Positions 1 through 64,000 of a DNA stretch of 64,000 nucleotides are shown one piece after another. Source of the stretch: Hyaloraphidium curvatum SAG 235-1. Its lineage: Eukaryota > Fungi > Monoblepharomycota. The position numbers were made by a program, and so were the translations under genes. Under the pieces are notes generated by a model, which saw only the letters and a list, made by a program, of their open reading frames with translations, was not told where the DNA came from and searched no databases. The number at the start of each line of letters is the position of its first letter. Positions within the stretch are counted from its first letter, which is position 1. The DNA lies in assembly GCA_025558095.1 (NCBI GenBank), contig JAIVFI010000008.1, positions 791,322 to 855,321 on the forward strand, given 5' to 3'.

Positions 1-421
1 GGGCGGGCGGAAGGGCAGCCGCCAGTGCGTCGACGGGAGGCCGGAGAGGTCGGCGGGGGGCGGGGAGAAGGACGAGGCGGAGGAGGCGGTAGATGTGCCT
101 TGGGAGCTTCCCGGCGGCGGGAAAGCGAGCGCTGAATCGCGGTTCGGGAGACGGGAAGGCCGTTCAGATTCGTGGACAGAGCCGGGGGACACGCGACGGC
201 CCACCGAGCGCAAACACGCCGCCGGCGAGCAGCAGCAGCCCCACGCCAAACGAGAGCTTCCACTTGCTCTCGTCCTCCAGCCGCCACACGCCCTTGGTGC
301 GGCTCGGCGACGGCGGCGGCGGCCGCGCGTCGGGCGAAATGAGCGACTCGTCGTCGCCGCCGACGTACACCGACGCGTCGTCGGCGGGCGCCGGGAACGG
401 GGAGGACGGCGACGGCGCCAT
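1..421 (-). CDS. 5' part of a putative type II membrane protein running off the window edge
   Basis: ATG at 421 (MAPSPSSPF...), hydrophobic stretch LSFGVGLLLLAGGVFAL, then a probable GTGGGC...TTCAG intron and an open Ser/Pro-rich frame to position 1. Confidence 0.5.
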
Positions 422-1027
422 CGCGGAGAGGGGGAGCTGGGCCGCGATGCGCTCGGGGAGGCTCGTGGGACGGGCAGACGGAGCGGAGTCTGGCAGCCGC
501 AACAGCCGAAAGCGATCTCCTGGTTCCCCATGCAGCACGCCTCAAACTCCAACAGATCGAAGCGAAAAATGTCATGAATCGTACTCCGATGTTCAGAAGC
601 TTTGCTGCAGCACGATGCTTGCCCCTGCAGGTGGATTTGCGTCGTCAAGAGGCCAACAGGGGCAAGATACTTCTGCGAATCGCGATTCCTCGGTAACTTG
701 GCCTCTACTGTTTTCCAGAGAACCACCTGGATCACGATGGCCATGTTCTCGGAAGAGACCGTCCTCAGTGAGTGAGGATGAGCAATCGTTGAGTGGTCGC
801 GAAGTGCCGGGGCCGGTACGGGCCCGACGCGCCCAACAAGGCAAGCTCCACCTGGATCGTGGCATTCGAGGGATGGATGCCGTTTGCTAGCCCTCTGATT
901 GGCATCCGACCTCCGATGGCTGTGACGTATCGCTAGGGACCTTCAAAACCAGGGGACTCCGAAAGTCCCTATAGAGGACGCCGCACGATTCCCAACCAGG
1001 GAACACACCAATCGCGCCTCCGACACG

Positions 1028-4000
1028 ATGAGGCGACCGCGATTCGCAGCCATCGCGCTGATCCTCGCGCTTGCGCCGTCGCCCGGCCCGGCGCACGCGC
1101 TGCCCGGCCTCCGCCGCCGGCAGGTCGAGTACGACGATGCCGCGGCGGCCGGCGCGCGGCCCCTCGGCGGATGGGGCGGCGCCGCGCCGTGGGATGTTTC
1201 GAACGCCGCGGCCGCAAGGAAAGCCGCGGGCGCCGCGTCGGACAAGGCCATCCGCGCGGCGCTCTCGTCCGGCGACCTCGACTGCCCCGCCTTCGTCCTC
1301 GGCGGCGGCAAGAACAAGGAGGACCCGATGCTGCCGTTCCTCGACGGAGAAGACTGCGACGGCAAGCGGCTCGCGCGGCTGCACTTCGCCAACGGCTCGG
1401 CGATCGTGCCCGGCCTGGTCGGCGCGTGCAGGTCCGAGCCCGGGTTCGACGTGCTGTCGGACGAGGGCAGGTGGCTCGCGGCGCCGGCGACCGAGATCCT
1501 GGACGTGCCCGCCGGCGTGCGCGACCCCAAGCTGACGATGGACTTCTACGTGTCCCGGAAGGGGGTCGATGGCCTGCGAAGGAGCAACTGCGAAAGCTCC
1601 GACCGCGCGGGCGAGGCGCCCGAGTGGTACACCGCCTGGCTGCAGGGCAAGCTGCTGCGCCTTTCGGTCTCGTGCGACGACGGCGGCGTCGAGGGCTACC
1701 TGTACTTCGTCTGGTCGCGCCCGCAGACCGAAGGCACAACCGACGAGGGCAACCAAATAACGGCCTTCAAGTGCAAGGGCGGCAGGGCCGTCGCCGTCTC
1801 GAGCATCGGCGGCGGCAACGACGACGAGGAAAGCGGCGAGGAGGACGGCGGGGACGGCAGCGGGACCGACGACGAGGCGGAGGAGCCGACAAAGACCAAG
1901 CCCGCCGTGCCCGTCGACCCCTACACCCCCGGGCCAGAGGCCGAGGCGATGCCGGCCGTGATGCCCACGGATGCGGGTGCCCCGACGGATGTCTCGACCG
2001 ACACCCCGATCGTGCTCCTTGCCACCCCTATGCCCCTCGGCAGCGGGCCCGCCGACTCGGGGGCGGCGCCGGAAGACGAGGACGACGACAGCAGCCCCTC
2101 CGACGGCGCGAAGCCCCTGGCGATCCCCGTGGTCGCCGGCAGCGGCGATGGGGACGGAACCGACACCTCCCAGGCCGCGCCCAAGGTCGGCCAAGGCGAC
2201 GACCCCAGCGTGCCGACCCCCACCGCGATCGAGGACTCCACGGGCGACCCGGTCCCCGTGGCCGCACCCGCGGGCGCCGACCACCCGCCGTGCCCGACCC
2301 TCCCGGTGACCACGAACGGCCGCTGCGGGGAGGACTACGGGGCGCGGTGCCCCGACGGGTTCTGCTGCTCCGCCTGGGGATGGTGCGTCGCGCTTGCCCT
2401 GCCGTTCGCGCATCCGCTGACCTCCTTGCGCCGTTGCTTTCAGGTGTCAGGACGACGGCGGCGAGGACAGCGCGGACTGGTGCGGCCCCGGCTGCCAGAT
2501 CGGCTTCGGAAAGTGCTTCTACCAGGGCCCCGTGGCGGACGTCTGCCGCTCCGCGCGCGAGTTCACCATGACCTCGGTGTCGGCGAGCACCACCGTGTAC
2601 GCGGCGTGCACGACGATGCCCGAGAGCAAGGACGGGAGGTGCGGGCGCAATGCGGGGACGAGGTGCGCGGACGGGACGTGCTGCAGCCAGTGGGGGTGGT
2701 GCCAGAACAACGGCGAGAACGACGGCCAGGCGTGGTGCGGCGACGGATGCCAGGTGCGTTCCCTGCCTTCCCTTGATGGATTGATGGCTGACTTCCTCCC
2801 CGCGCAAGGTGGGCTACGGCAAATGCTTCATGGGCCACGGCGTTCCCCCGCGCGACTTCGTCTGCCCCACCGGGCTCGAGCCCACGCCGACCGAGTACTC
2901 CCTCACCTGGGTTTCCAAGTCGACGCCGGTGTACATGGCGTGCACGGGGGTGCCGCTGAGCGGCGACGGCCGGTGCGGGAAGAACACTGGGACGAGGTGC
3001 AGGGAGGGGACGTGCTGTTCCGAGTGGGGATACTGCCAAGGTGCGCGGCACGATACGAAAGATCGATGCATGTGCTGACGCCGTACTTCATGGGCAGACG
3101 ACGGCGGCGATTCGGGCGAGTCCTGGTGCGGCACCGGATGCCAGCTCGGCTTCGGCAAATGCTTCGTTGGGACCGCACCTCTCCGCACGGACTTTGCCTG
3201 CCCCTCCTCGGCCCCCGCGGAGCCGACCTCCGGGGACTGGGCGCCCACGCGCATCTCGCGCGCGACGCCGGTGTACCAGGCCTGCCCGACCATCCCCGTC
3301 AGCGAGGACGGCCGGTGCGGGAAGGAGTTCGGGACGAGGTGCCCGGCGGGGATATGCTGCAGCCAGTGGTAGGATTCGCGCGCCGTGCTCTTGGACGTTG
3401 TGACGCTGACTCTGGGGATCGCAGGGGCTGGTGTCAGGATGACGGCGGCGATTCCGGGGTCTCGTGGTGCGGAGCTGGTTGCCAGGTGCGTCAATCCCCG
3501 TTGAATGCGCAAGCGGAGCTCACACGCGTGCACAATTAAGCTCGGGTACGGCAAGTGCTTCGTCGGGAAGGCGCCGCTGTCTACCGCTTGGTGCGGGGCG
3601 ACGGCGGCATCGGAGCCGACGGCGCCTGCCCAGGGGACGACCGCCGCTGCTCCCGAGACCACGGCCGCTGCGCTCGGGACAACTGCTGCAGCTCAGTTCA
3701 CCACCGCTGCTCCCGTCGTCGTCGAAGTGACGACCACCGCGGTTCCCACGACGACGAGCACGACGACGCGGACGCGCACGACCGTCACCACCACGGCGAC
3801 GCCTTCGTCCCTGGTCCCCATGCTGCTCTCGGCCGACGGCCGCTCAGCCAAAGAGCGCGCCGTCACGGTCGCCGGCCCCGAAGTGCGGCTGGTCGGCCTC
3901 GCGCAGCCCGTGTCGTCGGCCAACAAGGTGGTAATCTACCAGCAGCGCGACGGGGAGCAGGAGAGGCAGCAGGTCTCGGTGCTTCAGAGCACGGCCGGTA

Positions 4001-5313
4001 CGGGCAACTTTACCTTCGATACCAAGCTGGAGGACGGGACCTACGCATTCTGGTTCGAGTCTTTCGTGGGCACGTCCGAAGCCTACAAGATCGTCGTGGA
4101 CTCGACGGTGCCCGAGGACCCCGTGCTCAAGAGCGTCAATGGACAGGATCCCGGCTCGTTCGAAAAGAGCGACACGGCCGTGCTCACCTTCGAGGGCACC
4201 GGTGGACGCGGCTCCACCATCCACGTCTACGCCGACGACGGAAGCTCCAAGGTCAAGGTCGGATCCGGGCCGTGCGAAGGCGAGTTCAAGGTCACCACCG
4301 AATCGGTTGACGACGGCGAGTACGTCTACACGGTCCGCGCGGAGTCACCCGGCGGCAAGGAGTCGGAGGGGTCCGCCTCGGTCCTCGGCGGCAAGCCCGT
4401 GCGCATTTCCAAGCCCGAGGCCGGGCCTTCCAAGGGCTGCACGCTGTTCGAGGAGAGCTTCGCCGGCGCCTCGCTCGAGGGCCCGCAGTTCATCGCCCTC
4501 GGGGATGCCTGCCTCAGCGGGATGGAGTCGAGGACCAGGGATCCCTACGCCGAGAACAACGTGGTCGGATGCAACCGCGACTACCCCGTGGCGCCCAAGG
4601 GCTTCTTGCAGCTCACGTCGGCGGCCAACTGGCAGACGGGGGCGATCCTGCTGAACGACGCCATCCGCGGAGGGGACGGATTCGAGGTCACGGTCGACCT
4701 GTACCAGTACGGCGGCAACGGCGCGGACGGGATCGCCTTCTTCCTCGTGGACGGCGAGGCGACCCTGACGGAAGCCGGCGGATTCGGGGGCTCACTCGGC
4801 TACGCTCAGTACAACAACGGCCGCCTGCGCAACGGCGTCAGCAAAGGCTACATCGGCGTCGGCTTCGACGCCTTTGGCAACTTTGCAAAGGACACCGAGG
4901 GCCGCGGCTCGGCCACCAAGGGCGGCAACTGCCTCCCGTCCAACCGCACGGACCAGTACTCGCCCAACTCCATCACCATCCGCGGGCCGGGAGACGGCAC
5001 GCTGGGCTACTGCTGGCTCGGGACGAACGTGCTCCCGCAGTCGGGCACAAACCAGCGCTTCCTCCGCGCCGGCTCGGTCGAGAAGGGGCGGCGGACGGCG
5101 CGCATCACCCTGACCCCCGCGGAAGGAGGTGCGGCCAAGTTCCGCGTCGAGATGGACTACGGCGACGGTGCGGGGTACCGCACGGAGCACGAGCTGGCAG
5201 CTCCGACGCCGATCCCGAGCTCTTTCAAGATCGGCCTGACGAGCGGGACGGGAGCGCAGAACGACATGCATTTGGTCAGCAACCTGGTCGTGCGGAGCAG
5301 GAAATCATGTTAA
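1028..5313 (+). CDS. Large secreted modular protein: signal peptide, Cys-containing N-domain, acidic/Pro linker, 4x hevein-like chitin-binding (CBM18) domains, Thr-rich linker, Ig-like region, C-terminal legume-lectin-like (L-type/ConA) domain
   Basis: Signal peptide MRRPRFAAIALILALAP. Removing introns 2383-2443, 2754-2808, 3041-3097, 3369-3424 and 3486-3540 restores four GRCG..G.RC..G.CCS.WG.C...WCG.GCQ.G(F/Y)GKC repeats. The last exon 3541-5313 has GADGIAFFLVDG..GGSLGY..GVGFDAFGN. Confidence 0.85.
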
Positions 5314-5371
5314 GAGGGACTGGTGCACGTAGAATGCTGCAAGAAGATAGATGATATCAAGCACGTTCTGG

Positions 5372-6550
5372 TCAATCTGCCCCGTCGCCGACAGCGGACC
5401 CATTTTCCAGATCCGTCCCTTCATGGTCGTCATCGTCTTCGTCGATCTCAAACTCGATGGCGTCGAGCCTCGTCCACATCATGAGCTCCATCTCCGCCTC
5501 GTCCGTCAACCATTCCATCGGGTCAGCCCCCTTCACGAAAACCTTGGATCGCCGCGACGGATGGCCAAGGTGGTTGAAGACGGCCTCGATGTCTTCCGAA
5601 GGCAGACCGGGAAGGGCGCGGGAAAGCAAGACGCCTTCAAGGTAATCAGGGAGCTCCATCAGGATGCGTGTTGAGGTCCGCGCGTCACCGATCTCCAGCG
5701 TACGAAGGCTCTTCATCGCGCGCAGCACAGGCCATGCTTCGAGCAACATGTCGTCTGCGTCCGTCGCCTGGCCGAGATCAATTCCGAGATGAGAAAGCTC
5801 CAGGGTCTCGAACGAAACCAAGAGCCGGAGATCGCGTACGTCGAGCACCAAGCTGCGGAGCCGACTGACAACGGACGGGGGTACTTTGTCCAGCTCCGGG
5901 ATTTGACAGCCTGCGGTCCACGAGAGACTCCAATTGCTCAGATTGGTAGCCTTGCTCAACGAGCTCCACAGAGAAAGCACTGCAGCTTCTCCAACGTCCG
6001 TCTGAAAGCGAGACAGGAGCGTCGAAAGGCCTGGAGGGAACCAAAAGACCAGGCTGGTCGACGCGTCCTCCTGCTCAGACGCTACAACGGCGAATTGGAA
6101 GATCACGTGGTCCGACGCAGAGCGCGCAACCTCGTCCAAGCATGACTGGCCGAGCGGATTGCTGCAAATCATGAGCCTCACAAGAGATAGCTTAGGGGCA
6201 ACGGCTCGCAGGAAAGCAGGCTCCAACGACCCTTGAGGCTGCGAGTCGGAGGCATCGAGTTTGACCGCAGACACGAAACGAAGCTTCCCTGTGTCCAAAG
6301 GGTCATCCAGCAGCAGCTCGTAGTCCTTCTGTGAGCAAAGGTCCTCCCGAGAGTCGATAGGGGGAACGAAAAGGTAGAGCAAAGGCAAGGCGAGCTGCAA
6401 GCACGTCTTGCTCGCGAGCGAGAACTCCTTGAGCGTTCCACGGTCCAAGCGCTGGGCGACCAGGCCCAGGATTTCGGGAGGGACGACAGAGGGAGCTTCA
6501 GAGTCGTCTCGCTCCGCCGCCGGCGCAGGGCGCGGGCCGGGTTCGGCCAT
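5372..6550 (-). CDS. F-box (LRR-like) protein
   Basis: N-terminal VPPEILGLVAQRLDRGTLKEFSLASKTCLQLALPLLY F-box pattern, LxxLxL repeats downstream, acidic tail; intronless. Confidence 0.7.
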   Translation of the reverse strand: MAEPGPRPAPAAERDDSEAPSVVPPEILGLVAQRLDRGTLKEFSLASKTCLQLALPLLYLFVPPIDSREDLCSQKDYELLLDDPLDTGKLRFVSAVKLDASDSQPQGSLEPAFLRAVAPKLSLVRLMICSNPLGQSCLDEVARSASDHVIFQFAVVASEQEDASTSLVFWFPPGLSTLLSRFQTDVGEAAVLSLWSSLSKATNLSNWSLSWTAGCQIPELDKVPPSVVSRLRSLVLDVRDLRLLVSFETLELSHLGIDLGQATDADDMLLEAWPVLRAMKSLRTLEIGDARTSTRILMELPDYLEGVLLSRALPGLPSEDIEAVFNHLGHPSRRSKVFVKGADPMEWLTDEAEMELMMWTRLDAIEFEIDEDDDDHEGTDLENGSAVGDGAD

Positions 6551-7121
6551 GTTGGAGGTACGTCCACCGATGACTGGGCGCATCGGGGTTGGTGCCCAAA
6601 CGAATCGTCGCTGTGTGTCAAAATCAGAGTTCACGCACGATATTGAAAGGCGCGAGTCTCGGAAGCGCACTCGCGGCTCAAGTACTCCCGAGCCGGGCGC
6701 AAGGTTGGCTTCTCGGCCGGGCTGGTCGCGGAGCCGCAAGGTGGCTTTCGCCAACGGCAACGGCGCAGCGAATAGCTGTGCATCCCGCCGATCCGATCCG
6801 ATCCACCATACGGTCGTGCTAATTTGACATGGCCCTTCACATCCTGTGGCTAGGACTCCTTGAGTAATCCACCTTTGGACGGCCAGAGTGGCCCCAGGAT
6901 GAGGGCCATCCACGTGCAGCGAGCTGGATTGATCAAAAGAAGCCATTTACAGCCATCGTGCTTCAATAGATACAATCAATAGTCGCTGGAAAATGCCGCA
7001 AAAGAAGAGCGCGGCAGGCCGGAGGGGATCCATCGGACTTCGATTCGGGCTCGCCGGCGGCACCCGGGAGACAATCTTCTGAGCTCTACATCCGGCCCCT
7101 CTCTGCCGCCGCCGGATCACG

Positions 7122-8304
7122 ATGACGCCTCCTCCGTCGCGCGGCCGGCGTCTCTTGAACCATTCGAATGGCGCCGGACGCGTCTGCTTCATCACGGGAG
7201 CGTCATCGCCGCTGGGAATGGGCCACGCTTCCGCGGTGCTCCTCGCACGTGAAGGCGCGCGCGTCGTGGTCTCGGATCTCCCCAAATTGGAGGAACAGGG
7301 GCGAAAAGTCGTCGAAGAAATCGAGAAGGAGGGGGGAAAGGCCATTTGGGTGCCACTGGACGTTGCGGAAGAGTCCCAGTGGCCCGGAGCCATAGCGGCC
7401 GCGGAACAGGCGTTCGGGCCCCTGGACGTCATGGTCGCGAACGCGGGCATTGCGATGGAGTACGAGTCCTACACCGTCAATGAGGGCGACAGCCTCATGG
7501 ACCATCCCACGGCGGATTGGCGGAAGATTCTCGCCGTGAACCAGGTTGGTCGCCCGGATCCTCAACTTCTGTGCTGTCGCTCAGGAATCCACTCAATCAG
7601 GACGGAGTCTACTTTGCGATCAAGTACGGTGGCAAGTCGATGCTCAAGAACCCGGTCAAGGAGGGCAAATCCATAATCGTGATCTCCTCGACCGCCGGCT
7701 TCACCGGGCAGTTCGGCTTCGCGTGTGAGCTCGAATTCTGCGAAGAAGTCTTGCACTCTCTCAACCGGTTTCCGATGCCAGACACGGCCTCCAAGTTTGC
7801 TGTTCGGGGAATGACGAAGCGTGAGGATGCAGCAATGGACTACCTCGCGTTTGCTCATTGACCCGTGCTCAGACGCCGCAGCGTACATGGCGAGACATAA
7901 CATTCGCGTCAACAGCGTTCACGTTGAGTCCGTTCTCCGTCGGCTTGGTTCCACAGGCTGACGCCTCCCCCCCCCCCTTAGCCCAACTTCATCCGCACCT
8001 CGATCCCCGCCCCCTTCTTCCTTCGCGGCGGTCGCAAACCGACACGCGAGGAGATCCAGAAGGTCGTCACCAACCTCCAGAACGGGAGCCCGCAGCGCCG
8101 GTGGGGAACGCCCGAGGAGGTGGCCTACCTCATTGCGTACCTCGCGAGCGACGAGAGCAGCTTCACTACTGGTGCGTTCGCCCGCCCTTCGAGGCATGTA
8201 CAGTAGCTGATGCGCGTGCAGGGACCGAGCACGTGTTGGATGGCGGCTTTTTGACGGTCGCGGGGTACGGCGAGAACCCGTTCAAGGTCGAGAGCAAGCT
8301 CTGA
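7122..8304 (+). CDS. Short-chain dehydrogenase/reductase with C-terminal PTS1 (SKL)
   Basis: ITGASSPLGMG and ANAG motifs; YTASK and IRVNSVHP appear after removing introns 7545-7600, 7725-7781, 7821-7872, 7923-7981 and 8172-8221; ends FKVESKL*. Confidence 0.88.
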
Positions 8305-8495
8305 GTATGATTACCTAGATGTTGTTGCAGCGTCATTCTAGTCTGCTAGTACATAGTGGAGCGATGACTCGGAGATGAGATCCGGTTGCTCGCTCGGCAT
8401 TGTTTACCGACGCGTCCAAGATCCAGCGCGCGATTGCTTCAATCTCCGACCCTATTCGAGCAGCCTGACGCTGGAATCGAACACATCGTATCGAC

Positions 8496-9515
8496 ATGAC
8501 TGCCCTATCCGTGTCGGCGGCCCCGGAGAAGCTCCGTCGCCTCCTCCGAGCCTCGCTCCTCTCCCTTCCGCCGACACGCGCGGTGCTCCTCTCGGGCGGC
8601 CTCGACACCTCGGCCCTCGTAACTCTTGTAATGGACGACCCCGAGCTGCGCGCTCTCCATCCCTTGGAGGACGCGGTGACCATCGGGACGGCGGACTGCA
8701 GGGATATCCCCGCCGCGGCAAAGATTGCCGCGAGGTACGGGCTGCGTCACCACGTGATACCGCTCGACGCGGAGGAAGTGCTCTCTTCCGAAGAGGAATC
8801 GCCGCTGCACGTCGCCGTGCGCGCCCTGCGGACATTCGACCCCATGGAGCTCCGGAATGCGGCTTGTGTGGCCGCGTGCCTACTCCGGGCAAAGGAGCTC
8901 GGTATCCCGCGTGTGATCACGGGGGATGGAGCCGACGAGCTTTTCGCGGGATATTCTTTCCTACTCGGCATGGAACCGGACCGGATGCGGGCATACATGG
9001 AGCGGATGTGGAAGACGATGCGATTCTCGGCCAAGGACCTCGGCGAGGCCATCGGGGTTGGGGTTCTGCAGCCTTTCCTGCATCCGGACGTGCTGCAATT
9101 TGCGAGGACGTTGGAGCACAAGGACCTCGTGGGGACAGGTCCGGACGGGGAGAGGACGGGGAAGATGGCGCTCCGCCTCGCCGTCCTGACTTGCGACTCG
9201 GCCTGGAGGAAGAAGGAGCCCGTCGAAGGGGGAAGCGGGATGACCCAGGAATCGCAAGCCTTGTTCGCGTCCCGCGCGCTCGCAGAGGAGGATGTGCGAG
9301 AAGCGAAGGAGCGGCACGGCGTGGTGATCAGGGACGTGGAGCACCTGGCCTACTTCCGCGCCTTCGTCGCGGCGTTTGCCCGGTCGGACGGGACGATCGA
9401 ACTGCCTGGGATCCCACGGCATGGCAGCGATCCGTGCAAGGACTGCGGGTGGCAGCTGCAGGCCCCGACACAGGACTTTTGCGTGGTGTGCGGATCGTTT
9501 CCGGGCAGGGCTTGA
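8496..9515 (+). CDS. Asparagine synthase C-terminal-domain-only (PP-loop adenylating) protein with C-terminal Zn-ribbon-like CxxC...CxxC
   Basis: LLSGGLDTS PP-loop, ITGDGADELFAGY, PFLHPDV, GKMALR, WRKK; tail CKDC..CVVC; no glutaminase domain; intronless. Confidence 0.8.
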   Translation: MTALSVSAAPEKLRRLLRASLLSLPPTRAVLLSGGLDTSALVTLVMDDPELRALHPLEDAVTIGTADCRDIPAAAKIAARYGLRHHVIPLDAEEVLSSEEESPLHVAVRALRTFDPMELRNAACVAACLLRAKELGIPRVITGDGADELFAGYSFLLGMEPDRMRAYMERMWKTMRFSAKDLGEAIGVGVLQPFLHPDVLQFARTLEHKDLVGTGPDGERTGKMALRLAVLTCDSAWRKKEPVEGGSGMTQESQALFASRALAEEDVREAKERHGVVIRDVEHLAYFRAFVAAFARSDGTIELPGIPRHGSDPCKDCGWQLQAPTQDFCVVCGSFPGRA

Positions 9516-9535
9516 GGGTTGCGCATCAATTCAAA

Positions 9536-10333
9536 TCACTTTGCCTTCGCACGCTTCCTGCTTGATTGCTGGCGGCTCTGGGCGAAACTGGGATCCGCCA
9601 CGTCCGCATCGGCCGCCGTTTCCGCTTCCTCCATATGGACTTCCTCAAGTCCGACGACAGGGTCGTCCAGCTTTCCGAAAGCGTCCAAACCCAGCCTGCC
9701 AAACGATTCTTCAACGGCCGCCTTCAGCTTGGCCATCTCGGGCCCGATCGTCCCGCTTGCACCGAGCGCCGCCTCGAGCTCCACGATCTTGGCCACAACT
9801 CCCGCGGCAATCCCCCTGGCGGGACCGTACGCCACCCTCGCCGCGTACCGGAGGGCAGCGCGGACGTCGCTGCTCCCCAGGGGGTCCGCGGGGTTGAACT
9901 TTTCCTTGCCGGCCCAGATGCGCGAAAAGACCGCCATCGCGCGTTCGTCCGGCTTCCCGAGGCGGTACCACGACCCGGTCGCTGTCTTGATGAGGTTGCC
10001 CCTGGCGTCCGCGACCTCGGAGGTCGTCAGACCGCTTCTTTCCCCGCCCGTGATGCGGATCCGCTGGTCGTTCGTAAGCACCCAGCCGTCCCCGAGGTCC
10101 GTGACCTGCTCCCCGCCGGGCGGCAGCTCCATCGACCGCGTCGATGGCGGCGTGAGCATCTCCTCGCGGTCGGCGGCGAGGCCCCATTCCAGCTCGCCCG
10201 TGTTGAGGCAGTTCGGGATGGTGCGGACGCGTTTGGTGCCGCCCAGCCGAGCGCGCCGCGCGGGTTTCCCGGCGGGGGAAGCGGAGGCGGATTTGAGAAT
10301 GCCGCGGGGGCGTCGTCTGGGGGAGTCGGCCAT
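9536..10333 (-). CDS. Hypothetical protein with SANTA-like segment and C-terminal coiled coil
   Basis: GDGWVL..IRITG...TTSEVADARGNLIKTATGSWYRLG resembles the SANTA consensus; basic N- and C-termini. Confidence 0.5.
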   Translation of the reverse strand: MADSPRRRPRGILKSASASPAGKPARRARLGGTKRVRTIPNCLNTGELEWGLAADREEMLTPPSTRSMELPPGGEQVTDLGDGWVLTNDQRIRITGGERSGLTTSEVADARGNLIKTATGSWYRLGKPDERAMAVFSRIWAGKEKFNPADPLGSSDVRAALRYAARVAYGPARGIAAGVVAKIVELEAALGASGTIGPEMAKLKAAVEESFGRLGLDAFGKLDDPVVGLEEVHMEEAETAADADVADPSFAQSRQQSSRKRAKAK

Positions 10334-10775
10334 GTTCGGCTGCGATTCGGCCGGTGATGCGGAGGGGACGTTGAGAGTGGCGCTGACGCGTGGCGCGCGC
10401 GCTGGGCTCACAGTTCACGACGAATCCCGCCGGAAACGTGTGGCAAACTGGAGCGAAGATGATTTCGCAGTGATCCACTGCCCACAGGCGGGACTATATG
10501 CCTGGATCTGCCGGGGCGGTGCCGTCGGGGCTTCGGTCGGGTGTTCGCTATGTCAGTCGGGGCTTGTCCACGCGGTCGAGACGGTGCGGCGATCGAGCCC
10601 AAGCAGGTGGTGCTCTCGTCATTTCGAATACAGCAATCTCAGACTGTCTCTGGTGTTGTTCGACCTCCGCCTGTCGCTACTTCCATCGTTTGTTTCTTTA
10701 CCCGAGTCCGACGCGGCTTGACTTCCTTGCCCCTACTGCATTGGCCAATCCTGCCCCACATCGCGCCTCTGGATA

Positions 10776-10968
10776 ATGTCGTCCGACGCTGAAACGATCG
10801 CGAAAAAGTACCCTCCTCACTTTCGGCGGCTATTCACGGCGGGTCTCGCCGAGCCGGGGCACGGCTCCGCGGCCAACCTGCACACCGCGTCGGCCGGTTT
10901 CGCGCTCTCGGACGCGCCGCTGCTCGCCGATTTGGCATGCGAAATCACTTTGGAACACGGTGACCCGC
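10776..10968 (+). pseudogene. Truncated 5' paralog of the MYND gene at 25004-25591
   Basis: MSSDAETIAKKYPPHFRRLFTAGLA..AANLHTASAGFALSDAPLLA..EITLEHGDP matches MASYAESVVRKYSPPYRRLFTAGLA..AANVHAASAGFALVDAPMLA..EIALEHGDP, then homology stops; 5' flanks also similar. Confidence 0.8.
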
Positions 10969-11150
10969 GGAAACCGGCGTCGGCGGCCACGATACACGCG
11001 CTGCATCATCGAGGGCGGTTTGCCCCTGCACGATCAAACATCACGGCCGGCCAGCAACGCTTGACGCCGAGCCTCCGATGTCGAGCTAAACTGTCGCAGG
11101 ATCGATGGCCGCGAGCGTGATGGCCGCCGTACATCAGGGGGACTCCGAGC

Positions 11151-13628
11151 TCATCCTCCCGCATCGGGCAGCCCATCCGGCCCCCCGCCATCCACGGCGC
11201 CCGCTTCCCTTCCCTCCCCCGCCGCCACCCTGAGCATCACCATCATCCGTAACGCCGCCTCCTCCGGCGGCTCCTCGTCCGTGTCCTCCTCCTCGTCCGG
11301 CGCCAGCATCGACCTCGCCGGGTACTCCTCCCGCGCGTAGGTCTCGAACACCCGCACCTCGGGGTGGTACTTGACCCTCCGCCGGGGCTTGGCCGACGAC
11401 GCCTGCGAGTCGCCGTCGCTGTCGGTCCGCGCGAGCTTGCCCAGGTTCCACCGCCTCCCCGGCTCCCACCCCGCCGTCTTGGCGACCCCGCCGAACTCGG
11501 GGATCTCCAGCAGCGGGTCCCCGCCGTCCCCTTCCCCGGCGGCCGCCGGATCGTGGTCCTGCCCGCCCTGCCTCCTTACCGCGCAGATCCAGCACGCCCC
11601 CTCCCCCGCCGTCCCCCCGGCATGCGGGCACCGCGCCGCGACCGCCCGCGCGAGGGTGAGTATCTGCACGTCGGCCCTGGCCAGCCTGACCTCGTCCCCC
11701 TCGAGGATGCTCCGGAGCACCACCTTGGCGTCCTGGAACGGCGGCAGGTCCGACGCCCCCAGCAGCTCGAGGCACGCGCGCACGTCGGCGGCCATGGCCT
11801 CGTACACGGCCACGGCGCGGGCCTGCGCGTTGGGCGCGGCGCGCGCGGCGATGTGGCGGAAGCGCTTGAGCACGAGGAGGTGCAACCAGCTGGCGGAGAT
11901 GGCGGCGCGGCACGCGATCCCGGTGAAGTAGAACAGCCCCAGCCTTTGCGGGCCGAGATCCGAGACGAGCGACCGCGCCTGCCGCGATATGACCATGGCG
12001 TGCCGCGACGCCTCGCCGAACGAGGCGGAGGAGAACCACACGGTGCGGAGCATGTCGGATTCGTCCTCGGGAGGGGGAGGGGGTTCCGCGGGCTCGGGCG
12101 AGGCGTGCGCGGCGGCGCGGGCGGCGGAGCGGCCCCAGCCGTCGAGGTCCTCGAAGAGCTCGGGGGAGCAGAGCGACATGCTCATTTGGCGGGAAAGGAT
12201 GAGCAAACTGTGGGAAGGAAGGTGAGGAAGGTGAACGATCCAGGTCAGCACGACACGCGAACGGAACACCCCAAGGCCAACCCACCCCAAAACGGCCATG
12301 CGCTGCGGCACGTCCCAGTCTGGCAGGGTTCCCGCCAGATCGGCGATGTGCCCCGTCTCCCCCGCCGTCGCCACGCCCGCCGGCAGCGCCCTCCTCAGGC
12401 ACCTCACCGCCTCGTACAGGTGGTCCCGCCTCCGGATGGCCTCGGGCAGGAACGGGTTCCGCGAGAGGCGCTCCAGATACGCCGCGTCCATCCCCGCCAG
12501 GCCCGAGCCGGGCTGCCGCACCGCGCGCGACAGGCTGCCGGCCTTTTCCGCGACCTCCTTTGCCAGCAGCACGTCCAAGACAGAGAGCTCCGCCCCGGCG
12601 AGCCAACGGCGAAACTCGATGATCCGCGTGGCGGCGTACAGCGTCATCTGGTGCAGGTAGCTGTGTCCTATCGAGGCGATCGCCGAGACGTGCGTGGCGA
12701 GCATCCGGTCCCGCGCGCGGTTATCTGACGGGATAGGGAGCAGTGGGTCGATCCAGCCAAGGTAGTCCCGCGCGGGTGGGCCGTAGTATTCCGGGCGGAG
12801 CAGAAAGGCGGGGATCGGGCCGTTGGGCGGGCGGTCGGTGGGTGCAGGGACGGAGGCGACGAGGGCGGCGGGGAGGTTGGCCGGCACGCCCGGGTGGTCC
12901 CGCGGCGGGTTGTGCAGCGTGGGCATGTCCAGGGCCATCGAGACGGTGCAGTCCTGGGCAAAGGCTAGCCAGTAAACGCCGATCCAGGCGGCGGTCAGCA
13001 GAAGGTCGTCCAGGCCCCAGTATCCGCGCCGGATATCGTGTGGCCGGCGGTGGCGCGGCACCCCCGTGGCGCCCAAGATGTCGTACATGTGCCGCAGCAT
13101 GGCGCGGCCGCCCCGGTTGCGGTCCATACTGTGGTCGGCGACGCCCGCGACGACCGAAAGGGCAAACAGCAGTGCGAGGTTGGCCATCGAGTGCAGGCCC
13201 TCTCCGGGGCGCTTCTCCTGTGTCCGAGACGACTCCCCGGCGGCGTGTGCCGCCTCCGCGTCCGCCCAGAAGCGTGCAAGCTCGGCGGTCAGCAGCCTGC
13301 GTGCCCGGTTCTCCAGCCGCGGCACGGCGTCCGCCAGCGGCATGCCCTTGGCGTCCCCGTCCCCCGGCGGGAGTGGCGCACACGCGGCGGCGCCCGTGGC
13401 CAGCAGCTTCGCCGCCCCCGCCCAGTCCAGCGCCGCGCAGAGCACCGGCGCCCCGAGGAACTGCCGCCAGCGCGGGTCCGCCGCCGCGACACCGAACCGC
13501 GCCGCGCGGTACGTCGCCGCCGACATGTTGAGTGTGCCCCGCGGGAGCCCCGAAAGCACGACGTCCGCAAAGGCGCGCGATGTGGCATCGGGCGGTTCCC
13601 ACTCTGCGGCGGGGGCCGCCATCGGCAT
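11151..13628 (-). CDS. Fungal TF middle-homology-region-like protein with C-terminal CPH..CxxC and PP1-docking-like motif (copy B)
   Basis: YWLAFAQDCTVSMALDMP resembles the MHR core; 78-nt in-frame intron 12208-12285; C-terminal CPHAGGTAGEGACWIC and RRVKYHPEVRVFETYAREEY. Confidence 0.65.
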   Translation of the reverse strand: MPMAAPAAEWEPPDATSRAFADVVLSGLPRGTLNMSAATYRAARFGVAAADPRWRQFLGAPVLCAALDWAGAAKLLATGAAACAPLPPGDGDAKGMPLADAVPRLENRARRLLTAELARFWADAEAAHAAGESSRTQEKRPGEGLHSMANLALLFALSVVAGVADHSMDRNRGGRAMLRHMYDILGATGVPRHRRPHDIRRGYWGLDDLLLTAAWIGVYWLAFAQDCTVSMALDMPTLHNPPRDHPGVPANLPAALVASVPAPTDRPPNGPIPAFLLRPEYYGPPARDYLGWIDPLLPIPSDNRARDRMLATHVSAIASIGHSYLHQMTLYAATRIIEFRRWLAGAELSVLDVLLAKEVAEKAGSLSRAVRQPGSGLAGMDAAYLERLSRNPFLPEAIRRRDHLYEAVRCLRRALPAGVATAGETGHIADLAGTLPDWDVPQRMAVLGWVGLGVFRSRVVLTWIVHLPHLPSHSLLILSRQMSMSLCSPELFEDLDGWGRSAARAAAHASPEPAEPPPPPEDESDMLRTVWFSSASFGEASRHAMVISRQARSLVSDLGPQRLGLFYFTGIACRAAISASWLHLLVLKRFRHIAARAAPNAQARAVAVYEAMAADVRACLELLGASDLPPFQDAKVVLRSILEGDEVRLARADVQILTLARAVAARCPHAGGTAGEGACWICAVRRQGGQDHDPAAAGEGDGGDPLLEIPEFGGVAKTAGWEPGRRWNLGKLARTDSDGDSQASSAKPRRRVKYHPEVRVFETYAREEYPARSMLAPDEEEDTDEEPPEEAALRMMVMLRVAAGEGREAGAVDGGGPDGLPDAGG

Positions 13629-14893
13629 CGTCGCAGGGGATCGGGACGCAGCGGGGGGCCAAGGCCGCCCTTATCGCCGGGGCCGAGACCGGCGTCCCGA
13701 CACCGCCCACGTACAAAAGAGGCTCAACTTTGGCATCGCCCGGGAGGCATATCGGAAGTCCCGCACTATTTTCTGTGCGGGGCTCCTCGTGATCGCGCAC
13801 GTGCGCGCGGCTGATGCATGCTCGGCCACCAAGTTGAGGACGACGGCATCCCGTTCGGCTCCTGAGCATGCCGGCCCAGCCGCGGGTGCGCCGCGCAATC
13901 AATCCGCATCACGTCCTGGCCCAGGAACCCGTCCGGCTGCGTCGCCGGTGGCAAAAGACCCAGAATCACGGTGCTGCCATACGGCGGTGCCGCGCGGTCC
14001 CCGCCAACACCGGCGACTCGGGGCAGATCAGAGCACCTGGCTTCAGCGCTTGGTCCTAGGCCGTCCACTTCCGCGTGTCCGTTCATCCCCGAAGTCCCGA
14101 TCCGCGGTCCTGCAGCCTTGCATGTCGCCGTCTTCTCGATGTCATGGACGGCACCGCATTCGCGCGGCGCCAGCCGGGACCCGTCGACGGCGACTCGCAC
14201 CTCCTCGCAGTTTCCCGGTCCCGAGGCACGCCCGACCCGCCGGGTCTCCACCCCGCGTTGCCGGACCCATTTGCCCGCCGCGTCGCCGCCGTCCGAGGCT
14301 TTGGGTGGGCACCGCCGAAAGGCGGCGCTTGTCCAGGCCGGTGGCGGCGACCCGTTCGCGGGGTGGCTTTCGTCTTACTTCGGCCGGCGCCAGGAAGAGG
14401 GAGCCCGCGGCGTCGCTGACTCCAAAGAAAGTTGGCGCCACCATCGGCGGCGCCGGAACTGCCCAGGGAGCGGCGCCGCGGGCCCCTGTGCCCTGCTTTG
14501 GGCAAAGGGTTGGGGACAGCTCATCGGAGTCCCGGTGCGCGCTGCAACCAACATCGCTTCCGCCCGCAGTGTTCTCTCCCGACCGACGAAAAACCAGTGA
14601 CAATGGTCGAACGAGGGAGGTAGGCGCCCGCACGGCCGAGGGCCGAGATCCGATGCTGGTCGATCGGGCCGGGCCGGGGCAGAGGGCGTCTCGCGGCCCA
14701 TAATGAACTCCGAGCGAAACCATCCGCGGCCGACCGTTCTCCGTCGAATCGCAACCGATGCATCGTATCGACCGACGTGCCGCGGGGCCGATCGTCGAAC
14801 TCGAACTCGCCCCGGTCGCGGCGCGCCGGGTGGTACACCTGCCCCTTCACTCATCTTCCTCCTGCCGTCTCCCTCCCTTCCCCCCACTAACCG

Positions 14894-15667
14894 ATGGGCC
14901 GCCTCGATGGCAAGCTCGCCGTGGTCACCGGCTCCGCGTCCCCCTCCTCCCTCGGCCTGGCCGTCGCCGCGGCGTTCCTCCGCGAGGGCGCGCGCGTCAT
15001 CGTCGCGGACCTCCACCCCGGCGCCTCCGCGTCCCTCGGCCCGAATGCGGAGTTCGTGAAATGCGACGTGACCTGCGACGCGGATTTGGAGGCGCTGTTT
15101 GCGCGGGCGGACGGCATCGGGGGCGCGGACGTGCTGGTCTGCTGCGCAGCCGCGTTCGTGCTCAAGGGCGCCGACGCGTCGCGGGACGAGTGGGACGCGT
15201 CGTTCCGCGTCAACGTGGCCGGCAGCGCGCGCGCCGCGCACCGCTTCTCCCTCTCGTACGCGGCCTCGGGGAAGGGCGCGCTCGTTCCCCGGGGGAAGGG
15301 CGGCGCGGTGCTGCTGTTCGCGAGCATCTCGGGGCACATTGCCCAGCGCGGGTTCGCGTGCTACGCGTCCACAAAGGGCGCGGTGCTGCAGCTGGCCCGC
15401 AGCCTCGCGCTGGACCTCGCCCCCCTGAACATCAGGTGCAACTCGGTGAGCCCGGGGACCATCTTCTCCGCGGCCTCCGAAAGGCACATGGCCGCGCATT
15501 CGCTGACGGAGGGGGAGTTCAGGGCCGAGGAGGGGGGCAAGTGCCCGCTGGGGAGGGTCGGCGAGCCGGACGAGGTGGCCGAGGCCGCGGTGTTCCTGTG
15601 CTCCGAGGGGGCGAGCTACATCACCGGCGCGGATCTGAGGGTCGATGGGGGCATAACGATCGTGTGA
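14894..15667 (+). CDS. Short-chain dehydrogenase/reductase (classical SDR)
   Basis: VVTGSASPSSLG, CDVT, YASTK, IRCNSVSPG, SYITGADLRVDGG; intronless. Confidence 0.9.
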   Translation: MGRLDGKLAVVTGSASPSSLGLAVAAAFLREGARVIVADLHPGASASLGPNAEFVKCDVTCDADLEALFARADGIGGADVLVCCAAAFVLKGADASRDEWDASFRVNVAGSARAAHRFSLSYAASGKGALVPRGKGGAVLLFASISGHIAQRGFACYASTKGAVLQLARSLALDLAPLNIRCNSVSPGTIFSAASERHMAAHSLTEGEFRAEEGGKCPLGRVGEPDEVAEAAVFLCSEGASYITGADLRVDGGITIV

Positions 15668-17108
15668 TTCGATGGGGACGAAGAGAAACACCGCACGCGC
15701 GGTGGGAGCGGAACCGGCCGCCCGGCTGCAACCGATGTGGCGGACCCCGACGTCCCACCCCGTTCCCCGCCCTCCTGCCCGGTCCCCGCCCGCGGGCCGT
15801 CCCATCCGCCCGAACTCCCGCGTCTCCCGTCCCCGTCCCCCTGTCCCCCACCCGCCGTCTCCCGTCAGGCACCCCGACCCGGCCAACCCAATCGGAGTCG
15901 CCCCGCCCGCGCACCCTCCCACGCATCCCGCCCTCCCGCCGGGCGGCAGGCGGATGCGGCGGATGGAGGGGAAAGATTATCGCCCGCGCCGGACGCGGGC
16001 GGTGCTGCCGATCCCCGCGCGCGCGGGGGAGGCGGGGGTGGGGATGCCGCCCGCCTCCGCACCGGCGCGGCCGCGCCGGCGAGCCCATGTTCCCGCCGGT
16101 GCGGCCGCAGAAGAACATCGCTGCGGACATGACCGTGCCCGGCAAGCCCGCCGGAGGGAGGGGAGCGGGTTCGGCCGGCTTGACTCACCGAATGTGGGGT
16201 ACGGTGGCCGAATGGGATGCGCGGGCGGGGTCGCCGGCGCGCGGGGCGTGCATCCCGCCGCCCGCGGGCGCGGGGACGATCGGATGGCGGTGTGGCTATT
16301 CGGATGCGGGGAGGGCGTGCGGGGAGGGCGCGGTGGGGGGCGGGCAACGGGTGGTCGGGGGTTACGTGTCGGGGCTGGACCGGACGGACCCGCGTACCGC
16401 GGCGGCATTGTTGTGGGAGGCATCGCGCCCGCAGCGGAGCGGATCGATCTGTTGGCAAAGCAAACGATCCGAGTTCCATCCAGGCCGATCGGTGCGGGCG
16501 GGCGGGGTAAAAGCTGGCTCCGCAACGCCACACGGGAACCGATCCTGGCCCCGAGGACCCGAATCACACGAGGCACAAACACACCGAACGGCGGCAGCGG
16601 GACAGCGGGTGCCCACCGGCGGTGTTCGGAGGCAAGGTGCGTGCCGATTCCTTGCCAACGTGGGGAGAAGAGAGAGGCGGGGACGGGGGTTGCGGGCTTC
16701 CGTGCGGCAGAGGCACCCGCCACAGGGGGCGCGGGAGAGGCCGTCCCCCCGCCTGGGCGGCCCGGGGCAAAGGCGGGGATCATTTCTCCGCCACCCGCGG
16801 CGCGCCCGGCGGCCCTTCAGCGCGCTTCCCGGCTTTTCCAGGGCCCGAAGATCGTGGGACCGGTGTGCACCAGCCCGGGAAGCCTAACAGCTGCGCGGCC
16901 CAGGCCCCTCGCCAAACCAGCGGACGTCTCAAGTCGGACGGACGCCGGCGCGCCCTTACCGCCGAGCCTCAAGTCGGGCCGGCGCGTATCAAGCCAGGCC
17001 GCCGCCGCAGCAGCGCGGACCGGGATCAAGTCGTCCCGCGCCGTCGCCCGCCGACCGACGTCGACCCCGCAGCAGAACCCCAGCGAGAACCCCAGCCACC
17101 CGACAGAC

Positions 17109-18829
17109 ATGTCCGCGGCCGTGCAGTCGGCAGTCGACTTTGGCGGAGGTGCGTAGCTGTGGCCAGCGGGGCCGAGGGCGGCGGGGCAGCGGGCGGCGGG
17201 CAGCGGGGCCCCACTTTTGCGGCCCCCTTCGCGGGGCCGCCCCGCGCGGATGCGGGCCCCCGCGCCCGCGCCGCTCACCGCGGGGCTCTCAGCGGGCCTA
17301 TCTCTGCCGCCCGGCATCGCGGGACGGCGGGGCGGGCCGCGGGGCTGCGGGGCTCGCACGGCCGCGCCTCGGCGGGCATACCCCCACCCCCCGCGCCACA
17401 CGCCGCACCCGATAAACCAACCGCATGCTGACCGCCGCTCCCCGCCCCCGCCCCCTCGGCCCCCGCCCGCTCCGCCCGCCGCCCGGCGTGTATCCCACGG
17501 CGCCTCCCGCCCCCTCCCCCACGCCCCACAGACCGCCGCTTCTCCGTCTCGGCCTTCCTGCACGCCCAGCCCTCGTTCGAGGCGCTGCTCGACCCCGGCC
17601 ACATCCTCGACTCGCTGCACGCATTCGTCGGCGAGCACCAGCGCGGCCCGTCGGCCCACGGGCCCGCCGAGGGCCGCGCGGCCTACGCCACCGCGGCCGA
17701 GGAGCTCGACGCAATGTTCGACAGCATGTTCTCCGGCCCCGGGTCCCCGGGCGCCGGCGCGGGGACGGGCAGCGTGACGAGCGACTTTGAGAGCGAGTTT
17801 GCCGACCTGGACTCGCTCATGTCGGGGCAGGACAGCATGTCCATCGCGACGGGGGAGGCGCTCGACTTTCTCGTCGCCGCGGACCCCATGATCAAGGAGG
17901 AGCCCAGGATCATCAAGGTGCGTGGATGCGGGGTTTGCGCTGCCGATCGGGTGATGGGGGCACGGGGTGCGCGCATGAGTCATCGGGGGTCGGTCCCACA
18001 CGGCCATCGGCCCGGACCGCCACCCGATGCGCGCAAACGCACCCGCATGCATCCCCATGCACCGCGCATGCATTTTCCTGCGCCGGGATGGACCGGACGC
18101 TGACGCCTCCCCCTCCCCCGCAGGCCGCCACCGCGCCCCTCTTCCCGCCCCTGGCCGCATCCAGCTTCGGCTCCATGGTGATCCCCTCCAACGACGCGGC
18201 CCCCGCCGCGGACGCCGGCCTGTTTGCCGCCGCCGCGCCCGCCGTTCCCGCGCCCAAGCCCGCGGGGAAGAAGCCCGCGCAGGCCCGCCGCCCGCGCTCG
18301 TCGTCGACCCCGCTGCAGTACGTCGCCCCCAGCGTCGTCGCCCCCAAGTCGGTGCACGCGCGCGGCTCGTCGACCTCCCTGGCGGACCGCGCCCGCCCCG
18401 TTCCCGGCTCCCCCGCCGCCGTGCAGATCGTGCAGGCCGACCCCGCGGGCCCGCTCGACTACCTCGACGCCATGCTGCGCACCCGCCTCGGCCCCGACCC
18501 CGCGCTGCTCGAGGACGCCTCCCTGGACGCGATGGAGGACGCCATGTACGAGGAGGAGGGCGAGGAGGGGGACAAGAAGGGCAAGAAGAGGCGGTGGGTT
18601 CCCCCGTCCGCGCTTGCTGCCCGTCGGCTGACCTTGCGGGGCGTGCAGCCGCCGGACCACGGCCGAGCTCAGCACGTCGGAGCTCGAGACGCGCCGGCTC
18701 AAGAACTCCGAGGCCGCGCGGCGGTGCCGGCTGCGCAAGACGCTCCGCGTAAAGTGGCTCGAGGCGCGCGTGCGCGAGCTGGAGGAGGTCAACGCGGTGC
18801 TGGTGGGCAAGCTCAAGGGGTCCGCGTGA
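17109..18829 (+). CDS. bZIP transcription factor (GCN4/CPC1/AP-1-like basic region)
   Basis: Introns 17149-17531, 17918-18123 and 18594-18648; last exon RRLKNSEAARRCRLRKTLRVKWLEARVRELEEVNAVLVGKL*. Confidence 0.8.
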
Positions 18830-19665
18830 TGGAGGGAGGGAGGGAGGACGGGGCCGAGTCGGGCGTGCGCCGCGGCCGCGCGCAAGTTCGCGCGGCGGGG
18901 ATAGAGGCGCCGTGTATCCATTTGCCATTTGGGAAGCCGGGATTCGCAGCAACTCCGAGGTGGTCATTTTGGGCTTTGGCACATCGCCACGTCGGCCATC
19001 ACGGCTCCCCGACCCCCGCTGCCCCGGCCGCGTCCGTGGACGAGTAGCCGCGTCCAGCTTTCCTTTCCCCCTGCGCTCCCGCGCGGGACGGAGGGTGCCG
19101 CACCGGCCGACCGTCCGCTTTGCCGCCTTTTGACCGCAACGGCAAGGTGCGGCGCAACCGCCACCACGGACGCGGCCTGCGCCGGAATCGGGCCCGGTCC
19201 TCGCACGGCGGCATTTCTCGAAATGAGGGGACCGGCGGGTGCGGCGGCGCGGCGCGGGCCCCGCCGGGCTTCTCGGCGACGGTATCCTTTATCGGGGACG
19301 GCGGCCCCGCGGGGAAACCCCGCGGACCGCGCGGGACGGCGCAAGGCACCCTCCCGCCGCATTTCCCGCGCGATGTCGTCCGCGCGCGGCGTCGGGGGAG
19401 CGGACGGGGATGGATGCGGCGGCGGACGGGTGGGCCGACGGGGCGTGCCGCGTCGGCCGCCGCCGCCCCGCCGCCGTGCATCCGATCGCCCTCCCCGCCG
19501 GCGCCGGCGATCGCATGGGACCGCTCATGCGCGCCCGATCGGCGCCCTCCCCGCGGCTGCGCGATCGGCGGGGGGTGGCCAAGCAGGCGTCGCCGGATGA
19601 CGGAGCAGGGGGGCTGGATCGGCGACCCGATACCGCCCTCCCGCGTCCTGCCGACATCCCGGCCG

Positions 19666-22129
19666 ATGGCGGGCAGCGGCGGCGCGGCGGACGAGCTCGA
19701 GCCGTCGCAGGCGGCGTCGCGGGCCTTTGCCGACGCGGTGCTGAGCGGCCTGCCGCACGGGACGCTCGCGGTGTCGGCCGCGACGCACGACGCCGTGCGG
19801 TTCGGCGGGGCCGCGGCGGACCCGCGCTGGAGGGAGTTCCTGACGGCGCCGGTGCTGGGCGCCGCGCTGGACTGGGTCGGCGCCGCCAAGCTGCTGGCGA
19901 CGGGCGGCGGGGCGCGGGGCACCGGCACCGGCACCGTCGAGCCGGGCGGGCTGCCGCTGGCCGAGGCCGTGCCGCGGCTGGAGAACCGCGCGAGGCGGCT
20001 GCTGACCGCCGACCTGGGCCGCTTCTGGGTGGAGATGGCCGCCCGCGGGACGCTGCCGGGCGGGGCGCTCCAGGGGGACGGCGAGAAACCGGGCGCTTCG
20101 GGCGTGTTTTCCATGGCCAACCTGGCCCTCCTGTGGGCCCTGGCCGTCGTCATCGCCGTCGCGGACCACAGCATGGACCGCGGCCGCGGGAGCCGCGCCA
20201 TGCTCGGGCACATGTACGCCATCCTGGCCGCCACTGGCCTGCCGCGGCACCCGGACCCCGCCGCGATCCCGCCGGGCTGGGGGCTGGACGACCTCTTCCT
20301 CACCGCCGCCTGGATCGGCACCTACTGGACCGCCGTCATCCAGGACTGCACCAACTCGGTCGCCCTGAACCTCCCCCCCCTGCACAACCCGCCGCAGGAC
20401 CACCCCGACGTGCCCGTCAACCTCCCCGCGGTGCTCATCGCCTCCCTCCCCGCACCCACCGAACGCCCGCCCAACGGACCGATACCCGCCCCCTTCCTCC
20501 GCCCGGAACTCTACGGCTCCGCCTCCAGGGATTACCTCGGCTGGCTGGACCCGATGCTCTCCCCGCCCGTGGACTGGCGCGCGCGCGACCGGCTCCTGGC
20601 CACGCACGTGTCGGCCATCGCCGAAATCGGGCACACGTACCTGCTGCACATGACGCTGTACGCCGCCACGCGGATCGAGGAGTTCAGGCGGTGGCTCGCG
20701 GGGGCGGAGCTCTCGGTCTTGGACGTGCTGCTGGCAAAGGAGGTCGCGGAAAAGGCGGGCAGCCTGTCGCGCGCGGTGCGTCAGCCCGGTGCGGGGCTCG
20801 CGGGCGTCGATGCGGCGTACCTGGAGCGCCTGTCGCGGAACCCGTTCCTGCCCGAGGCCATCCGGAGGCGGGACCACCTGTACGAGGCGGTGAGGTGCCT
20901 CAGGAGGGCGCTGCCGGCGGGCGTGGCGACGGCGGGGGAGACGGGGCACATCGCCGATCTGGCGGGGGCCCTGCCGGACTGGGACGTGCCCCAGCGCATG
21001 GCTGTTTTGGGGTGGGTCGCCCTAGGGATGTTCCGATCGCTGTCGTGCTGACCCCAGTGCGCCCCTCCCAAGCCTGCTCATCCTTTCCCGCCAGATGAGC
21101 ATGTCGCTCTGCTCCCCCGAGCTCTTCGAGGACCTCGACGGCTGGGGCCGCTCCGCCGCCCGCGCCGCCGCGCACGCCTCGCCCGAGCCCGCGGAACCCA
21201 CTCCCCCTCCCGAGGACGAATCCGACATGCTCCGCACCGTGTGGTTCTCCTCCGCCTCGTTCGGCGAGGCGTCGCGGCACGCCATGGTCATATCGCGGCA
21301 GGCGCGGTCGCTCGTCTCGGATCTCGGCCCGCAAAGGCTGGGGCTGTTCTACTTCACCGGGATCGCGTGCCGCGCCGCCATCTCCGCCAGCTGGTTGCAC
21401 CTCCTCGTGCTCAAGCGCTTCCGCCACATCGCCGCGCGCGCCGCGCCCAACGCGCAGGCCCGCGCCGTGGCCGTGTACGAGGCCATGGCCGCCGACGTGC
21501 GCGCGTGCCTCGAGCTGCTGGGGGCGTCGGACCTGCCGCCGTTCCAGGACGCCAAGGTGGTGCTCCGGAGCATCCTCGAGGGGGACGAGGTCAGGCTGGC
21601 CAGGGCCGACGTGCAGATACTCACCCTCGCGCGGGCGGTCGCGGCGCGGTGCCCGCATGCCGGGGGGACGGCGGGGGAGGGGGCGTGCTGGATCTGCGCG
21701 GTAAGGAGGCAGGGCGGGCAGGACCACGATCCGGCGGCCGCCGGGGAAGGGGACGGCGGGGACCCGCTGCTGGAGATCCCCGAGTTCGGCGGGGTCGCCA
21801 AGACGGCGGGGTGGGAGCCGGGGAGGCGGTGGAACCTGGGCAAGCTCGCGCGGACCGACAGCGACGGCGACTCGCAGGCGTCGTCGGCCAAGCCCCGGCG
21901 GAGGGTCAAGTACCACCCCGAGGTGCGGGTGTTCGAGACCTACGCGCGGGAGGAGTACCCGGCGAGGTCGATGCTGGCGCCGGACGAGGAGGAGGACACG
22001 GACGAGGAGCCGCCGGAGGAGGCGGCGCTGAGGATGATGGTGATGCTGAGGGTGGCGGCGGGGGAGGGAAGGGAAGCGGGCGCCGCGGATGGCGGGGGGC
22101 CGGATGGGGCGGCAGATAAGGGTGGTTGA
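19666..22129 (+). CDS. Inverted paralog (B') of 11151-13628
   Basis: Collinear protein; intron 21012-21072 at the same position; last exon nearly identical to that of copy B. Confidence 0.7.
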
Positions 22130-22299
22130 GCCCAGGTTGCCTGCTGGTGTATGGCGGTCATATCACGCTCGCGGCCATCAAAACCCTGCTCCCAATTCAG
22201 CTCGATATCGGAAGCTCGGCGTCACGCCCTGGCCGGCCGTGAGTGATGTTTGGTCGTGCAGGGGGGTGAATGATGGGACGACCGGTGGAAGAGGGACGC

Positions 22300-22790
22300 G
22301 CCTGTGGGGTGGGCGCGAGGCGTGGGACGGGGGATGCCGACGGCCCGTTCCCTCCCACCGTACATGCGGTCCGGCCACACGCTTCTTCTCCCCCTCAATC
22401 CCAATCACACGGCCGCCATCCCCCCGTCGACCCTCAATTCCACCCCAGTGACGTAGCTCGCGCCTTCGGAGCTGAGGAAGACCGCGGCGAGCCGAACCCG
22501 TCCGGCTCACCGCCTCTCCTTAGGGGGCACTTGCACCCCTCCACCGTCCGGAACCCGTTCTCCGAGAGCGAGTGCGCGGCCATGTGCCGCGTCAGGCCGC
22601 GGAGAAGATGGTGCCGGGGCTGACCGAGTTGCAGCGGATGTTGAGGGGAGCGAGGTCCACCGCGAGGCTGCGGGCCAGCTGCAGCACGGCGCCCTTTGTC
22701 GATGCGTAGCACCCAAAGTCTTTCTGGGAGATGTGCCCCGAGGTGCTGGCGAAGAGGAGCACCGCGCCTCCTTCGCCGCGCGGGACGAGG
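22300..22790 (-). pseudogene. Frameshifted 3' fragment (plus 3' flank) of the SDR at 14894-15667
   Basis: LVPRGEGGAVLLFASTSGHISQKDFGCYASTKGAVLQLARSLA..IRCNSVSPGTIFSAA followed by a stop and frameshifts; the flank resembles 15667-15780. Confidence 0.85.
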
Positions 22791-22846
22791 CGGCCGGGAC
22801 CTTCCGATCCAACGAACAAGAAAGCTTCGGCTCCGGGGAGCCTTCT

Positions 22847-23369
22847 TCAGCTGCAGGCGTATACCGTGGAGCCTGCCTTCGGCCATGGGAGGCACGTGTC
22901 GGAGCAGCCGCAGAAGGTCCCGGTTAAGGAGAGGTAGACCGGGCCTCCGAGCCAGCAGTAGTCCAGGCACTCCTGCAGGGACGCGACGCCCGACTTCATC
23001 ACCTCCCAGGGGCTCTGGCACTCGCCGGTGAAGATCGCGGTGCACTGGTCGGCAACGTAGCGGCGGAACAGGTCGTGCGGGTCCGCCCCGTCCGCGGCGA
23101 CGCAGGAGATGGCGTCGGGGGGCGCGCCGGGGTAGCCGAACTCGCTGCGGGGGCGGCGGCGTCAGCGGGGCCGGGAGCCGGGCCGGGGCAGCGGCGCGGG
23201 CAGACCAGTTTTCGGTTGGGGCGCATTCGTTGCAGGAGCGCTTGAACACCCTCGCCGGCTCGAGCGGCGGGGGGTCGCCGGCGCGGGCGGCGATGGGCGA
23301 AGCGCCGGCGCGGGCGGCAGAGAGGACGGCCAGAAACAGGCAGAGGAGGTGCGGGACGAGCCGCGCCAT
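22847..23369 (-). CDS. Small secreted Cys-rich protein with WSC-like domain
   Basis: Signal peptide, KR dibasic site, intron 23145-23205; exon 2 reads SLQECLDYC..YLSLTGTFCGCSDTC..STVYACS*; 153 aa after splicing. Confidence 0.7.
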
Positions 23370-23765
23370 CGCGTTGTAGGGCGGCGTGGTTGTGGAAAAG
23401 GTGGTTCCCTCCACCGGCCGTGAGTCAATCATTTCAATGTCTTTGACGGATCTTCTAATGCACGTGAACGTCTACAGTACATTAGGCCGCCTTCGGCGGC
23501 CGTCGGAAATTTGTATCCTTTCTCCCTAAAGGCTGTATAGATGGCCGCGTTGCCCTTCATGCAGGCCACCGAAAGGCGTTGGCGGGGGCGGCACGTAAAG
23601 AGTGCGCGCAGGCCATCGATGTCGTCCTCGTTGGCTTACTTGACCGCTGAGGCGTTCCTGCGGCGGATCAAGGGGCCGCCGGTGGGGCTGTTGGAAGACT
23701 TTCGTGCCATTCTCGCCGCGACTAGGGATTCGTGCGTGCTCATCATAGAAGCCTTCTTGCCGCCC

Positions 23766-24780
23766 TCAGATCTCGCCCTTCCACCCGACCGCGCCGTTCG
23801 AAAACTCCCAAGCCTCCTTCACGATTTCCGGATCCCTCGCCGCCTCGCTCTCGTCCTGCCTCGTCCCGTCCGAATGGAAATACAGCTTCGGGCGCTCCCC
23901 CTCCTTCGGCTCCTCCAAGTCCGCGCACGCGGCAAACGCGACGGACCTGCCCCCCTCCTCGGGGAGCCGCCCAAACAGGCTTCGCAGGAACCAGTTGAAC
24001 GCGCGCTCGCCCCACGCGGCGTCCGAGGCCATGTCCGTCGACACCAACCCCGGGTGCACGCACACGGCACGGATCCCGCGGCCCTTTTCGCGGAGGAGGG
24101 CGTCGAGACGGTTGACACAGGCCATGTTTGCCACCTTAGAGTCGCAGTACGCCGGCGTGGCCGAAAATCCCTCGGGCCCATTGCGTTTGGCCCAATCGGC
24201 GGGGCTGCCGGGCTTGATGGACGAGTAGAAGTGCATCCTGGAACCCACATCGACGATGCGGCCGCCGGGGGCGATGAAGGGGAGGAGGAGGAGGGTGAGG
24301 AGGTGCGAGGAGAGGTGGTTCGTCTGCAGCGTCTGTTCCGGGCGGCGTGGCGTTCCGGTCAGACCTTCGGAGACGGCGGGGTTCGGTGCAGCCCACCAGC
24401 TCGTAGCCGTCGTCGGTCTTGACATAGCCCGGCGCCTGCACGCCCGCGTTATTGACCAGCAGGTCGATCCTCCGCGCGTCGCCGTCCTGCTTCGCCCACT
24501 CCTCCGCGAACGCGCGGACCCCCGCAAACGAACCCAAATCCAGCGTGCGCACCTCCACCACACCTTCCCCCTTTCCTGCACGAAGCTCTTCGGCGGCTTT
24601 CTCGCCCCTCCCGGCATGGCGCACGCCGAGCACCACGCGCGAGCAGCCGAGCGCGCGGAGGTGCCGCGCGGCTTCGAGGCCGATGCCGCGGTTGGAACCC
24701 GTGACGACGGCGGTCTTGCCGGCGAGCGGGGTGCCCGGAGGGAGTTCGGGCGCGGCGCCGTTGATGGCGTTGCGGAGCAT
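23766..24780 (-). CDS. Retinol-dehydrogenase/WWOX-like SDR
   Basis: VVTGSNRGIGLE, LDLGS, LLVNNAG, TDDGYE, QTNHL, YCDSK, VHPGLVSTD; one short intron near 24340-24396. Confidence 0.88.
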
Positions 24781-25003
24781 GGCGTGGAACGGCGGCGCGG
24801 CAATGCTCGGGGACTCGAGGAAGAGCGTGAAAATGGGCGGCGTTGGGCCTTGGGCGGATCTTCCGCCGCTCCCGGTCTGTGCCGAAGCCAGCTCCAGTAT
24901 CAAACAAGGGCAGCATCGTCAAATAACGCATGAATACATTACAGCAACGATAGAGCGGGGTGCATCGGCACGGTGCTTCCGCAGCATGCGAGATGGTGGC
25001 ATC

Positions 25004-25591
25004 TTACTCCTTGCCCCGCAAGCGCAGCACCTCCGCACTGAGCTTGCACTCCCACTTGTGCGAGATCGTCGGGTTCGGATCCTTCCGCGCGAACCTCATG
25101 AGCGGCCCTTCCGTGACCCGCACCCCGTTCTCGCTCTCGTACGGTTCGGGCTTGGACGTCCACACGGCCTTCTGGCACTCGGCCGAGCAGTACTTGACCG
25201 TCCTGCACCTCCCGCACGCCTGCAGCGATTTCTTGGGCCGGGCATGGTTGGCCTTGCCGGCGCTCATGAGCTGCGCCAGCACGGCCTCGAGCGCCCCCGC
25301 ATCCTGCGACCTGAGCGCCTCCTCCAGCGAGGCCATGTCCGTCCCGCAGATGGGGTTCCCGCAGCGGTGCATCGGCACCCATTTCTCCGGCGGGGGGAGG
25401 GGGTCCCCGTGCTCCAGCGCGATTTCGGAGGCGATATTCGCGAGCATCGGTGCGTCGACGAGCGCGAAACCGGCCGACGCGGCGTGCACGTTGGCGGCCG
25501 GGCGGCCGCCCGGGGAGGCAAGGCCGGCGGTGAAGAGGCGCCGGTAGGGCGGCGAGTATTTTCTGACGACGGATTCGGCGTAGGAGGCCAT
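25004..25591 (-). CDS. MYND-type zinc finger protein with insertions
   Basis: CGNPIC ... CGRCRTVKYCSAECQKAVW ... HKWEC. Confidence 0.75.
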   Translation of the reverse strand: MASYAESVVRKYSPPYRRLFTAGLASPGGRPAANVHAASAGFALVDAPMLANIASEIALEHGDPLPPPEKWVPMHRCGNPICGTDMASLEEALRSQDAGALEAVLAQLMSAGKANHARPKKSLQACGRCRTVKYCSAECQKAVWTSKPEPYESENGVRVTEGPLMRFARKDPNPTISHKWECKLSAEVLRLRGKE

Positions 25592-25710
25592 TTCGAGGGC
25601 AGATTGGGGCGGGATGGACGTGTTTGAAAAGGAGCGACGGCTCCCCACGCGCCGGGACGAAAGAGACGAGTATGACGAAGAAAAATCATCCAACGATCTG
25701 ACATACACGG

Positions 25711-27093
25711 TTACGAACTGTAAATAGCCTGCAGAAGCTGCATGACTGCGTCCGGTGCCTGGCGGCACTTGTTGATCTGCGCCTGCACGGCCCTGGCCCA
25801 AACTTCGCTCCCTCGGAGCCCGTTGGTGTCCGCAAAGGCCTTTAGAGAGGCGACACGCTGTGCAGCGTCGGCAACGATGGCGCGACGGTCGGTCAATCCC
25901 GTCACGAATCCCGCAGCGAACCGTTCGTCCCCATGGACCGCGAACCCCAGCTCGGGCCGCTGGGGGTCGAGGTGCAGCGGCCACTTGCAGCTGGAGATCA
26001 TGAATCCCAGGAGGGGGGCATAAATGCCCGCTTCGTGCAGATGGGCAAACACCTGGCGGGCCGCATCGGGAGAGACGACGTCCCTGCGATCATCGCTTCC
26101 GGGATCGGGGCGCGTGAACCAGCGCAGCATAGCAAAGATTACGTCTCCTTGGTTTCGGGATTGAGCAGAAGAGCGTTAAGAACCGAAGCCAGGACGGCGT
26201 GAGGCTTCGCGAAGAAAGGGTGGAGGACAAAGGATGCAAGCATGGCCCCAAGACAACGCACACCGCCCGCCTTCGAAAGGAGGAAGAACAAGTTTGCCAA
26301 AGCAGGGATTCTCTCCTTCGGATCCAAGTCTGCTCTGCTGAGAAGATCTCGGCCAAGATAAACCATTTCTCTGTGAGCCCAGAAACATAAGGTACTCCGG
26401 GGAATCCAACAAGAAGCCCGTCCCATTAATCCAGTGGTGGACGATCGCGGTGGTCATCCATTGCTGAGCAAACGGAAGCTGAAGCCTCTTTAGGACTTCG
26501 GAATGCGGAACGGAAATCGGCCTGAGCAACCGTCCCAATCGAACGTAGTGAGCGCGGGGCGCGTGTTCGCCGATCGGGGAAAGCAAGTTGAGGTGCCGCA
26601 CCACCAGCGCAACATCGGCGCCCCCGGCCGACATCCCGTCCAAAAGATCTCCGGCCCGGTCCGGGTCCAAGACGTGGACTATCGTTCCGTTCCTCAAAGT
26701 GAGCCTCGATTTGTAGCGCCGAATGGCCGAAAAGGTGATGATGGACTCCACCTGGACGCCGGCAAGGCGGAGAATGCGACCCACGACCTCCGCATCGAGC
26801 GGTTTGTCCCACTCCTCGCTCCACCCGTCGGTGGCCCGCTTGCCCTCCCAATCTTCCTCCGCCACCCGCTCGGGCCCCCTCAAGCTCTCGACGAAGCTGA
26901 AGAAAGTATCGGGATCCTTGTCGACGGTGAGCACGTGCTTCACTCGGCGGAGCAAGGCCCAGGAAGCTTCGGGAAGGACGGTGCGGCACAGGAGCTGCAA
27001 GCCGAACAGGTCCCCAAGGGAGAGCGAATCGTACGAAAGAATGGCCCTCAGGATCTCCGGCGGGAGGTCCTGAAGGCCTGGAGAGGGGTCCAT
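25711..27093 (-). pseudogene. F-box protein gene with apparent frameshifts in its 3' half
   Basis: LQDLPPEILRAILSY..LGDLFGLQLLCR F-box; coding-like text continues in other frames (26139-26380, 25711-26130) with no clear intron signals. Confidence 0.5.
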
Positions 27094-27205
27094 GAGCCGT
27101 GACGAGTGCTGCTTGCTAACTAGCTGGTGTTGCGCGGCATCGGCTGCGGCGGGGGGCAAAGCAGGGATCGCGGACAAACGCAGATCGGCGGACGGCGTGA
27201 AGCAG

Positions 27206-28946
27206 ATGCCCGATCCCACGCTCCTCTCGGCCGGAGAGATACAAAGCCTCGTTGCTTCCGGCCAGCTGACGTACTCGGATGTCGCGGGGAGCTTCCTTGC
27301 TCGGATCAGGGACTGCAACGGGCTCGTGAACGCAGTCATGGAGGTCAACCCGCGCGCGCTCGAAGACGCCAAGAAAGCGGACGAGGCGGCGCGGAAGGAC
27401 CCGTCGCTGTGCAAGGCGATCTTTGGGATCCCGGTGCTCGTCAAGGATAATGTGATTTGCTTCGGGCTGGAGGACGAGGGGGAGCGGAACGCGGGGCCGG
27501 CGGGAGACATGCCGACGACGGCGACCGCGGGCTCGTTGGCCCTCGTCGGGGCCCGCTGGAAGCGCAGAGCTGACATCGCACGGCGATTGGCGGACGCCGG
27601 GGCGGTGCTAATTGCGAGCGCCAACATGTCCGAGTGGGCCAACTTCCGCTCGTCGGCCCAGCTGGACGGCTGGTCTGCGCGCGGGGGAAAGACGCACAAC
27701 CCGTACGACATGGGGAAGGGAGCTTTCGGACCGACGGGGAGCTCGTCCGGGAGCGGAGCAGGGCTGGCTTCGCGGTTCGCGACCCTGGCCGTCGGCAGCG
27801 GTGGGCAGCCACCTTGTCGCCCGCGAAGTAGCCATTGCTTGACGTCTCGCAACCGCAGAAACCGACGGCTCCATCATCATGCCCTCGTCGCGCTGCGCCG
27901 TGGTCGGGATCAAGCCCACTGTAGGCCTCGTTTCGCGCGCGGGGATCATACCCATCTCGCCCACCCAGGACACCGCGGGACCCATGGCCCACGACGTCGC
28001 CGGCGCTGCGGCGCTCTTGGACGTGCTGGCGGGCCCGGAGCCCAGGGATCCGGCGACGCTGCACTGCGGCCGCGCTCTGCCCGCTGGAGGTTTCGCGGCG
28101 GCTGCTGCTTTAGGTCGGGAGCGCGGGTTCGCGGGGCTCCGGATCGGGTTGGACAAGGGCATGCTGGAGCGATGCCCGCGGAACGAAAGGGAGGCGGCGG
28201 AGCTCGCGGTGCGGGAGATGAGGGCCGCGGGCGCCGAGATCGTGGACGTGGAGCTGCTCGTGCACGACGAGATGGAGAAGCTCGGCAAGATCGAGGAGCT
28301 GAAGCTCACCGTTGAGTTCCGCGAAGCTCTTGATGGGTGGGCGAAATGAATAAGGCCGCCCGTGACTGAGAAAGCTGACGGCGGAGCTCCACAGCTTCCT
28401 CTCTTCCAACCTGGATCCCTCCTCACCGGCGTCGGTGCCCCGAACCATGGCATCCGTCATCGCCTTCAACGAAACCACGCCCGCGGAGATGACCTACGAC
28501 CAGAAGAAGCTCGTTCTTTCTCAAGCCTTTTCGTCGGCGGCCTCTCCGAGCGGCCGGAGAACGTGGGACGACGCCAGGGCGCTGGCGGCCCGGTTGGACG
28601 AGGTGGCGGCCCGCGAGCGGCTGGACTGCTTCTTCACGAGCCCATGGGGCGGGTGCACGACCATCTGCGGGGTGCTGGGGTATCCCGTCGTCACTGGTGG
28701 GTTTCCGAGCGGCCGCGCGACCGCTCTCCTCCCTAAGCGTGGTTCCAAGTGCCGTACGGATTCAGCTCCAAGACCGGATGCCCGTTCGGGGTGTGTTTCT
28801 TTGGCGTGGCGTGGACCGACGCCGTGCTCGTGCGGGCTGCCGCTGCGTTGGAGCAGCACGTTGTGCGGAGACTGGGGAAGCAGATCTGCCGCGAACCCGT
28901 GGACTTTGCAAAGTGGACGAAGCCCGCGGCGGGGTCCAAGCTTTAG
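27206..28946 (+). CDS. Amidase-signature family amidase with PTS1 (SKL)
   Basis: GIPVLVKDN, ANMSEWANFRS, GSSSGS, and ETDGSI..P...VVGIKPTVGLVSR after intron 27801-27858; two further introns (~28337-28394, 28698-28749); ends AAGSKL*. Confidence 0.9.
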
Positions 28947-29025
28947 CGTACAGGGTAGAGCTCCGACTCTATAGACATAGGCCGCCCATCGGCACGTTGC
29001 TCATATCACGTTCAACTCTTTTTCC

Positions 29026-30443
29026 TCAGAGCCTGCTCCCCTGCCCGCCCTTCAGCTCCCTTGGGCACTCCTTGTGCGGGAACCACTTGGCGTACAGCTT
29101 CTCGAACCTGCCCTCGGCCACCAGCTCCCCGATCGCCTTGTCCACCGCCAGCCTGACCCTGTCGTTGCCGTAGCGGAACGCGACGCCCCACTTCCACCCC
29201 GTCTGCGCGGTCCACGCGATCCGGTAGGGCGACTCGGGCCCGACGAGGTGGCCAAAGGCGCAGTCGTCGTCGATCACGGCGTCGACCTCGCCGGCGTCGA
29301 GGGCGGCCATCATCTCGCCCAGCACGTTGTCGTTGGCGCCGTCGAACGGCACGGCGGTGGAGCCGTATGTGGCGTAGGTCTCGGCGAGCTTGTAGTTGGT
29401 CGAGCCGGTGATGGCGGCGATCTTCTTCCCGGCGAGGTCGGTGAAGCCCCACACGGGCGAGTCCTTCTTGACCAGGACCTGCTCGTCCACGACGATGTAC
29501 GGCCGCGTGTAGTGGTAGTACTTTTGCCGCTCCGGGGTGATGGCGCTCCCGCAGAACTGCGCGTCGACCTTGCCCGAGAGCACCGAGGGCTTGAACTTGT
29601 CCCAGTCGGCAAACACCCACTCGATGCCCAGGCCCATGTGGTCGGCGACCATCTTGGCCGCCTCGGGCTCGTACCCCGAGCGCCGCTGGGTCTTGACGTC
29701 GTCGGTGCGGAACACGGGCCAGGCGGTGAAGGCCGCGCACACAAAGGTGAGCTTACCCGGGTTGACGAGGGGCAGGGCCGACGGGTCGGAGGGGTCGGCG
29801 TCGGGGTGCTCGATCTCGAGCGGGGCAGGGCGGCCCGGGAACAGTTTCGACCACATGTCCTTCATGGCCGTGAGCGAGCGGCGCTCGACAATGCCGCGGA
29901 GGCGGTGGTGGTCCTCCTCAGCGGTCTCATCCGAGCCGCCGAACGCCGCGGGGAGGTCGACGTACTTGGGGAGCCCGTCGGTGATGTCCTTGATGCCCGA
30001 GGTGTAGAAGATGTGGGCCGACGGCTTGAAGCGGGGGTCCGTGACGCGGCCGTCGGCGCCGTGGTTGGGAGTGGTGAACATGTCGAGGTCTGCGAGGGGA
30101 TCAGTGGTTTGACGGGGGAAGGTGACCCAGCAGGCAACCCACAAATGGCGTCCTGCTTCAGGTGGTGCAGCTTGGCGTAGACCTTGCTGCCGCACGTTTT
30201 GCAGGTCAGCCGCTCCTCCTTGCCGGTCGTGTAGGACGACAGGTTGTCGGCGCCGCGGACGACTTTGACGTCGCCGGCGTTGAACCCGCACAGCGTCGCG
30301 TAGTCCGCGCTCAGCGCCCGGCGGCACTGGCTGCAGTGGCAGTACACCACGAAATTGGGCGGCGCGGGCACGTGCACCTCGCAGGCCTTGCAGAGGCACT
30401 GCGCGACAGCCGCGGGGCGCGCCGACGCCGCGACGAGCGCCAT
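29026..30443 (-). CDS. Fusion of a GFA/CENP-V zinc domain and a bacterial family-3 amino-acid solute-binding domain, with PTS1 (SRL)
   Basis: CLC..CHCSQCRR..CKTCGS and HIFY..DGLPKY (GFA); intron 30090-30142; then GKLTF..GYEPE..GLGIEWV..WD..GKVD..AITPERQKYYHYTRPY..DLAGKKIA..GST..GEVDAVIDD (SBP_bac_3); ends QGSRL*. The true start may lie further upstream. Confidence 0.82.
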
Positions 30444-30924
30444 CGCGGGAAGGGAGAGCGGGAGGCCGGCGGGCGAGAGGGGCAGAAGACGGAGGCCGGC
30501 TCGCAGGTGGAGGAGGTCGCCGATGAGGCCCAGCAGTCGCTGCAGCACGGGCGGCAGAATCGTCTTGATCGTCGATTGAAGAGGTGGACGGGCTGGTGCG
30601 GACCCCCACCCTCGATCAATCGGCGCCACGTCAGCTGGGCCAGCGATATGGAGCATGAGCTGGAGCGGCATGGAAGCTGCGGAAGCTATTGGAGAAGCAG
30701 GTTTTTGGTGGATTGACTGATTGACTGGCGGAGCTGGATGCGGGCCAGCTGCAGGCGCCAAGGTCCGAGAACTGCAGGAAGTGGTAAGCTGCACCATACG
30801 AGGACTTTTGTGCTGAGTTTCTCATTTAGTAAGATTCTGATGCCGATGACATTGAATCAATGAAATTGGGTGTGTGCAGGGAGCGGTTCTCGCCCCTGCC
30901 GTCCTGACCGGGAGACACGCCGCG

Positions 30925-33147
30925 ATGCCCGCCTCGCTCCCTGCGTCCTCCGTGCGCGTTCCGCCGTACTCGCGCGAAACTGCCGAGCGGCAGATGGCGG
31001 ATCTGGCCGCGGCGCGGGCGCGGGCAACTTTCGACCCGGAGAAGATGACCGAAGTCATCTACGACCCCGAGACGCGTCGGAAGCGCGCTCAGGCGCTGGA
31101 AATCGTTCAGAACGAAGAGATGCTGGTCAAGCTGATCGATGACTGGCCGTTTCTCGGGGATTTCGAGCGTCGGCAGCGCACCTGGCCGGCCATGAAGCGG
31201 CTCGCAGAGATCCAACTCGGCCGAGGACTGTCGCCCGACGACATGCTCTACGTCTTGAACCTGCTCGGCGTGCTCACACCGCTCTTCAACCACCAGCAGT
31301 CCTTCCAGGCCGCGAACCTGACCAGCCACGCGTCGGACGAGCAGCTGGCACACTGGGGCCCGCTCGGCGAGTCGTTCCGGTTCTGGGGCTCCTTCGCGCA
31401 GACGGAGCTGGGCCACGGCTCGGCGGTATCGGACATCGAGACCACGGCCACATACGACCCGGCCGCGCAGGAGTTCGTGCTCGACACGCCGACCCTCTCG
31501 AGCACGAAATGGTGGATCGGCGCCCTGGGCACCTACGCCACGCACTCCCTGGTCATGGCGCAGCTCATCGTCGGCGGCCAGCGCAAGGGAATCGCCCCCT
31601 TCCTCTTTCAGGTCCGCAACATGGACACGCACGAGCCCCTCCCGGGCATCTACGTCGGCGAGATCGGCCCCAAGCTCGGCCCCGTCGAAAACGGCTGGCT
31701 TCGCCTGGACAAGGTCCGCGTGCCCCTCTCTTCCCTCCTCTCCCGCAACCTCCGCGTGCTCCCGGACGGCACCTTCCTCCGCCCCAAGGACTCGAAGCTC
31801 CTCCTCGGGGGCATGCTCGTCCGCCGCACCGAAATTACGGCGTCGTCGGCGCGCGCGCTGGCAAAGGCGTGCACGGTCGGGGTACGGTATTGCGAGGTCA
31901 GGAGGCAGAACAAGGGCGTCGGGGAGGAGGCGAAGAAGGGCGGGGAGGCGGCGGTGATGGGATATCCGATGGTCAAGATGAGGATCCTGCCGGCGCTGGC
32001 CGCGGCATACTCGTTCGCGTTCGTGGGCAAGTACCTCGTGGGCCTGCTCAACGGGTACCGGACGAGGATGATGGCGGGGGACGAGGGCGCCGCGGGGATG
32101 CTGAACGACTTCCACCCGACCCTGAGCGGCCTCAAGGCCTACTGGTGGGCCCTGCTCCCGTCTCCCCCATTTTCACCACTCAACCCCGCTCCCTCTCAGC
32201 ACGACTACCGCCGCCGATGGCATTGAGGACATCCGCCGCTGCCTCGGTGGGCACGGCTACTCCCACGCTTCGGGGCTCGGCCTGCTCTACGCTCAGTGGT
32301 CTGTCTTTACGACCGCCGAGGGCGAGGCGGTGCTCATGACCCAGCAGACGGCGCGGTACCTTGCCCGGCTGGCGGGGGAGCTGAAGAAGGGCGGCGGGGA
32401 GGGGAAGGTAAAGGGGAACGTGGGGACGGCCTATCTCGCGACGCTGTGGGAGGAGGAGGCCCCGTGCGCGGCCCGAAACCCCGCCGAGTTTGCCAACCCG
32501 GCGATGCAGGTCGCCCTCTTCGCCCACCGCGCGCGTCGGCAGGTCCGCGAGCTCGTGGCCGCGCTGGACGCCTCCCATGGGGAGCTCGGCCTCTGCGCCG
32601 CGCAGGCGTTCGCCGCCTCCACCGCGCACACGCAGCACCTGATCGTCGCGGTGATGTGGAACAAGGTCGACGAGCTGCGGAGGGAGGGGACGGACGGGAA
32701 GGTGGTGGAGGTGCTGGGAAAGCTGGCGGCGCTCAACGGGGCGTTCCTGCTGGCCAAACACTTCGGGGAGTGGCTGGAGGACGGGCACCTCGATGGGGCG
32801 CAGATCAAGGTCGTCCGTCAGCTCGGTGGGTTCAATCCTCACTGCCTCCACATGACTGCTGACGCCCCCGATCCCGCGCAGTCCACGACATCAACGACGC
32901 CGTCCGCCCTGAAGCCGCCGCCCTCGTCGACGCCTGGCAGTTCTCGGACCTCGAGCTGCAGTCCCAGCTCGGCCGCGCGGACGGCAACGCGTACGAGGGT
33001 ATGTTCCTGTGGGCGCTGCGGGACCCGGTGAACAAGGGGATGGGGGGGAAGGCGGTGTTTGATGGGTATGGAGAGTTCCTGAGGCCGTTGATCACGGGGG
33101 AGGTGGCGGCGGAGGCAAGGAGGGCGAGGGATGGGCCTAAGCTGTGA
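30925..33147 (+). CDS. Peroxisomal acyl-CoA oxidase
   Basis: FAQTELGHGS, TKWWIG, GEIGPKLG..ENG, RRCLGGHGY, TAEGE, LGRADGNAYE; two short introns (~32145-32199, ~32826-32881); ends RDGPKL*. Confidence 0.93.
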
Positions 33148-33299
33148 TGTCAAGCGCTGGTGATCAAAGCTCGACTTTCGGTCGACCTGGGTGGAAGCCC
33201 CCTGTCGAGTCCTGCGCCACGTGTCGGTCCTCCACGCCAGTCGTCCTTTGGAACTCCGTCGCACCGCCGCAGCCTTCCTCGCCTCGCTTCGCGCACGCC

Positions 33300-34376
33300 A
33301 TGGAGAAGTTCACTCTCGGGAAACCGGACATTCGCGTCCGGGCGTCGCTTGGCCCCTCGAGCGCCAAGTTCGGGGTGCACCGGTTTCTGATCGAGGGGGC
33401 GCTGCCCGGGTTCCTTGCGGGCGCCGTGCACAGCTTGGCCGGCGTTTTCGACTCGTACGAAGTCAAAGATCACCCGGACGAGGTCCGCGCGCTGCTCAAA
33501 TGGGCTTACCAAGGTTCCAGTGCGCTGGGCACTCTATTCGTGGAGCAGCTCGAAAAGCTGTGGTCGGTCGTCACCAAGCACGGGGCGAACGCTTGCAAGA
33601 GTGCCATCGAAGCTCAGGTTCATTCCCGCCTCATTGATCTCGACGGCGATCCTTCCCCGGATTTGGAGGGACTGATCAAGTTCACCGCCCGCAACATGGC
33701 AGACTCAGTGCTGGCCAAGAACTGCATCGAAAAGCTGATCCCGCGGATGGATCTGCCGAAGTTCGAAGATCTCATCAAGGAGCTCACGGCGTTCAACGGC
33801 GCGTTTGCGGAGTGGCTCCGTGACAAGCGATCGGAGGCGGTGCGGAAGCGGAAGGCCAAACTGGAGCATGACGTCGAAGAAGCCGAGCGCGAGCTCAAGC
33901 GCATCAAGGCAACCGTCGGGGATGCTGCCGAAAGAGAGGAGGAAGCCGTGGCGCGAGCGGACGAAGCTCCTGCTCCGATCGTCCCATGCGGATCAGCTGC
34001 GGCATCGGCAGTCGTCGGAGGTTCTGCTGCGCGCGCCGATTCTCCCGTCGAGACGAGGGATGAACCGAAATCACGCAGCCCGGCTTTTCGCGGCAGCTTG
34101 CGTCGGCACGCATTCTCCGGTCATCGGGGGCCATCTCCCGCACCGAAGGCGGAGCCGGACCCGGTCGAGTCCGAGCCGAAACGGAAAAGGATCGCGCGCG
34201 TGATCAAGAAGCAACCGAGGGTTGCCGTTCCCGAGACGGAAGCGAAGCCGATCGTGCCCAAGACGGAAGCGAAGCCTGCTGCGCCCAAGACAGAAGCGAA
34301 GCCGGTCTTGACGAAGGTGGAAGAGAAGGACATCGTGCCGAAGGTGGAAATGGACTTCGTCGTGAACACGGACTAG
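33300..34376 (+). CDS. BTB/POZ-like domain protein with coiled coil and repetitive tail
   Basis: PDIRV..FGVHRFLI..FL..DHPDEVRALLKWAYQG BTB pattern; coiled coil near aa 180-215; 9-aa repeats at the C-terminus. Confidence 0.6.
   Translation: MEKFTLGKPDIRVRASLGPSSAKFGVHRFLIEGALPGFLAGAVHSLAGVFDSYEVKDHPDEVRALLKWAYQGSSALGTLFVEQLEKLWSVVTKHGANACKSAIEAQVHSRLIDLDGDPSPDLEGLIKFTARNMADSVLAKNCIEKLIPRMDLPKFEDLIKELTAFNGAFAEWLRDKRSEAVRKRKAKLEHDVEEAERELKRIKATVGDAAEREEEAVARADEAPAPIVPCGSAAASAVVGGSAARADSPVETRDEPKSRSPAFRGSLRRHAFSGHRGPSPAPKAEPDPVESEPKRKRIARVIKKQPRVAVPETEAKPIVPKTEAKPAAPKTEAKPVLTKVEEKDIVPKVEMDFVVNTD
34230..34350 (+). repeat. Coding 27-bp tandem repeat (PKTEAKPxx-like)
   Basis: PETEAKPIV PKTEAKPAA PKTEAKPVL TKVEEKDIV PKVE. 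Confidence 0.8.
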
Positions 34377-34529
34377 ATTCGAGTCCAGCGCGATGTATCT
34401 TGACAATGGAGGCAGCGAATCCGTTCCGTGCGATACAGCAGGCAAACACCGAAGAGCTTCATTCAACGTACAACAACGGGGAATCCAATCACAGCCCATG
34501 AGCAAGCCAATGCATTCCAATCGGTGGCA

Positions 34530-35888
34530 TCACGAAGCCGCCACTGCCTCGCCCGACCTCCCTCTCGACACCACCATCATCCCCTCCACCGCCATGCACT
34601 GCAGCGCCCCCGACACCGGATCGTAGTACACCGACGCCCCCGAGAGGCACCTCTCCACGCGCCGCGACGCCGTCTCGGCCGCCCACCCGCGGATCCACGG
34701 GTCCGACAGGGCCTCCTCCGCCGAGGGGCGCAGCGACGGGTCCGTCCGGAGGAGGCGGTGCACGAAGGCGCAGGCCTCAGCGGAGACGGTGGATGCGTCC
34801 TCGGGGGGGATGGCGAAGTCGCCGTGGGTGATGCGGTGGTACAGCTCGGCGAAGGAGGCCGAGTCGCCGAAGGGGGTGCGGCCGAACAAAAGCTGGAACA
34901 CCATGCAGCCGAGGGCCCAGAGATCGATTTTGGAGGTGTAGATGGCGCCGCGGACGATCTCGGGAGGGAGGAAGAAAGGGGTGCCTAGCATGAACGGGAG
35001 GGCGGCGTGAGCGTTGGAGAACTGGGGAGGCGCGATGGGACGCACCGGTCATGGTCTTCATCCCGCCTGCGGTGTACACGGCGTCGGCCGGGGTGTGCGA
35101 AAGACTGCCTGAGCCGCTCGGGCACGGCTCGGGGTGCAAGGCCGAAGTGGAGGGGAGCGGGCTCGTGTCCAGCTGGCTACTCCCGCCGCCGTCGTCCTCC
35201 TCGCTGTCGTCGTAGTCGCAAGGGGGCACCTCGACGTCGTCCACGTAGCAGTCGGCAAAGTCTGCTAGGACTGCCGTTTCGAGGCGCTCGGGGTCCTTGA
35301 GGAAGATGTTTGAGGGCTTGACGTCGCGGTGGGTGATGCCGCGGCTGTGCAGGAACGCGAGCGTGTCGAGCAGGATCGAGGTCAGGCGGGCGGCCTGGGC
35401 CTCGGGCAGCCTGCCGCCGTGGCGGGCGAGGTAGCCGGCGAGGTCGCCGCCGCCGTAGACGTCCATGAGGAAGTACCACTTGTCCTGCGGGCAGACCGGG
35501 GGTGAGGCAAGGCCTTCCGCGGCCCCAGGGAGCCTCCCACCTTCGTCTCGAAGGCCTCGTGGTACAGCGGCAGGTGGTCGTGCAGGCGGCCGAGCTGCCC
35601 GACCGCGGCGAAGCGCCGGCGCATGGCGAGCTCGGCGGCCTTGCGGGCGGGCGACGGTGCGTCGCGTTGGCGGCCGAGCAGCCCGCCGAAGCCCTCGGCG
35701 CCCTCCGCGGCCGGTTTCGGCATTATCTTGAGCGCGAACCGCTCGGAGGCGGAGTTCTCGACGAGCTTGATCCGCGCCTCGGCGCCGGCGCCCAGCAGCT
35801 CGATGTCGCGGTACGAGCGCCGCCGCTTGCGCCCGTGGGCGAAGATGGCGCGGTCCACCGGGTCCTCGGCGGCGGCGGGGAGGGCCAT
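34530..35888 (-). CDS. Ser/Thr protein kinase (CAMK-like), DFG replaced by DFA
   Basis: LGAGAEA, ALK, HRDVKPSN, ADFAD, GTPFFLPPE, DLWALG; two short introns. Confidence 0.85.
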
Positions 35889-37168
35889 AGCGTGGAGTTG
35901 GGTGCGGTGTGGTGTGGTGGTGGCGGGGTGCCGGGGTCCGGGCGGGCCTTAGCGTCCTTGTGGTTTGTGAGTCAAGGCCGCCGGAGGAACTTCGAACGCC
36001 GGTCCGCCGGAGGCACTGCCGGCCGATGATGTCGGGCTGCTCGGGACCAGTCCAGCTCGTCCCGACCTGAACCGGCTCTGACCGCGGTCGTAGGCAAGCG
36101 CGATGTGGCGTCGTTTGGAGCGGTCCCCAAAATGTCGGCGGGCCTGGGCCGTCGGCGCGGGCCGCTCGGCTGGTTCAAACGCCGAGAACCCCAGAGCGGG
36201 AACCTTGTCCGAAGAATTCGCAGGTAACCAAATGCACAGGCACTCCACAGTGCAAGTGCCGGCCAGAATCACCCGTCCCCCGGCCCGCCTGGCGAAGTTC
36301 CCGAGGGCGTGCGCACCCATGCTTGCTGGGCACCTGGCCGACCCGGCGAATCGGTACCACACGTCTCCCCGGCTTCCGGCCGCATCGCATGGAGCTGCTC
36401 CGTGCACCTGCTGACTGGCAGACCGGCCTCCGCAACGCTCCGGCGGCTTGCGGCTGGCGGCCCGCATCGACGATTGGCCTGCCGCCTTGCCGCAGCCCGG
36501 ACCCGAAGGGTCCGCCTTTCCGCGGATCGAACGCGATGGTCCGAGGGATCGCGGGACCGCGTCGCAACCTGTTCCTGCGGGGTTTTCCCAAAAGACAGCC
36601 GCCATGATTCCGCGAGCTCGGCAAGTAGGGGTAACCCCGGGGGCGCCCGGGCGGATGCGGAGCTTTGCCACCGGCGGCGGCATCGGCGGGGTCCGCAGGG
36701 AATAGTCAGGAGATCCTGCGTCCTCAAGTCCAGAGCGTCGGCGGCGGCCGCAGGGTCCGGTCGCCCATTTCCCTTTCGCGATTAGGCTTCGGCAGGGGCC
36801 GACAATTCGAGGGCTCCGTTGAGCAATCGGCTGTTGGAAGAGGAGCTTGCGACCCCATCCCCGTGACCAAAGTGCTCCGAATGGAACGCCGAGAAGAGCC
36901 CTGTTGATCCTCACCATGCCTACACGCAGCTCTTCAAGCAGCCGTGCCGACCTTGCCACCCTTCGACGCCGCTCTTCAGAGGCACTCGGCCTTGTGCCCG
37001 TCCTTCCACGCCGCGACCTGGCACACCTTGGAGAGTGCCGCAAGACGTTGCACGGCACGACGGAAGGGTGGTTTCCCCGTCGGTCGTTGGTGTGACTCGT
37101 AGTTCGAAGGATCTGGTTCACTAGAGCGCCGCACCAATGAGATGCCATCGAATAATCTATTGTCAGGA

Positions 37169-37184
37169 CACATTACTGACGTGT
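37169..37184 (+). repeat. Target site duplication (left copy) CACATTACTGACGTGT
   Basis: Exact 16-bp match to 38209-38224. Confidence 0.9.
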
Positions 37185-38208
37185 AATGAGGAGCTAGCAA
37201 TCCCACCGTACACTTAGAAATCCCCCTACGCCCCAAGAATCAGCTCCTCATCTACATTCAAACCAAAAGCGACCGGCGCGGGGGCCGGAGCGTTGACAGC
37301 GGCGGCTTCGGTGCACAGCTGAAGCCAGTGTTGGAGTTGGGCCGCGACGCCAAGAGCCCAGGCCACCGCGATCCGTTCGCGGAAGCGCCGCACAAAACGA
37401 GAGTAAAGGCCATCGAGGTCCACGGGCTGCCCATCGCGGCCGACGATCCCGGGATACTGGATGCGCCCCATCTCCGAGGAGAAGCGCGAGAAAGTGGCAG
37501 AGACAGCGCTGTACGAATCAAAAGCAAGCACGATCAGAGGGTAGAAGTTGGCGTTGAAGACGAAACGGGAGTAGTCCTTCCTGGCGGCCTCGACCCGCCG
37601 TTCGACTGCGTGGCCCGGGACCGAGAAGACCAGGCCCGTGTGCAAATGGGCCATAGAGGTGAGGGTCTTGATCTCGAGCAACCACCGTTTCCGGGTTTCG
37701 CGGTGCGTGATGAGAATGTCGCCAAGGCGGCCAGCATCCGCAGGCGTGGGCGGGGTGACAGTCTCGTAGCCATGCGCAAGGAGGTTTGGCGGCATGGGGT
37801 GCACGCGGAGGAGCGGGATGGAGCGAAGCGCCGCGCGGATGGCCGCGCAAATGTCGTCGTGACCAGGACTGAAGAGATCCCGGCCATAGCAGCCCGAGAA
37901 CGCGTGCTCCCCCGTCAGCGACATGGCCGATCGCTTGCAGCCCCGCCGGCAGGGCAAGGAAAGACCAGGGTAGTCGGCCTCGTGCAGGAGCGGGAGGCAA
38001 AGCCGGAAGCGTACAAGTAAGCGGAAAAAGTTGTTGCGAATGTGGTTGGCAAGCAGCGCGGGAGAGGCAGTCAGGAAAGCCGACAGGCCGTCCTGCGCCT
38101 GGACGAGCCGCTTGCGGCGCTCCAGACCAGCGGAAGTGTCGGGTTGCAAGGCAATCAGAGCCGCGAGGCGGCGCTGGTCCTCGAGACGCGTAAGGTCGCT
38201 CTGCAGGC
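37185..38208 (-). mobile_element. 5'-truncated CRE-like (RLE-type) non-LTR retrotransposon
   Basis: Open frame from 38206 to 37226: AFLTASP..FRLLVRFRLCLP, CRRGC..GEHAFSGC..GHD zinc knuckle, GDILI..LLEIKT nuclease core, FRERIAVAWALG; bounded by 16-bp direct repeats. Confidence 0.85.
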
Positions 38209-38224
38209 CACATTACTGACGTGT
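38209..38224 (+). repeat. Target site duplication (right copy) CACATTACTGACGTGT
   Basis: Exact 16-bp match to 37169-37184. Confidence 0.9.
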
Positions 38225-38308
38225 CGTCTCTCAGTCTGGGTATGAAGGTACTATGATGTAAGGGGGTGAGGCTTGTTAGAAAAAGGAATGTCATCCCTTC
38301 CGTCAAAA

Positions 38309-39958
38309 TCAGTTAAGATCTCCACCCTTTCGCATGATCAGCAGCTGCGCAAGCAGCGGGCAGCACATGGTGTACCACTCCCCGTCCCGGGACGGGCCCA
38401 ACGTGGGCAGCACGCACATCTCGGCCTCGTCCCCGGGCACCGCGTGAAAGGGCCCCCGTAGGAGCGTCGCGTTGCCGTATCCGAGACCGACGGACCCGGC
38501 CAACACAGTGGTGTTCTGCACGAAGAGCAACACGGCGAATCCTGAGTGCGCGGAGGCACAGCCGGGACGGGTGCCGGGGATGCGCACGACGGCTTCGGTG
38601 TGCATGGCCGTGCGCGTTCGGAATCGCGTGCACGCGGCGGCGAGCAGCGCGCTGCCTCCTGGAGCAGGGCCCGCGGCGGGGAACGAGAAGCGCTTGGAAA
38701 TGGCCACACGGACCGCATTGCCGGGGATCGGCCACGCACGGTGTTCCCCCCCGAAGGTCCCATTGGAATGCTCCGCAAAGGGCACGAAGGGCCCCAGCGT
38801 GGAAGCGTAGCCGATCGGGTTAAGCGGATCTGGTCCGAGCAGTTCCAAGAGCCTGTAGCCGTAAGAGAAGCCGCGCGCCCCCTGCTCTGTCGAGAAATCG
38901 GCCGCGCTGTCCGCGATCGCAGTGTCCTCGACGTTGTGCGCCATGACCCCGCGGCACCCCGCCTCGTCCCACGCCTCGCCCAGCACGTCATACATGCGCT
39001 GCACGGACGATCCTGGGCGGCACCCCACGAGGTCCTCGAATTCGACCTCGACCGACTCCACGCTGGTGCCCTCCTGCGCGTACCGTCCCGCCTGCACGAG
39101 ACCGTGGAACTCGCGCATCCAGTCTCGCTTTTTGGCCAGCACGGGTCCGGACCAGTTTGCAAACCGCCACCACCCGCTTTCCTTGGCATCCTGGCGAGCG
39201 AGGAGCACGATCGCCGTGCGCGGGAATAGCCGGATCCACCCGTCGATGAAGGCCAGGGAATCGTTCCAGCCGCCGCCGATGGAGCCGTCCATGAAGAGGT
39301 TGATCGACTTGAAACCGCTCGTGACGAAGCCGGGGACGTGCTCCATCATCTCCCCAACCAGCAGCCGCAGCAGGGCGTCCGACCGCGGGCCGTCGTACCT
39401 GTTGAACCACGCAGGCTTGTGAGCCAGGCTGGTCAGGGACCAGTGCCCGCCTCGCCAGCCGTCCGCGTGGCCCTGCACCGCCAGGTGGCGCTCGGTCGCG
39501 GCACGAGCCGCCGCGAGCGATGCCCTGTTGCCCCCGACCAGCGCCGAGAAGATGCCCGCGTTCTCGCCCCGGATGTTGTAGCAACGGAAGGCCGAATTGA
39601 GCAGGCGTACCAGCGAGGTAGAGCCGGAACGGCCCTGTGCCATGACCAGGACGGTGTCGAACCGAAGGGCGCGGGGGGCGCCGCCACGGAAGCATGCGGG
39701 TGACGGGGGCCCGAGGGCCGAGAGCGAGCGGATCAGGGGCGCGTAGTAAGGCAGAGCTGACGGCAAGGTCCTCGGCCCCAGGGCGAGTTGCTCCGGGGAA
39801 AGTGCGGATTGCGACACCATGGCCACGTTGTGGAGGAAGATTACGCCCAACAGGACGGAACAACCGCCCAGGACGAACGCCGGCATCGCCGAGGACAGGA
39901 GGCGACGGGGCGCGGGGCCGCGGGCCCAAGTGGCGGCCACCATCTCCAACCGAAGCAT
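38309..39958 (-). CDS. Type II membrane sulfotransferase-like P-loop protein
   Basis: N-terminal TM (FVLGGCSVLLGVIFL), VLVMAQGRSGSTSLVRLLN 5'-PSB-like loop, IRGEN, GFKSI, VEFEDL; intronless. Confidence 0.65.
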   Translation of the reverse strand: MLRLEMVAATWARGPAPRRLLSSAMPAFVLGGCSVLLGVIFLHNVAMVSQSALSPEQLALGPRTLPSALPYYAPLIRSLSALGPPSPACFRGGAPRALRFDTVLVMAQGRSGSTSLVRLLNSAFRCYNIRGENAGIFSALVGGNRASLAAARAATERHLAVQGHADGWRGGHWSLTSLAHKPAWFNRYDGPRSDALLRLLVGEMMEHVPGFVTSGFKSINLFMDGSIGGGWNDSLAFIDGWIRLFPRTAIVLLARQDAKESGWWRFANWSGPVLAKKRDWMREFHGLVQAGRYAQEGTSVESVEVEFEDLVGCRPGSSVQRMYDVLGEAWDEAGCRGVMAHNVEDTAIADSAADFSTEQGARGFSYGYRLLELLGPDPLNPIGYASTLGPFVPFAEHSNGTFGGEHRAWPIPGNAVRVAISKRFSFPAAGPAPGGSALLAAACTRFRTRTAMHTEAVVRIPGTRPGCASAHSGFAVLLFVQNTTVLAGSVGLGYGNATLLRGPFHAVPGDEAEMCVLPTLGPSRDGEWYTMCCPLLAQLLIMRKGGDLN

Positions 39959-41186
39959 GGCACCCGGTGCGTGGTGTTTGTGGCTGCCGCTGACTGCCGC
40001 ACGCTCCAGCCGTCATTCCGCAGAGAATCCCTGCCCGTGGGCTGCAAGCGCAAAGTACGCCAGAGTCGAGAGGCAACGGGTAGCATTGCCATTTTGAACA
40101 TCCGCCGGATCACGGCGCGCTGGACGGCAGTCACCGTCCGAGGCCGGAGGTCGCGATCGGAGAAACTCGCCACAGTTGGGGAGCTGCACATTCGGTCCGC
40201 ATTACAGCACCAACTGTCCCACATGGCCTCAAGGTAAGCCTCCATCGGCTTGCAACCCTTTGTTGCCGCCCGTACCCCGCTGCGTGCCCTTCTCTACGCA
40301 ACCAGCCATCCTCAACAGAAGCCTCGAGTTGCGTCGTCGGCAACAACTCGTCAAGCCGACTCCCGGACGGCAACAAACTCGTCCACCGAAGACGAAGCAG
40401 CCGGAACCCGTGGCCGGGTTGGTATCCGAGAAAGACTGCCGCTCAAACATTCTAGCGTTCTGTTCGAGCCCGCGCCCGACCCGCTGGTGCGCCCACGTCC
40501 TCCCCCGTGACGGGCTTCATGGCTCGAGCTCCGGCCATCCGAGGCGGGCGCGACGACTCTGGGGGCCCCATTACGTCCGCGGGCCGACCGTGTGTCGGAC
40601 AGCACGGAGTCCGCGGCCAGCCGGTGCTGTCCCTGCCGGCGTACAAGCAGCGCCACAGCCCTGAACCGCGTGGGCACCAGCTCCTACCAGGCTCACGGCG
40701 AGCACTGGTGGAACATGAACATCCCCAGGAGGAAGCCCCAGAGCGCGCCCAGCGCAAAGGGGACCGCGGCGGCGGGGCACGCGGCCATTGCCAGTTTCCC
40801 CGGCGGCAGAGCAACGGTGCGGACGCGGCTGCTAGCCCATTCGATTTCTTGCCGCGCTTGTGGCCCTCGGGAAAATGGGAGGGGCCCGGCCGGCTGCCGC
40901 ACGCGTGCGATCGGTGCGGCATGTCCTGCGCCCACCCCAGCCATCGTCGGTTGTTCCCTGCGCTCCGTCAGCAGATGACGCCGCTTCGCCATCATTGGTA
41001 TGCCGTCCTGCCCAGGTGGGCAGATTCAGACGCCTCACGATGAGGATGAAATGCCTCACCAGTCGCCGTACGAGTTTGAGTAGCAACAATCAGTTCGGGC
41101 ACCTGAGTTCCGTTCCGGTCCTCAAAGACTCGAAAAGCAATACTCCGAAAAGCAATACCATCCACACCCGTCTGTGTCTTCTCAAT

Positions 41187-43007
41187 CTACATCTTCGACT
41201 CCCCGCCCGTCCTTTGACCACCACCTTTGACATCGCCTTCATCGCGATCCGCTCTCGCATCCTTCCCCTCCGGGGCTGTTTTACCCTCGCCGCTTTCCCC
41301 GCTAACATCCCCCTCGGCAGGCTCCGGCTCCAGCTCCGGTTCCGGCATCAGCACCCCCTTGTCCGCCCTCACCACCACCCCCGGGTTCATCACCCCCACC
41401 GGATCGCAACCCTCCTTCTCCCTCGCCACCCTCTCCACCCACCCCCCCCCGGCCCCCGTCCTCGCCAGCCTCCCCCTCGCCGCCACCCTGCCCCCGGCCT
41501 CGACGATCGCCGCCGCGCACTTCGCCCTGAGCTCGCCCCACTGCTTCGCCATGCCCGCGGGGGAATCGTACCGCGCCGGGCCGGCGAACGCCAAAGAGGG
41601 GTACGCCTGCCGCCGCCCGATGCGCGAGACGCGGAGGGTCCACAGCGCGCCTTCCCGCTCCGCGACCCGCATGGCGCCGTCGATGCAGGCCGCCAGTTGT
41701 GCCCAGGGGCACGAGAACTCGAGGGTGCCGGAGACGATGCCGGAGAGGAGGAGGGCGTCGCGGAGGTACGGGAGGGTGGTGGGCGTCGGTTGGCCGGGAG
41801 GGGGGTCGGCGAGGACGTCCGAGGGCGGCGGGAGGACGCCGGCGTGGGAGCGGAGGAGGCGCGAGGCGGTGCCGGCGGCGGCAGAAGTGGGGAAGGCGAG
41901 GCGGATGGTGGTGCGCGGGTCGGTGCCGAGGGGGCGGCCGGCGAGGATGGCGACGGGGGAGGGGTCGGTGAGGAGCATTTCGGTGGGGTTGAGGCCGGAT
42001 TCGGCGATCGCTGGGTCGGGGAATGGGCGGTGTGAGTCGAGGAGGATCAGTGGTCGGGGCGAAGGAGGTCGCCCACCCTGGAGCGCCGCTAGACCCTTTT
42101 CCAGCGTCTCGAACAGGAACGTGCAGGAAGCCCGCTGGGTGGCGCGCGGCTGGAGACGCAGGGTGACCTCGGTGATGATCCCCAAGGCCCCTTCAGAGCC
42201 CACGAACACGTCCTCCCCATCTTGGACCGCCACGTCGCGGACCCCGGCCGGCGTCGCCACCTTCAAAGCCACCGCGTGCTGGGCCACATGCTCGCCGTCC
42301 GTGTGGGAGAACTGCGGGTACGCCCGCGTGGCGATCCAGCCCCCGACCGTCGAGTACTCCCACGCCTCAGGCAGCGCCGCGAAGGTGAGCCTGCCGGATG
42401 TCCGCTGCTCGAGCTGCGCGAGGAACAGCTGCCCCGTCGCGCCGGCCTGCACGCGCGCCGTCATTGTCCCTTCGTCGATGGCCAGCACCCGGTCCATGTG
42501 GCGCGTCAGGTCGACCGCGATGGCGCCGGCCAACGCGTTCGGCATCGGCTCCACGGCGCCGCCGCCCGAGGTCCCGCCGCCGAACGGAACCACGTGGACG
42601 CAGTTCTCCGCGCACCAATCCAGGAGCTTGATCACGTCGTCCTCGGATTTCGGGTAGGCGACCAGGTCGGGCGGCGAGGGGAAGTGCATGCAGCCGCCCC
42701 GGAGCACGTCCTCGGGGCCACATCCGTAGTTGTGCCGCAGCCGATCGAGGCCGGTCGACGAGCACATCGCGGCGACATTCGGCGGCAGCGACGACGCGTC
42801 GATTCGGGGCGGTCTGAGTCCCCTCGCCGTCTCGACGAACGCCGACGGCCACGGCCGGGGAACGCGCGTCCGCGGGGCACGGAGTGCCGGTTTGGCCTCG
42901 CTCAGCGCCCGCCCCACGGCCAGCACGGCGGCAGGGGGGACGCGGTCGATGCCGTCCTCGCGGCCGAAGCCCCAGTTGCTCCGCTCGGGCGGGCGCTTGG
43001 GGGGCAT
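41187..43007 (-). CDS. FAD-linked oxidase, alkyl-DHAP-synthase-like, degenerate C-terminal catalytic region; ends SKM
   Basis: NWGFG, PDLVAYP, VPFGGGTS, STVGGWIATR, GSEGALGIITE, DPVGVMNPG; in-frame intron near 42013-42078. Confidence 0.8.
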   Translation of the reverse strand: MPPKRPPERSNWGFGREDGIDRVPPAAVLAVGRALSEAKPALRAPRTRVPRPWPSAFVETARGLRPPRIDASSLPPNVAAMCSSTGLDRLRHNYGCGPEDVLRGGCMHFPSPPDLVAYPKSEDDVIKLLDWCAENCVHVVPFGGGTSGGGAVEPMPNALAGAIAVDLTRHMDRVLAIDEGTMTARVQAGATGQLFLAQLEQRTSGRLTFAALPEAWEYSTVGGWIATRAYPQFSHTDGEHVAQHAVALKVATPAGVRDVAVQDGEDVFVGSEGALGIITEVTLRLQPRATQRASCTFLFETLEKGLAALQGGRPPSPRPLILLDSHRPFPDPAIAESGLNPTEMLLTDPSPVAILAGRPLGTDPRTTIRLAFPTSAAAGTASRLLRSHAGVLPPPSDVLADPPPGQPTPTTLPYLRDALLLSGIVSGTLEFSCPWAQLAACIDGAMRVAEREGALWTLRVSRIGRRQAYPSLAFAGPARYDSPAGMAKQWGELRAKCAAAIVEAGGRVAARGRLARTGAGGGWVERVAREKEGCDPVGVMNPGVVVRADKGVLMPEPELEPEPAEGDVSGESGEGKTAPEGKDARADRDEGDVKGGGQRTGGESKM

Positions 43008-43119
43008 TTTATTCGGCACGGGTGCGCTTAGAGGTCCCAGCGGCACGGTTACATACGGCACGGTTGGAAGAGACACCAGGTCCAGAGTGTCGTTGGGGCC
43101 AGAAGAAACACAACACGAT

Positions 43120-43285
43120 CTTCTTTGTCTGCTTTGTCTGTTGTAAGGCACAGACGCCCGGTGGACGCGGGCCCGCGACAGACGGGGACGTCAAGCTCTC
43201 GCGGTGCGGCGGTTGCAAGGTCTCACGGTACTCCAAGGCGTGCCAAGTGAAGGTCACAAGGACGAGTGCATCAAAGGATACGCGT
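43120..43285 (+). pseudogene. Degenerate MYND finger relic
   Basis: CFVC..KLSRCGGCKVSRYSKACQ then a frameshift to GHKDEC; lacks the Cys of YCS and the Trp. Confidence 0.6.
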
Positions 43286-43374
43286 CGGGCGGTGGCAAGG
43301 CCGGCACGTCGGTTGAAGTGCAGAATGCGGGCACACATGATTCGGATTCACGAGACTTCGTTTTCTCCGGCTCC

Positions 43375-44517
43375 CTACCACGATTCGTCTCCGATGGTTT
43401 GTGGCATCTCCGGTCCCAGATCGAGCTGATCCGCCATCCGCTCGAGCCTCTGCCTCCCGCGGATGCCTTTCCAGTGCCGGTCCACTTCCTTCAACGGAGC
43501 TTCGGTGCGCGCCCAAGACCTCAGCTCCGCGGCCAACGGGTCCCTTTCCGCCCTCGGAATACCGAGCAGAGCATCCCCTTCGTCGTCCCACGTGGTCTGG
43601 ATCTCGAGCGCACTCGCGCGCCCGGACCGCGCGAAGGCCCGCGAGACGATCCGTTCCGCTTCTCGGTACGGAAAGTTCCCGCCGCAGGGTATGCCCCGCA
43701 GAACAACGCTTCCGTCCAAAAATGAACGTACGTGGGACGGAAATCTGGCCGGGCGAGGAGCAGGTCTTGGAGGACGCCCGGGAGCGCGTCGGCGAGGCGC
43801 TGCAGCCTTCCCAGGGCCGCTGAAGACATGGAGGCAAGGAAGGCGACCTGGGACTCCCTGTCGCCGCCGTATCCCTGGATGGTGATCTCCTTCACGGAGG
43901 GGGAACCCAGCGCGCCCGACTCGCAGATGCACCGCAGAAACCCGTCGAACTTTCCGCAGACATAGAGGTCGTTGAGAGCAGGGAAGCAGATTGGAATCGA
44001 CGCGGGAACCGGGTTAAAAGTCATGGGTGCCGAACACGACCAAGCTCTCCAGCTTGGGAAGCCGGAGCGACGCGAGGAGGTAGAAGGGGGCGGTGGTGTT
44101 GGCGATGATCTCCGCTGTGGTCACGTGCGGCGCCATGGCGGCCGCAAGGCCCGTATCCCACGGCCATGTTGCTTCCCGGGCCGTGTCCGACGCGAAGAGG
44201 TACCGGCACATGCGGAACTTGTCCGCGCCGCCCGAGTCCGACGCGAAGCTGGCCATCCGCTCGGGGGTGCCGAAAACCCGCGTCCATTCGCGCCCGTCGT
44301 CGGTCCCGTCGCGCCGCGGGATCTCCGTGATGCGCGCCACGAAGTACGGAAGGAGGAGGAGGACCTGCATCGCACGGGACGCGAGCGCCATCTCGCGGTG
44401 CGTGCGCAGGGGCGACGCGAGCGCCACCGCGAGAAGCAGCTTCGGGAACAGGCTGGGAGGCGGGAGTTCTTTCTCTCCTGCTGCAGCAGGACCGCCAACG
44501 CGTGCCATTGGTGCCAT
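43375..44517 (-). pseudogene. F-box-like/LRR-like gene split by two frameshifts
   Basis: Three consecutive coding-like frames (44014-44517, ~43720-44024, 43375-~43720) switch at short A/T runs; F-box-like LFPKLLLAVA..MALASR and LPKLESL. Confidence 0.55.
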
Positions 44518-44721
44518 TTGGTCCGGCGGGCGCTGCGTTTCGAACGCGTCGGGGAGGTCGGGGACCCGAGTCCCCTCGAGCGGCCATGGAATAGAGAAGA
44601 ATCATACGTCGATCCAGTAGAACTCAAGCACCCGCGACGAAGCTTTGTCGGTCATTGGATCGTCCACCATACCGCCGCACGGCACCGTCCTACGCAGCCC
44701 CCGTCCTGCCCCTTGCGCGCA

Positions 44722-46269
44722 TCATCCGGCCGGCGGCCCGCTCAGGTCCAACAAGTGCTGCACCGTCTCCCAGCCTCCCCTGGCCTCGAACACCGACCTC
44801 GGCTCCGGGCCCCTCTCCACCGCGGTGGGCACCTCCCCCGCGGGGAAAACGCTTCCGAGCTTCGCCAGGAGCTCCTTCGCCCCCAGTCCACTCCCCTCAC
44901 CGAGGGTGTTCACAAGCACACCCACAGCGGCCTCCAGCGCCGCCACCCTCCCCCTCAACCCGGCGTTCTCCTTCTCCAGCTGCGCCAGCACCGGCATCAT
45001 CCTCGGCGGCGGCACGTTGGTCAGGAACCCCTCGAACGCCTCGCGCACGGGGGCGGGGAGCTTCCCGTCCAGCTCGCGGCGCAGCGCGGGCTCGAAACCT
45101 GTGCCGAGCTCGCCCGCGTCCTGCGCGGTCCAGGAGCGGGAGGGGAACTCGCCGCGGAACATGGCGCCGGCGGCGGAGATCGAGGTGGGGGTGCGAACCG
45201 AGAGCAGCACGCGGCCGGCGCGGGCGAGCAGGCCGCCCGCGGCGCGCCACCTCGGAGTGCTCCGCGGGAGACGGGCTAGGCGGGCAGCGGAGAGGGAGAT
45301 GATCTGTCGGAGGAGGGAGAGTGCGGCGGGGGTGTCGCTCGGGTGGTAGGATGTGTGTTCGACGTCGTGGAGGGCGGGCGATGGGAGCGGGGTGAGGCCG
45401 GGCTCGTCGGGGTCGTCGGGGGAGTAGTAAGTGCTCTCCAGCATTCCGCCGTCGTCCGCATCTCCGTCTTCGTCCTCGGCTTCGTCAAGGACCCCCATGG
45501 GAAGCTCGTCGGCGCCCGACGCCGCACCGCCGCCTTGGAAGGAAACAGGTGACGCCCTGGCGGCATGGACCGCGATCCTCCCCAGCAAAACAGGGAGGGT
45601 ATCCCTCCCTGCCGGCTCGTCGGCCTCCACGGCCGCCTGGAGAGCCTCCAGGCCCCAGCCGTCGAGCCAACGGGAGAGGATGAGGAACACGCGGCGCTGC
45701 TGCGCTGGCACTTCGCGCTGTTTGCCCTTCTTGGCCTTGCCACCCTTTCCCGCTTCACCTCCGGCGTCGAGATCGGGCTCTCCGAGCTCCGACAGCTGCG
45801 TCCGCACGGCAGGCGAGGTCAGGAACGGCAGCAGCACTTTCGTGCGGAACATTCCGAGGGCGTCCGCGGGGTTGACATGCGTCCGCATTCCCGGCAGCTT
45901 CTCCAGCAACTCCAGCACGTCCCTAAAGCCTTCGGGAGGAATGTTCTGGTCGAACAGCGCGTCCAGGGCCAGCCCGGCCTCGTCGGTAGTCACGGGCCGC
46001 GCCACCGCCGACACGTCGCCCTTCTCGGCCAGCTTCACGCGGGCGGCGACGAGCTCCGCCGGCGAGAACTCCCGCGAGGCGGAGAATTCGGAGTAGGCCG
46101 GCAGCGCTTCGGACGCGTCTTCGGTCCCCGCGAACGCGGCGTCGGGCGGCGCAGCGGGTGGCATCCCGGGCGCCGGAGTACGCGCGGCAGGGGTCGGTGC
46201 CGGCGCACGGGGAGCTTTCTCGGCATCGCCGGCGCGGAGGTATCCGCCCGGTGGGCGCGGGTCGGCCAT
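44722..46269 (-). CDS. Hypothetical protein (LPAY motif, acidic region, C-terminal coiled coil)
   Basis: 515-aa intronless ORF with protein-like composition; LAQLEKENAGLRGRVAALE coiled coil. Confidence 0.7.
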   Translation of the reverse strand: MADPRPPGGYLRAGDAEKAPRAPAPTPAARTPAPGMPPAAPPDAAFAGTEDASEALPAYSEFSASREFSPAELVAARVKLAEKGDVSAVARPVTTDEAGLALDALFDQNIPPEGFRDVLELLEKLPGMRTHVNPADALGMFRTKVLLPFLTSPAVRTQLSELGEPDLDAGGEAGKGGKAKKGKQREVPAQQRRVFLILSRWLDGWGLEALQAAVEADEPAGRDTLPVLLGRIAVHAARASPVSFQGGGAASGADELPMGVLDEAEDEDGDADDGGMLESTYYSPDDPDEPGLTPLPSPALHDVEHTSYHPSDTPAALSLLRQIISLSAARLARLPRSTPRWRAAGGLLARAGRVLLSVRTPTSISAAGAMFRGEFPSRSWTAQDAGELGTGFEPALRRELDGKLPAPVREAFEGFLTNVPPPRMMPVLAQLEKENAGLRGRVAALEAAVGVLVNTLGEGSGLGAKELLAKLGSVFPAGEVPTAVERGPEPRSVFEARGGWETVQHLLDLSGPPAG

Positions 46270-46567
46270 ATTCGACGTGCCTGCACTTTGATGAGCGCGA
46301 CCTGATCGGAGCGTAGCGGCTGTTAGTCCGCCCGGGCCCGTGTGACCATCCTCGAGCCGTAAGAGAGCAGCTAGCAGCCTTTAAATTCACAGATTAGTTT
46401 CATACGATCCGTTCGTGCGTCGGATTGCTAGTTATTGGACCCGTGCTCGGCTCGGACTAGAGACTGGGAGGATGGACGGCGAGAAGAGCCGAATGAAAGA
46501 CAGATTCTAGAAGGCAAGAAGAAAATGCTCAAATCCAAGACTCCGACTTCGTCACGCGATCGTGCAA

Positions 46568-47827
46568 TCAAGCGGCCGCCGAGCTCGTCCCCGTCCCCGC
46601 CGCCGTTTCGCACTCCTCCCTGTGATCATCCTCCCACGCCGCCTCCTTGCAAGCTTCCGAGCAGTACCGAGGCCCATTGCACTTGTCGCACCGCTTGAGC
46701 TCGTATCCCGCCGAAGCAAGCCGGCCGCACCGATCGCACGCATCCACGCCCGTCGACCCGCGCGCCCGCACCTCACCCGCCCAGGCATCCTGCTTCCGGC
46801 GCAGATCTTCGAAATCCATCAGCGCGTAGCCTTCCAGATCCACGCCATGCTGCGCAGCCAGCTCCACGACCTTGGGGATGCTGACCCGGTCGAAGGCGAG
46901 CGCCTCGAGCACCGCGAACTCCTCGCCGAACCTCGTGCCGCCGAGCATCCCGGGCTCGTCGGGCGGAACGACCATCTGCGTCAGCTCGAACAGAGCCCGC
47001 GCCGCCGCCGGCGTCCTTCCCTGCTCCGCTTCGTGCCTCACGTGCTCGCGGTACGGCCCCGAGCTCTCGAGAAGCGGCAGGGTGACGAACATGAGATTGT
47101 GCCCCGCCCCGGCCCCCGCCGCGAACCTCTCCATCGCCGACCTCGTCTCCGACCACGCAAAGTCCTGCACCTCGGGGCTCTGCAGCACGCACTCGAGCAT
47201 CCGGTCGAGGAACGCGTGGTCCTGCGCCAGCCGGCCCCTGATCACCTTGGAATCGAGCTGCCAGAACAGGAGCGACAGCGCCTGGCCGAGCGGTTCGGCG
47301 AAAGCCTCGCGGTACGCGTCGACACGCTGCAGGTAGGCGTCGTCGGGAGTCGCAGCGTCGACGTCCCACAGCGACCGTCCCCAAGCCTCGCCGGCGACGC
47401 CCCAGGCCCGCTGCCGCTCCGGATCGAGGTAGGCTTCGAGCATGCGCTTCGTGAAGGGGAACGTCTCCTTCCACACCGCAGCGTGCAGCCCGACGAAAGC
47501 TTCCGGGGATCCCGCGGCCGTCGGCACCTCGGCGCGCGGCGGGAAAAAGTCCTCGATGGGGTCCGGCCCGGGCGGCTGCGAGAACTTGCCCCCGAGCACG
47601 CGCGAGATGAGCGACGCGGCGTGGTCCAGCCCCGTCGCGCTGGGCCTCCTCGTCGTGGGCCCGGCGAGCGTGTCGTCCAGGAAGGCGCCGTGCAACCTGG
47701 CGAACGACTCGAAGCCGGACACGGTGGCGTCGCGGAGCGCGCCGAAGTCGAGGTCGCGCCAGGCCCCGGGCTCTTCGTCGCGGTTGTAGCCGAGGGCTTG
47801 GAGGAAGGTCAGCATGAGGTCGTCCAT
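46568..47827 (-). CDS. C-terminal MYND zinc finger protein
   Basis: CDRC..LKRCDKCNGPRYCSEACKEAAWEDDHREEC; start codon uncertain. Confidence 0.8.
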   Translation of the reverse strand: MDDLMLTFLQALGYNRDEEPGAWRDLDFGALRDATVSGFESFARLHGAFLDDTLAGPTTRRPSATGLDHAASLISRVLGGKFSQPPGPDPIEDFFPPRAEVPTAAGSPEAFVGLHAAVWKETFPFTKRMLEAYLDPERQRAWGVAGEAWGRSLWDVDAATPDDAYLQRVDAYREAFAEPLGQALSLLFWQLDSKVIRGRLAQDHAFLDRMLECVLQSPEVQDFAWSETRSAMERFAAGAGAGHNLMFVTLPLLESSGPYREHVRHEAEQGRTPAAARALFELTQMVVPPDEPGMLGGTRFGEEFAVLEALAFDRVSIPKVVELAAQHGVDLEGYALMDFEDLRRKQDAWAGEVRARGSTGVDACDRCGRLASAGYELKRCDKCNGPRYCSEACKEAAWEDDHREECETAAGTGTSSAAA

Positions 47828-48761
47828 TTCGGCGGAGGGGCGTGTGGGACGTGTGGGCAGCAAGTTGGAGAGGTGAGTCGATGCAGCGACACGTCAGCCC
47901 TCGCTTCGCAAGCCCGCGTATACGCCCGCGCTGCAAAAGCGGCCCGAGAACCGCTCGTCCGCGGGACATGGCGACGTGTGGCACATCGTCGGTGGCTCCC
48001 GGCGTCGGAAAATCGTCCGGAGAGGTCGCTCCGGGCGGATGCGGCGACGCCGTCCCCGATGCGCCCCCGGCGACCTCGGACGGGAGCCCAGTCTGGAAAC
48101 ACGAACACATCAAGCAAGAGGATGCTGATCATCAGAGACTTGGTCATCAGAAGCTCGAGGAGCGTGGCTCGGTCGCGAAACCCGAAGCCATTCCATGCTG
48201 TTGCTTTCTATGATTCCTCAATTCATGTCGACTTCAATCCTCGGCCTCTGCGCTGTACTCGCTATTGGACGACGCCGTTGCGCTGTCGTTTCCTCGGACC
48301 GGACCCGCCCTTGGCTCCGTACTGATCACCCTCTTCAAGGAACCCCCGGCGCCGGAGCTGTTCGACGACGTGTATAGATGTCGCCGCGGGGATCCGGGAC
48401 ACGACAGGCACCCGGAAGCGAGGCGCAAATCGGGCAAGGCGCCGTCACGAGGGGCAGCTGATCACTCGTCGGCTCAAGTGAGCGAGCAGAGGGCGACCAC
48501 CGCGGGCGAAGAAGCGCGCCGAACACGGGGCAACGCCATCGGAGCCAGCGGGTCCCGTGGGGGCCGAGAAACGCAGGCCAGGGCCGTGCGGAACGGGTGG
48601 AAGCGGGGGAGGGGTGGGGGGCCGCGTGGCCGGAGGCAGGTACCGGATCCGTTCCTCGATTCCGACGTGAGCAATCCATCGGGAAAACATAGCCGAGCAT
48701 CCGAGCCCCGATGCCGTCCCATCCGACATCCGGTTCCGCGGCATCCGGTCGTCGACCCCGT

Positions 48762-49164
48762 TCAGGCGCTCTCGGTCGGCCTGCGACGCGCCCCCAGTCA
48801 GCCCCTCACGCGCACCGGTCCCCAGACAGCGCCACCCACTTCTCGAACCCCCTCAGCTGCGCGATGTGGTGGTACAGGTGCTCGAACGTCCAGTCCCCGC
48901 CGACCCCGGGCAGCCCGACGCCACACGCCGCCTCGACGCCGGAGACCCATACCGCGACCGCCTGCGGGTCGCCCAGCGCCGCGGCGAGCGTGGACTCCGA
49001 GAACACGCCCTCCTTTGTCGCGGCGATGCTGGCGGGGAGGAGGTGCTGCAGCTCGTCCTTGAGCTCGCCGGGGGAGTGGATCGATGCGCGGCGGGCGCGG
49101 GTCTGCGGGGCGGTCAGGTGACCGGCCGGAGTGGACCGAGGACGGGGGAGGTACCCACGCTCAT
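48762..49164 (-). CDS. Small 3-exon protein (~95 aa), acyl-carrier-protein-like pattern lacking the Ser attachment site
   Basis: Exons 49159-49164, 48840-49102, 48762-48780 with GTGGGT donors and CTGAC branch points; ESTLAAALGDPQAVAVWVSGVEAACGVGLP..TFEHLYHHI. The 3' splice could differ. Confidence 0.55.
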
Positions 49165-49584
49165 TATGAGGGCGGGGGAGGGGCGCGATGGGGGGTGGAG
49201 TGTGTCGTGACGCGGCTCGGGATTCCGCGGCTGTGGCAAGGGCATGTCTGCACAGTCAGGGGCCCTTGCCGAGAGGGTCCAGCATCAGGACTAAACCAAG
49301 ACGATCGTCGGTTGAAGAATAATGTGTGATCGTGCTCCACGTGCTGGAAATTTGCTGGGCGGACTGCCGGGCTCGCCTTGTCTGTGAGCCCTGAGCCCCC
49401 GACGCAACGACAAGCTGGACACCCTGGGTGCCGTAGAAAACGATCGACATCATCTGGAACGCATCGATGAAAAGGAATACGGTGGCATCTCGTAGTTTCA
49501 TCACGTTTGAATTAAATCACGTCTATCACAGGGTCGCTCTCGCTCTCTCGCCATGCTACAGATCCCACCATGATGCAGGAGTTC

Positions 49585-50274
49585 CTACCGCGGCCAGAAC
49601 GTCCTCAAATCCGGAAGCCCACCCGACCCAGTTCCCCTTCCCTGGTCCGGCGGCCCCTGCCCTCCCGTCCCCGGGTCCGAATCCCCGCCCCCCGTCCCGC
49701 TCGGGCGCTCAGCATCGTCCGGCGGCCGCTGCCCGAGGCCCCTCGCGTAGTCGTCCGTGCTCCATGTTTCTACCACCTCCACGTTGGGAGAGAACGTCAC
49801 TGTCCGCCTCGAGCGCGAGGAACCGGTCGAGCTGGCCCCGAACGAGCGCACGTCCGCCGATACCGCGCGCGACGCCGCCGGGCCGGGCATCTCGGCGGAG
49901 CCCGCGAGATCCGCGCTGCCGAAAATGCTGACGTGCAGTGCCGGCAGCGGCGGCGTGGGTGGAGGAGCGGGCGGCGGCCCGGGGGTGCCGAAGAGGCAGG
50001 CATAGCATGCTCCCTCGCCGACCTCGCCGTGCGGGCACGCGGCCTGCGGCCCTGGAGGCGGGGGTTCCCAGCTGCTCAGGAGCGGCAGCGACTGCCACGG
50101 CCCGGGCGTGCTGTTTGCGGTGCCCGCGGCCGCATTTTGCGGCCTCCGCTGCCCTTGCGAACGGCCTCCGTCGCGCGGCTGCCGGCCCGACCGGGCTACA
50201 GCGGGCGCCCCCGGTCGGGAAGAAGGCATGCCGTCCGACGCCGAGCGCGGCAGGGGGTCGTCCGGGGGTTCCAT
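49585..50274 (-). CDS. Low-complexity protein with CPH..GEGACxxC and RVxF-type PP1-docking motif
   Basis: CPHGEVGEGACYAC and RRTVTFSPNVEVVETWSTDDYAR, matching motifs in B/B'. Confidence 0.6.
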   Translation of the reverse strand: MEPPDDPLPRSASDGMPSSRPGAPAVARSGRQPRDGGRSQGQRRPQNAAAGTANSTPGPWQSLPLLSSWEPPPPGPQAACPHGEVGEGACYACLFGTPGPPPAPPPTPPLPALHVSIFGSADLAGSAEMPGPAASRAVSADVRSFGASSTGSSRSRRTVTFSPNVEVVETWSTDDYARGLGQRPPDDAERPSGTGGGDSDPGTGGQGPPDQGRGTGSGGLPDLRTFWPR

Positions 50275-50886
50275 CGTCGTTCGGGCGGGCGGCGGTCGGA
50301 GCGGCGGCGAGCGGGTTTAGGGACGCTCGAACGGCGGCAAGGCGGCACCGTCCCGAAACCGCACCCATCCCGCAGCGCTGCACGGGCTGCCGTGCACAGG
50401 GACGGCTCACCGGCGCGGGATCCTTCAAACCACGATCCTCGCTGCCGCCCGTTCTGCGGTTGGGGGCCGGGGAGCAAATGCGGTGCCGGCGGGGCGGGGT
50501 TTCCGCGCCCGAACCGCAGCGGGCCGCACGGGCCCAGGCCGGCGCGGTGCGGGCCGAAAGAGGACCCTCGAACCGTGCTTCCAAAGCAAGGTCGGCGATG
50601 TTATCCGGCGACAGGGGTTTAGCGCCTGGTTTGACCTGCCCGGCTGGGGTTCGGTGCAGGCCAGGTCGGCGGTCGTCCGCGAATGTACGGAGACGGCAAC
50701 TATCGCCATTTGGCACCACGGGGTCGGTAGGCCGGCGGAGGTTCGCTCCGTGGCGGTGGAAAAGATGTGGCAACATCCCTCAAGTTGCAGCGGCACAATA
50801 CATGAAACGACAAGGTGTCCGCGAGTCCCGGCTCCGCAAAGGTGGCCACGCCCGGTGGATTCGTCCTCGAAAAGGACGAGCCGGAT

Positions 50887-52308
50887 CTACACGGCACTGG
50901 TAGGACATTCCCCGTTCGGGAGCGCGGGCAGAGCGGGCACTGCGCGATCCGTCAGCAAATCCCCGCGCGCAGCGCACGGCGTGACCCACCGAGGAAGCAG
51001 CACACCGACGTGCCGGGGCAGCGCCCACCGCCGCCGCCGGCATTGACGTTGTCGCACCCGGGTCCGTTGAGGGTGGTGTTGTACGCGTTGCAGGTGATCT
51101 CCTTGTGCGTCGAGCCGCAGTTCTTGAGGCACAGGCCGCACTGCATGACGGGGGCGGGGGATCAGCCCGATCGGAGCCGAAGCGGGGGTCGGGCGGGCGC
51201 ACCTTTGAGAACTGCTCGACGGAGCACCGCGGCCCGGAGCACCGCCTGATGCCGTCGTCCGGGTCCAGCGCGCAGACGGCCTCGTTGCAGCACTGCGCGT
51301 CCGAGGTGCAGGTCTCCTGGAAGGCGCGGCACGCGGCGGTAGCGGTGGGCACGGCGCTGGTGCCGACGGATATGGTCGAGGTGGCGATGGCGAGGGAGGT
51401 GGTAGTGCGGGACGTGGTGGCGGAGGAGGAGGTGACTGTGCGCGAGGAGGTGCTGGTCGCGGGCGGGGCAGGCGGCGGGGGGTTCTGGTCGCCTGCAGGG
51501 GGAGGGGGAGGCGGGGGAGCGGCGGATGTGGTCGCCGCCGCGGTGGTTGCAGTCGTCGCCGGCGGCGGCGGCGGAGGGGGTGGGGGCGGCGGCGAAGGCG
51601 GGGAGGGAGGGGATGGGGGCAGCGCCGAGAGGCAGCGGCAGGACCCCGTGGACCTGTAAAACATCAGTCAGAAGACAGGAGTGTCAACGCCCCGGGGAGT
51701 GACTTGCCAGTCGGCGGTAAAGATATCCCGCTTGGCCAGCCTCCGCACGGTCAGGTCCGGCGAGACCTCCTCGGCGGGGGCAATCTCGACGTAGAAGTCG
51801 TCGACCGGCGTCACGTAGACCTCGGGTCTCGCGCTCCAGCTCGTCCTGTAGTCGACGCAGAACCGGAGCAGCTCCTCCACCTTTTCGAGGCCGGCGAGGG
51901 TACGCTCGCGGCCGTCCACGGGCTCGATGGCGTAGAGCTGCCCCTCGGCGCGGGCAGCGTCGTCGGCGTCGATCTTGCGGACGAGATGGAAATCGCCCGA
52001 GGAGGAGGAGACGGCGCCTCCCCGGATTTCGATGTCGCCGGACCAGCGGCCGTCGATTTCGGCGGGGTTGGCGACCGACACCCGGGCGCACTGCGTCCTG
52101 CGGGCCCCACACGGGTTAGCACATCGTACCCCTTAACGGCAGAGCGGGGGGCTCACCACAGGCTGCCCGCAGCCGGCTTGGGCCCGGCGAGCATCTCGAC
52201 TGCGGCGTCGGCGTGCCACGTCGGCCGGTCCGCCCCGGCCGGCCCCGCGAGCGCCGCGGCGGCGGCGGCGGCCAGCGCCGCGCGGGCGAGGGAGGCGCGG
52301 GAGGGCAT
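50887..52308 (-). CDS. Secreted prepro Cys-rich protein, copy A (5 exons)
   Basis: Signal peptide, ~130-aa N-domain, LAKR dibasic site, Pro/Thr linker, CRAFQETCTSDAQCC..C..C module and a second Cys-rich module; intron 51654-51707 has a GC donor. Confidence 0.78.
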
Positions 52309-53491
52309 CGTGGTCGTAGGGTCTTGCAGTGAGGCGTCGGCCCGGGGGGTGGGGCGTTGTCCCCTGTTCCAGGCCCGATCGGAGGGTCCCCCGGCGCCGA
52401 CGGTCCCGCCCGAAGCGCGCGGGGGCCGACGCCGCCTTCGAGGAAACGGATGGCGGCTCGGTGGGCGCAAGGGGACACCCTCGAGGGACCTATTCGAGGG
52501 CGCGGCCGGCACGGGGAGCAGTACTGGCAGAGAGCCGAAGCCCTCAGGCGGTCCCTGACATCATGCACAGCCAGCCACCGAGTTCGAGCACCGTTTCCCA
52601 CGCCATCCGGCGGCCATCCGCCCATGAGACGCTCGGTAATGTCACTACCATCCACGCCGAGCCTGATGCCTTGCTGTCGTGGCCCGGGGACACCCTCCGA
52701 TCGGCAGGATTTCCGAATTCCCGCCCGCCGTCGCCGGCGGCTGGTGCAAGAGCCGGCCCCTTTCTGGAGGTCGAACCCGACCGAATACCGGGTCGCTGTC
52801 ACTCGAGGACATTTCCAGTTGCTCGGGCCGCCTCCTGGGCTGTTGTCGGTGGGAGAATCCATACGATGGCCGTCCAGCGATGCCGCATCCTCCCGCTCAG
52901 CCGCCCGCCTTCTTGCCGGGGGGCCGCCGGGTCGAGCCGTTAACAGTCAAGTCATTTGGACTACACTCGATGTGAACGCTTAGAGACGGCTTGGGGCCCA
53001 TGGTCCCGACGGCGACGGTCCTCGACGTCCCTCCGAGGGAATCGCCCCCGGAACGAACGGATCGCGGCCCCGCGACCGCCGCCCCAAAGGCAGGTCGGGT
53101 AGTTGGGTGATGGCCGCGAGCGAGTGTCTGGCGGGCGACGGCTAGCTGATGGTCCGGAGCCGTGCTTCGCAGTGCATCTCGCAGTGCATCTCGCAGCTCT
53201 CCACCTGAGCTTACGCATGATGCGTGGGCTCCCATCTTCGGACCTGTTCCTAGAGGTTTGCCGCGCCTGCCCCTGTCCGGCCTCCGCGCACCCTTGCCTT
53301 GGCCTTGTCCCAACCCCGCGCCGTGACCGCGACCGGCCGAGGTCGAGGAGCGGATCTCCGACAATCCGGGGCCACCAGCCGTGAGAATAGCATGTCTGAA
53401 CAGCAAGGCAAACATTCCGGATCTACTCGTGTACTCCGGCTCCGGCATCCGCTCCGGATCCGGCATCCGCGGCACGGGGCGCGCGGGGCAT

Positions 53492-54741
53492 CTAGACGGC
53501 GCTGAGCGGGCACTCCCCGTTCGAGAGCGGGGGCAGCGTGGGCACTTTTCGCGGAGAACGTCAGCGCCCCGCGAAACGCCGGCACGGAAGGGGAACCCAC
53601 CGAGGAAGCAGCACACCGAGGTGCCGGGGCAGCGGCCGCCGCCGCCGCCGGCGTTGACGTTGTCGCAGCCGGGCCCGTTGAGGGTGGTGTTGAAGGCGTT
53701 GCAGGTGATCTCCTTGTTGGCAGCGCCGCAGTTCTTGAGGCACAGGCCGCACTGCGCGACGGAAGAACCGGGGTCAGCCATGGCACGCGGGGGACGGGTC
53801 GGGGAGGCGGCAAACCTTGTTGAACTGGTCGGTGGAGCACCGCGGGCCGGAGCACTTGCGCGTGCCGTCGTCGTCGAGGTGGCAGATGCCGCCGTCGCAG
53901 CACTGGCTGTCGGCCGTACAGGACTGCATGTAGCTGCGGCACGTCGAGTTGTTGTTCTGGTCGCCCGACGGCGGCGGCGGCGGGGGCGAGGGAGGGGTCG
54001 GTGGCGGAGGCGAAGGGGGAAGGGCGTTGCTGAGGCAGCGGCACGAGCCCGAGGACCTGGAGGCGGGTAATGGGGGTCGGCATCCGGCGCTGAAGCTGCC
54101 GGTCTCGGCGGGGATTGACGCACCAGTCGGCCGTGAACACGTCCCGCTTGACCAGCTTGCGCATGGTGACCTCGGGCGCCTGGATGGCGTAGTCCCCGGC
54201 GTCGGGCTGCACCTCGACGTAGTCGTCGCCGATGGGCGTCACGTAGACCTCGGGTCTCGCGCTCCAGCTCGTCCTGTAGTCGACGCAGAACTCGAGCAGC
54301 TCCCGGACCTTCTCGAGGCCGGCGAGGACGCGCTCCTTGCCGTCCACGGACTCGATGGCGTACAGCGCCGAGTCGGCCGGGGAGGCCGAGGCGTCGGCGT
54401 CGATCTTGCGCACGAGGTGGAAGGCGCCGGAGGAGGAGGACACGGCGCCGCCGCGGACCTCGATGTCGCCGGACCAGCGGCCGTCGATCTCGGCGGGGTT
54501 GGCGATGCTCACGCGGGCGCACTGCGTCCTAACGCGGACGCCAAGGGTCAGCCCATCCTCCCCCCGGGCGCACGAGCGACGGAGCGCACCACAGGTTGCC
54601 CGTGGCCGGCTTGGGGCCGCCGAGCATGTCGATGGTGGCGTCGGCGTGCCACGTCGGGCGGAGCGCCGCGGCGGGCCGCAGCAGCGCGGCGGCGGCGGCG
54701 GCGGCGAACGCCCCGCGGGCGAGGGTCGAGCGGGAGGGCAT
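53492..54741 (-). CDS. Secreted prepro Cys-rich protein, copy B (tandem paralog)
   Basis: Same exon structure and Cys spacing as copy A, with a much shorter linker; LVKR site. Confidence 0.78.
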
Positions 54742-55782
54742 GGCGCGGGGTTCCGGGGCGGGGAAGGAGTGGGGGAGGTGCCTGGGGTCTTGGTAGGGAC
54801 CGTCCTTTTGTGGGGTGGAAGAGGTCCGGACCGGGGCCGAAGGGTCCACTCGCGAAGGAACGTTCGCCCATGGCACCTGTGCGGCATCAACGGCATGCTT
54901 TTCGGTCACGGTAGCAATTCGCGGGATGCAACGGCTCAAACCCGCCCACCGGTTGCCCGGAGGGACGTCCGGGGGCGGAGCAACCGCTCCCAATCAGTCG
55001 GTGAGGTCCCTAGTGACACACCAGGGACACTTCCAATGCCCTCCGGTGTGCCTCCCCTGCCCTCCAGCGTCCACCTCGACCTCGCCTCGGTCGTCCACAT
55101 GGGGATCGGAGACCGCGGACGCGTCCGGCGCGCGGATCGGCTGCGGCCGCCCGAGAAGCCCCGGGCACCGCCCGCCCGCCCCCAAACCCTGGGCACCTCC
55201 CCTGGGCTCGGCACCGGGGAAGCGGGCGGTGCGGGGAGGGATGGAGACCCCACATCTGCGGACTCTTACGTTCCGGCCCGGAAAGATGTTGCCGGAGAGG
55301 GAGAAGTGTATGTGGCCGTACCGCGGAGCTGGCAAATGCCGAGCCGAAGCTGGCCGTGGGATGCGCCGTGGCTCCTTTCCGGCGAAGGCGCGAAACGCAT
55401 GGGGTGTCGACCTCTCCAAAATGCTTAGATGACAGAGGAACGAGGTCTGTGCATGCCGCGGGGGCCGGGTTTCCGACGGACGGCGGCCGTGCGCGCGAGC
55501 GGATTCCGGCGAGACATTGACTTGTAGCCCGCCGGCACGCCACATCCACCGTATCCGGCTGACATTTCGACTTAGGGGTGGTGTGGGTTCGCGGGGGTGG
55601 GGATGGCTCGCCGCTGCAATAGCCCAGTTCGCGCCTTCCGCGTCGGTGATCGGCCATCACGGGGAACGGCCATCGTGGAAAGCACGGAGCAGTGCTGGGC
55701 GACCTGCTCTGCCAGGTGCTGCGCAGTGAAGTCGACGACCTACATGAGAAACAGTCCCGGCGCCCGCACGCCCCCGCGCCGT

Positions 55783-56796
55783 CTACTTGACGTACGCCAC
55801 CGCGGCGGCGTTCTTCTCCGCAAACACCCCCCCGTCCGCCATCACCGCCTCCTTGGGCACCTCGATCCCCGCGCGGTTCGCGAGCTCCTCCGCCTCGGCC
55901 AGCCTGGCCTTGGCTTTTTCCACCAGCTCCGGGTTCTTTTCTTTGACCTCGGCGACGATCTCCTCCGCGCGCTTCTTGGCGTCCTCCACCTCGGCCTTGG
56001 CGGCGTCGACGGCGCCCTGGGTGGCGGCACCGGCGGCGGTGAGGGTGGCACCGCCGGGGGCGTCCTTGCCCTTGACCTGCGCGCGCGGGGAAGGGAGGTC
56101 AGCCTGGGCGGAACGGGGGCCACGCGACGACGAACCTGCTGGATCGAGTTGATGATGATGATCGGGCTCTCGTCGTACGTCGTGCCGGTGGTCTTGACGA
56201 GGTTCATGGCGACGGGGAGCGTCTTGAGCTGCTCCAGCGAGACGATGATGAGGCCTGTTTCCGGACGTCGGGATCAGCGTCCGCTGCCGGACGGCGGCCC
56301 GCCAAGCGGCTACGGACCGACGTAGTCGTCCTTGGGCGACGCAATGTCCCTGTCCAGCACCTCGATCAGGAACTGCTGCTTGGGGTCCCCGCCCGTGAGC
56401 TTGTTGACGTTGAGCGCGATGGGCGGGAAGTCCGGGTTCTGGTTCTTGAGGATGGCGCGGGAGATGAACTGCTGCTCCCACGACGCCGAGTTGGGCTTCT
56501 TGCGCGAGATGCGGAGGTACGGGTCGATGGTGCCGATGATGTCGAGCTTGGGGAGGTCGCGCAGCGAGACCGAGACGATGATCACGTCGTCGTCGTCGGT
56601 GAAGCCGCCTGCCCCGGCGAGGTTCTGCGCCGCGGGGAGGCGGTGGACCGGGGCAGCGGTGCCGTGCGTTCGCGTGCCGTCGGGGAGCGTCAGCGCAGCC
56701 CATCCCGCGGACAGCCGGTTCGCCCACCAGCTCGGCGTTTGTGTACGTGCCCAGCAGGCGCGCCACGGTCTTGGAGTCGTTGTTCGAGGCCGACAT
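55783..56796 (-). CDS. Single copine-like C2-domain protein with helical Ala/Glu/Lys-rich tail
   Basis: RDLPKLDIIGTIDPYLRI..KNQNPDF..LIEVLDRD..DDYVG; three introns; no vWA domain. Confidence 0.75.
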   Translation of the reverse strand: MSASNNDSKTVARLLGTYTNAELVGEPAVRGMGCADAPRRHANARHRCPGPPPPRGAEPRRGRRLHRRRRRDHRLGLAARPPQARHHRHHRPVPPHLAQEAQLGVVGAAVHLPRHPQEPEPGLPAHRAQRQQAHGRGPQAAVPDRGAGQGHCVAQGRLRRSVAAWRAAVRQRTLIPTSGNRPHHRLAGAAQDAPRRHEPRQDHRHDVRREPDHHHQLDPAGSSSRGPRSAQADLPSPRAQVKGKDAPGGATLTAAGAATQGAVDAAKAEVEDAKKRAEEIVAEVKEKNPELVEKAKARLAEAEELANRAGIEVPKEAVMADGGVFAEKNAAAVAYVK

Positions 56797-57360
56797 CGTC
56801 TGCCGACCGGGAGGGAGTCAGCCCGCGTCCCTGCCGCGCCCGCCGCCATCCCGCCGCGCCGGCCCCTCCTCCGTTCGCGGCGCCGGCACGTGGCCGCAAT
56901 GCTGACCTGAGAGGTGCGGGCGGTGTGGGGTGCGCTGTGCGTTGGTTGGCGGTCGAGGGGTCTGCCGACCGGTCAGGGTCCGCGCGGGGTCCGATCGTCG
57001 TCCGGGATCCACGCGGTTCGCGGGCACACGGGGAATGGAGGAGCGGCCGCGGTCAACGAATCTGGTGGTTGATCGAACGAGCGCGACGATGTGCCCCGAA
57101 TCGGACGATATTACGGGGGCAAGGCACCGGGAGCCGCACCAACGGAGCCCTCGGGTGGCCCGTCGGACCTCAGCGCTCTGGGAGCGATAAAAGAAGGACA
57201 GAAGATGCATGTTCGGATCAGAGACCCCGTACACATTCCCAAGAGTCCCGTGAAGCGAGCCCGCGGCGCCCTGCCGCACACCGTTCCCTCCATCTCCACT
57301 CCCCCTCCATGCGTCCCCAACTCCCCAATCCACCGCCCAAGGATATATCCCTCCCCCTAC

Positions 57361-58485
57361 TCAACCCACGGGTATCCACTTCAGCTCCCCCGTCTCGCTG
57401 TCAAACACCACGTTCGCCCCCGACAGCATCCTCGGCAGCCCCGGCCGCGCCATCCACGCATCCCCCAGCGCCTCCTCCGCCGACGGCCGCTCGGCGGGGC
57501 CCGCGGCCATCAGCCGCTCCACGAACCGGCGGAAATCCGCCGACCCGAGCCCTTCGGGCCACGACCACGACCGCTGCACGATGCGGTCGTAAAGCTCCAC
57601 CATCGTCCCCGCGCTCTCGAACGGCGTGACGCCGCACAGGAGCATGTACCCGATCACGCCGACCGCGTATATGTCGACCTTGACGCCGTAGCCGCCGTCG
57701 GGGCGGTGCACCATCTCGGGGGCGAGGAAGAAGGGGGTGCCCACAAGGGTGTGGAAGCCTGACTGCGAGGGGTCGCCGCGGGGGACGCGGCGGGCGCAGT
57801 CGAAGTCGGTCAGGCAGAGGTCGTCGAATCTGTCCGGGTGTCTGGCAATGTGGGGGGTCAGCCGGGGCTGGCGGGGCGAAGCAGAGGGCGACGGCCACCT
57901 CAGGAGGACGTTCTGCGGCTTGAGGTCGCGGTGCGCGATGCCGCGCGCGTGCAGGTACGCCAGACCAGACAGGATCCGGGCCAGAACAGTCCGTATTTGG
58001 AATTCGGGCAGCCTGCCCCCCCGAGAGACCAGAAACCGCTGCAGATCCGTCGCACAGAGCTCCATGACCGTATACCATTTGTCTTGGGTCTCGAACTGCT
58101 CCACGAGCCTCGGAAGCGCCGGATGGTCCACGCCCTGCAGCAGCTCAAACGCTGCCCTCCGATCCCGCTCGGGCAGCCCGTGTCGCCCCTTCACGACGCA
58201 CTTTATCGCCACGGGCCGGAAGGTGTCCAGGCACAGCGCCGAGCGCACGTGGCCCTCTGTGCCGGCGCCGAGGGTACGCAGCACGCGGTAGCGCCTGCGG
58301 CGTGCGCGGCCGTGGGCAAACACGGCGTCGTCGCCCAGGCTGCCCGAGCTGCGCGAGTCGACGCTGAAGGGCGATAGCGGCGCGCCGTCGGGCGGCGATT
58401 CCCCTGCGGCAGGCGGCGGCGGCGCGCCCGCCCCCGCGCGGCCCGCGAACGCCCACGGCACGCTGGCCGCCGGCGGAGAGGCCAT
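57361..58485 (-). CDS. Ser/Thr protein kinase (CAMK-like), DFG replaced by DFD; paralog of 34530-35888
   Basis: LGAGTEG, VAIK, HRDLKPQN, TDFDC, GTPFFLAPE, DIYAVG; in-frame intron near 57842-57898. Confidence 0.87.
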   Translation of the reverse strand: MASPPAASVPWAFAGRAGAGAPPPPAAGESPPDGAPLSPFSVDSRSSGSLGDDAVFAHGRARRRRYRVLRTLGAGTEGHVRSALCLDTFRPVAIKCVVKGRHGLPERDRRAAFELLQGVDHPALPRLVEQFETQDKWYTVMELCATDLQRFLVSRGGRLPEFQIRTVLARILSGLAYLHARGIAHRDLKPQNVLLRWPSPSASPRQPRLTPHIARHPDRFDDLCLTDFDCARRVPRGDPSQSGFHTLVGTPFFLAPEMVHRPDGGYGVKVDIYAVGVIGYMLLCGVTPFESAGTMVELYDRIVQRSWSWPEGLGSADFRRFVERLMAAGPAERPSAEEALGDAWMARPGLPRMLSGANVVFDSETGELKWIPVG

Positions 58486-59956
58486 CGGTATCGGCGGTGG
58501 TCCGGCCGGTGGATCGGGCTGCGCGTCAGAGCGCAGAGCGCTGGCTGTGCCCACCAGCCAAGCGGGGGGCGGCAAACCGGTGCCGCTTCGGCCATCGGTT
58601 CCCGGGTCACCGGGGCAGCTTAAGGCGGATGGAGGACGAGAAAATCACCTTCAGATATCGGGGAAACTGGGCCGCCCATGTTGGTCCCGGTTCCGTGCGA
58701 CGCAGGGTGGAGGCCGTGCCCCGACAAGCAGGTATGACGCTGTGCTGTCCGGACCGCTTTCCTGCCGAGCCGACGACTTTGGGCCGTCCCGCGATGACCC
58801 GCGGGCCGCGCGCCCTCCCATGGGCAGCCGAACATTGCATTCTTCGCGGGATCACCGGGCCGCCGGCCCTGGGCCGGGCCGTTGGGGGGGTGGCCGTGTG
58901 TCCCGGCACGCAAGTTGCCCCGCCCCGCCGACCGATAAAGGAACCCGGACGCAACGCCCCCGCCATTTTTCCGGCGGGAATCGATGCGGTGGTTCCTGGA
59001 CTTGGCGGAAGGAAGTTCGGGGAGGGGATCGCTGCACCGGACGGATCGGAGAACTCCAGGCCGGAGGACGCCCTCTCGGCGGCCTCGGCATCGTGGTACC
59101 CGTCCGCATCGGCGGAGATCGACGCCCAGGGGATCGTCGGCGCGGAAGCCATCGCCGCCGCCCTCGCGTTCTGCCCCCAATCGGCCATCAGCACCGTGCC
59201 CGCCCGCATGTACGGCCAGGGAGCTGCTCACGATGGTTTGTGAAAACGGCGCGGGCGGTGCGGAGCTTGGCCCTGCCGCCGTCGTCGCCCGAGTCCTCGA
59301 GCGCCTGGTCGGGGGAAGTGCTTGAGACGGGCAGGCGGCGCGGCGGCGGAACGGTGGAGGGCGCGCGGGGGAGGGGCGACAGACGGGGAAAGACGATGGC
59401 GGGGAGGCGGTGCATCGCTGTGGTTGGGTGTGGGACGGGCCGGTTGAGTGGAGGGATGGTTGACGTGGCCCGATGCTCGCTCGCGCGCGCTGGGTAATCC
59501 CGCGGGGCCAAAAGCGAACCTCCAACAGAACCATCCGGGTTGGCGCCATCGTCGGAATGGTGAAGACGGCGACGGCAGCGACGCTGCGGGGCCCCGGAAT
59601 CCCGCCGAGGCGGCGACCGATGAGCGGCGAGTTTTGGCGAGTGGGCCGACGATCCCCGCCTGGATGGGATCCAGCTAGCGATTGGGATGCGCCGGTCATC
59701 GTCCGCCTGGCCGCCCTCCGCACGTTTACGATTTCCTGTCCACCCCCCACGACACTCTCCTGTCACGTCAAATGTGAGGGACGGTGTTGTGACCGGATGT
59801 TGCGGCGGCCGGCCGGCGGCGGCACGAGGCGGTCGGTGGATTCCCCAGCCAGGCGCCGGCGGGAACCAGCCCAACCCAAGTTTGCCGACCGACGATCAGG
59901 CGGGAACCGATCCGAGTCCGGAGATCCGACCCCCGGATTCCCCTCGAATGCCCGCA

Positions 59957-60779
59957 ATGCGCATTGCCGTCGCGGATTTGCTATGCGCGGAGCAGCCCGC
60001 GCGGAAGGAGCGCCGCGCGCGCGGGCTCCGCGCCCCGCCGCCCGCCGCCCCGGGGTCGGCGCACCTCGCGGTGCTGGTGTCGCTCGTCGCGCGCCCGGCG
60101 TCGTTCGCGCCGCGCGTGGACTTCCCGCTCGAGGCGGCGGCGCTGCTGCTGACGGTGGCGACGCACGCGGTGTGGGGCGGCTGCGCCGTGGCGGACCTCA
60201 GGCGGGCGGTGCTCCCCGGCTGCCCGTCCCCCATGCCCACGCTCGCGGATGGGTTGCCGGACCTGGATGCCCTGCTGGACTTCAACGCCTGGTCGTCCGC
60301 CGTGCTCCGCTCTGCCCGCCCGCGCCCCTTTGTCCTCCTCGCCGCCCTGGCGTACCTGGACCGCCTCTCGCGCACGCACCTGCGGGGCAGCCTGGGGAAA
60401 GGCACCGAGCGGCACGCGGCGGCGGCGGCGCTGGTGCTGGCGAGCAAGTGGGCCGACGACGGGCGGGTGAGCAACAGGGCGTGGGAGGGCACGACGGGGC
60501 TGCCGGCGGGGGAGCTGACCAGGCTGGAGGTGGGGTGCCCCAACTGACCCCGGGATCGTCCTCTTGCCTGACCTCCGTTGCGTTCGGCAGGTAGCCTGCG
60601 CGGCGGGGATGGACTGGCGCCTGGCCGTCTCCGAGGCCGACTGCCACCGCCTCATCCGGCACTCGCTCGTCGGCTCGGGCGCCTGGGCGCTGGTCCTGCA
60701 GCTCCTCGGCGACCCGTCGCTGGACGCCTCCGAGGCGGGGCTGCGGAGGATGCTCACGGGCGGGCTGGGGTTCGAATGA
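59957..60779 (+). CDS. PHO80/PCL-type cyclin
   Basis: LLAALAYLDRL..ALVLASKWADD..SNRAW..GL..ELTRLE, intron 60530-60590, then MDWRLAVS. Confidence 0.82.
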
Positions 60780-61038
60780 ACGCGGAGGGGTTGCGGGAAG
60801 GGGGAGAGGGACTCGGCGAGCATCGACAAGGCTTGGCATGGGCTGCACATGGACCCGGGCGGGAAGCACGAGAAAATGATACCTAGAAGTGACTGTACAC
60901 GAGCACAAACGAAACGAGGGACTCGATTCCAGACATTCCACGGGAACCCGGTCGCGGGATCCGTGGCGGGCCACCGGGCCGACTTCCAACCGTCGGAACC
61001 GTAGCCCCCTGTTACACCCGCCCATTCCACCAACCGCG

Positions 61039-62090
61039 ATGTCCGCCGAGGACCCCTTTTCCGCCGCGGTCGCCGTCTCGCGGCATCCTTCTTCGCCGCC
61101 CGGTTCCAACCCGGCGGTATGGACCGGTGTCATCCGCATGCCCGGCCCGGGCAGCGCGACGGCGGCCATCGCCTTCTCCGCGGTGCTCCGCGAGCTCGAG
61201 GCGCAGGGCAGCCCGTGCACGCAGCCGATCAACTTCACCGCGGACATGCTGTCGGGCGTGCGGCTCGGGGATCGGGTCGAGGTGGAGGTGGAGCGGACGC
61301 GCGAGGGCGGGCGGTTCGCGTTCCTGCGCGCCACGCTGTGGAACCTCGGGCAGCCCTCGGCCGCCCAGGGAGGGAGGAAGGCGGCGATAGCCACGTGCTC
61401 GGCGGTGTTCACCAACCCCGCGCGGACGCCCGGCAGCCCGCCGTTCCCCCCCGGCCCCGCGGGCGGCCCTCCCAAACCGCCCGACTTCGACGCGTGCTCG
61501 TCGCTGCAGGAGCTCGCGGCAAAGTACAGGCGGCCGAACGCAGTGGTCAGCGAGACGTGGGACTGGAAGGTCACCCCCGAGTGGGCGGCGCGGTACGGCA
61601 AGGTGGTCGAGGAGGCCGAGGCCGAGGGCAAGGGGGCGGGCCACGTGCGGCGGCGGATCGCCGATTGGGCGCAGTCCTTGGACCACCGGACCGACGGATG
61701 GTACTACTGTGGGTCCCCATGCCCGCGCAACCCGGGGCATGCTGACGCGCGGCCGCAGACCACCTCTCCGGCCGCCCGTGCGACCCCCTCTCGTGCCTCT
61801 TCTTCTCCGACATCATCCCCGCGCGGGGCTTCCTCCTCCTCAACGTCGCCGGCCACCACGACGAGGGCTTCCCCTTCCTCACCCTCCGCTTCTCGATAAG
61901 CTTCATGCAGCCGATCGACACCAATGCGGGGCTGACGAGGGGGCTGTGGGCCAGGCTGAGGTTCAAGGGCGATTTCGGGGACATGGAGGAGCGCGAGGTG
62001 GTGCTGCGCGACGAGCTCGGAAGGCCGGTGTGCGTGGGGAGGCAGGACGTCATTCACCGGCGGCCGCTCGGTGCGGGGGAGAAGCTGTAA
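61039..62090 (+). CDS. Double hot-dog thioesterase-like protein; ends EKL
   Basis: VEVEVERTREGGRFAFLRATL, PPDFDAC, DPLSCLFFSD, LRDELGRPV..GRQ; one short intron near 61709-61758. Confidence 0.7.
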
Positions 62091-62319
62091 CTTTTCTTCA
62101 TTGCTCGGGCCTTCTTCGCTCGGCCATCGCGTAGCGTGGAGGGAGAACGAGTAGAACGAGGTGATCACTGTTCGCAGTAACGGGGCCAAGGTGGTCGCAG
62201 CAACGGGGCCAAGGACGGGGTGGTCTGGGGAAACGGAATCCAGTGGTGTGCCAGCTCGGACCGGATCCGTGAGGTGACGTCTCAAACGAACTTTGACCCG
62301 TTCCCCTCTTGCAGACGCC

Positions 62320-62787
62320 ATGCCCGCGCCGGATGCGCCCATCGCAGATGCCTCCGAACGTCTGCCGACTTTCGTTTTCGACGCCCTGGCACTGGCCGTC
62401 CTCCTCGCCTTTCTGGCCGCCGTCGGTGTGCCGCAGCCATCCCGGCGCGACGACCTCTTCTCCGCGGCCCATCTCGCCTTCGAAGAGGGTGCGCTCGCAC
62501 CGCTGGACGCCGTCGGTGGTCCGGGGGACCTTCTCCTCGCAGTTGCACTGTTCGTCGTTTCGCGGGTCGCGGTGGTGCTCCTGCAGCCCGGCAAGTGCGC
62601 TTTCGAGCTTGCGATTGTCGACGGCAGGTCCGGCTACCCGGTAGGCTGGGCGAGGCGCCTTGCCAGGGAGCTCGTCAAGGGTAACTGGTACCTGTACTAT
62701 GTCGGGATGGTAGTGGACTACTTCTGTGTTGAGCGGGTGATGCAGTGTCACGATGGGGCGCGAAGGCTCCGTGTAGACCTGCGTTGA
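62320..62787 (+). CDS. RDD-family membrane protein
   Basis: RL..F.FD plus TM helices, QPGKCAFELAIVD..G.PVGW.R.LARELVK, CHD..RV. Confidence 0.65.
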   Translation: MPAPDAPIADASERLPTFVFDALALAVLLAFLAAVGVPQPSRRDDLFSAAHLAFEEGALAPLDAVGGPGDLLLAVALFVVSRVAVVLLQPGKCAFELAIVDGRSGYPVGWARRLARELVKGNWYLYYVGMVVDYFCVERVMQCHDGARRLRVDLR

Positions 62788-62793
62788 CGACGT

Positions 62794-63183
62794 TGAGGAG
62801 TCACTACACAGCACTGGGCCTAGTCTTCCCTCGCCGGGGACCACCGTCCCCCTTGCCCCGACGCCGGCGCGTTACATCACTCCCCCCAACCGCCGCGTAG
62901 GACCCGGCTACTTACCTCACCGGCCGCCCTTCCAGCTGCCGTGGACGCCCCCTGCAGCGAACCCGATCCTGAGCCCTGGCCGTCCGAAGAACCTCCAGCA
63001 GAGCCGCCGCCGTTGCCGCGAACGCAAAGATTGACCCAGCGTCGGAATACGGGTTCTATGCCACGCACCAGGGCCGCCGTAAGCCGCTGGCGTGCCGAAG
63101 TCATGAAGAGGGCCCCTAGCACATCGATGTCATCCCCGGGGTCGTCAAGGGCAGGGCCGCGGGGGAAGGCGAGGAGAGAGAGC
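62794..63183 (-). mobile_element. 3' end of a CRE-like retrotransposon (same family as 37185-38208, diverged)
   Basis: LAFPRG..DIDVLGALFMTSARQRLTAALVRG..RRWVNLC aligns with IQYPG..DLDGLYSRFVRRFRERIAVAWALG..QHWLQLC. Confidence 0.65.
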
Positions 63184-63185
63184 TA

Positions 63186-63565
63186 GTACCCTGTTGGGCG
63201 CAGAATCGGCGATTCTGGCAGTCGCCACCAGTCACCAAACGGACGGTGATGGCCACGATCCCGCTCGAATCTGCGTTGGCGGATGAGCTCAAGGACAAGC
63301 TCGCCTCCCGTGGCGTGGTCGTCAACCGTCCTCATCGCGGTTACTTCGAGAATGGGTTCGTGCCCAAAGACACCACACTTGCACGAGCCCTGGACATCAG
63401 GAAAACCTCGACCGACATCGTCATCCGCCGCGTGGGCGCTCGTTCTGACCTCGTCGACGTCACCGTTGTTACCCCCAGCAGCGTCACGGCCTCGTGCTCG
63501 ACGGACTCCTGCAAAGAGACCTCGCTCCTCCGCCGCGGTGTTCAGAAGAAGGCGACGGCCCTTGC
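63186..63565 (+). mobile_element. Inverted RLE-nuclease segment of the same retrotransposon
   Basis: GHD (shifted frame), YFENGF, TDIVI..LVDVTVVTP, RRGVQKK parallel GHD, LLAHGY, GDILI..LLEIKT, RRVEAARK. Confidence 0.7.
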
Positions 63566-63582
63566 CTAACCTAACCTAACCT
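63565..63582 (-). repeat. Inverted interstitial telomeric tract (CCTAA)3CCT
   Basis: Read directly; opposite orientation to the terminal telomere. Confidence 0.9.
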
Positions 63583-63597
63583 GTGGTGGGTACGCCC

Positions 63598-63615
63598 GGG
63601 ATTATGCATAATCCC
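63598..63615. repeat. Perfect 18-bp palindrome GGGATTATGCATAATCCC
   Basis: Equal to its own reverse complement. Confidence 0.9.
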
Positions 63616-63824
63616 TATGCAGACCTCTGCCCTCCTGCCCCCCCCCCTTTGCCCTCCCCCCGTCCTGCACGCAATTCCCCGCGAATCCCCCGGAAACCCC
63701 CGGAGCGGCACCGGATGGAGCTCTGAGCAGCTGCTCCTGGTGGTATCTCAACCACCCCCGGATGAACCCCGCGGGGCCGGGGGCCGGGAGAACCGGGCGA
63801 CCCGGCCGGCGACTCGAAGGCCTC

Positions 63825-64000
63825 TTAGGTTAGGGTTTAGGGTTAGGGTTAGGGTTTAGGTTAGGTTAGGGTTTAGGGTTTAGGTTAGGTTAGGTTAGGT
63901 TAGGTTAGGTTAGGTTAGGTTAGGTTAGGTTAGGTTAGGTTAGGTTAGGTTAGGTTAGGTTAGGTTAGGTTAGGTTAGGTTAGGTTAGGTTAGGTTAGGT
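63825..64000 (+). repeat. Telomere: 60 bp of mixed TTAGG/TTAGGG/TTTAGGG/TTTAGG, then pure (TTAGG)n
   Basis: Variants at 63825-63884; 23 perfect TTAGG units from 63885 to the end of the window. Confidence 0.95.

Follow-up and report, generated by a model that had tools for sequence, protein, structure and literature searches.

Three adjacent, intron-bearing genes of Hyaloraphidium curvatum lie at positions 27206-33147 of the window, by which we mean the whole 64-kb stretch of DNA that was analyzed: an amidase, a fusion of a GFA domain with a solute-binding domain (SBP_bac_3), and an acyl-CoA oxidase (ACOX). Pfam domains detected in the open reading frame (ORF) pieces were Amidase, GFA, SBP_bac_3, and four ACOX domains. 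Six GT..AG introns are spliced out across this region in the transcript contigs of run X1, and no alternative joints were found in the contigs of that run over the same interval. The transcript evidence comes from this one run as an unstranded contig set, which does not give expression levels, strands, or transcript ends. The features are as follows.

27206..28946, plus strand: amidase-signature gene of the Pam-like clade, four exons (27206-27800, 27859-28336, 28395-28696, 28750-28946), 523 aa; PF01425; spliced contig; identical to P0061.
28935..28946, plus strand: SKL codons of the amidase and stop codon (PTS1).
28947..29025, no strand: 79-bp spacer between convergent stop codons, crossed unbroken by a merged transcript contig (one piece, 28749-30089).
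29026..30443, minus strand: GFA and SBP_bac_3 fusion gene, two exons (30443-30143, 30089-29026) separated by intron 30090-30142, 454 aa; PF04828, PF00497; spliced contig reaching 30568.
29026..29799, minus strand: solute-binding domain of bacterial type, extended by a 9-residue tail (SRL), and stop codon.
30444..30924, no strand: 481 bp of intergenic DNA separating the divergent start codons of fusion and ACOX, with an untranscribed part of at most ~340 bp (30569-30908); GGCCCAGCTG-like elements at 30527, 30632, and 30742.
30925..33147, plus strand: ACOX1-type acyl-CoA oxidase gene, three exons (30925-32144, 32200-32825, 32882-33147), 703 aa, PKL codons at 33136-33144; PF14749, PF02770, PF22924, PF01756; spliced contig 30909-33134; identical to P0181.
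Introns, from spliced contigs: 27801-27858, 28337-28394, and 28697-28749 (amidase); 30090-30142 (fusion, minus strand); 32145-32199 and 32826-32881 (ACOX).

Joining the exons gives C-termini of ...AAGSKL for the amidase, ...GQGSRL for the fusion, and ...DGPKL for ACOX. For amidase and ACOX, these models match the NCBI H. curvatum proteins P0061 and P0181, respectively, residue for residue. For the fusion, the 454 aa start at the first ATG that the transcript contig contains (30443). The ACOX contig ends at 33134, 13 nt short of the end of the stop codon, and support for the last four codons therefore comes from the open frame and the NCBI model. An earlier note on this DNA, made without database searches, had observed three neighboring genes that end after splicing in SKL, SRL, and PKL, with a 79-bp convergent and a roughly 480-bp divergent gap, and had proposed RNA as a check on the C-termini. 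The spliced contigs of run X1, together with the NCBI models for the amidase and ACOX, confirm this observation of three adjacent PTS1-ending genes, with the last four ACOX codons outside the contig; the two intervening gaps measure 79 bp and 481 bp.

Among canonical PTS1 signals, SKL and SRL are the strongest. At the frame end of its spliced mRNA, each of the three genes encodes a tripeptide that either fits the pattern [SAC][KRH][LM] or is a proven variant. PKL, which the earlier note had treated as a variant beside the two canonical signals, is an experimentally proven PTS1 in fungi, where it is sufficient (PMC3709128, PMC13343957), and it recurs among ACOX homologs, whose C-terminal tripeptides included SKL (55), AKL (22), SRL (9), and PKL (3). 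Alignment revealed no N-terminal signal for secretion or mitochondria that would compete with the tag: the amidase begins at the first aligned residues of its homologs, among them several with TAT or ER signal peptides, and the GFA domain of the fusion begins at about residue 14. The H. curvatum genome encodes Pex14. Given a PTS1 at the C-terminus of each product, Pex5-dependent import into the peroxisomal matrix is most likely, and it is plausible to regard the amidase, fusion, and ACOX as putative peroxisomal matrix proteins.

ACOX is the first enzyme of peroxisomal beta-oxidation. The H. curvatum protein possesses the N-terminal, middle, C-alpha1, and ACOX C-terminal domains and the catalytic Glu, and rat ACOX (1IS2) matches it at an E value of 4e-109 with the EGE catalytic motif aligned. 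Its alignment with rat and human ACOX 1 (1IS2, 7Q84) is near full length and includes the same four domains, the EGE motif, and a C-terminal PTS1, but the H. curvatum protein ends in PKL, whereas SKL is the commonest end in the sampled homologs, and it has an N-terminal extension of ~22 residues. The orthologs in relatives end in AKL, AKL, GKL, and ARL. At least five ACOX loci are present in the H. curvatum genome, the one in this trio among them. The ACOX of the trio is an ordinary enzyme of ACOX1 type for the first step of beta-oxidation.

The amidase belongs to the amidase signature family, with a PF01425 domain and the catalytic Lys, cis-Ser, and Ser aligned with those of the peptide amidase Pam from Stenotrophomonas maltophilia (1M21, 5AC3), which matches along the full length at an E value of 7e-72; the KDN, GSSSGS, and ETDGSI motifs line up in this match, and the catalytic motifs of amidase and ACOX are both intact. 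In contrast to Pam, the H. curvatum protein has no signal peptide, has a C-terminal tail ending in SKL, and contains an unaligned 16-residue insertion after the catalytic Lys (residues 83-98). Pam takes C-terminal amide groups off peptides and is not a fatty-amide hydrolase, and, judged by its sequence, the H. curvatum enzyme is probably a peptide C-terminal amidase of the Pam type rather than of the FAAH type. An exhaustive search of 1.8 billion representatives found no ortholog of the amidase and no relative above ~46% identity. In a FastTree tree the amidase grouped with sequences from chytrids, other fungi, and plants, on a long branch (1.55) that makes its exact place unsure. Some members of this clade carry a signal peptide and others do not, and SKL is absent from all their C-termini; among 128 other representative homologs, SKL was found in 0/128 and a PTS1-like tripeptide in 1/128 (PKL). 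Within this Pam-like clade of otherwise secreted or cytosolic proteins, the H. curvatum amidase is evolving fast, and its PTS1 tag appears to be a lineage-specific gain. A bacterial origin or recent transfer, suggested by a word search that returned only bacterial names, many with TAT signals, was rejected by the exhaustive search, the cluster names, and the FastTree tree.

Database searches with the fusion were performed exon by exon, and the joined 454-aa model was compared only with the fetched loci of relatives. The N-terminal part is a GFA/CENP-V zinc domain (PF04828, E value 1e-13) with nine cysteines at positions 16, 18, 21, 35, 37, 40, 52, 81, and 84, including CxC, CxCxxC, and CxxC motifs, which we take to be the ligands of two zinc sites. 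The second part shares the SBP_bac_3 fold family with AncQR (4ZV1), the GlnPQ SBD (6H30), and the LAO-binding protein, and among solved structures it is closest to binding proteins for polar amino acids. A signal-less family of ~232-aa bacterial proteins (Gaiellales and metagenomes) that end in ...YPL shares 40-45% identity with it, and the 9-residue tail ending in SRL extends beyond those ends as an addition. Unlike the bacterial binding proteins, the H. curvatum domain is eukaryotic, sits behind a GFA zinc domain, bears a PTS1 tail, and has no transporter partner. Although the fold family is that of family 3 substrate-binding proteins of ABC transporters, the domain is internal and is accompanied by neither a signal peptide or lipobox nor a partner transporter; its closest bacterial relatives also have no signal peptides. 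It should be viewed as a putative binding or enzyme-like domain and not as a transport component. The genes around the bacterial relatives include PhyH, adjacent in two genomes, and, in another, a flanking glutamine-synthetase-like gene, C26 hydrolase, and aldehyde dehydrogenase. Cotransfer of amidase and solute-binding domain from a single bacterial operon was rejected, as the contexts of four solute-binding and two amidase relatives share nothing. The fusion is, as predicted from these alignments, a fungal GFA zinc domain joined to a bacterial-type amino-acid-binding domain with a short added tail ending in SRL. Its ortholog in a relative ends in GRL, which does not count as a canonical PTS1.

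Synteny was compared in few relatives, represented by short contigs. In the nearest relative with data, which carries the fusion (L011), ACOX and the amidase are absent within 8 kb upstream and 4.7 kb downstream. The kinase neighbor of the fusion is kept there (45-60% identical; 56-58% in the reciprocal search); a C2H2 zinc finger gene lying between kinase and fusion in the relative was considered as the counterpart of the kinase-adjoining gene of H. curvatum and rejected as unrelated. At five loci with an ACOX ortholog (L023, L024, L025, L055, and L056), drawn from this relative and from other samples, neither the fusion nor the amidase lies alongside. Synteny in related genomes had been proposed in the earlier note as a check on the grouping, and these loci show that linkage is not conserved: the three-gene neighborhood is specific to the H. 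curvatum lineage and is not an old conserved cluster.

We consider it reasonably probable that the locus comprises three separate, expressed H. curvatum genes in a lineage-specific neighborhood, each encoding a PTS1-tagged product that is most likely imported by Pex5 into the peroxisomal matrix, and that what they have in common is this destination. Pex5 would import the amidase, fusion, and ACOX individually, each through its own C-terminal PTS1; ACOX would act as an ordinary first enzyme of beta-oxidation; the Pam-like amidase would be re-routed to the peroxisome by its SKL end; and the bacterial-type solute-binding domain, having been joined to a fungal GFA domain, would be re-routed by the added SRL tail. 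Import of all three is most likely but is something that we infer from their C-termini, and any functional coupling or shared regulation among them is likewise putative.

Of 124 coding-like ORF ends in a random 200-kb sample of the genome, 2 had PTS1-like tripeptides, versus 4 of 53 in the 64-kb window, which contains two further genes with such ends, an SDR (SKL) and an FAD-linked oxidase (SKM). Roughly 0.04-0.6 triplets per genome would be expected by chance, an estimate made imprecise by a null drawn from the 200-kb sample. The earlier note had called for a comparison with genome-wide PTS1 frequency; on these rates the adjacency is suggestive but not decisive. A row of three PTS1 genes is uncommon, and this counts against our reading of the locus, as do the two further PTS1-like ends in the window and the GRL end of the fusion ortholog. 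We think it unlikely that at least one of the tags is non-working and its protein cytosolic, the trio then being partly a coincidence of tripeptides. The likeliest candidates would be the fusion, with its GRL-ending ortholog, and the amidase, whose tail is newly arisen and whose relatives lack SKL and have a PTS1-like end, PKL, in just one case; in this GC-rich genome ~1-1.6% of ORFs end in a PTS1-like tripeptide, whether through composition or for other reasons. Yet SKL and SRL are the strongest signals of their kind, both are on short tails past the homolog-aligned region, neither the amidase nor the fusion has a competing N-terminal signal by alignment, and Gly at position -3 also occurs in one ACOX ortholog (GKL).

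Promoter comparisons were largely negative. CCTCGG is absent from both promoters, a motif too common in the window (131 sites) to be informative; no ORE site was found in the promoters, and 8- to 11-mers shared between them are at chance level. In the 79-bp spacer no terminator or promoter consensus was detected with a bacterial-type scan. The 481-bp divergent region contains three GGCCCAGCTG-like elements versus 0.14 expected (19 in the 64-kb window), the motif having been chosen post hoc, and this triple element is restricted to the divergent promoter. Fusion and ACOX could be co-regulated through this region. There is a small probability, in our estimation, that this divergent pair is the only co-regulated unit, with a shared bidirectional promoter, and that the amidase is an unrelated neighbor whose transcript only happens to adjoin the fusion at its 3′ end. 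The excess of GGCCCAGCTG-like elements, picked after the region had been viewed, fits this arrangement, as does the similar mean word depth of the two contigs (219.5 and 190.8 in a single run, depth being a poor measure of expression); against it, fusion and ACOX are not adjacent in relatives, and the post hoc motif has no known binding factor.

The earlier note had gone further and proposed a co-regulated peroxisomal catabolic cluster, in which the amidase would split a fatty amide or N-acyl amino acid, ACOX would oxidize the activated acyl part, and the solute-binding-GFA protein would bind or process the released amine or amino acid. The genes, C-termini, spacing, and tags on which it was built stand, and the adjacency expected of a fungal metabolic gene cluster is present (79 bp and 481 bp); kept linkage is not, and because the grouping is not kept in relatives, a shared pathway is unproven. 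We regard this proposal as doubtful. PTS1 tags on three adjacent genes, fewer than one such triplet being expected per genome by chance, the divergence of fusion and ACOX from at most ~340 bp of untranscribed DNA, and the lineage-specific gain of the amidase tag would suit it, as would the likeness of the solute-binding domain to polar amino-acid binders and the amine and amino-acid catabolic contexts of its bacterial relatives. However, relatives with orthologs of both the fusion and ACOX do not have the two linked, the trio has no acyl-CoA synthetase, and the promoters yielded no CCTCGG, ORE, or significant shared k-mers. The closest characterized amidase, Pam, acts on peptide C-terminal amides and not on fatty amides, and in the contexts compared the bacterial relatives of amidase and solute-binding domain are never neighbors; a co-regulated amide-catabolic module is therefore not supported. 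We know of no pathway that joins a Pam-type amidase, a GFA-solute-binding protein, and an ACOX. The siderophore enzymes SidI, SidH, and SidF perform peroxisomal steps of fungal biosynthetic gene clusters via PTS1 variants that, as in the H. curvatum trio, include PKL (PMC3709128), but those clusters have a known pathway and targeting signals that are conserved across fungi, whereas the trio has no linking pathway and is not linked in relatives. It is quite improbable that, as one case of genome-wide peroxisomal gene clustering, a new peroxisomal module was assembled in the Hyaloraphidium lineage by bringing ACOX beside a re-targeted amidase of the Pam-like clade and a GFA fusion whose amino-acid-binding domain derives from bacteria, the three together degrading an N-acyl amino acid or an amide-linked lipid inside peroxisomes.

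With a shared destination as the preferred reading, the parts of this locus are ordinary families, and its value lies in the re-targeting and the unusual GFA-solute-binding architecture rather than in a demonstrated pathway. It is a concrete place in which peroxisomal gene clustering can be tested in an early-diverging fungus. If the three tags work, the locus shows the re-routing into peroxisomes of an otherwise secreted or cytosolic amidase family and of a bacterial-type solute-binding domain.

The window has a GC content of 61-70% and carries eukaryotic genes with short introns. A Pfam scan assigned the domains of three adjacent genes to the following open reading frame (ORF) pieces:

27092-28349, Amidase domain
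29026-30797, minus strand, GFA and SBP_bac_3 domains
30874-33031, four acyl-CoA oxidase domains

X1 is the sole public sequencing run covering this stretch, and its RNA nature is only guessed in its record; we regard its contigs as transcript assemblies because they skip six GT..AG introns exactly:

27801-27858, GT..AG intron
28337-28394, GT..AG intron
28697-28749, GT..AG intron
30090-30142, minus strand, GT..AG intron
32145-32199, GT..AG intron
32826-32881, GT..AG intron

With the exons joined, the amidase (27206-28946, plus strand) is a 523-aa protein ending in AAGSKL, the GFA-SBP fusion (29026-30443, minus strand) a 454-aa protein ending in GQGSRL, its length reckoned from the first ATG within the transcript contig at 30443, and the acyl-CoA oxidase (ACOX; 30925-33147, plus strand) a 703-aa protein ending in DGPKL, its transcript contig stopping 13 nt before the stop codon is complete. 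The NCBI H. curvatum proteins P0061 and P0181 match the amidase and ACOX models, respectively, at every residue. The stop codons of the amidase and fusion converge with 79 bp between them, and the start codons of the fusion and ACOX diverge across 481 bp. An earlier description of three adjacent genes ending in SKL, SRL, and PKL, with gaps of 79 bp and about 480 bp, is thus correct in every detail, as judged by the spliced contigs and NCBI proteins. A single X1 contig (record 1) spans the fusion (from 30568 onward), the 79-bp spacer, and the amidase and continues past 27206 for ∼1.5 kb, reaching a weak F-box-like gene on the minus strand; such merging indicates that neighboring transcripts abut or overlap and is not proof of one mRNA.

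SKL and SRL are canonical PTS1 signals. In Histoplasma, PKL suffices for import (PMC13343957), and it is also recorded as a functional signal in human, yeast, and Penicillium (PMC3709128). The ACOX is a typical enzyme of the ACOX1 type, matching rat ACOX at E 4e-109 with the EGE motif aligned; the genome has at least five ACOX loci, of which this is one. Homologs in the collected set end in SKL (55), AKL (22), SRL (9), or PKL (3). ACOX orthologs in relatives end in AKL, AKL, GKL, and ARL, and the fusion ortholog in the noncanonical GRL. Pex14 was found in the genome. The proposal of three peroxisomal proteins is likely to hold, and we consider it quite probable that all three reside in peroxisomes.

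PTS1-like ends terminated 4 of 53 coding-like ORFs in the window versus 2 of 124 in a genome sample (200 kb from 20 places), and PTS1 triplets within 6 kb are expected by chance 0.04 to 0.6 times per genome, varying with the base rate used. Two further genes in the window have such ends:

7122-8304, plus strand, short-chain dehydrogenase (SDR) gene, adh_short in the first exon, PTS1-like end SKL (last coding piece ...LDGGFLTVAGYGENPFKVESKL), 19 kb from the trio
41187-43151, minus strand, FAD-linked oxidase, FAD_binding_4 and weak FAD-oxidase_C, predicted open frame with a low-complexity tail and then GGESKM (SKM, a PTS1 variant)

A genome-wide tendency of PTS1 genes to cluster is possible.

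Among solved structures, the peptide amidase Pam is closest to the amidase (E 7e-72, whole length), and the KDN lysine, GSSSGS motif, and ETDGSI serine all align between the two. Relative to Pam, residues 83-98 (27452-27499) form an in-frame 16-residue insertion directly after the catalytic lysine of KDN, which is not an intron because it is kept in the spliced transcript. A word search, in which all listed names were bacterial and many of the hits bore TAT signals, had first suggested bacterial acquisition; this was overturned by an exhaustive search, in which no match exceeded ∼46% identity, and by cluster names and a FastTree tree, which give the amidase a long branch and group it in one clade with the chytrids Blyttiomyces, Obelidium, and Rhizophlyctis, the fungi Savitreella and Hypsizygus, and Selaginella. 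Its relatives within this clade either carry an ER signal peptide or lack a signal peptide altogether. SKL is not the C terminus of any of 128 other amidase representatives, and PKL is that of a single one, so the SKL tag is a gain specific to the H. curvatum lineage. The assembly contains at least 15 amidase-signature loci.

The fusion is conserved in a relative (run SRR26194948), with both the GFA and SBP parts 72-82% identical. Upstream of the fusion is a kinase gene of the same orientation that shares 45-60% identity with the kinase in the window; the latter is also its best-identity match in the reciprocal search (56-58%). Between kinase and fusion is a C2H2 zinc-finger gene rather than ACOX, and downstream of the fusion a transcription-factor-like gene rather than the amidase. 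One protein-kinase query gave >140 matches in the H. curvatum assembly, with close-set runs on contigs C13, C17, C43, and C46. The same relative's ACOX ortholog (60-74% identical) is on a separate contig, L023, neighbored by a second ACOX, an amine oxidase, and a glycosyltransferase; the two ACOX genes, at 5054-7569 (minus) and 9635-11974 (plus), stand head to head ∼2 kb apart adjoining the amine oxidase gene, and both end in AKL. Neither fusion nor amidase was present within 3-10 kb of ACOX orthologs on three further contigs (two from another run, one metagenomic and present in two copies). Linkage is therefore not conserved at the loci compared, which argues that the grouping is specific to H. 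curvatum; the trio was either assembled in H. curvatum or dispersed in its relatives.

Database searches with the fusion were made exon by exon, the joined 454-aa form being compared locally with fetched loci. Its GFA part retains the cysteine motifs, and no stand-alone GFA relative among the collected homologs has a PTS1 end. The SBP part shares 40-45% identity with a group of bacterial proteins of ∼232 aa that lack signal peptides (Gaiellales, metagenomes); among solved structures, those of polar amino-acid binders are the most similar. Whereas the bacterial proteins stop at ...YPL, the fungal fusion has nine more residues, ending in SRL. In two genomes the bacterial relative directly follows a PhyH-type dioxygenase, and in a third context it lies amid a glutamine-synthetase-like gene, a C26 hydrolase, and an aldehyde dehydrogenase. 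The SBP_bac_3 contexts are as follows:

L012, 5107-6699
L046, 3824-5696
L047, 453-4679

These neighborhoods hint at amine or amino-acid metabolism, and the signal-less family appears to be a cytosolic component of amine catabolism, with a binding or enzyme-like role. A third X1 contig agrees to only 90-95% with the window across the SBP region (29264-30064), with unlike flanks on both sides; no close paralog matching it was found in the assembly, where the best other SBP-like locus is C9:729682-730479 (37-48% identity).

Neither CCTCGG nor the yeast ORE was found in either promoter, and k-mers common to the promoters were at chance level. A GGCCCAGCTG-like element, picked post hoc in a region already seen, occurs three times in the divergent fusion/ACOX promoter versus 0.14 expected, and 19 times in the whole 64-kb window; the three copies are ∼105-110 bp apart:

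30527-30536, GGCCCAGCTG-like element
30632-30641, GGCCCAGCTG-like element
30742-30751, GGCCCAGCTG-like element

The earlier note's single amide-catabolic module is unsupported, since the relatives compared do not keep the linkage, the amidase belongs to the peptide-amidase type, the promoters show no link, and nothing in the bacterial contexts of the amidase and SBP families connects the two. Of most interest are the putative lineage-specific retargeting of the amidase and the PTS1-tagged GFA-SBP architecture.

Follow-up and report, generated by a model that had tools for sequence, protein, structure and literature searches.

Family-3 substrate-binding proteins (SBPs) such as LAO/HisJ, GlnH, ArtJ and the reconstructed AncQR (4zv1) are periplasmic binders with a two-lobe fold, and an ABC-importer SBP is recognised by a signal peptide or lipobox together with a partner permease and ATPase. 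Cyclohexadienyl dehydratase (PheC) evolved from an amino-acid binder; it is periplasmic and catalytic and represents a case in which the family-3 fold has gone from transport to metabolism. Puu/Ipu-type amine catabolism proceeds by gamma-glutamylation and employs a glutamine-synthetase-like ligase, an oxidase or hydroxylase, an aldehyde dehydrogenase and a C26 gamma-glutamyl hydrolase, and we know of no SBP-like component among the described parts of these pathways. The GFA/CENP-V zinc proteins form a large family whose biochemistry is poorly understood. The catalytic role of Gfa itself is disputed (PMC4682968), a Gfa protein has been described to inactivate fosfomycin in a glutathione-dependent manner (bioRxiv 10.64898/2026.10.07.757220), and GshT, a glutathione-binding importer protein of streptococci, is documented in the reference list of PMC9239160.

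We analysed a window of 64,000 nt (the whole stretch of DNA under study) from the fungus Hyaloraphidium curvatum (Monoblepharomycota), in which an initial annotation had noticed a gene combining a GFA with an SBP_bac_3 domain. This observation was borne out, both Pfam matches lying above their cut-offs on the two exons of one spliced model. Judged from its sequence, the locus is a real two-exon chimeric gene, GFA plus SBP_bac_3, under purifying selection. Domain scans, searches and fold prediction were run exon by exon. Exon 1 (30443–30143, minus strand) starts with the ATG at 30443, comprises 100 codons plus 1 nt and encodes roughly the first three quarters of the GFA/CENP-V zinc domain. It is followed by a phase 1 intron of 53 nt (30142–30090, minus strand; GTGGGT...CAG) inside the GFA domain, retention of which would result in a frame shift. 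Exon 2 (30089–29026, minus strand) is a single open frame comprising the C-terminal part of the GFA domain, a linker, the SBP_bac_3 domain, the tripeptide SRL and the stop codon. The spliced junction AI-Y-LDMFTTPNHG agrees with AIYNDMFTTPNHG in unspliced GFA-GFA proteins of the P0044 type, and an intron identical in position and phase is present in an orthologue; splicing and a single transcript are thus predicted on the grounds of homology. The intron had been taken to join the GFA to the SBP domain. Its presence and length stand, but it sits within the GFA domain, the tail of which shares exon 2 with the SBP domain: mapping of the Pfam model on the GFA-GFA protein P0044 assigned model positions of about 88–114 to the start of exon 2. 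Since the GFA-SBP junction therefore lies within one exon, the fusion is firmer than initially held. The frame running from the GFA tail to the SBP domain is free of stop codons in both H. curvatum and the orthologue.

At the N-terminus the first zinc-ligand Cys is residue 16 and the MALV... start is also found in the orthologue, so that neither a signal nor a transit peptide could fit, in agreement with the original reading that a signal peptide is lacking. The GC content of the fusion gene is about that of the surrounding window. No protein in a collection of 5.8 billion covered the SBP domain of the fusion gene, but the neighbouring acyl-CoA oxidase (ACOX) of the same contig, 100% identical to an H. 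curvatum protein, was present there. Public annotation therefore appears to lack the gene model, and this genome's public proteins do not seem to include the fusion product.

Exon 1 alone matched GFA (PF04828) with an E-value of 9e-14 and 51.9 bits (cut-off 24.3). None of the seven zinc-ligand cysteines (C16, C18, C35, C37, C40, C81 and C84, in the pattern CxC, CxCxxC, CxxC) is missing, and in alignments they coincide with those of Paracoccus Gfa (1x6m) and of 3fac. In the GFA-GFA protein P0044 residues 4–120 correspond to model positions 3–114, and the PF04828 model extends to HIFYT. The C-terminal strands together with a subfamily tail (29905–30087, minus strand) read LDMFTTPNHG...HIFYTSG...LPKYVDLPAAFGGSD...HH, and the start of exon 2 is 62–68% identical to the matching part of the GFA-GFA proteins P0043–P0051, which upholds the description of the GFA domain as complete. 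The closest relatives of this half come from marine metatranscriptomes and carry two GFA domains in tandem. A GFA/CENP-V zinc domain of eukaryote type makes up the N-terminal half. It has the match to PF04828 and the CxC/CxCxxC/CxxC zinc-ligand pattern in common with Paracoccus Gfa, but the similarity of the two is low (E 0.11), and the GFA domain of the fusion continues into a helix and the SBP domain. That it is an orthologue of Paracoccus Gfa is ruled out by TIGR02820 (S-(hydroxymethyl)glutathione synthase), for which the score of 25.6 bits is far below the equivalog cut-off of 234.55. By analogy, the GFA half may bind glutathione or carry out glutathione-dependent chemistry, as supported by the literature on other family members.

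The GFA tail leads into a linker (29773–29931, minus strand), predicted in the AlphaFold2 model as a helix of about 30 residues (exon-2 residues 53–82) followed by a Pro/Asp-rich coil. The domain behind it (29053–29772, minus strand) was identified by Pfam, AlphaFold2 and Foldseek as a two-lobe binding domain of the SBP_bac_3 type without signal peptide. Exon 2 matched SBP_bac_3 (PF00497) with an E-value of 1e-25 and 90.1 bits (cut-off 26.4). An AlphaFold model, initially suggested as a check, showed the two-lobe fold with a pLDDT above 90 for the SBP domain; 4zv1 was the top Foldseek match with a target-normalised TM of 0.83, and the fold matches to periplasmic family-3 binders ranged between 0.83 and 0.85. 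A look-alike search in the ESM Atlas yielded generic SBP_bac_3 clusters only. When the PDB was searched with the sequence of the domain, the matches were polar amino-acid binders; over sequence and fold searches the best matches are the true binders AncQR and ArgBP. The motifs AITPER, YTRPY, GST and VDAVIDD were all recovered in exon 2, and the SBP domain is indeed intronless in H. curvatum, since GFA tail, helical linker and the whole SBP domain make up one exon.

The Arg of AITPER (R83 in SBP-domain numbering; 29527–29529, minus strand) and the second Asp of VIDDD (D170; 29266–29268, minus strand) are two of only six invariant columns in a family alignment of 23 sequences. They align with the Arg of TITEER and the D of VVTDN in AncQR. 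We take their roles, binding of the alpha-carboxylate by the Arg and of the alpha-ammonium group by the Asp of family-3 binders, from the established pairs R77/D161 of LAO and R75/D157 of GlnH. Since both residues are invariant, they may clamp an amino-acid or gamma-glutamyl ligand, for which glutathione is a plausible candidate; GshT is presumably a member of SBP family 3. In our own alignment, inspected by eye, LAO and GlnH have Ser/Thr at pocket positions where the SBP domain of the fusion has Gly/Ala. Against the models of named binders (cystine FliY/TcyJ, LAO, GlnH, ArtJ and EhuB) the best scores were 89.6 bits (cut-off 256) and 76.4 bits (cut-off 312), below equivalog level. The two-lobe fold, the Pfam family and the Arg/Asp pair are thus common to the fungal domain and the periplasmic family-3 binders; unlike these, the fungal SBP is the C-terminal domain of an intracellular protein without signal peptide or lipobox. 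It is internal in the fusion protein and does not show the hallmarks of an ABC-importer SBP. PheC offers a parallel in having left transport for metabolism, and the matches include PheC as well as its reconstructed ancestor; however, the fungal domain keeps binder-type residues and gives no sign of catalysis.

The orthologue (P0001, locus L001), which derives from a related organism, shows 72% identity and the same order of GFA, linker and SBP. It has four introns, two of which are spliceosomal introns inside the SBP part. Comparison of the two genes gave a pN of 0.10–0.20, a pS of 0.62–0.78 (saturated) and a dN/dS of about 0.13, and the linker is collinear and conserved with zero indels. PF00497 occurs in the H. 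curvatum genome in this gene and one distant paralogue only, and a second copy of this SBP family is absent. The architecture had not been recognised when the gene was first noticed, and protein, exhaustive and metagenome searches found it otherwise only in the one orthologue. Among the best 150 hits of the exhaustive search, in which each candidate with an N-terminal extension was checked, there was no further GFA+SBP fusion, and a metagenome scan for the fusion yielded GFA-GFA transcripts only. In one extended candidate, frameshifts had joined Gln-synt_C to the SBP gene, and the others were Cache or tandem-SBP proteins. Nothing relevant was found in the literature on the GFA+SBP architecture or on gene transfer in Hyaloraphidium.

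The nearest relatives of the SBP domain are bacterial proteins of 230–260 aa, mostly from Actinomycetota, with 33–45% identity over the whole domain. They begin 3–8 residues ahead of the fold and have no leader peptide. Members such as those of Gaiellales, Arthrobacter ginkgonis, Yaniella, Mycolicibacterium senegalense and Candidatus Njordibacter belong to Actinomycetota and some Pseudomonadota, and their only annotation is 'transporter substrate-binding domain-containing protein'. In a maximum-likelihood tree this family is split from the periplasmic SBPs with support of 100/100. The three fungal sequences form one moderately supported group (87/85) on long branches, nested several nodes deep in the bacterial family and sister (86/92) to a Gaiellales-like subclade. 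The nesting of the fungal sequences as one group points to a single old transfer, with the joining to GFA coming later, in the Hyaloraphidium lineage. A horizontal acquisition of the binding domain, as initially suggested, is supported by both the bacterial relatives and the tree. In Gonapodya sp. JEL0774 the SBP gene stands alone and is spliced (KAJ3341014.1), which places the transfer before the fusion to GFA. In our reading the donor was a cytoplasmic, signal-less, non-transporter SBP-like gene from bacteria, probably Actinomycetota. The bacterial family, as the direct parent, has the invariant residues and the absence of a leader in common with the fungal SBP; its members differ in being single-domain proteins encoded in operons, whereas introns and a C-terminal tail that ends in S/G-R/K-L are seen in the fungal members, and Hyaloraphidium adds the N-terminal GFA domain.

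We examined the gene context of the family in 60 bacterial loci, using a related-locus search built on a 7-sequence alignment. In 24 of the 60 a Gln-synt_C ligase gene ends at the start of the SBP gene; PhyH (29 loci), Peptidase_C26 (15), aldehyde dehydrogenase (10) and M20 (6) are found nearby. These neighbours belong to exactly the Pfam families of the Puu/Ipu gamma-glutamylation pathways, none of which adjoins the fungal fusion gene. Among the recurrent neighbours annotated, ABC importer genes adjoining the SBP gene are absent in nearly all 60 loci, which again sets the family apart from the family-3 importer binders with their permease and ATPase partners; one locus contains a sugar-type SBP_bac_1/BPD_transp_1 system including ABC permease genes about 5.5 kb from the SBP gene. 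No GFA gene was found beside the SBP gene in the 60 loci, and when about 2,100 ORFs were scanned for the zinc motif, a single one matched, and this ORF had no Pfam match. Since the bacterial members are already leaderless and encoded in enzyme operons, the shift from transport to intracellular enzyme partner preceded the transfer and occurred in bacteria. The idea of a repurposed ABC-importer component is contradicted by these operons, which hold glutamine-synthetase-like, PhyH, Peptidase_C26 or M20 genes; the interpretation given to the gene by the initial annotation is partly supported. A literature search returned no paper describing this bacterial family or leaderless SBPs adjoining glutamine-synthetase-like genes. 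Gln-synt_C and GATase genes lie near the Gonapodya SBP copy. A co-transfer of the pathway with the SBP gene is unsupported, as these two genes lack significant similarity to the bacterial cluster genes; tblastn of the bacterial cluster proteins against the Gonapodya locus (L021), the orthologue locus (L001) and the 64,000-nt window gave nothing significant. For the bacterial ligase and PhyH, the rest of the H. curvatum genome holds matches of only 30–37% identity, located on other contigs.

Based on the gene structure, the domain identities, the conservation of the fusion and its bacterial ancestry and gene context, we propose an explanation for this gene that we regard as reasonably probable taken as a whole: an old transfer of a bacterial SBP, its fusion behind GFA and the delivery of a ligand to the zinc site. 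A cytoplasmic bacterial SBP-like gene would have entered the ancestor of Monoblepharomycota in one old transfer and would have been joined behind a GFA gene, via the conserved helical linker, in the Hyaloraphidium lineage. Ligand, chemistry, cooperation of the domains and location we infer as follows. The bacterial family probably acts inside the cell, beside enzymes through which gamma-glutamyl amides are formed, hydroxylated and split. An amino-acid moiety would be gripped by the Arg/Asp pair at its free alpha-carboxylate and alpha-amino groups. The SBP domain may close on a small ligand at its gamma-glutamyl (amino-acid) end, and glutathione or a gamma-glutamyl conjugate is the most plausible ligand of this kind. 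The reactive end of the ligand would then be held at the zinc-cysteine site of GFA, the domain to which SBP is tethered, raising the local ligand concentration for glutathione-dependent C-S chemistry, e.g. capture of an aldehyde or electrophile, probably in the peroxisome matrix as suggested by the SRL end. Our choice of ligand is a guess, because the SBP family is not paired with a GFA gene in any of the 60 bacterial loci, the scores against specific binder models are far below cut-offs and the Ser/Thr pocket positions are Gly/Ala. A bolder and rather doubtful proposal is that the protein represents a new kind of eukaryotic enzyme, in which a bacterial-derived Venus-flytrap domain tethered to a zinc-thiolate GFA domain would hand over glutathione or a gamma-glutamyl conjugate in peroxisomes, and that the bacterial parents form a class of cytoplasmic 'substrate-holders'. 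If true, these parents would be undescribed proteins serving gamma-glutamylation pathways. The locus offers a clean and datable example of a gene from bacteria that enters an early-diverging fungal lineage, gains introns and a targeting-like tail and is then welded to a native enzyme domain. A partner with a readable ligand pocket may also provide a handle on the substrate of one GFA/CENP-V subfamily. The leaderless SBP_bac_3 proteins are widespread in bacteria, and automatic annotation gives them a transporter role that their gene context does not bear out; this bears on annotation and on the understanding of gamma-glutamyl-amine catabolism.

The intact Arg/Asp pair for a free alpha-amino acid would also suit a regulatory sensor, the alternative named by the initial annotation, in which a free amino acid or other metabolite bound by the SBP domain would switch the GFA domain allosterically, no substrate being delivered. 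Multidomain bacterial proteins often use SBP_bac_3 as a sensor module (among the results of the exhaustive search were many proteins of 1000–3000 aa with several SBP stretches, and one with Cache domains), and the conserved, rigid-looking helical linker could pass on a conformational change. We consider this reading unlikely, since the closest bacterial relatives are single-domain proteins in catabolic operons rather than signalling proteins and since allosteric regulation of GFA domains is, to our knowledge, without precedent. Still less probable is a bifunctional enzyme, i.e. a signal-less SBP-like family that is itself catalytic and a fungal gene that combines two enzymes of one pathway. 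The position of the bacterial gene between ligase and hydrolase resembles that of a pathway step, and AncCDT-1 (an ancestral cyclohexadienyl-dehydratase precursor) as well as the dehydratase appear among the sequence and fold matches; however, Arg and Asp of the binding type are invariant in the family, the best matches are true binders, and a set of catalytic residues was not identified.

It is very improbable that there is no fusion protein at all, the locus giving rise to separate truncated GFA and internally initiated SBP transcripts or being a decaying chimera without function. Such a view could draw on internal methionines in the linker and on the gene model apparently missing from public annotation despite the presence of the neighbouring ACOX. 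It has to contend with the last quarter of the GFA domain residing in the exon and frame of the SBP domain, stop-free in two species, with an indel-free linker and a dN/dS of about 0.13, and with zinc cysteines and binding residues that are all intact. The chance of bacterial contamination or an assembly chimera is negligible. The SBP part is intronless in H. curvatum and most similar to bacterial proteins, but it shares an exon with a eukaryote-type GFA segment on an 855-kb fungal contig, between spliced fungal genes, at a GC content like that of the surrounding window. The intron-bearing orthologues already refute this explanation, as two spliceosomal introns lie in the SBP part of the orthologue and the Gonapodya copy is spliced.

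Returning to delivery of a ligand to the GFA zinc site, a location in the peroxisome matrix is suggested by the C-terminus. Exon 2 ends in ...GGQGSRL followed by the stop codon, so that the SRL end had been read correctly; the tripeptide Ser-Arg-Leu (29029–29037, minus strand) is a canonical PTS1 and fits the pattern [SAC]-[KRH]-[LM]. The orthologue ends in GRL and the Gonapodya copy in GKL, both of which fit only the looser PROSITE pattern [STAGCN]-[RKH]-[LIVMAFY], and the PTS1 is thus weakly conserved. A short C-terminal tail of this form was not present in the nine bacterial homologues compared. Upstream, a divergent intergenic region of 481 bp (30444–30924) separates the fusion gene from the acyl-CoA oxidase gene, the annotated protein of which (P0223) starts with MPASLPASS at 30925 on the plus strand. 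The neighbourhood of amidase and ACOX is absent around the orthologue. In H. curvatum the flanking amidase ends in SKL and ACOX in PKL.

The gene lies on the minus strand at 29026-30443 and consists of two exons. Exon 1 (30443-30143) opens with an ATG at 30443 and comprises 100 codons plus one base, the phase 1 intron (30142-30090, GTGGGT...CAG) measures 53 nt, and exon 2 (30089-29026) is a single open frame ending in ...KGGQGSRL and a stop codon. Searching the products exon by exon, we obtained Pfam matches to GFA (PF04828, E 9e-14) on exon 1 and to SBP_bac_3 (PF00497, E 1e-25) on residues 132-337 of exon 2. Retention of the intron shifts the frame, and the spliced junction AI-Y-LDMFTTPNHG corresponds to AIYNDMFTTPNHG of uninterrupted GFA-GFA proteins from metatranscriptomes. 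In one of these, P0044, the Pfam GFA model spans residues 4-120, as far as HIFYT, which places the coding sequence for the final quarter of GFA at the beginning of exon 2. The intron that the initial annotation placed between the domains thus exists but splits GFA, while the uninterrupted SBP part and the SRL end were read correctly for Hyaloraphidium. Since the GFA-SBP junction lies within a single exon, the fusion does not depend on splicing. The window is the terminal stretch of contig C8 in the 31.9-Mb assembly of Hyaloraphidium, a member of Monoblepharomycota. No Hyaloraphidium protein covering the SBP domain was found in a collection of 5.8 billion proteins, which does hold the acyl-CoA oxidase encoded next to it (100% identical to a Hyaloraphidium protein), and the gene model is apparently absent from the public annotation.

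The architecture had not been recognised initially, and a word search of the same 5.8 billion proteins returned only one other protein combining GFA and SBP_bac_3, an orthologue. No further case was detected among the best 150 matches when 1.84 billion representatives were searched exhaustively, or in a metagenome scan. Judged by these searches, known parts are combined here into a new domain architecture; other fusions, involving distant SBP subfamilies, may exist. The orthologue (P0001, from a Logan assembly) was the top protein match to exon 2 at 72% identity, and its contig has a GC content of 55% compared to 68% in Hyaloraphidium. Its gene opens with the same MALV start, carries two introns in GFA, one of them sharing site and phase with the Hyaloraphidium intron, continues through the same linker into an SBP domain with two further introns and ends in GRL. 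Per site, nonsynonymous differences between the two genes come to 0.10-0.20, whereas synonymous differences, at 0.62-0.78, are saturated; the linker aligns with zero indels. These values argue that the fusion is old enough for silent sites to have saturated and has been kept as a unit by purifying selection. We therefore consider it very improbable that the locus represents two separate genes or a dead chimera. Contamination is effectively excluded, because intron-bearing orthologues exist and the GFA and SBP parts share one exon.

The remaining close SBP matches are bacterial proteins of 230-260 aa with 33-45% identity, which start 3-8 residues ahead of the fold and lack a signal peptide. One further eukaryotic member is the stand-alone, spliced KAJ3341014.1 of Gonapodya sp. 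JEL0774, which ends in GKL. In a careful maximum-likelihood tree (50 rows, LG+C20) a 100/100 split sets the leaderless family apart from the periplasmic proteins of family 3. The sequences of Hyaloraphidium, its relative and Gonapodya fall into a single group (87/85; in 88% of bootstrap trees). This group lies several nodes deep within bacterial sequences, where a Gaiellales-like actinobacterial subclade is its sister (86/92). The suggested horizontal acquisition of the binding domain agrees with this nesting and with the bacterial nature of its nearest non-fungal kin. The simplest history is that an early monoblepharomycote received the gene in a single transfer and that, in the Hyaloraphidium lineage, it was then fused downstream of a GFA gene.

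We fetched 60 bacterial loci with relatives of this type and tallied their neighbours. They derive from Gaiellales, Solirubrobacterales, Arthrobacter, Yaniella, Leucobacter, Nesterenkonia, Kineosporia, Gordonia, Mycobacterium/Mycolicibacterium, Rhodospirillales and Candidatus Njordibacter. A glutamine-synthetase-like gene (Gln-synt_C) whose end meets or overlaps the SBP start was present in 24 loci, and a PhyH-family dioxygenase was adjacent or one gene off in 29. Peptidase_C26 of the gamma-glutamyl hydrolase type occurred nearby in 15, mostly directly downstream. GntR/FCD regulators (18/60), aldehyde dehydrogenases (10/60) and M20 peptidases (6/60) were also counted; example operons are L048:6568-9439 and L028:5721-9784. 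Five metagenomic contigs showed the same pattern. In these contigs and the 60 loci no ABC permease or ATPase was found beside the SBP gene or among recurrent annotated neighbours; in one locus a sugar-type ABC system lies some 5.5 kb off. A GFA gene was likewise not found near the SBP genes of the 60 loci. The enzyme types among these partners are those of gamma-glutamylation routes for amine breakdown (Puu and Ipu pathways). From these operon partners, the leaderless family is best read as a widespread intracellular component of small-molecule catabolism that is mislabelled as a transporter part; we found no description of it in the literature. The initial premise that family-3 SBPs are normally periplasmic or lipoprotein parts of ABC importers does not hold for these signal-less relatives in catabolic operons.

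In Gonapodya (L021:1-13459, contig JADIIX010000034.1) the SBP gene lies less than 6 kb from a Gln-synt_C-containing gene and a GATase/Peptidase_C26-like gene, much as in the bacterial loci; the likeness may be coincidence, since in tblastn neither gene significantly resembles the proteins of the bacterial clusters. An apparent Gln-synt_C+SBP fusion (P0187, L023:7001-8263), on an actinobacterial contig from long reads in which many gene calls are broken, most likely represents two adjacent genes merged by frameshift errors.

The GFA half is not bacterial-like. The proteins nearest to it (P0043-P0051; contigs L091-L098) come from marine eukaryotic metatranscriptomes and carry two, possibly three GFA domains in tandem, and P0044 searched against the Hyaloraphidium genome returned the GFA-SBP gene as top match. 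Glutathione is a gamma-glutamyl compound. A Paracoccus GFA protein binds it with no measurable catalysis of adduct formation, a carrier role being possible (PMC4682968), and a Gfa-family protein gives glutathione-dependent fosfomycin inactivation (bioRxiv 10.64898/2026.10.07.757220).

In an AlphaFold2 model of the exon-2 product the SBP part folds confidently (pLDDT >90) behind a linker helix of about 30 residues; the GFA fragment, cut off from its exon-1 part, is unfolded, as would be expected. Top Foldseek matches were arginine/glutamine, glutamate and N-substituted-glutamine binders (target-normalised TM 0.82-0.85). Scores against named binder families fell far below cut-offs, so that the ligand is not readable by homology. 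Two of six invariant columns in the 23-sequence family alignment, the Arg of AITPER and the second Asp of VIDDD, align with residues gripping the ligand alpha-carboxylate and alpha-ammonium in amino-acid binders (alignment to AncQR, the reconstructed binder 4zv1). A pocket for a free alpha-amino-acid end, together with the gamma-glutamyl-amide enzyme context, suggests gamma-glutamyl compounds as ligand candidates. Streptococcal GshT is presumably a member of SBP family 3. It is an importer binding protein for glutathione (cited in PMC9239160). Given such a pocket and the ties of the GFA family to glutathione, we propose that the SBP domain would clamp glutathione or a conjugate by its gamma-glutamyl end and offer it to the zinc site of the GFA domain to which it is tethered. 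An SBP domain acting as allosteric sensor seems to us rather unlikely, and one that is itself catalytic improbable. The clamp mechanism is interesting but conjectural; the evolutionary history of the fusion is well supported.

The SRL end is a canonical PTS1, and the nine bacterial homologues compared at the C-terminus end differently. GRL of the orthologue and GKL of Gonapodya fit only a loose PTS1 pattern. Peroxisomal targeting of the protein has slightly better than even chances. On one side of the gene lies a spliced amidase (PF01425; 27092-28946, plus strand), whose last ORF ends in GSKL, and on the other a divergently transcribed acyl-CoA oxidase (30925 onwards, plus strand) ending in GPKL, so that three neighbouring genes carry PTS1-like ends. 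The amidase/oxidase neighbourhood was not found on the orthologue's 13-kb contig (L001).

Across the Hyaloraphidium genome, about 20 PF04828 matches indicate an expanded GFA family; two of them stand in tandem on contig C30, and several contain an in-frame TGA. A second leaderless SBP_bac_3 gene (L003:1465-2142, plus strand; contig C39, ~465.8-466.5 kb) encodes a 225-aa ORF (Pfam E 1e-11). It probably represents a separate acquisition, as in a quick tree its branch is very long and falls among periplasmic-type binders.
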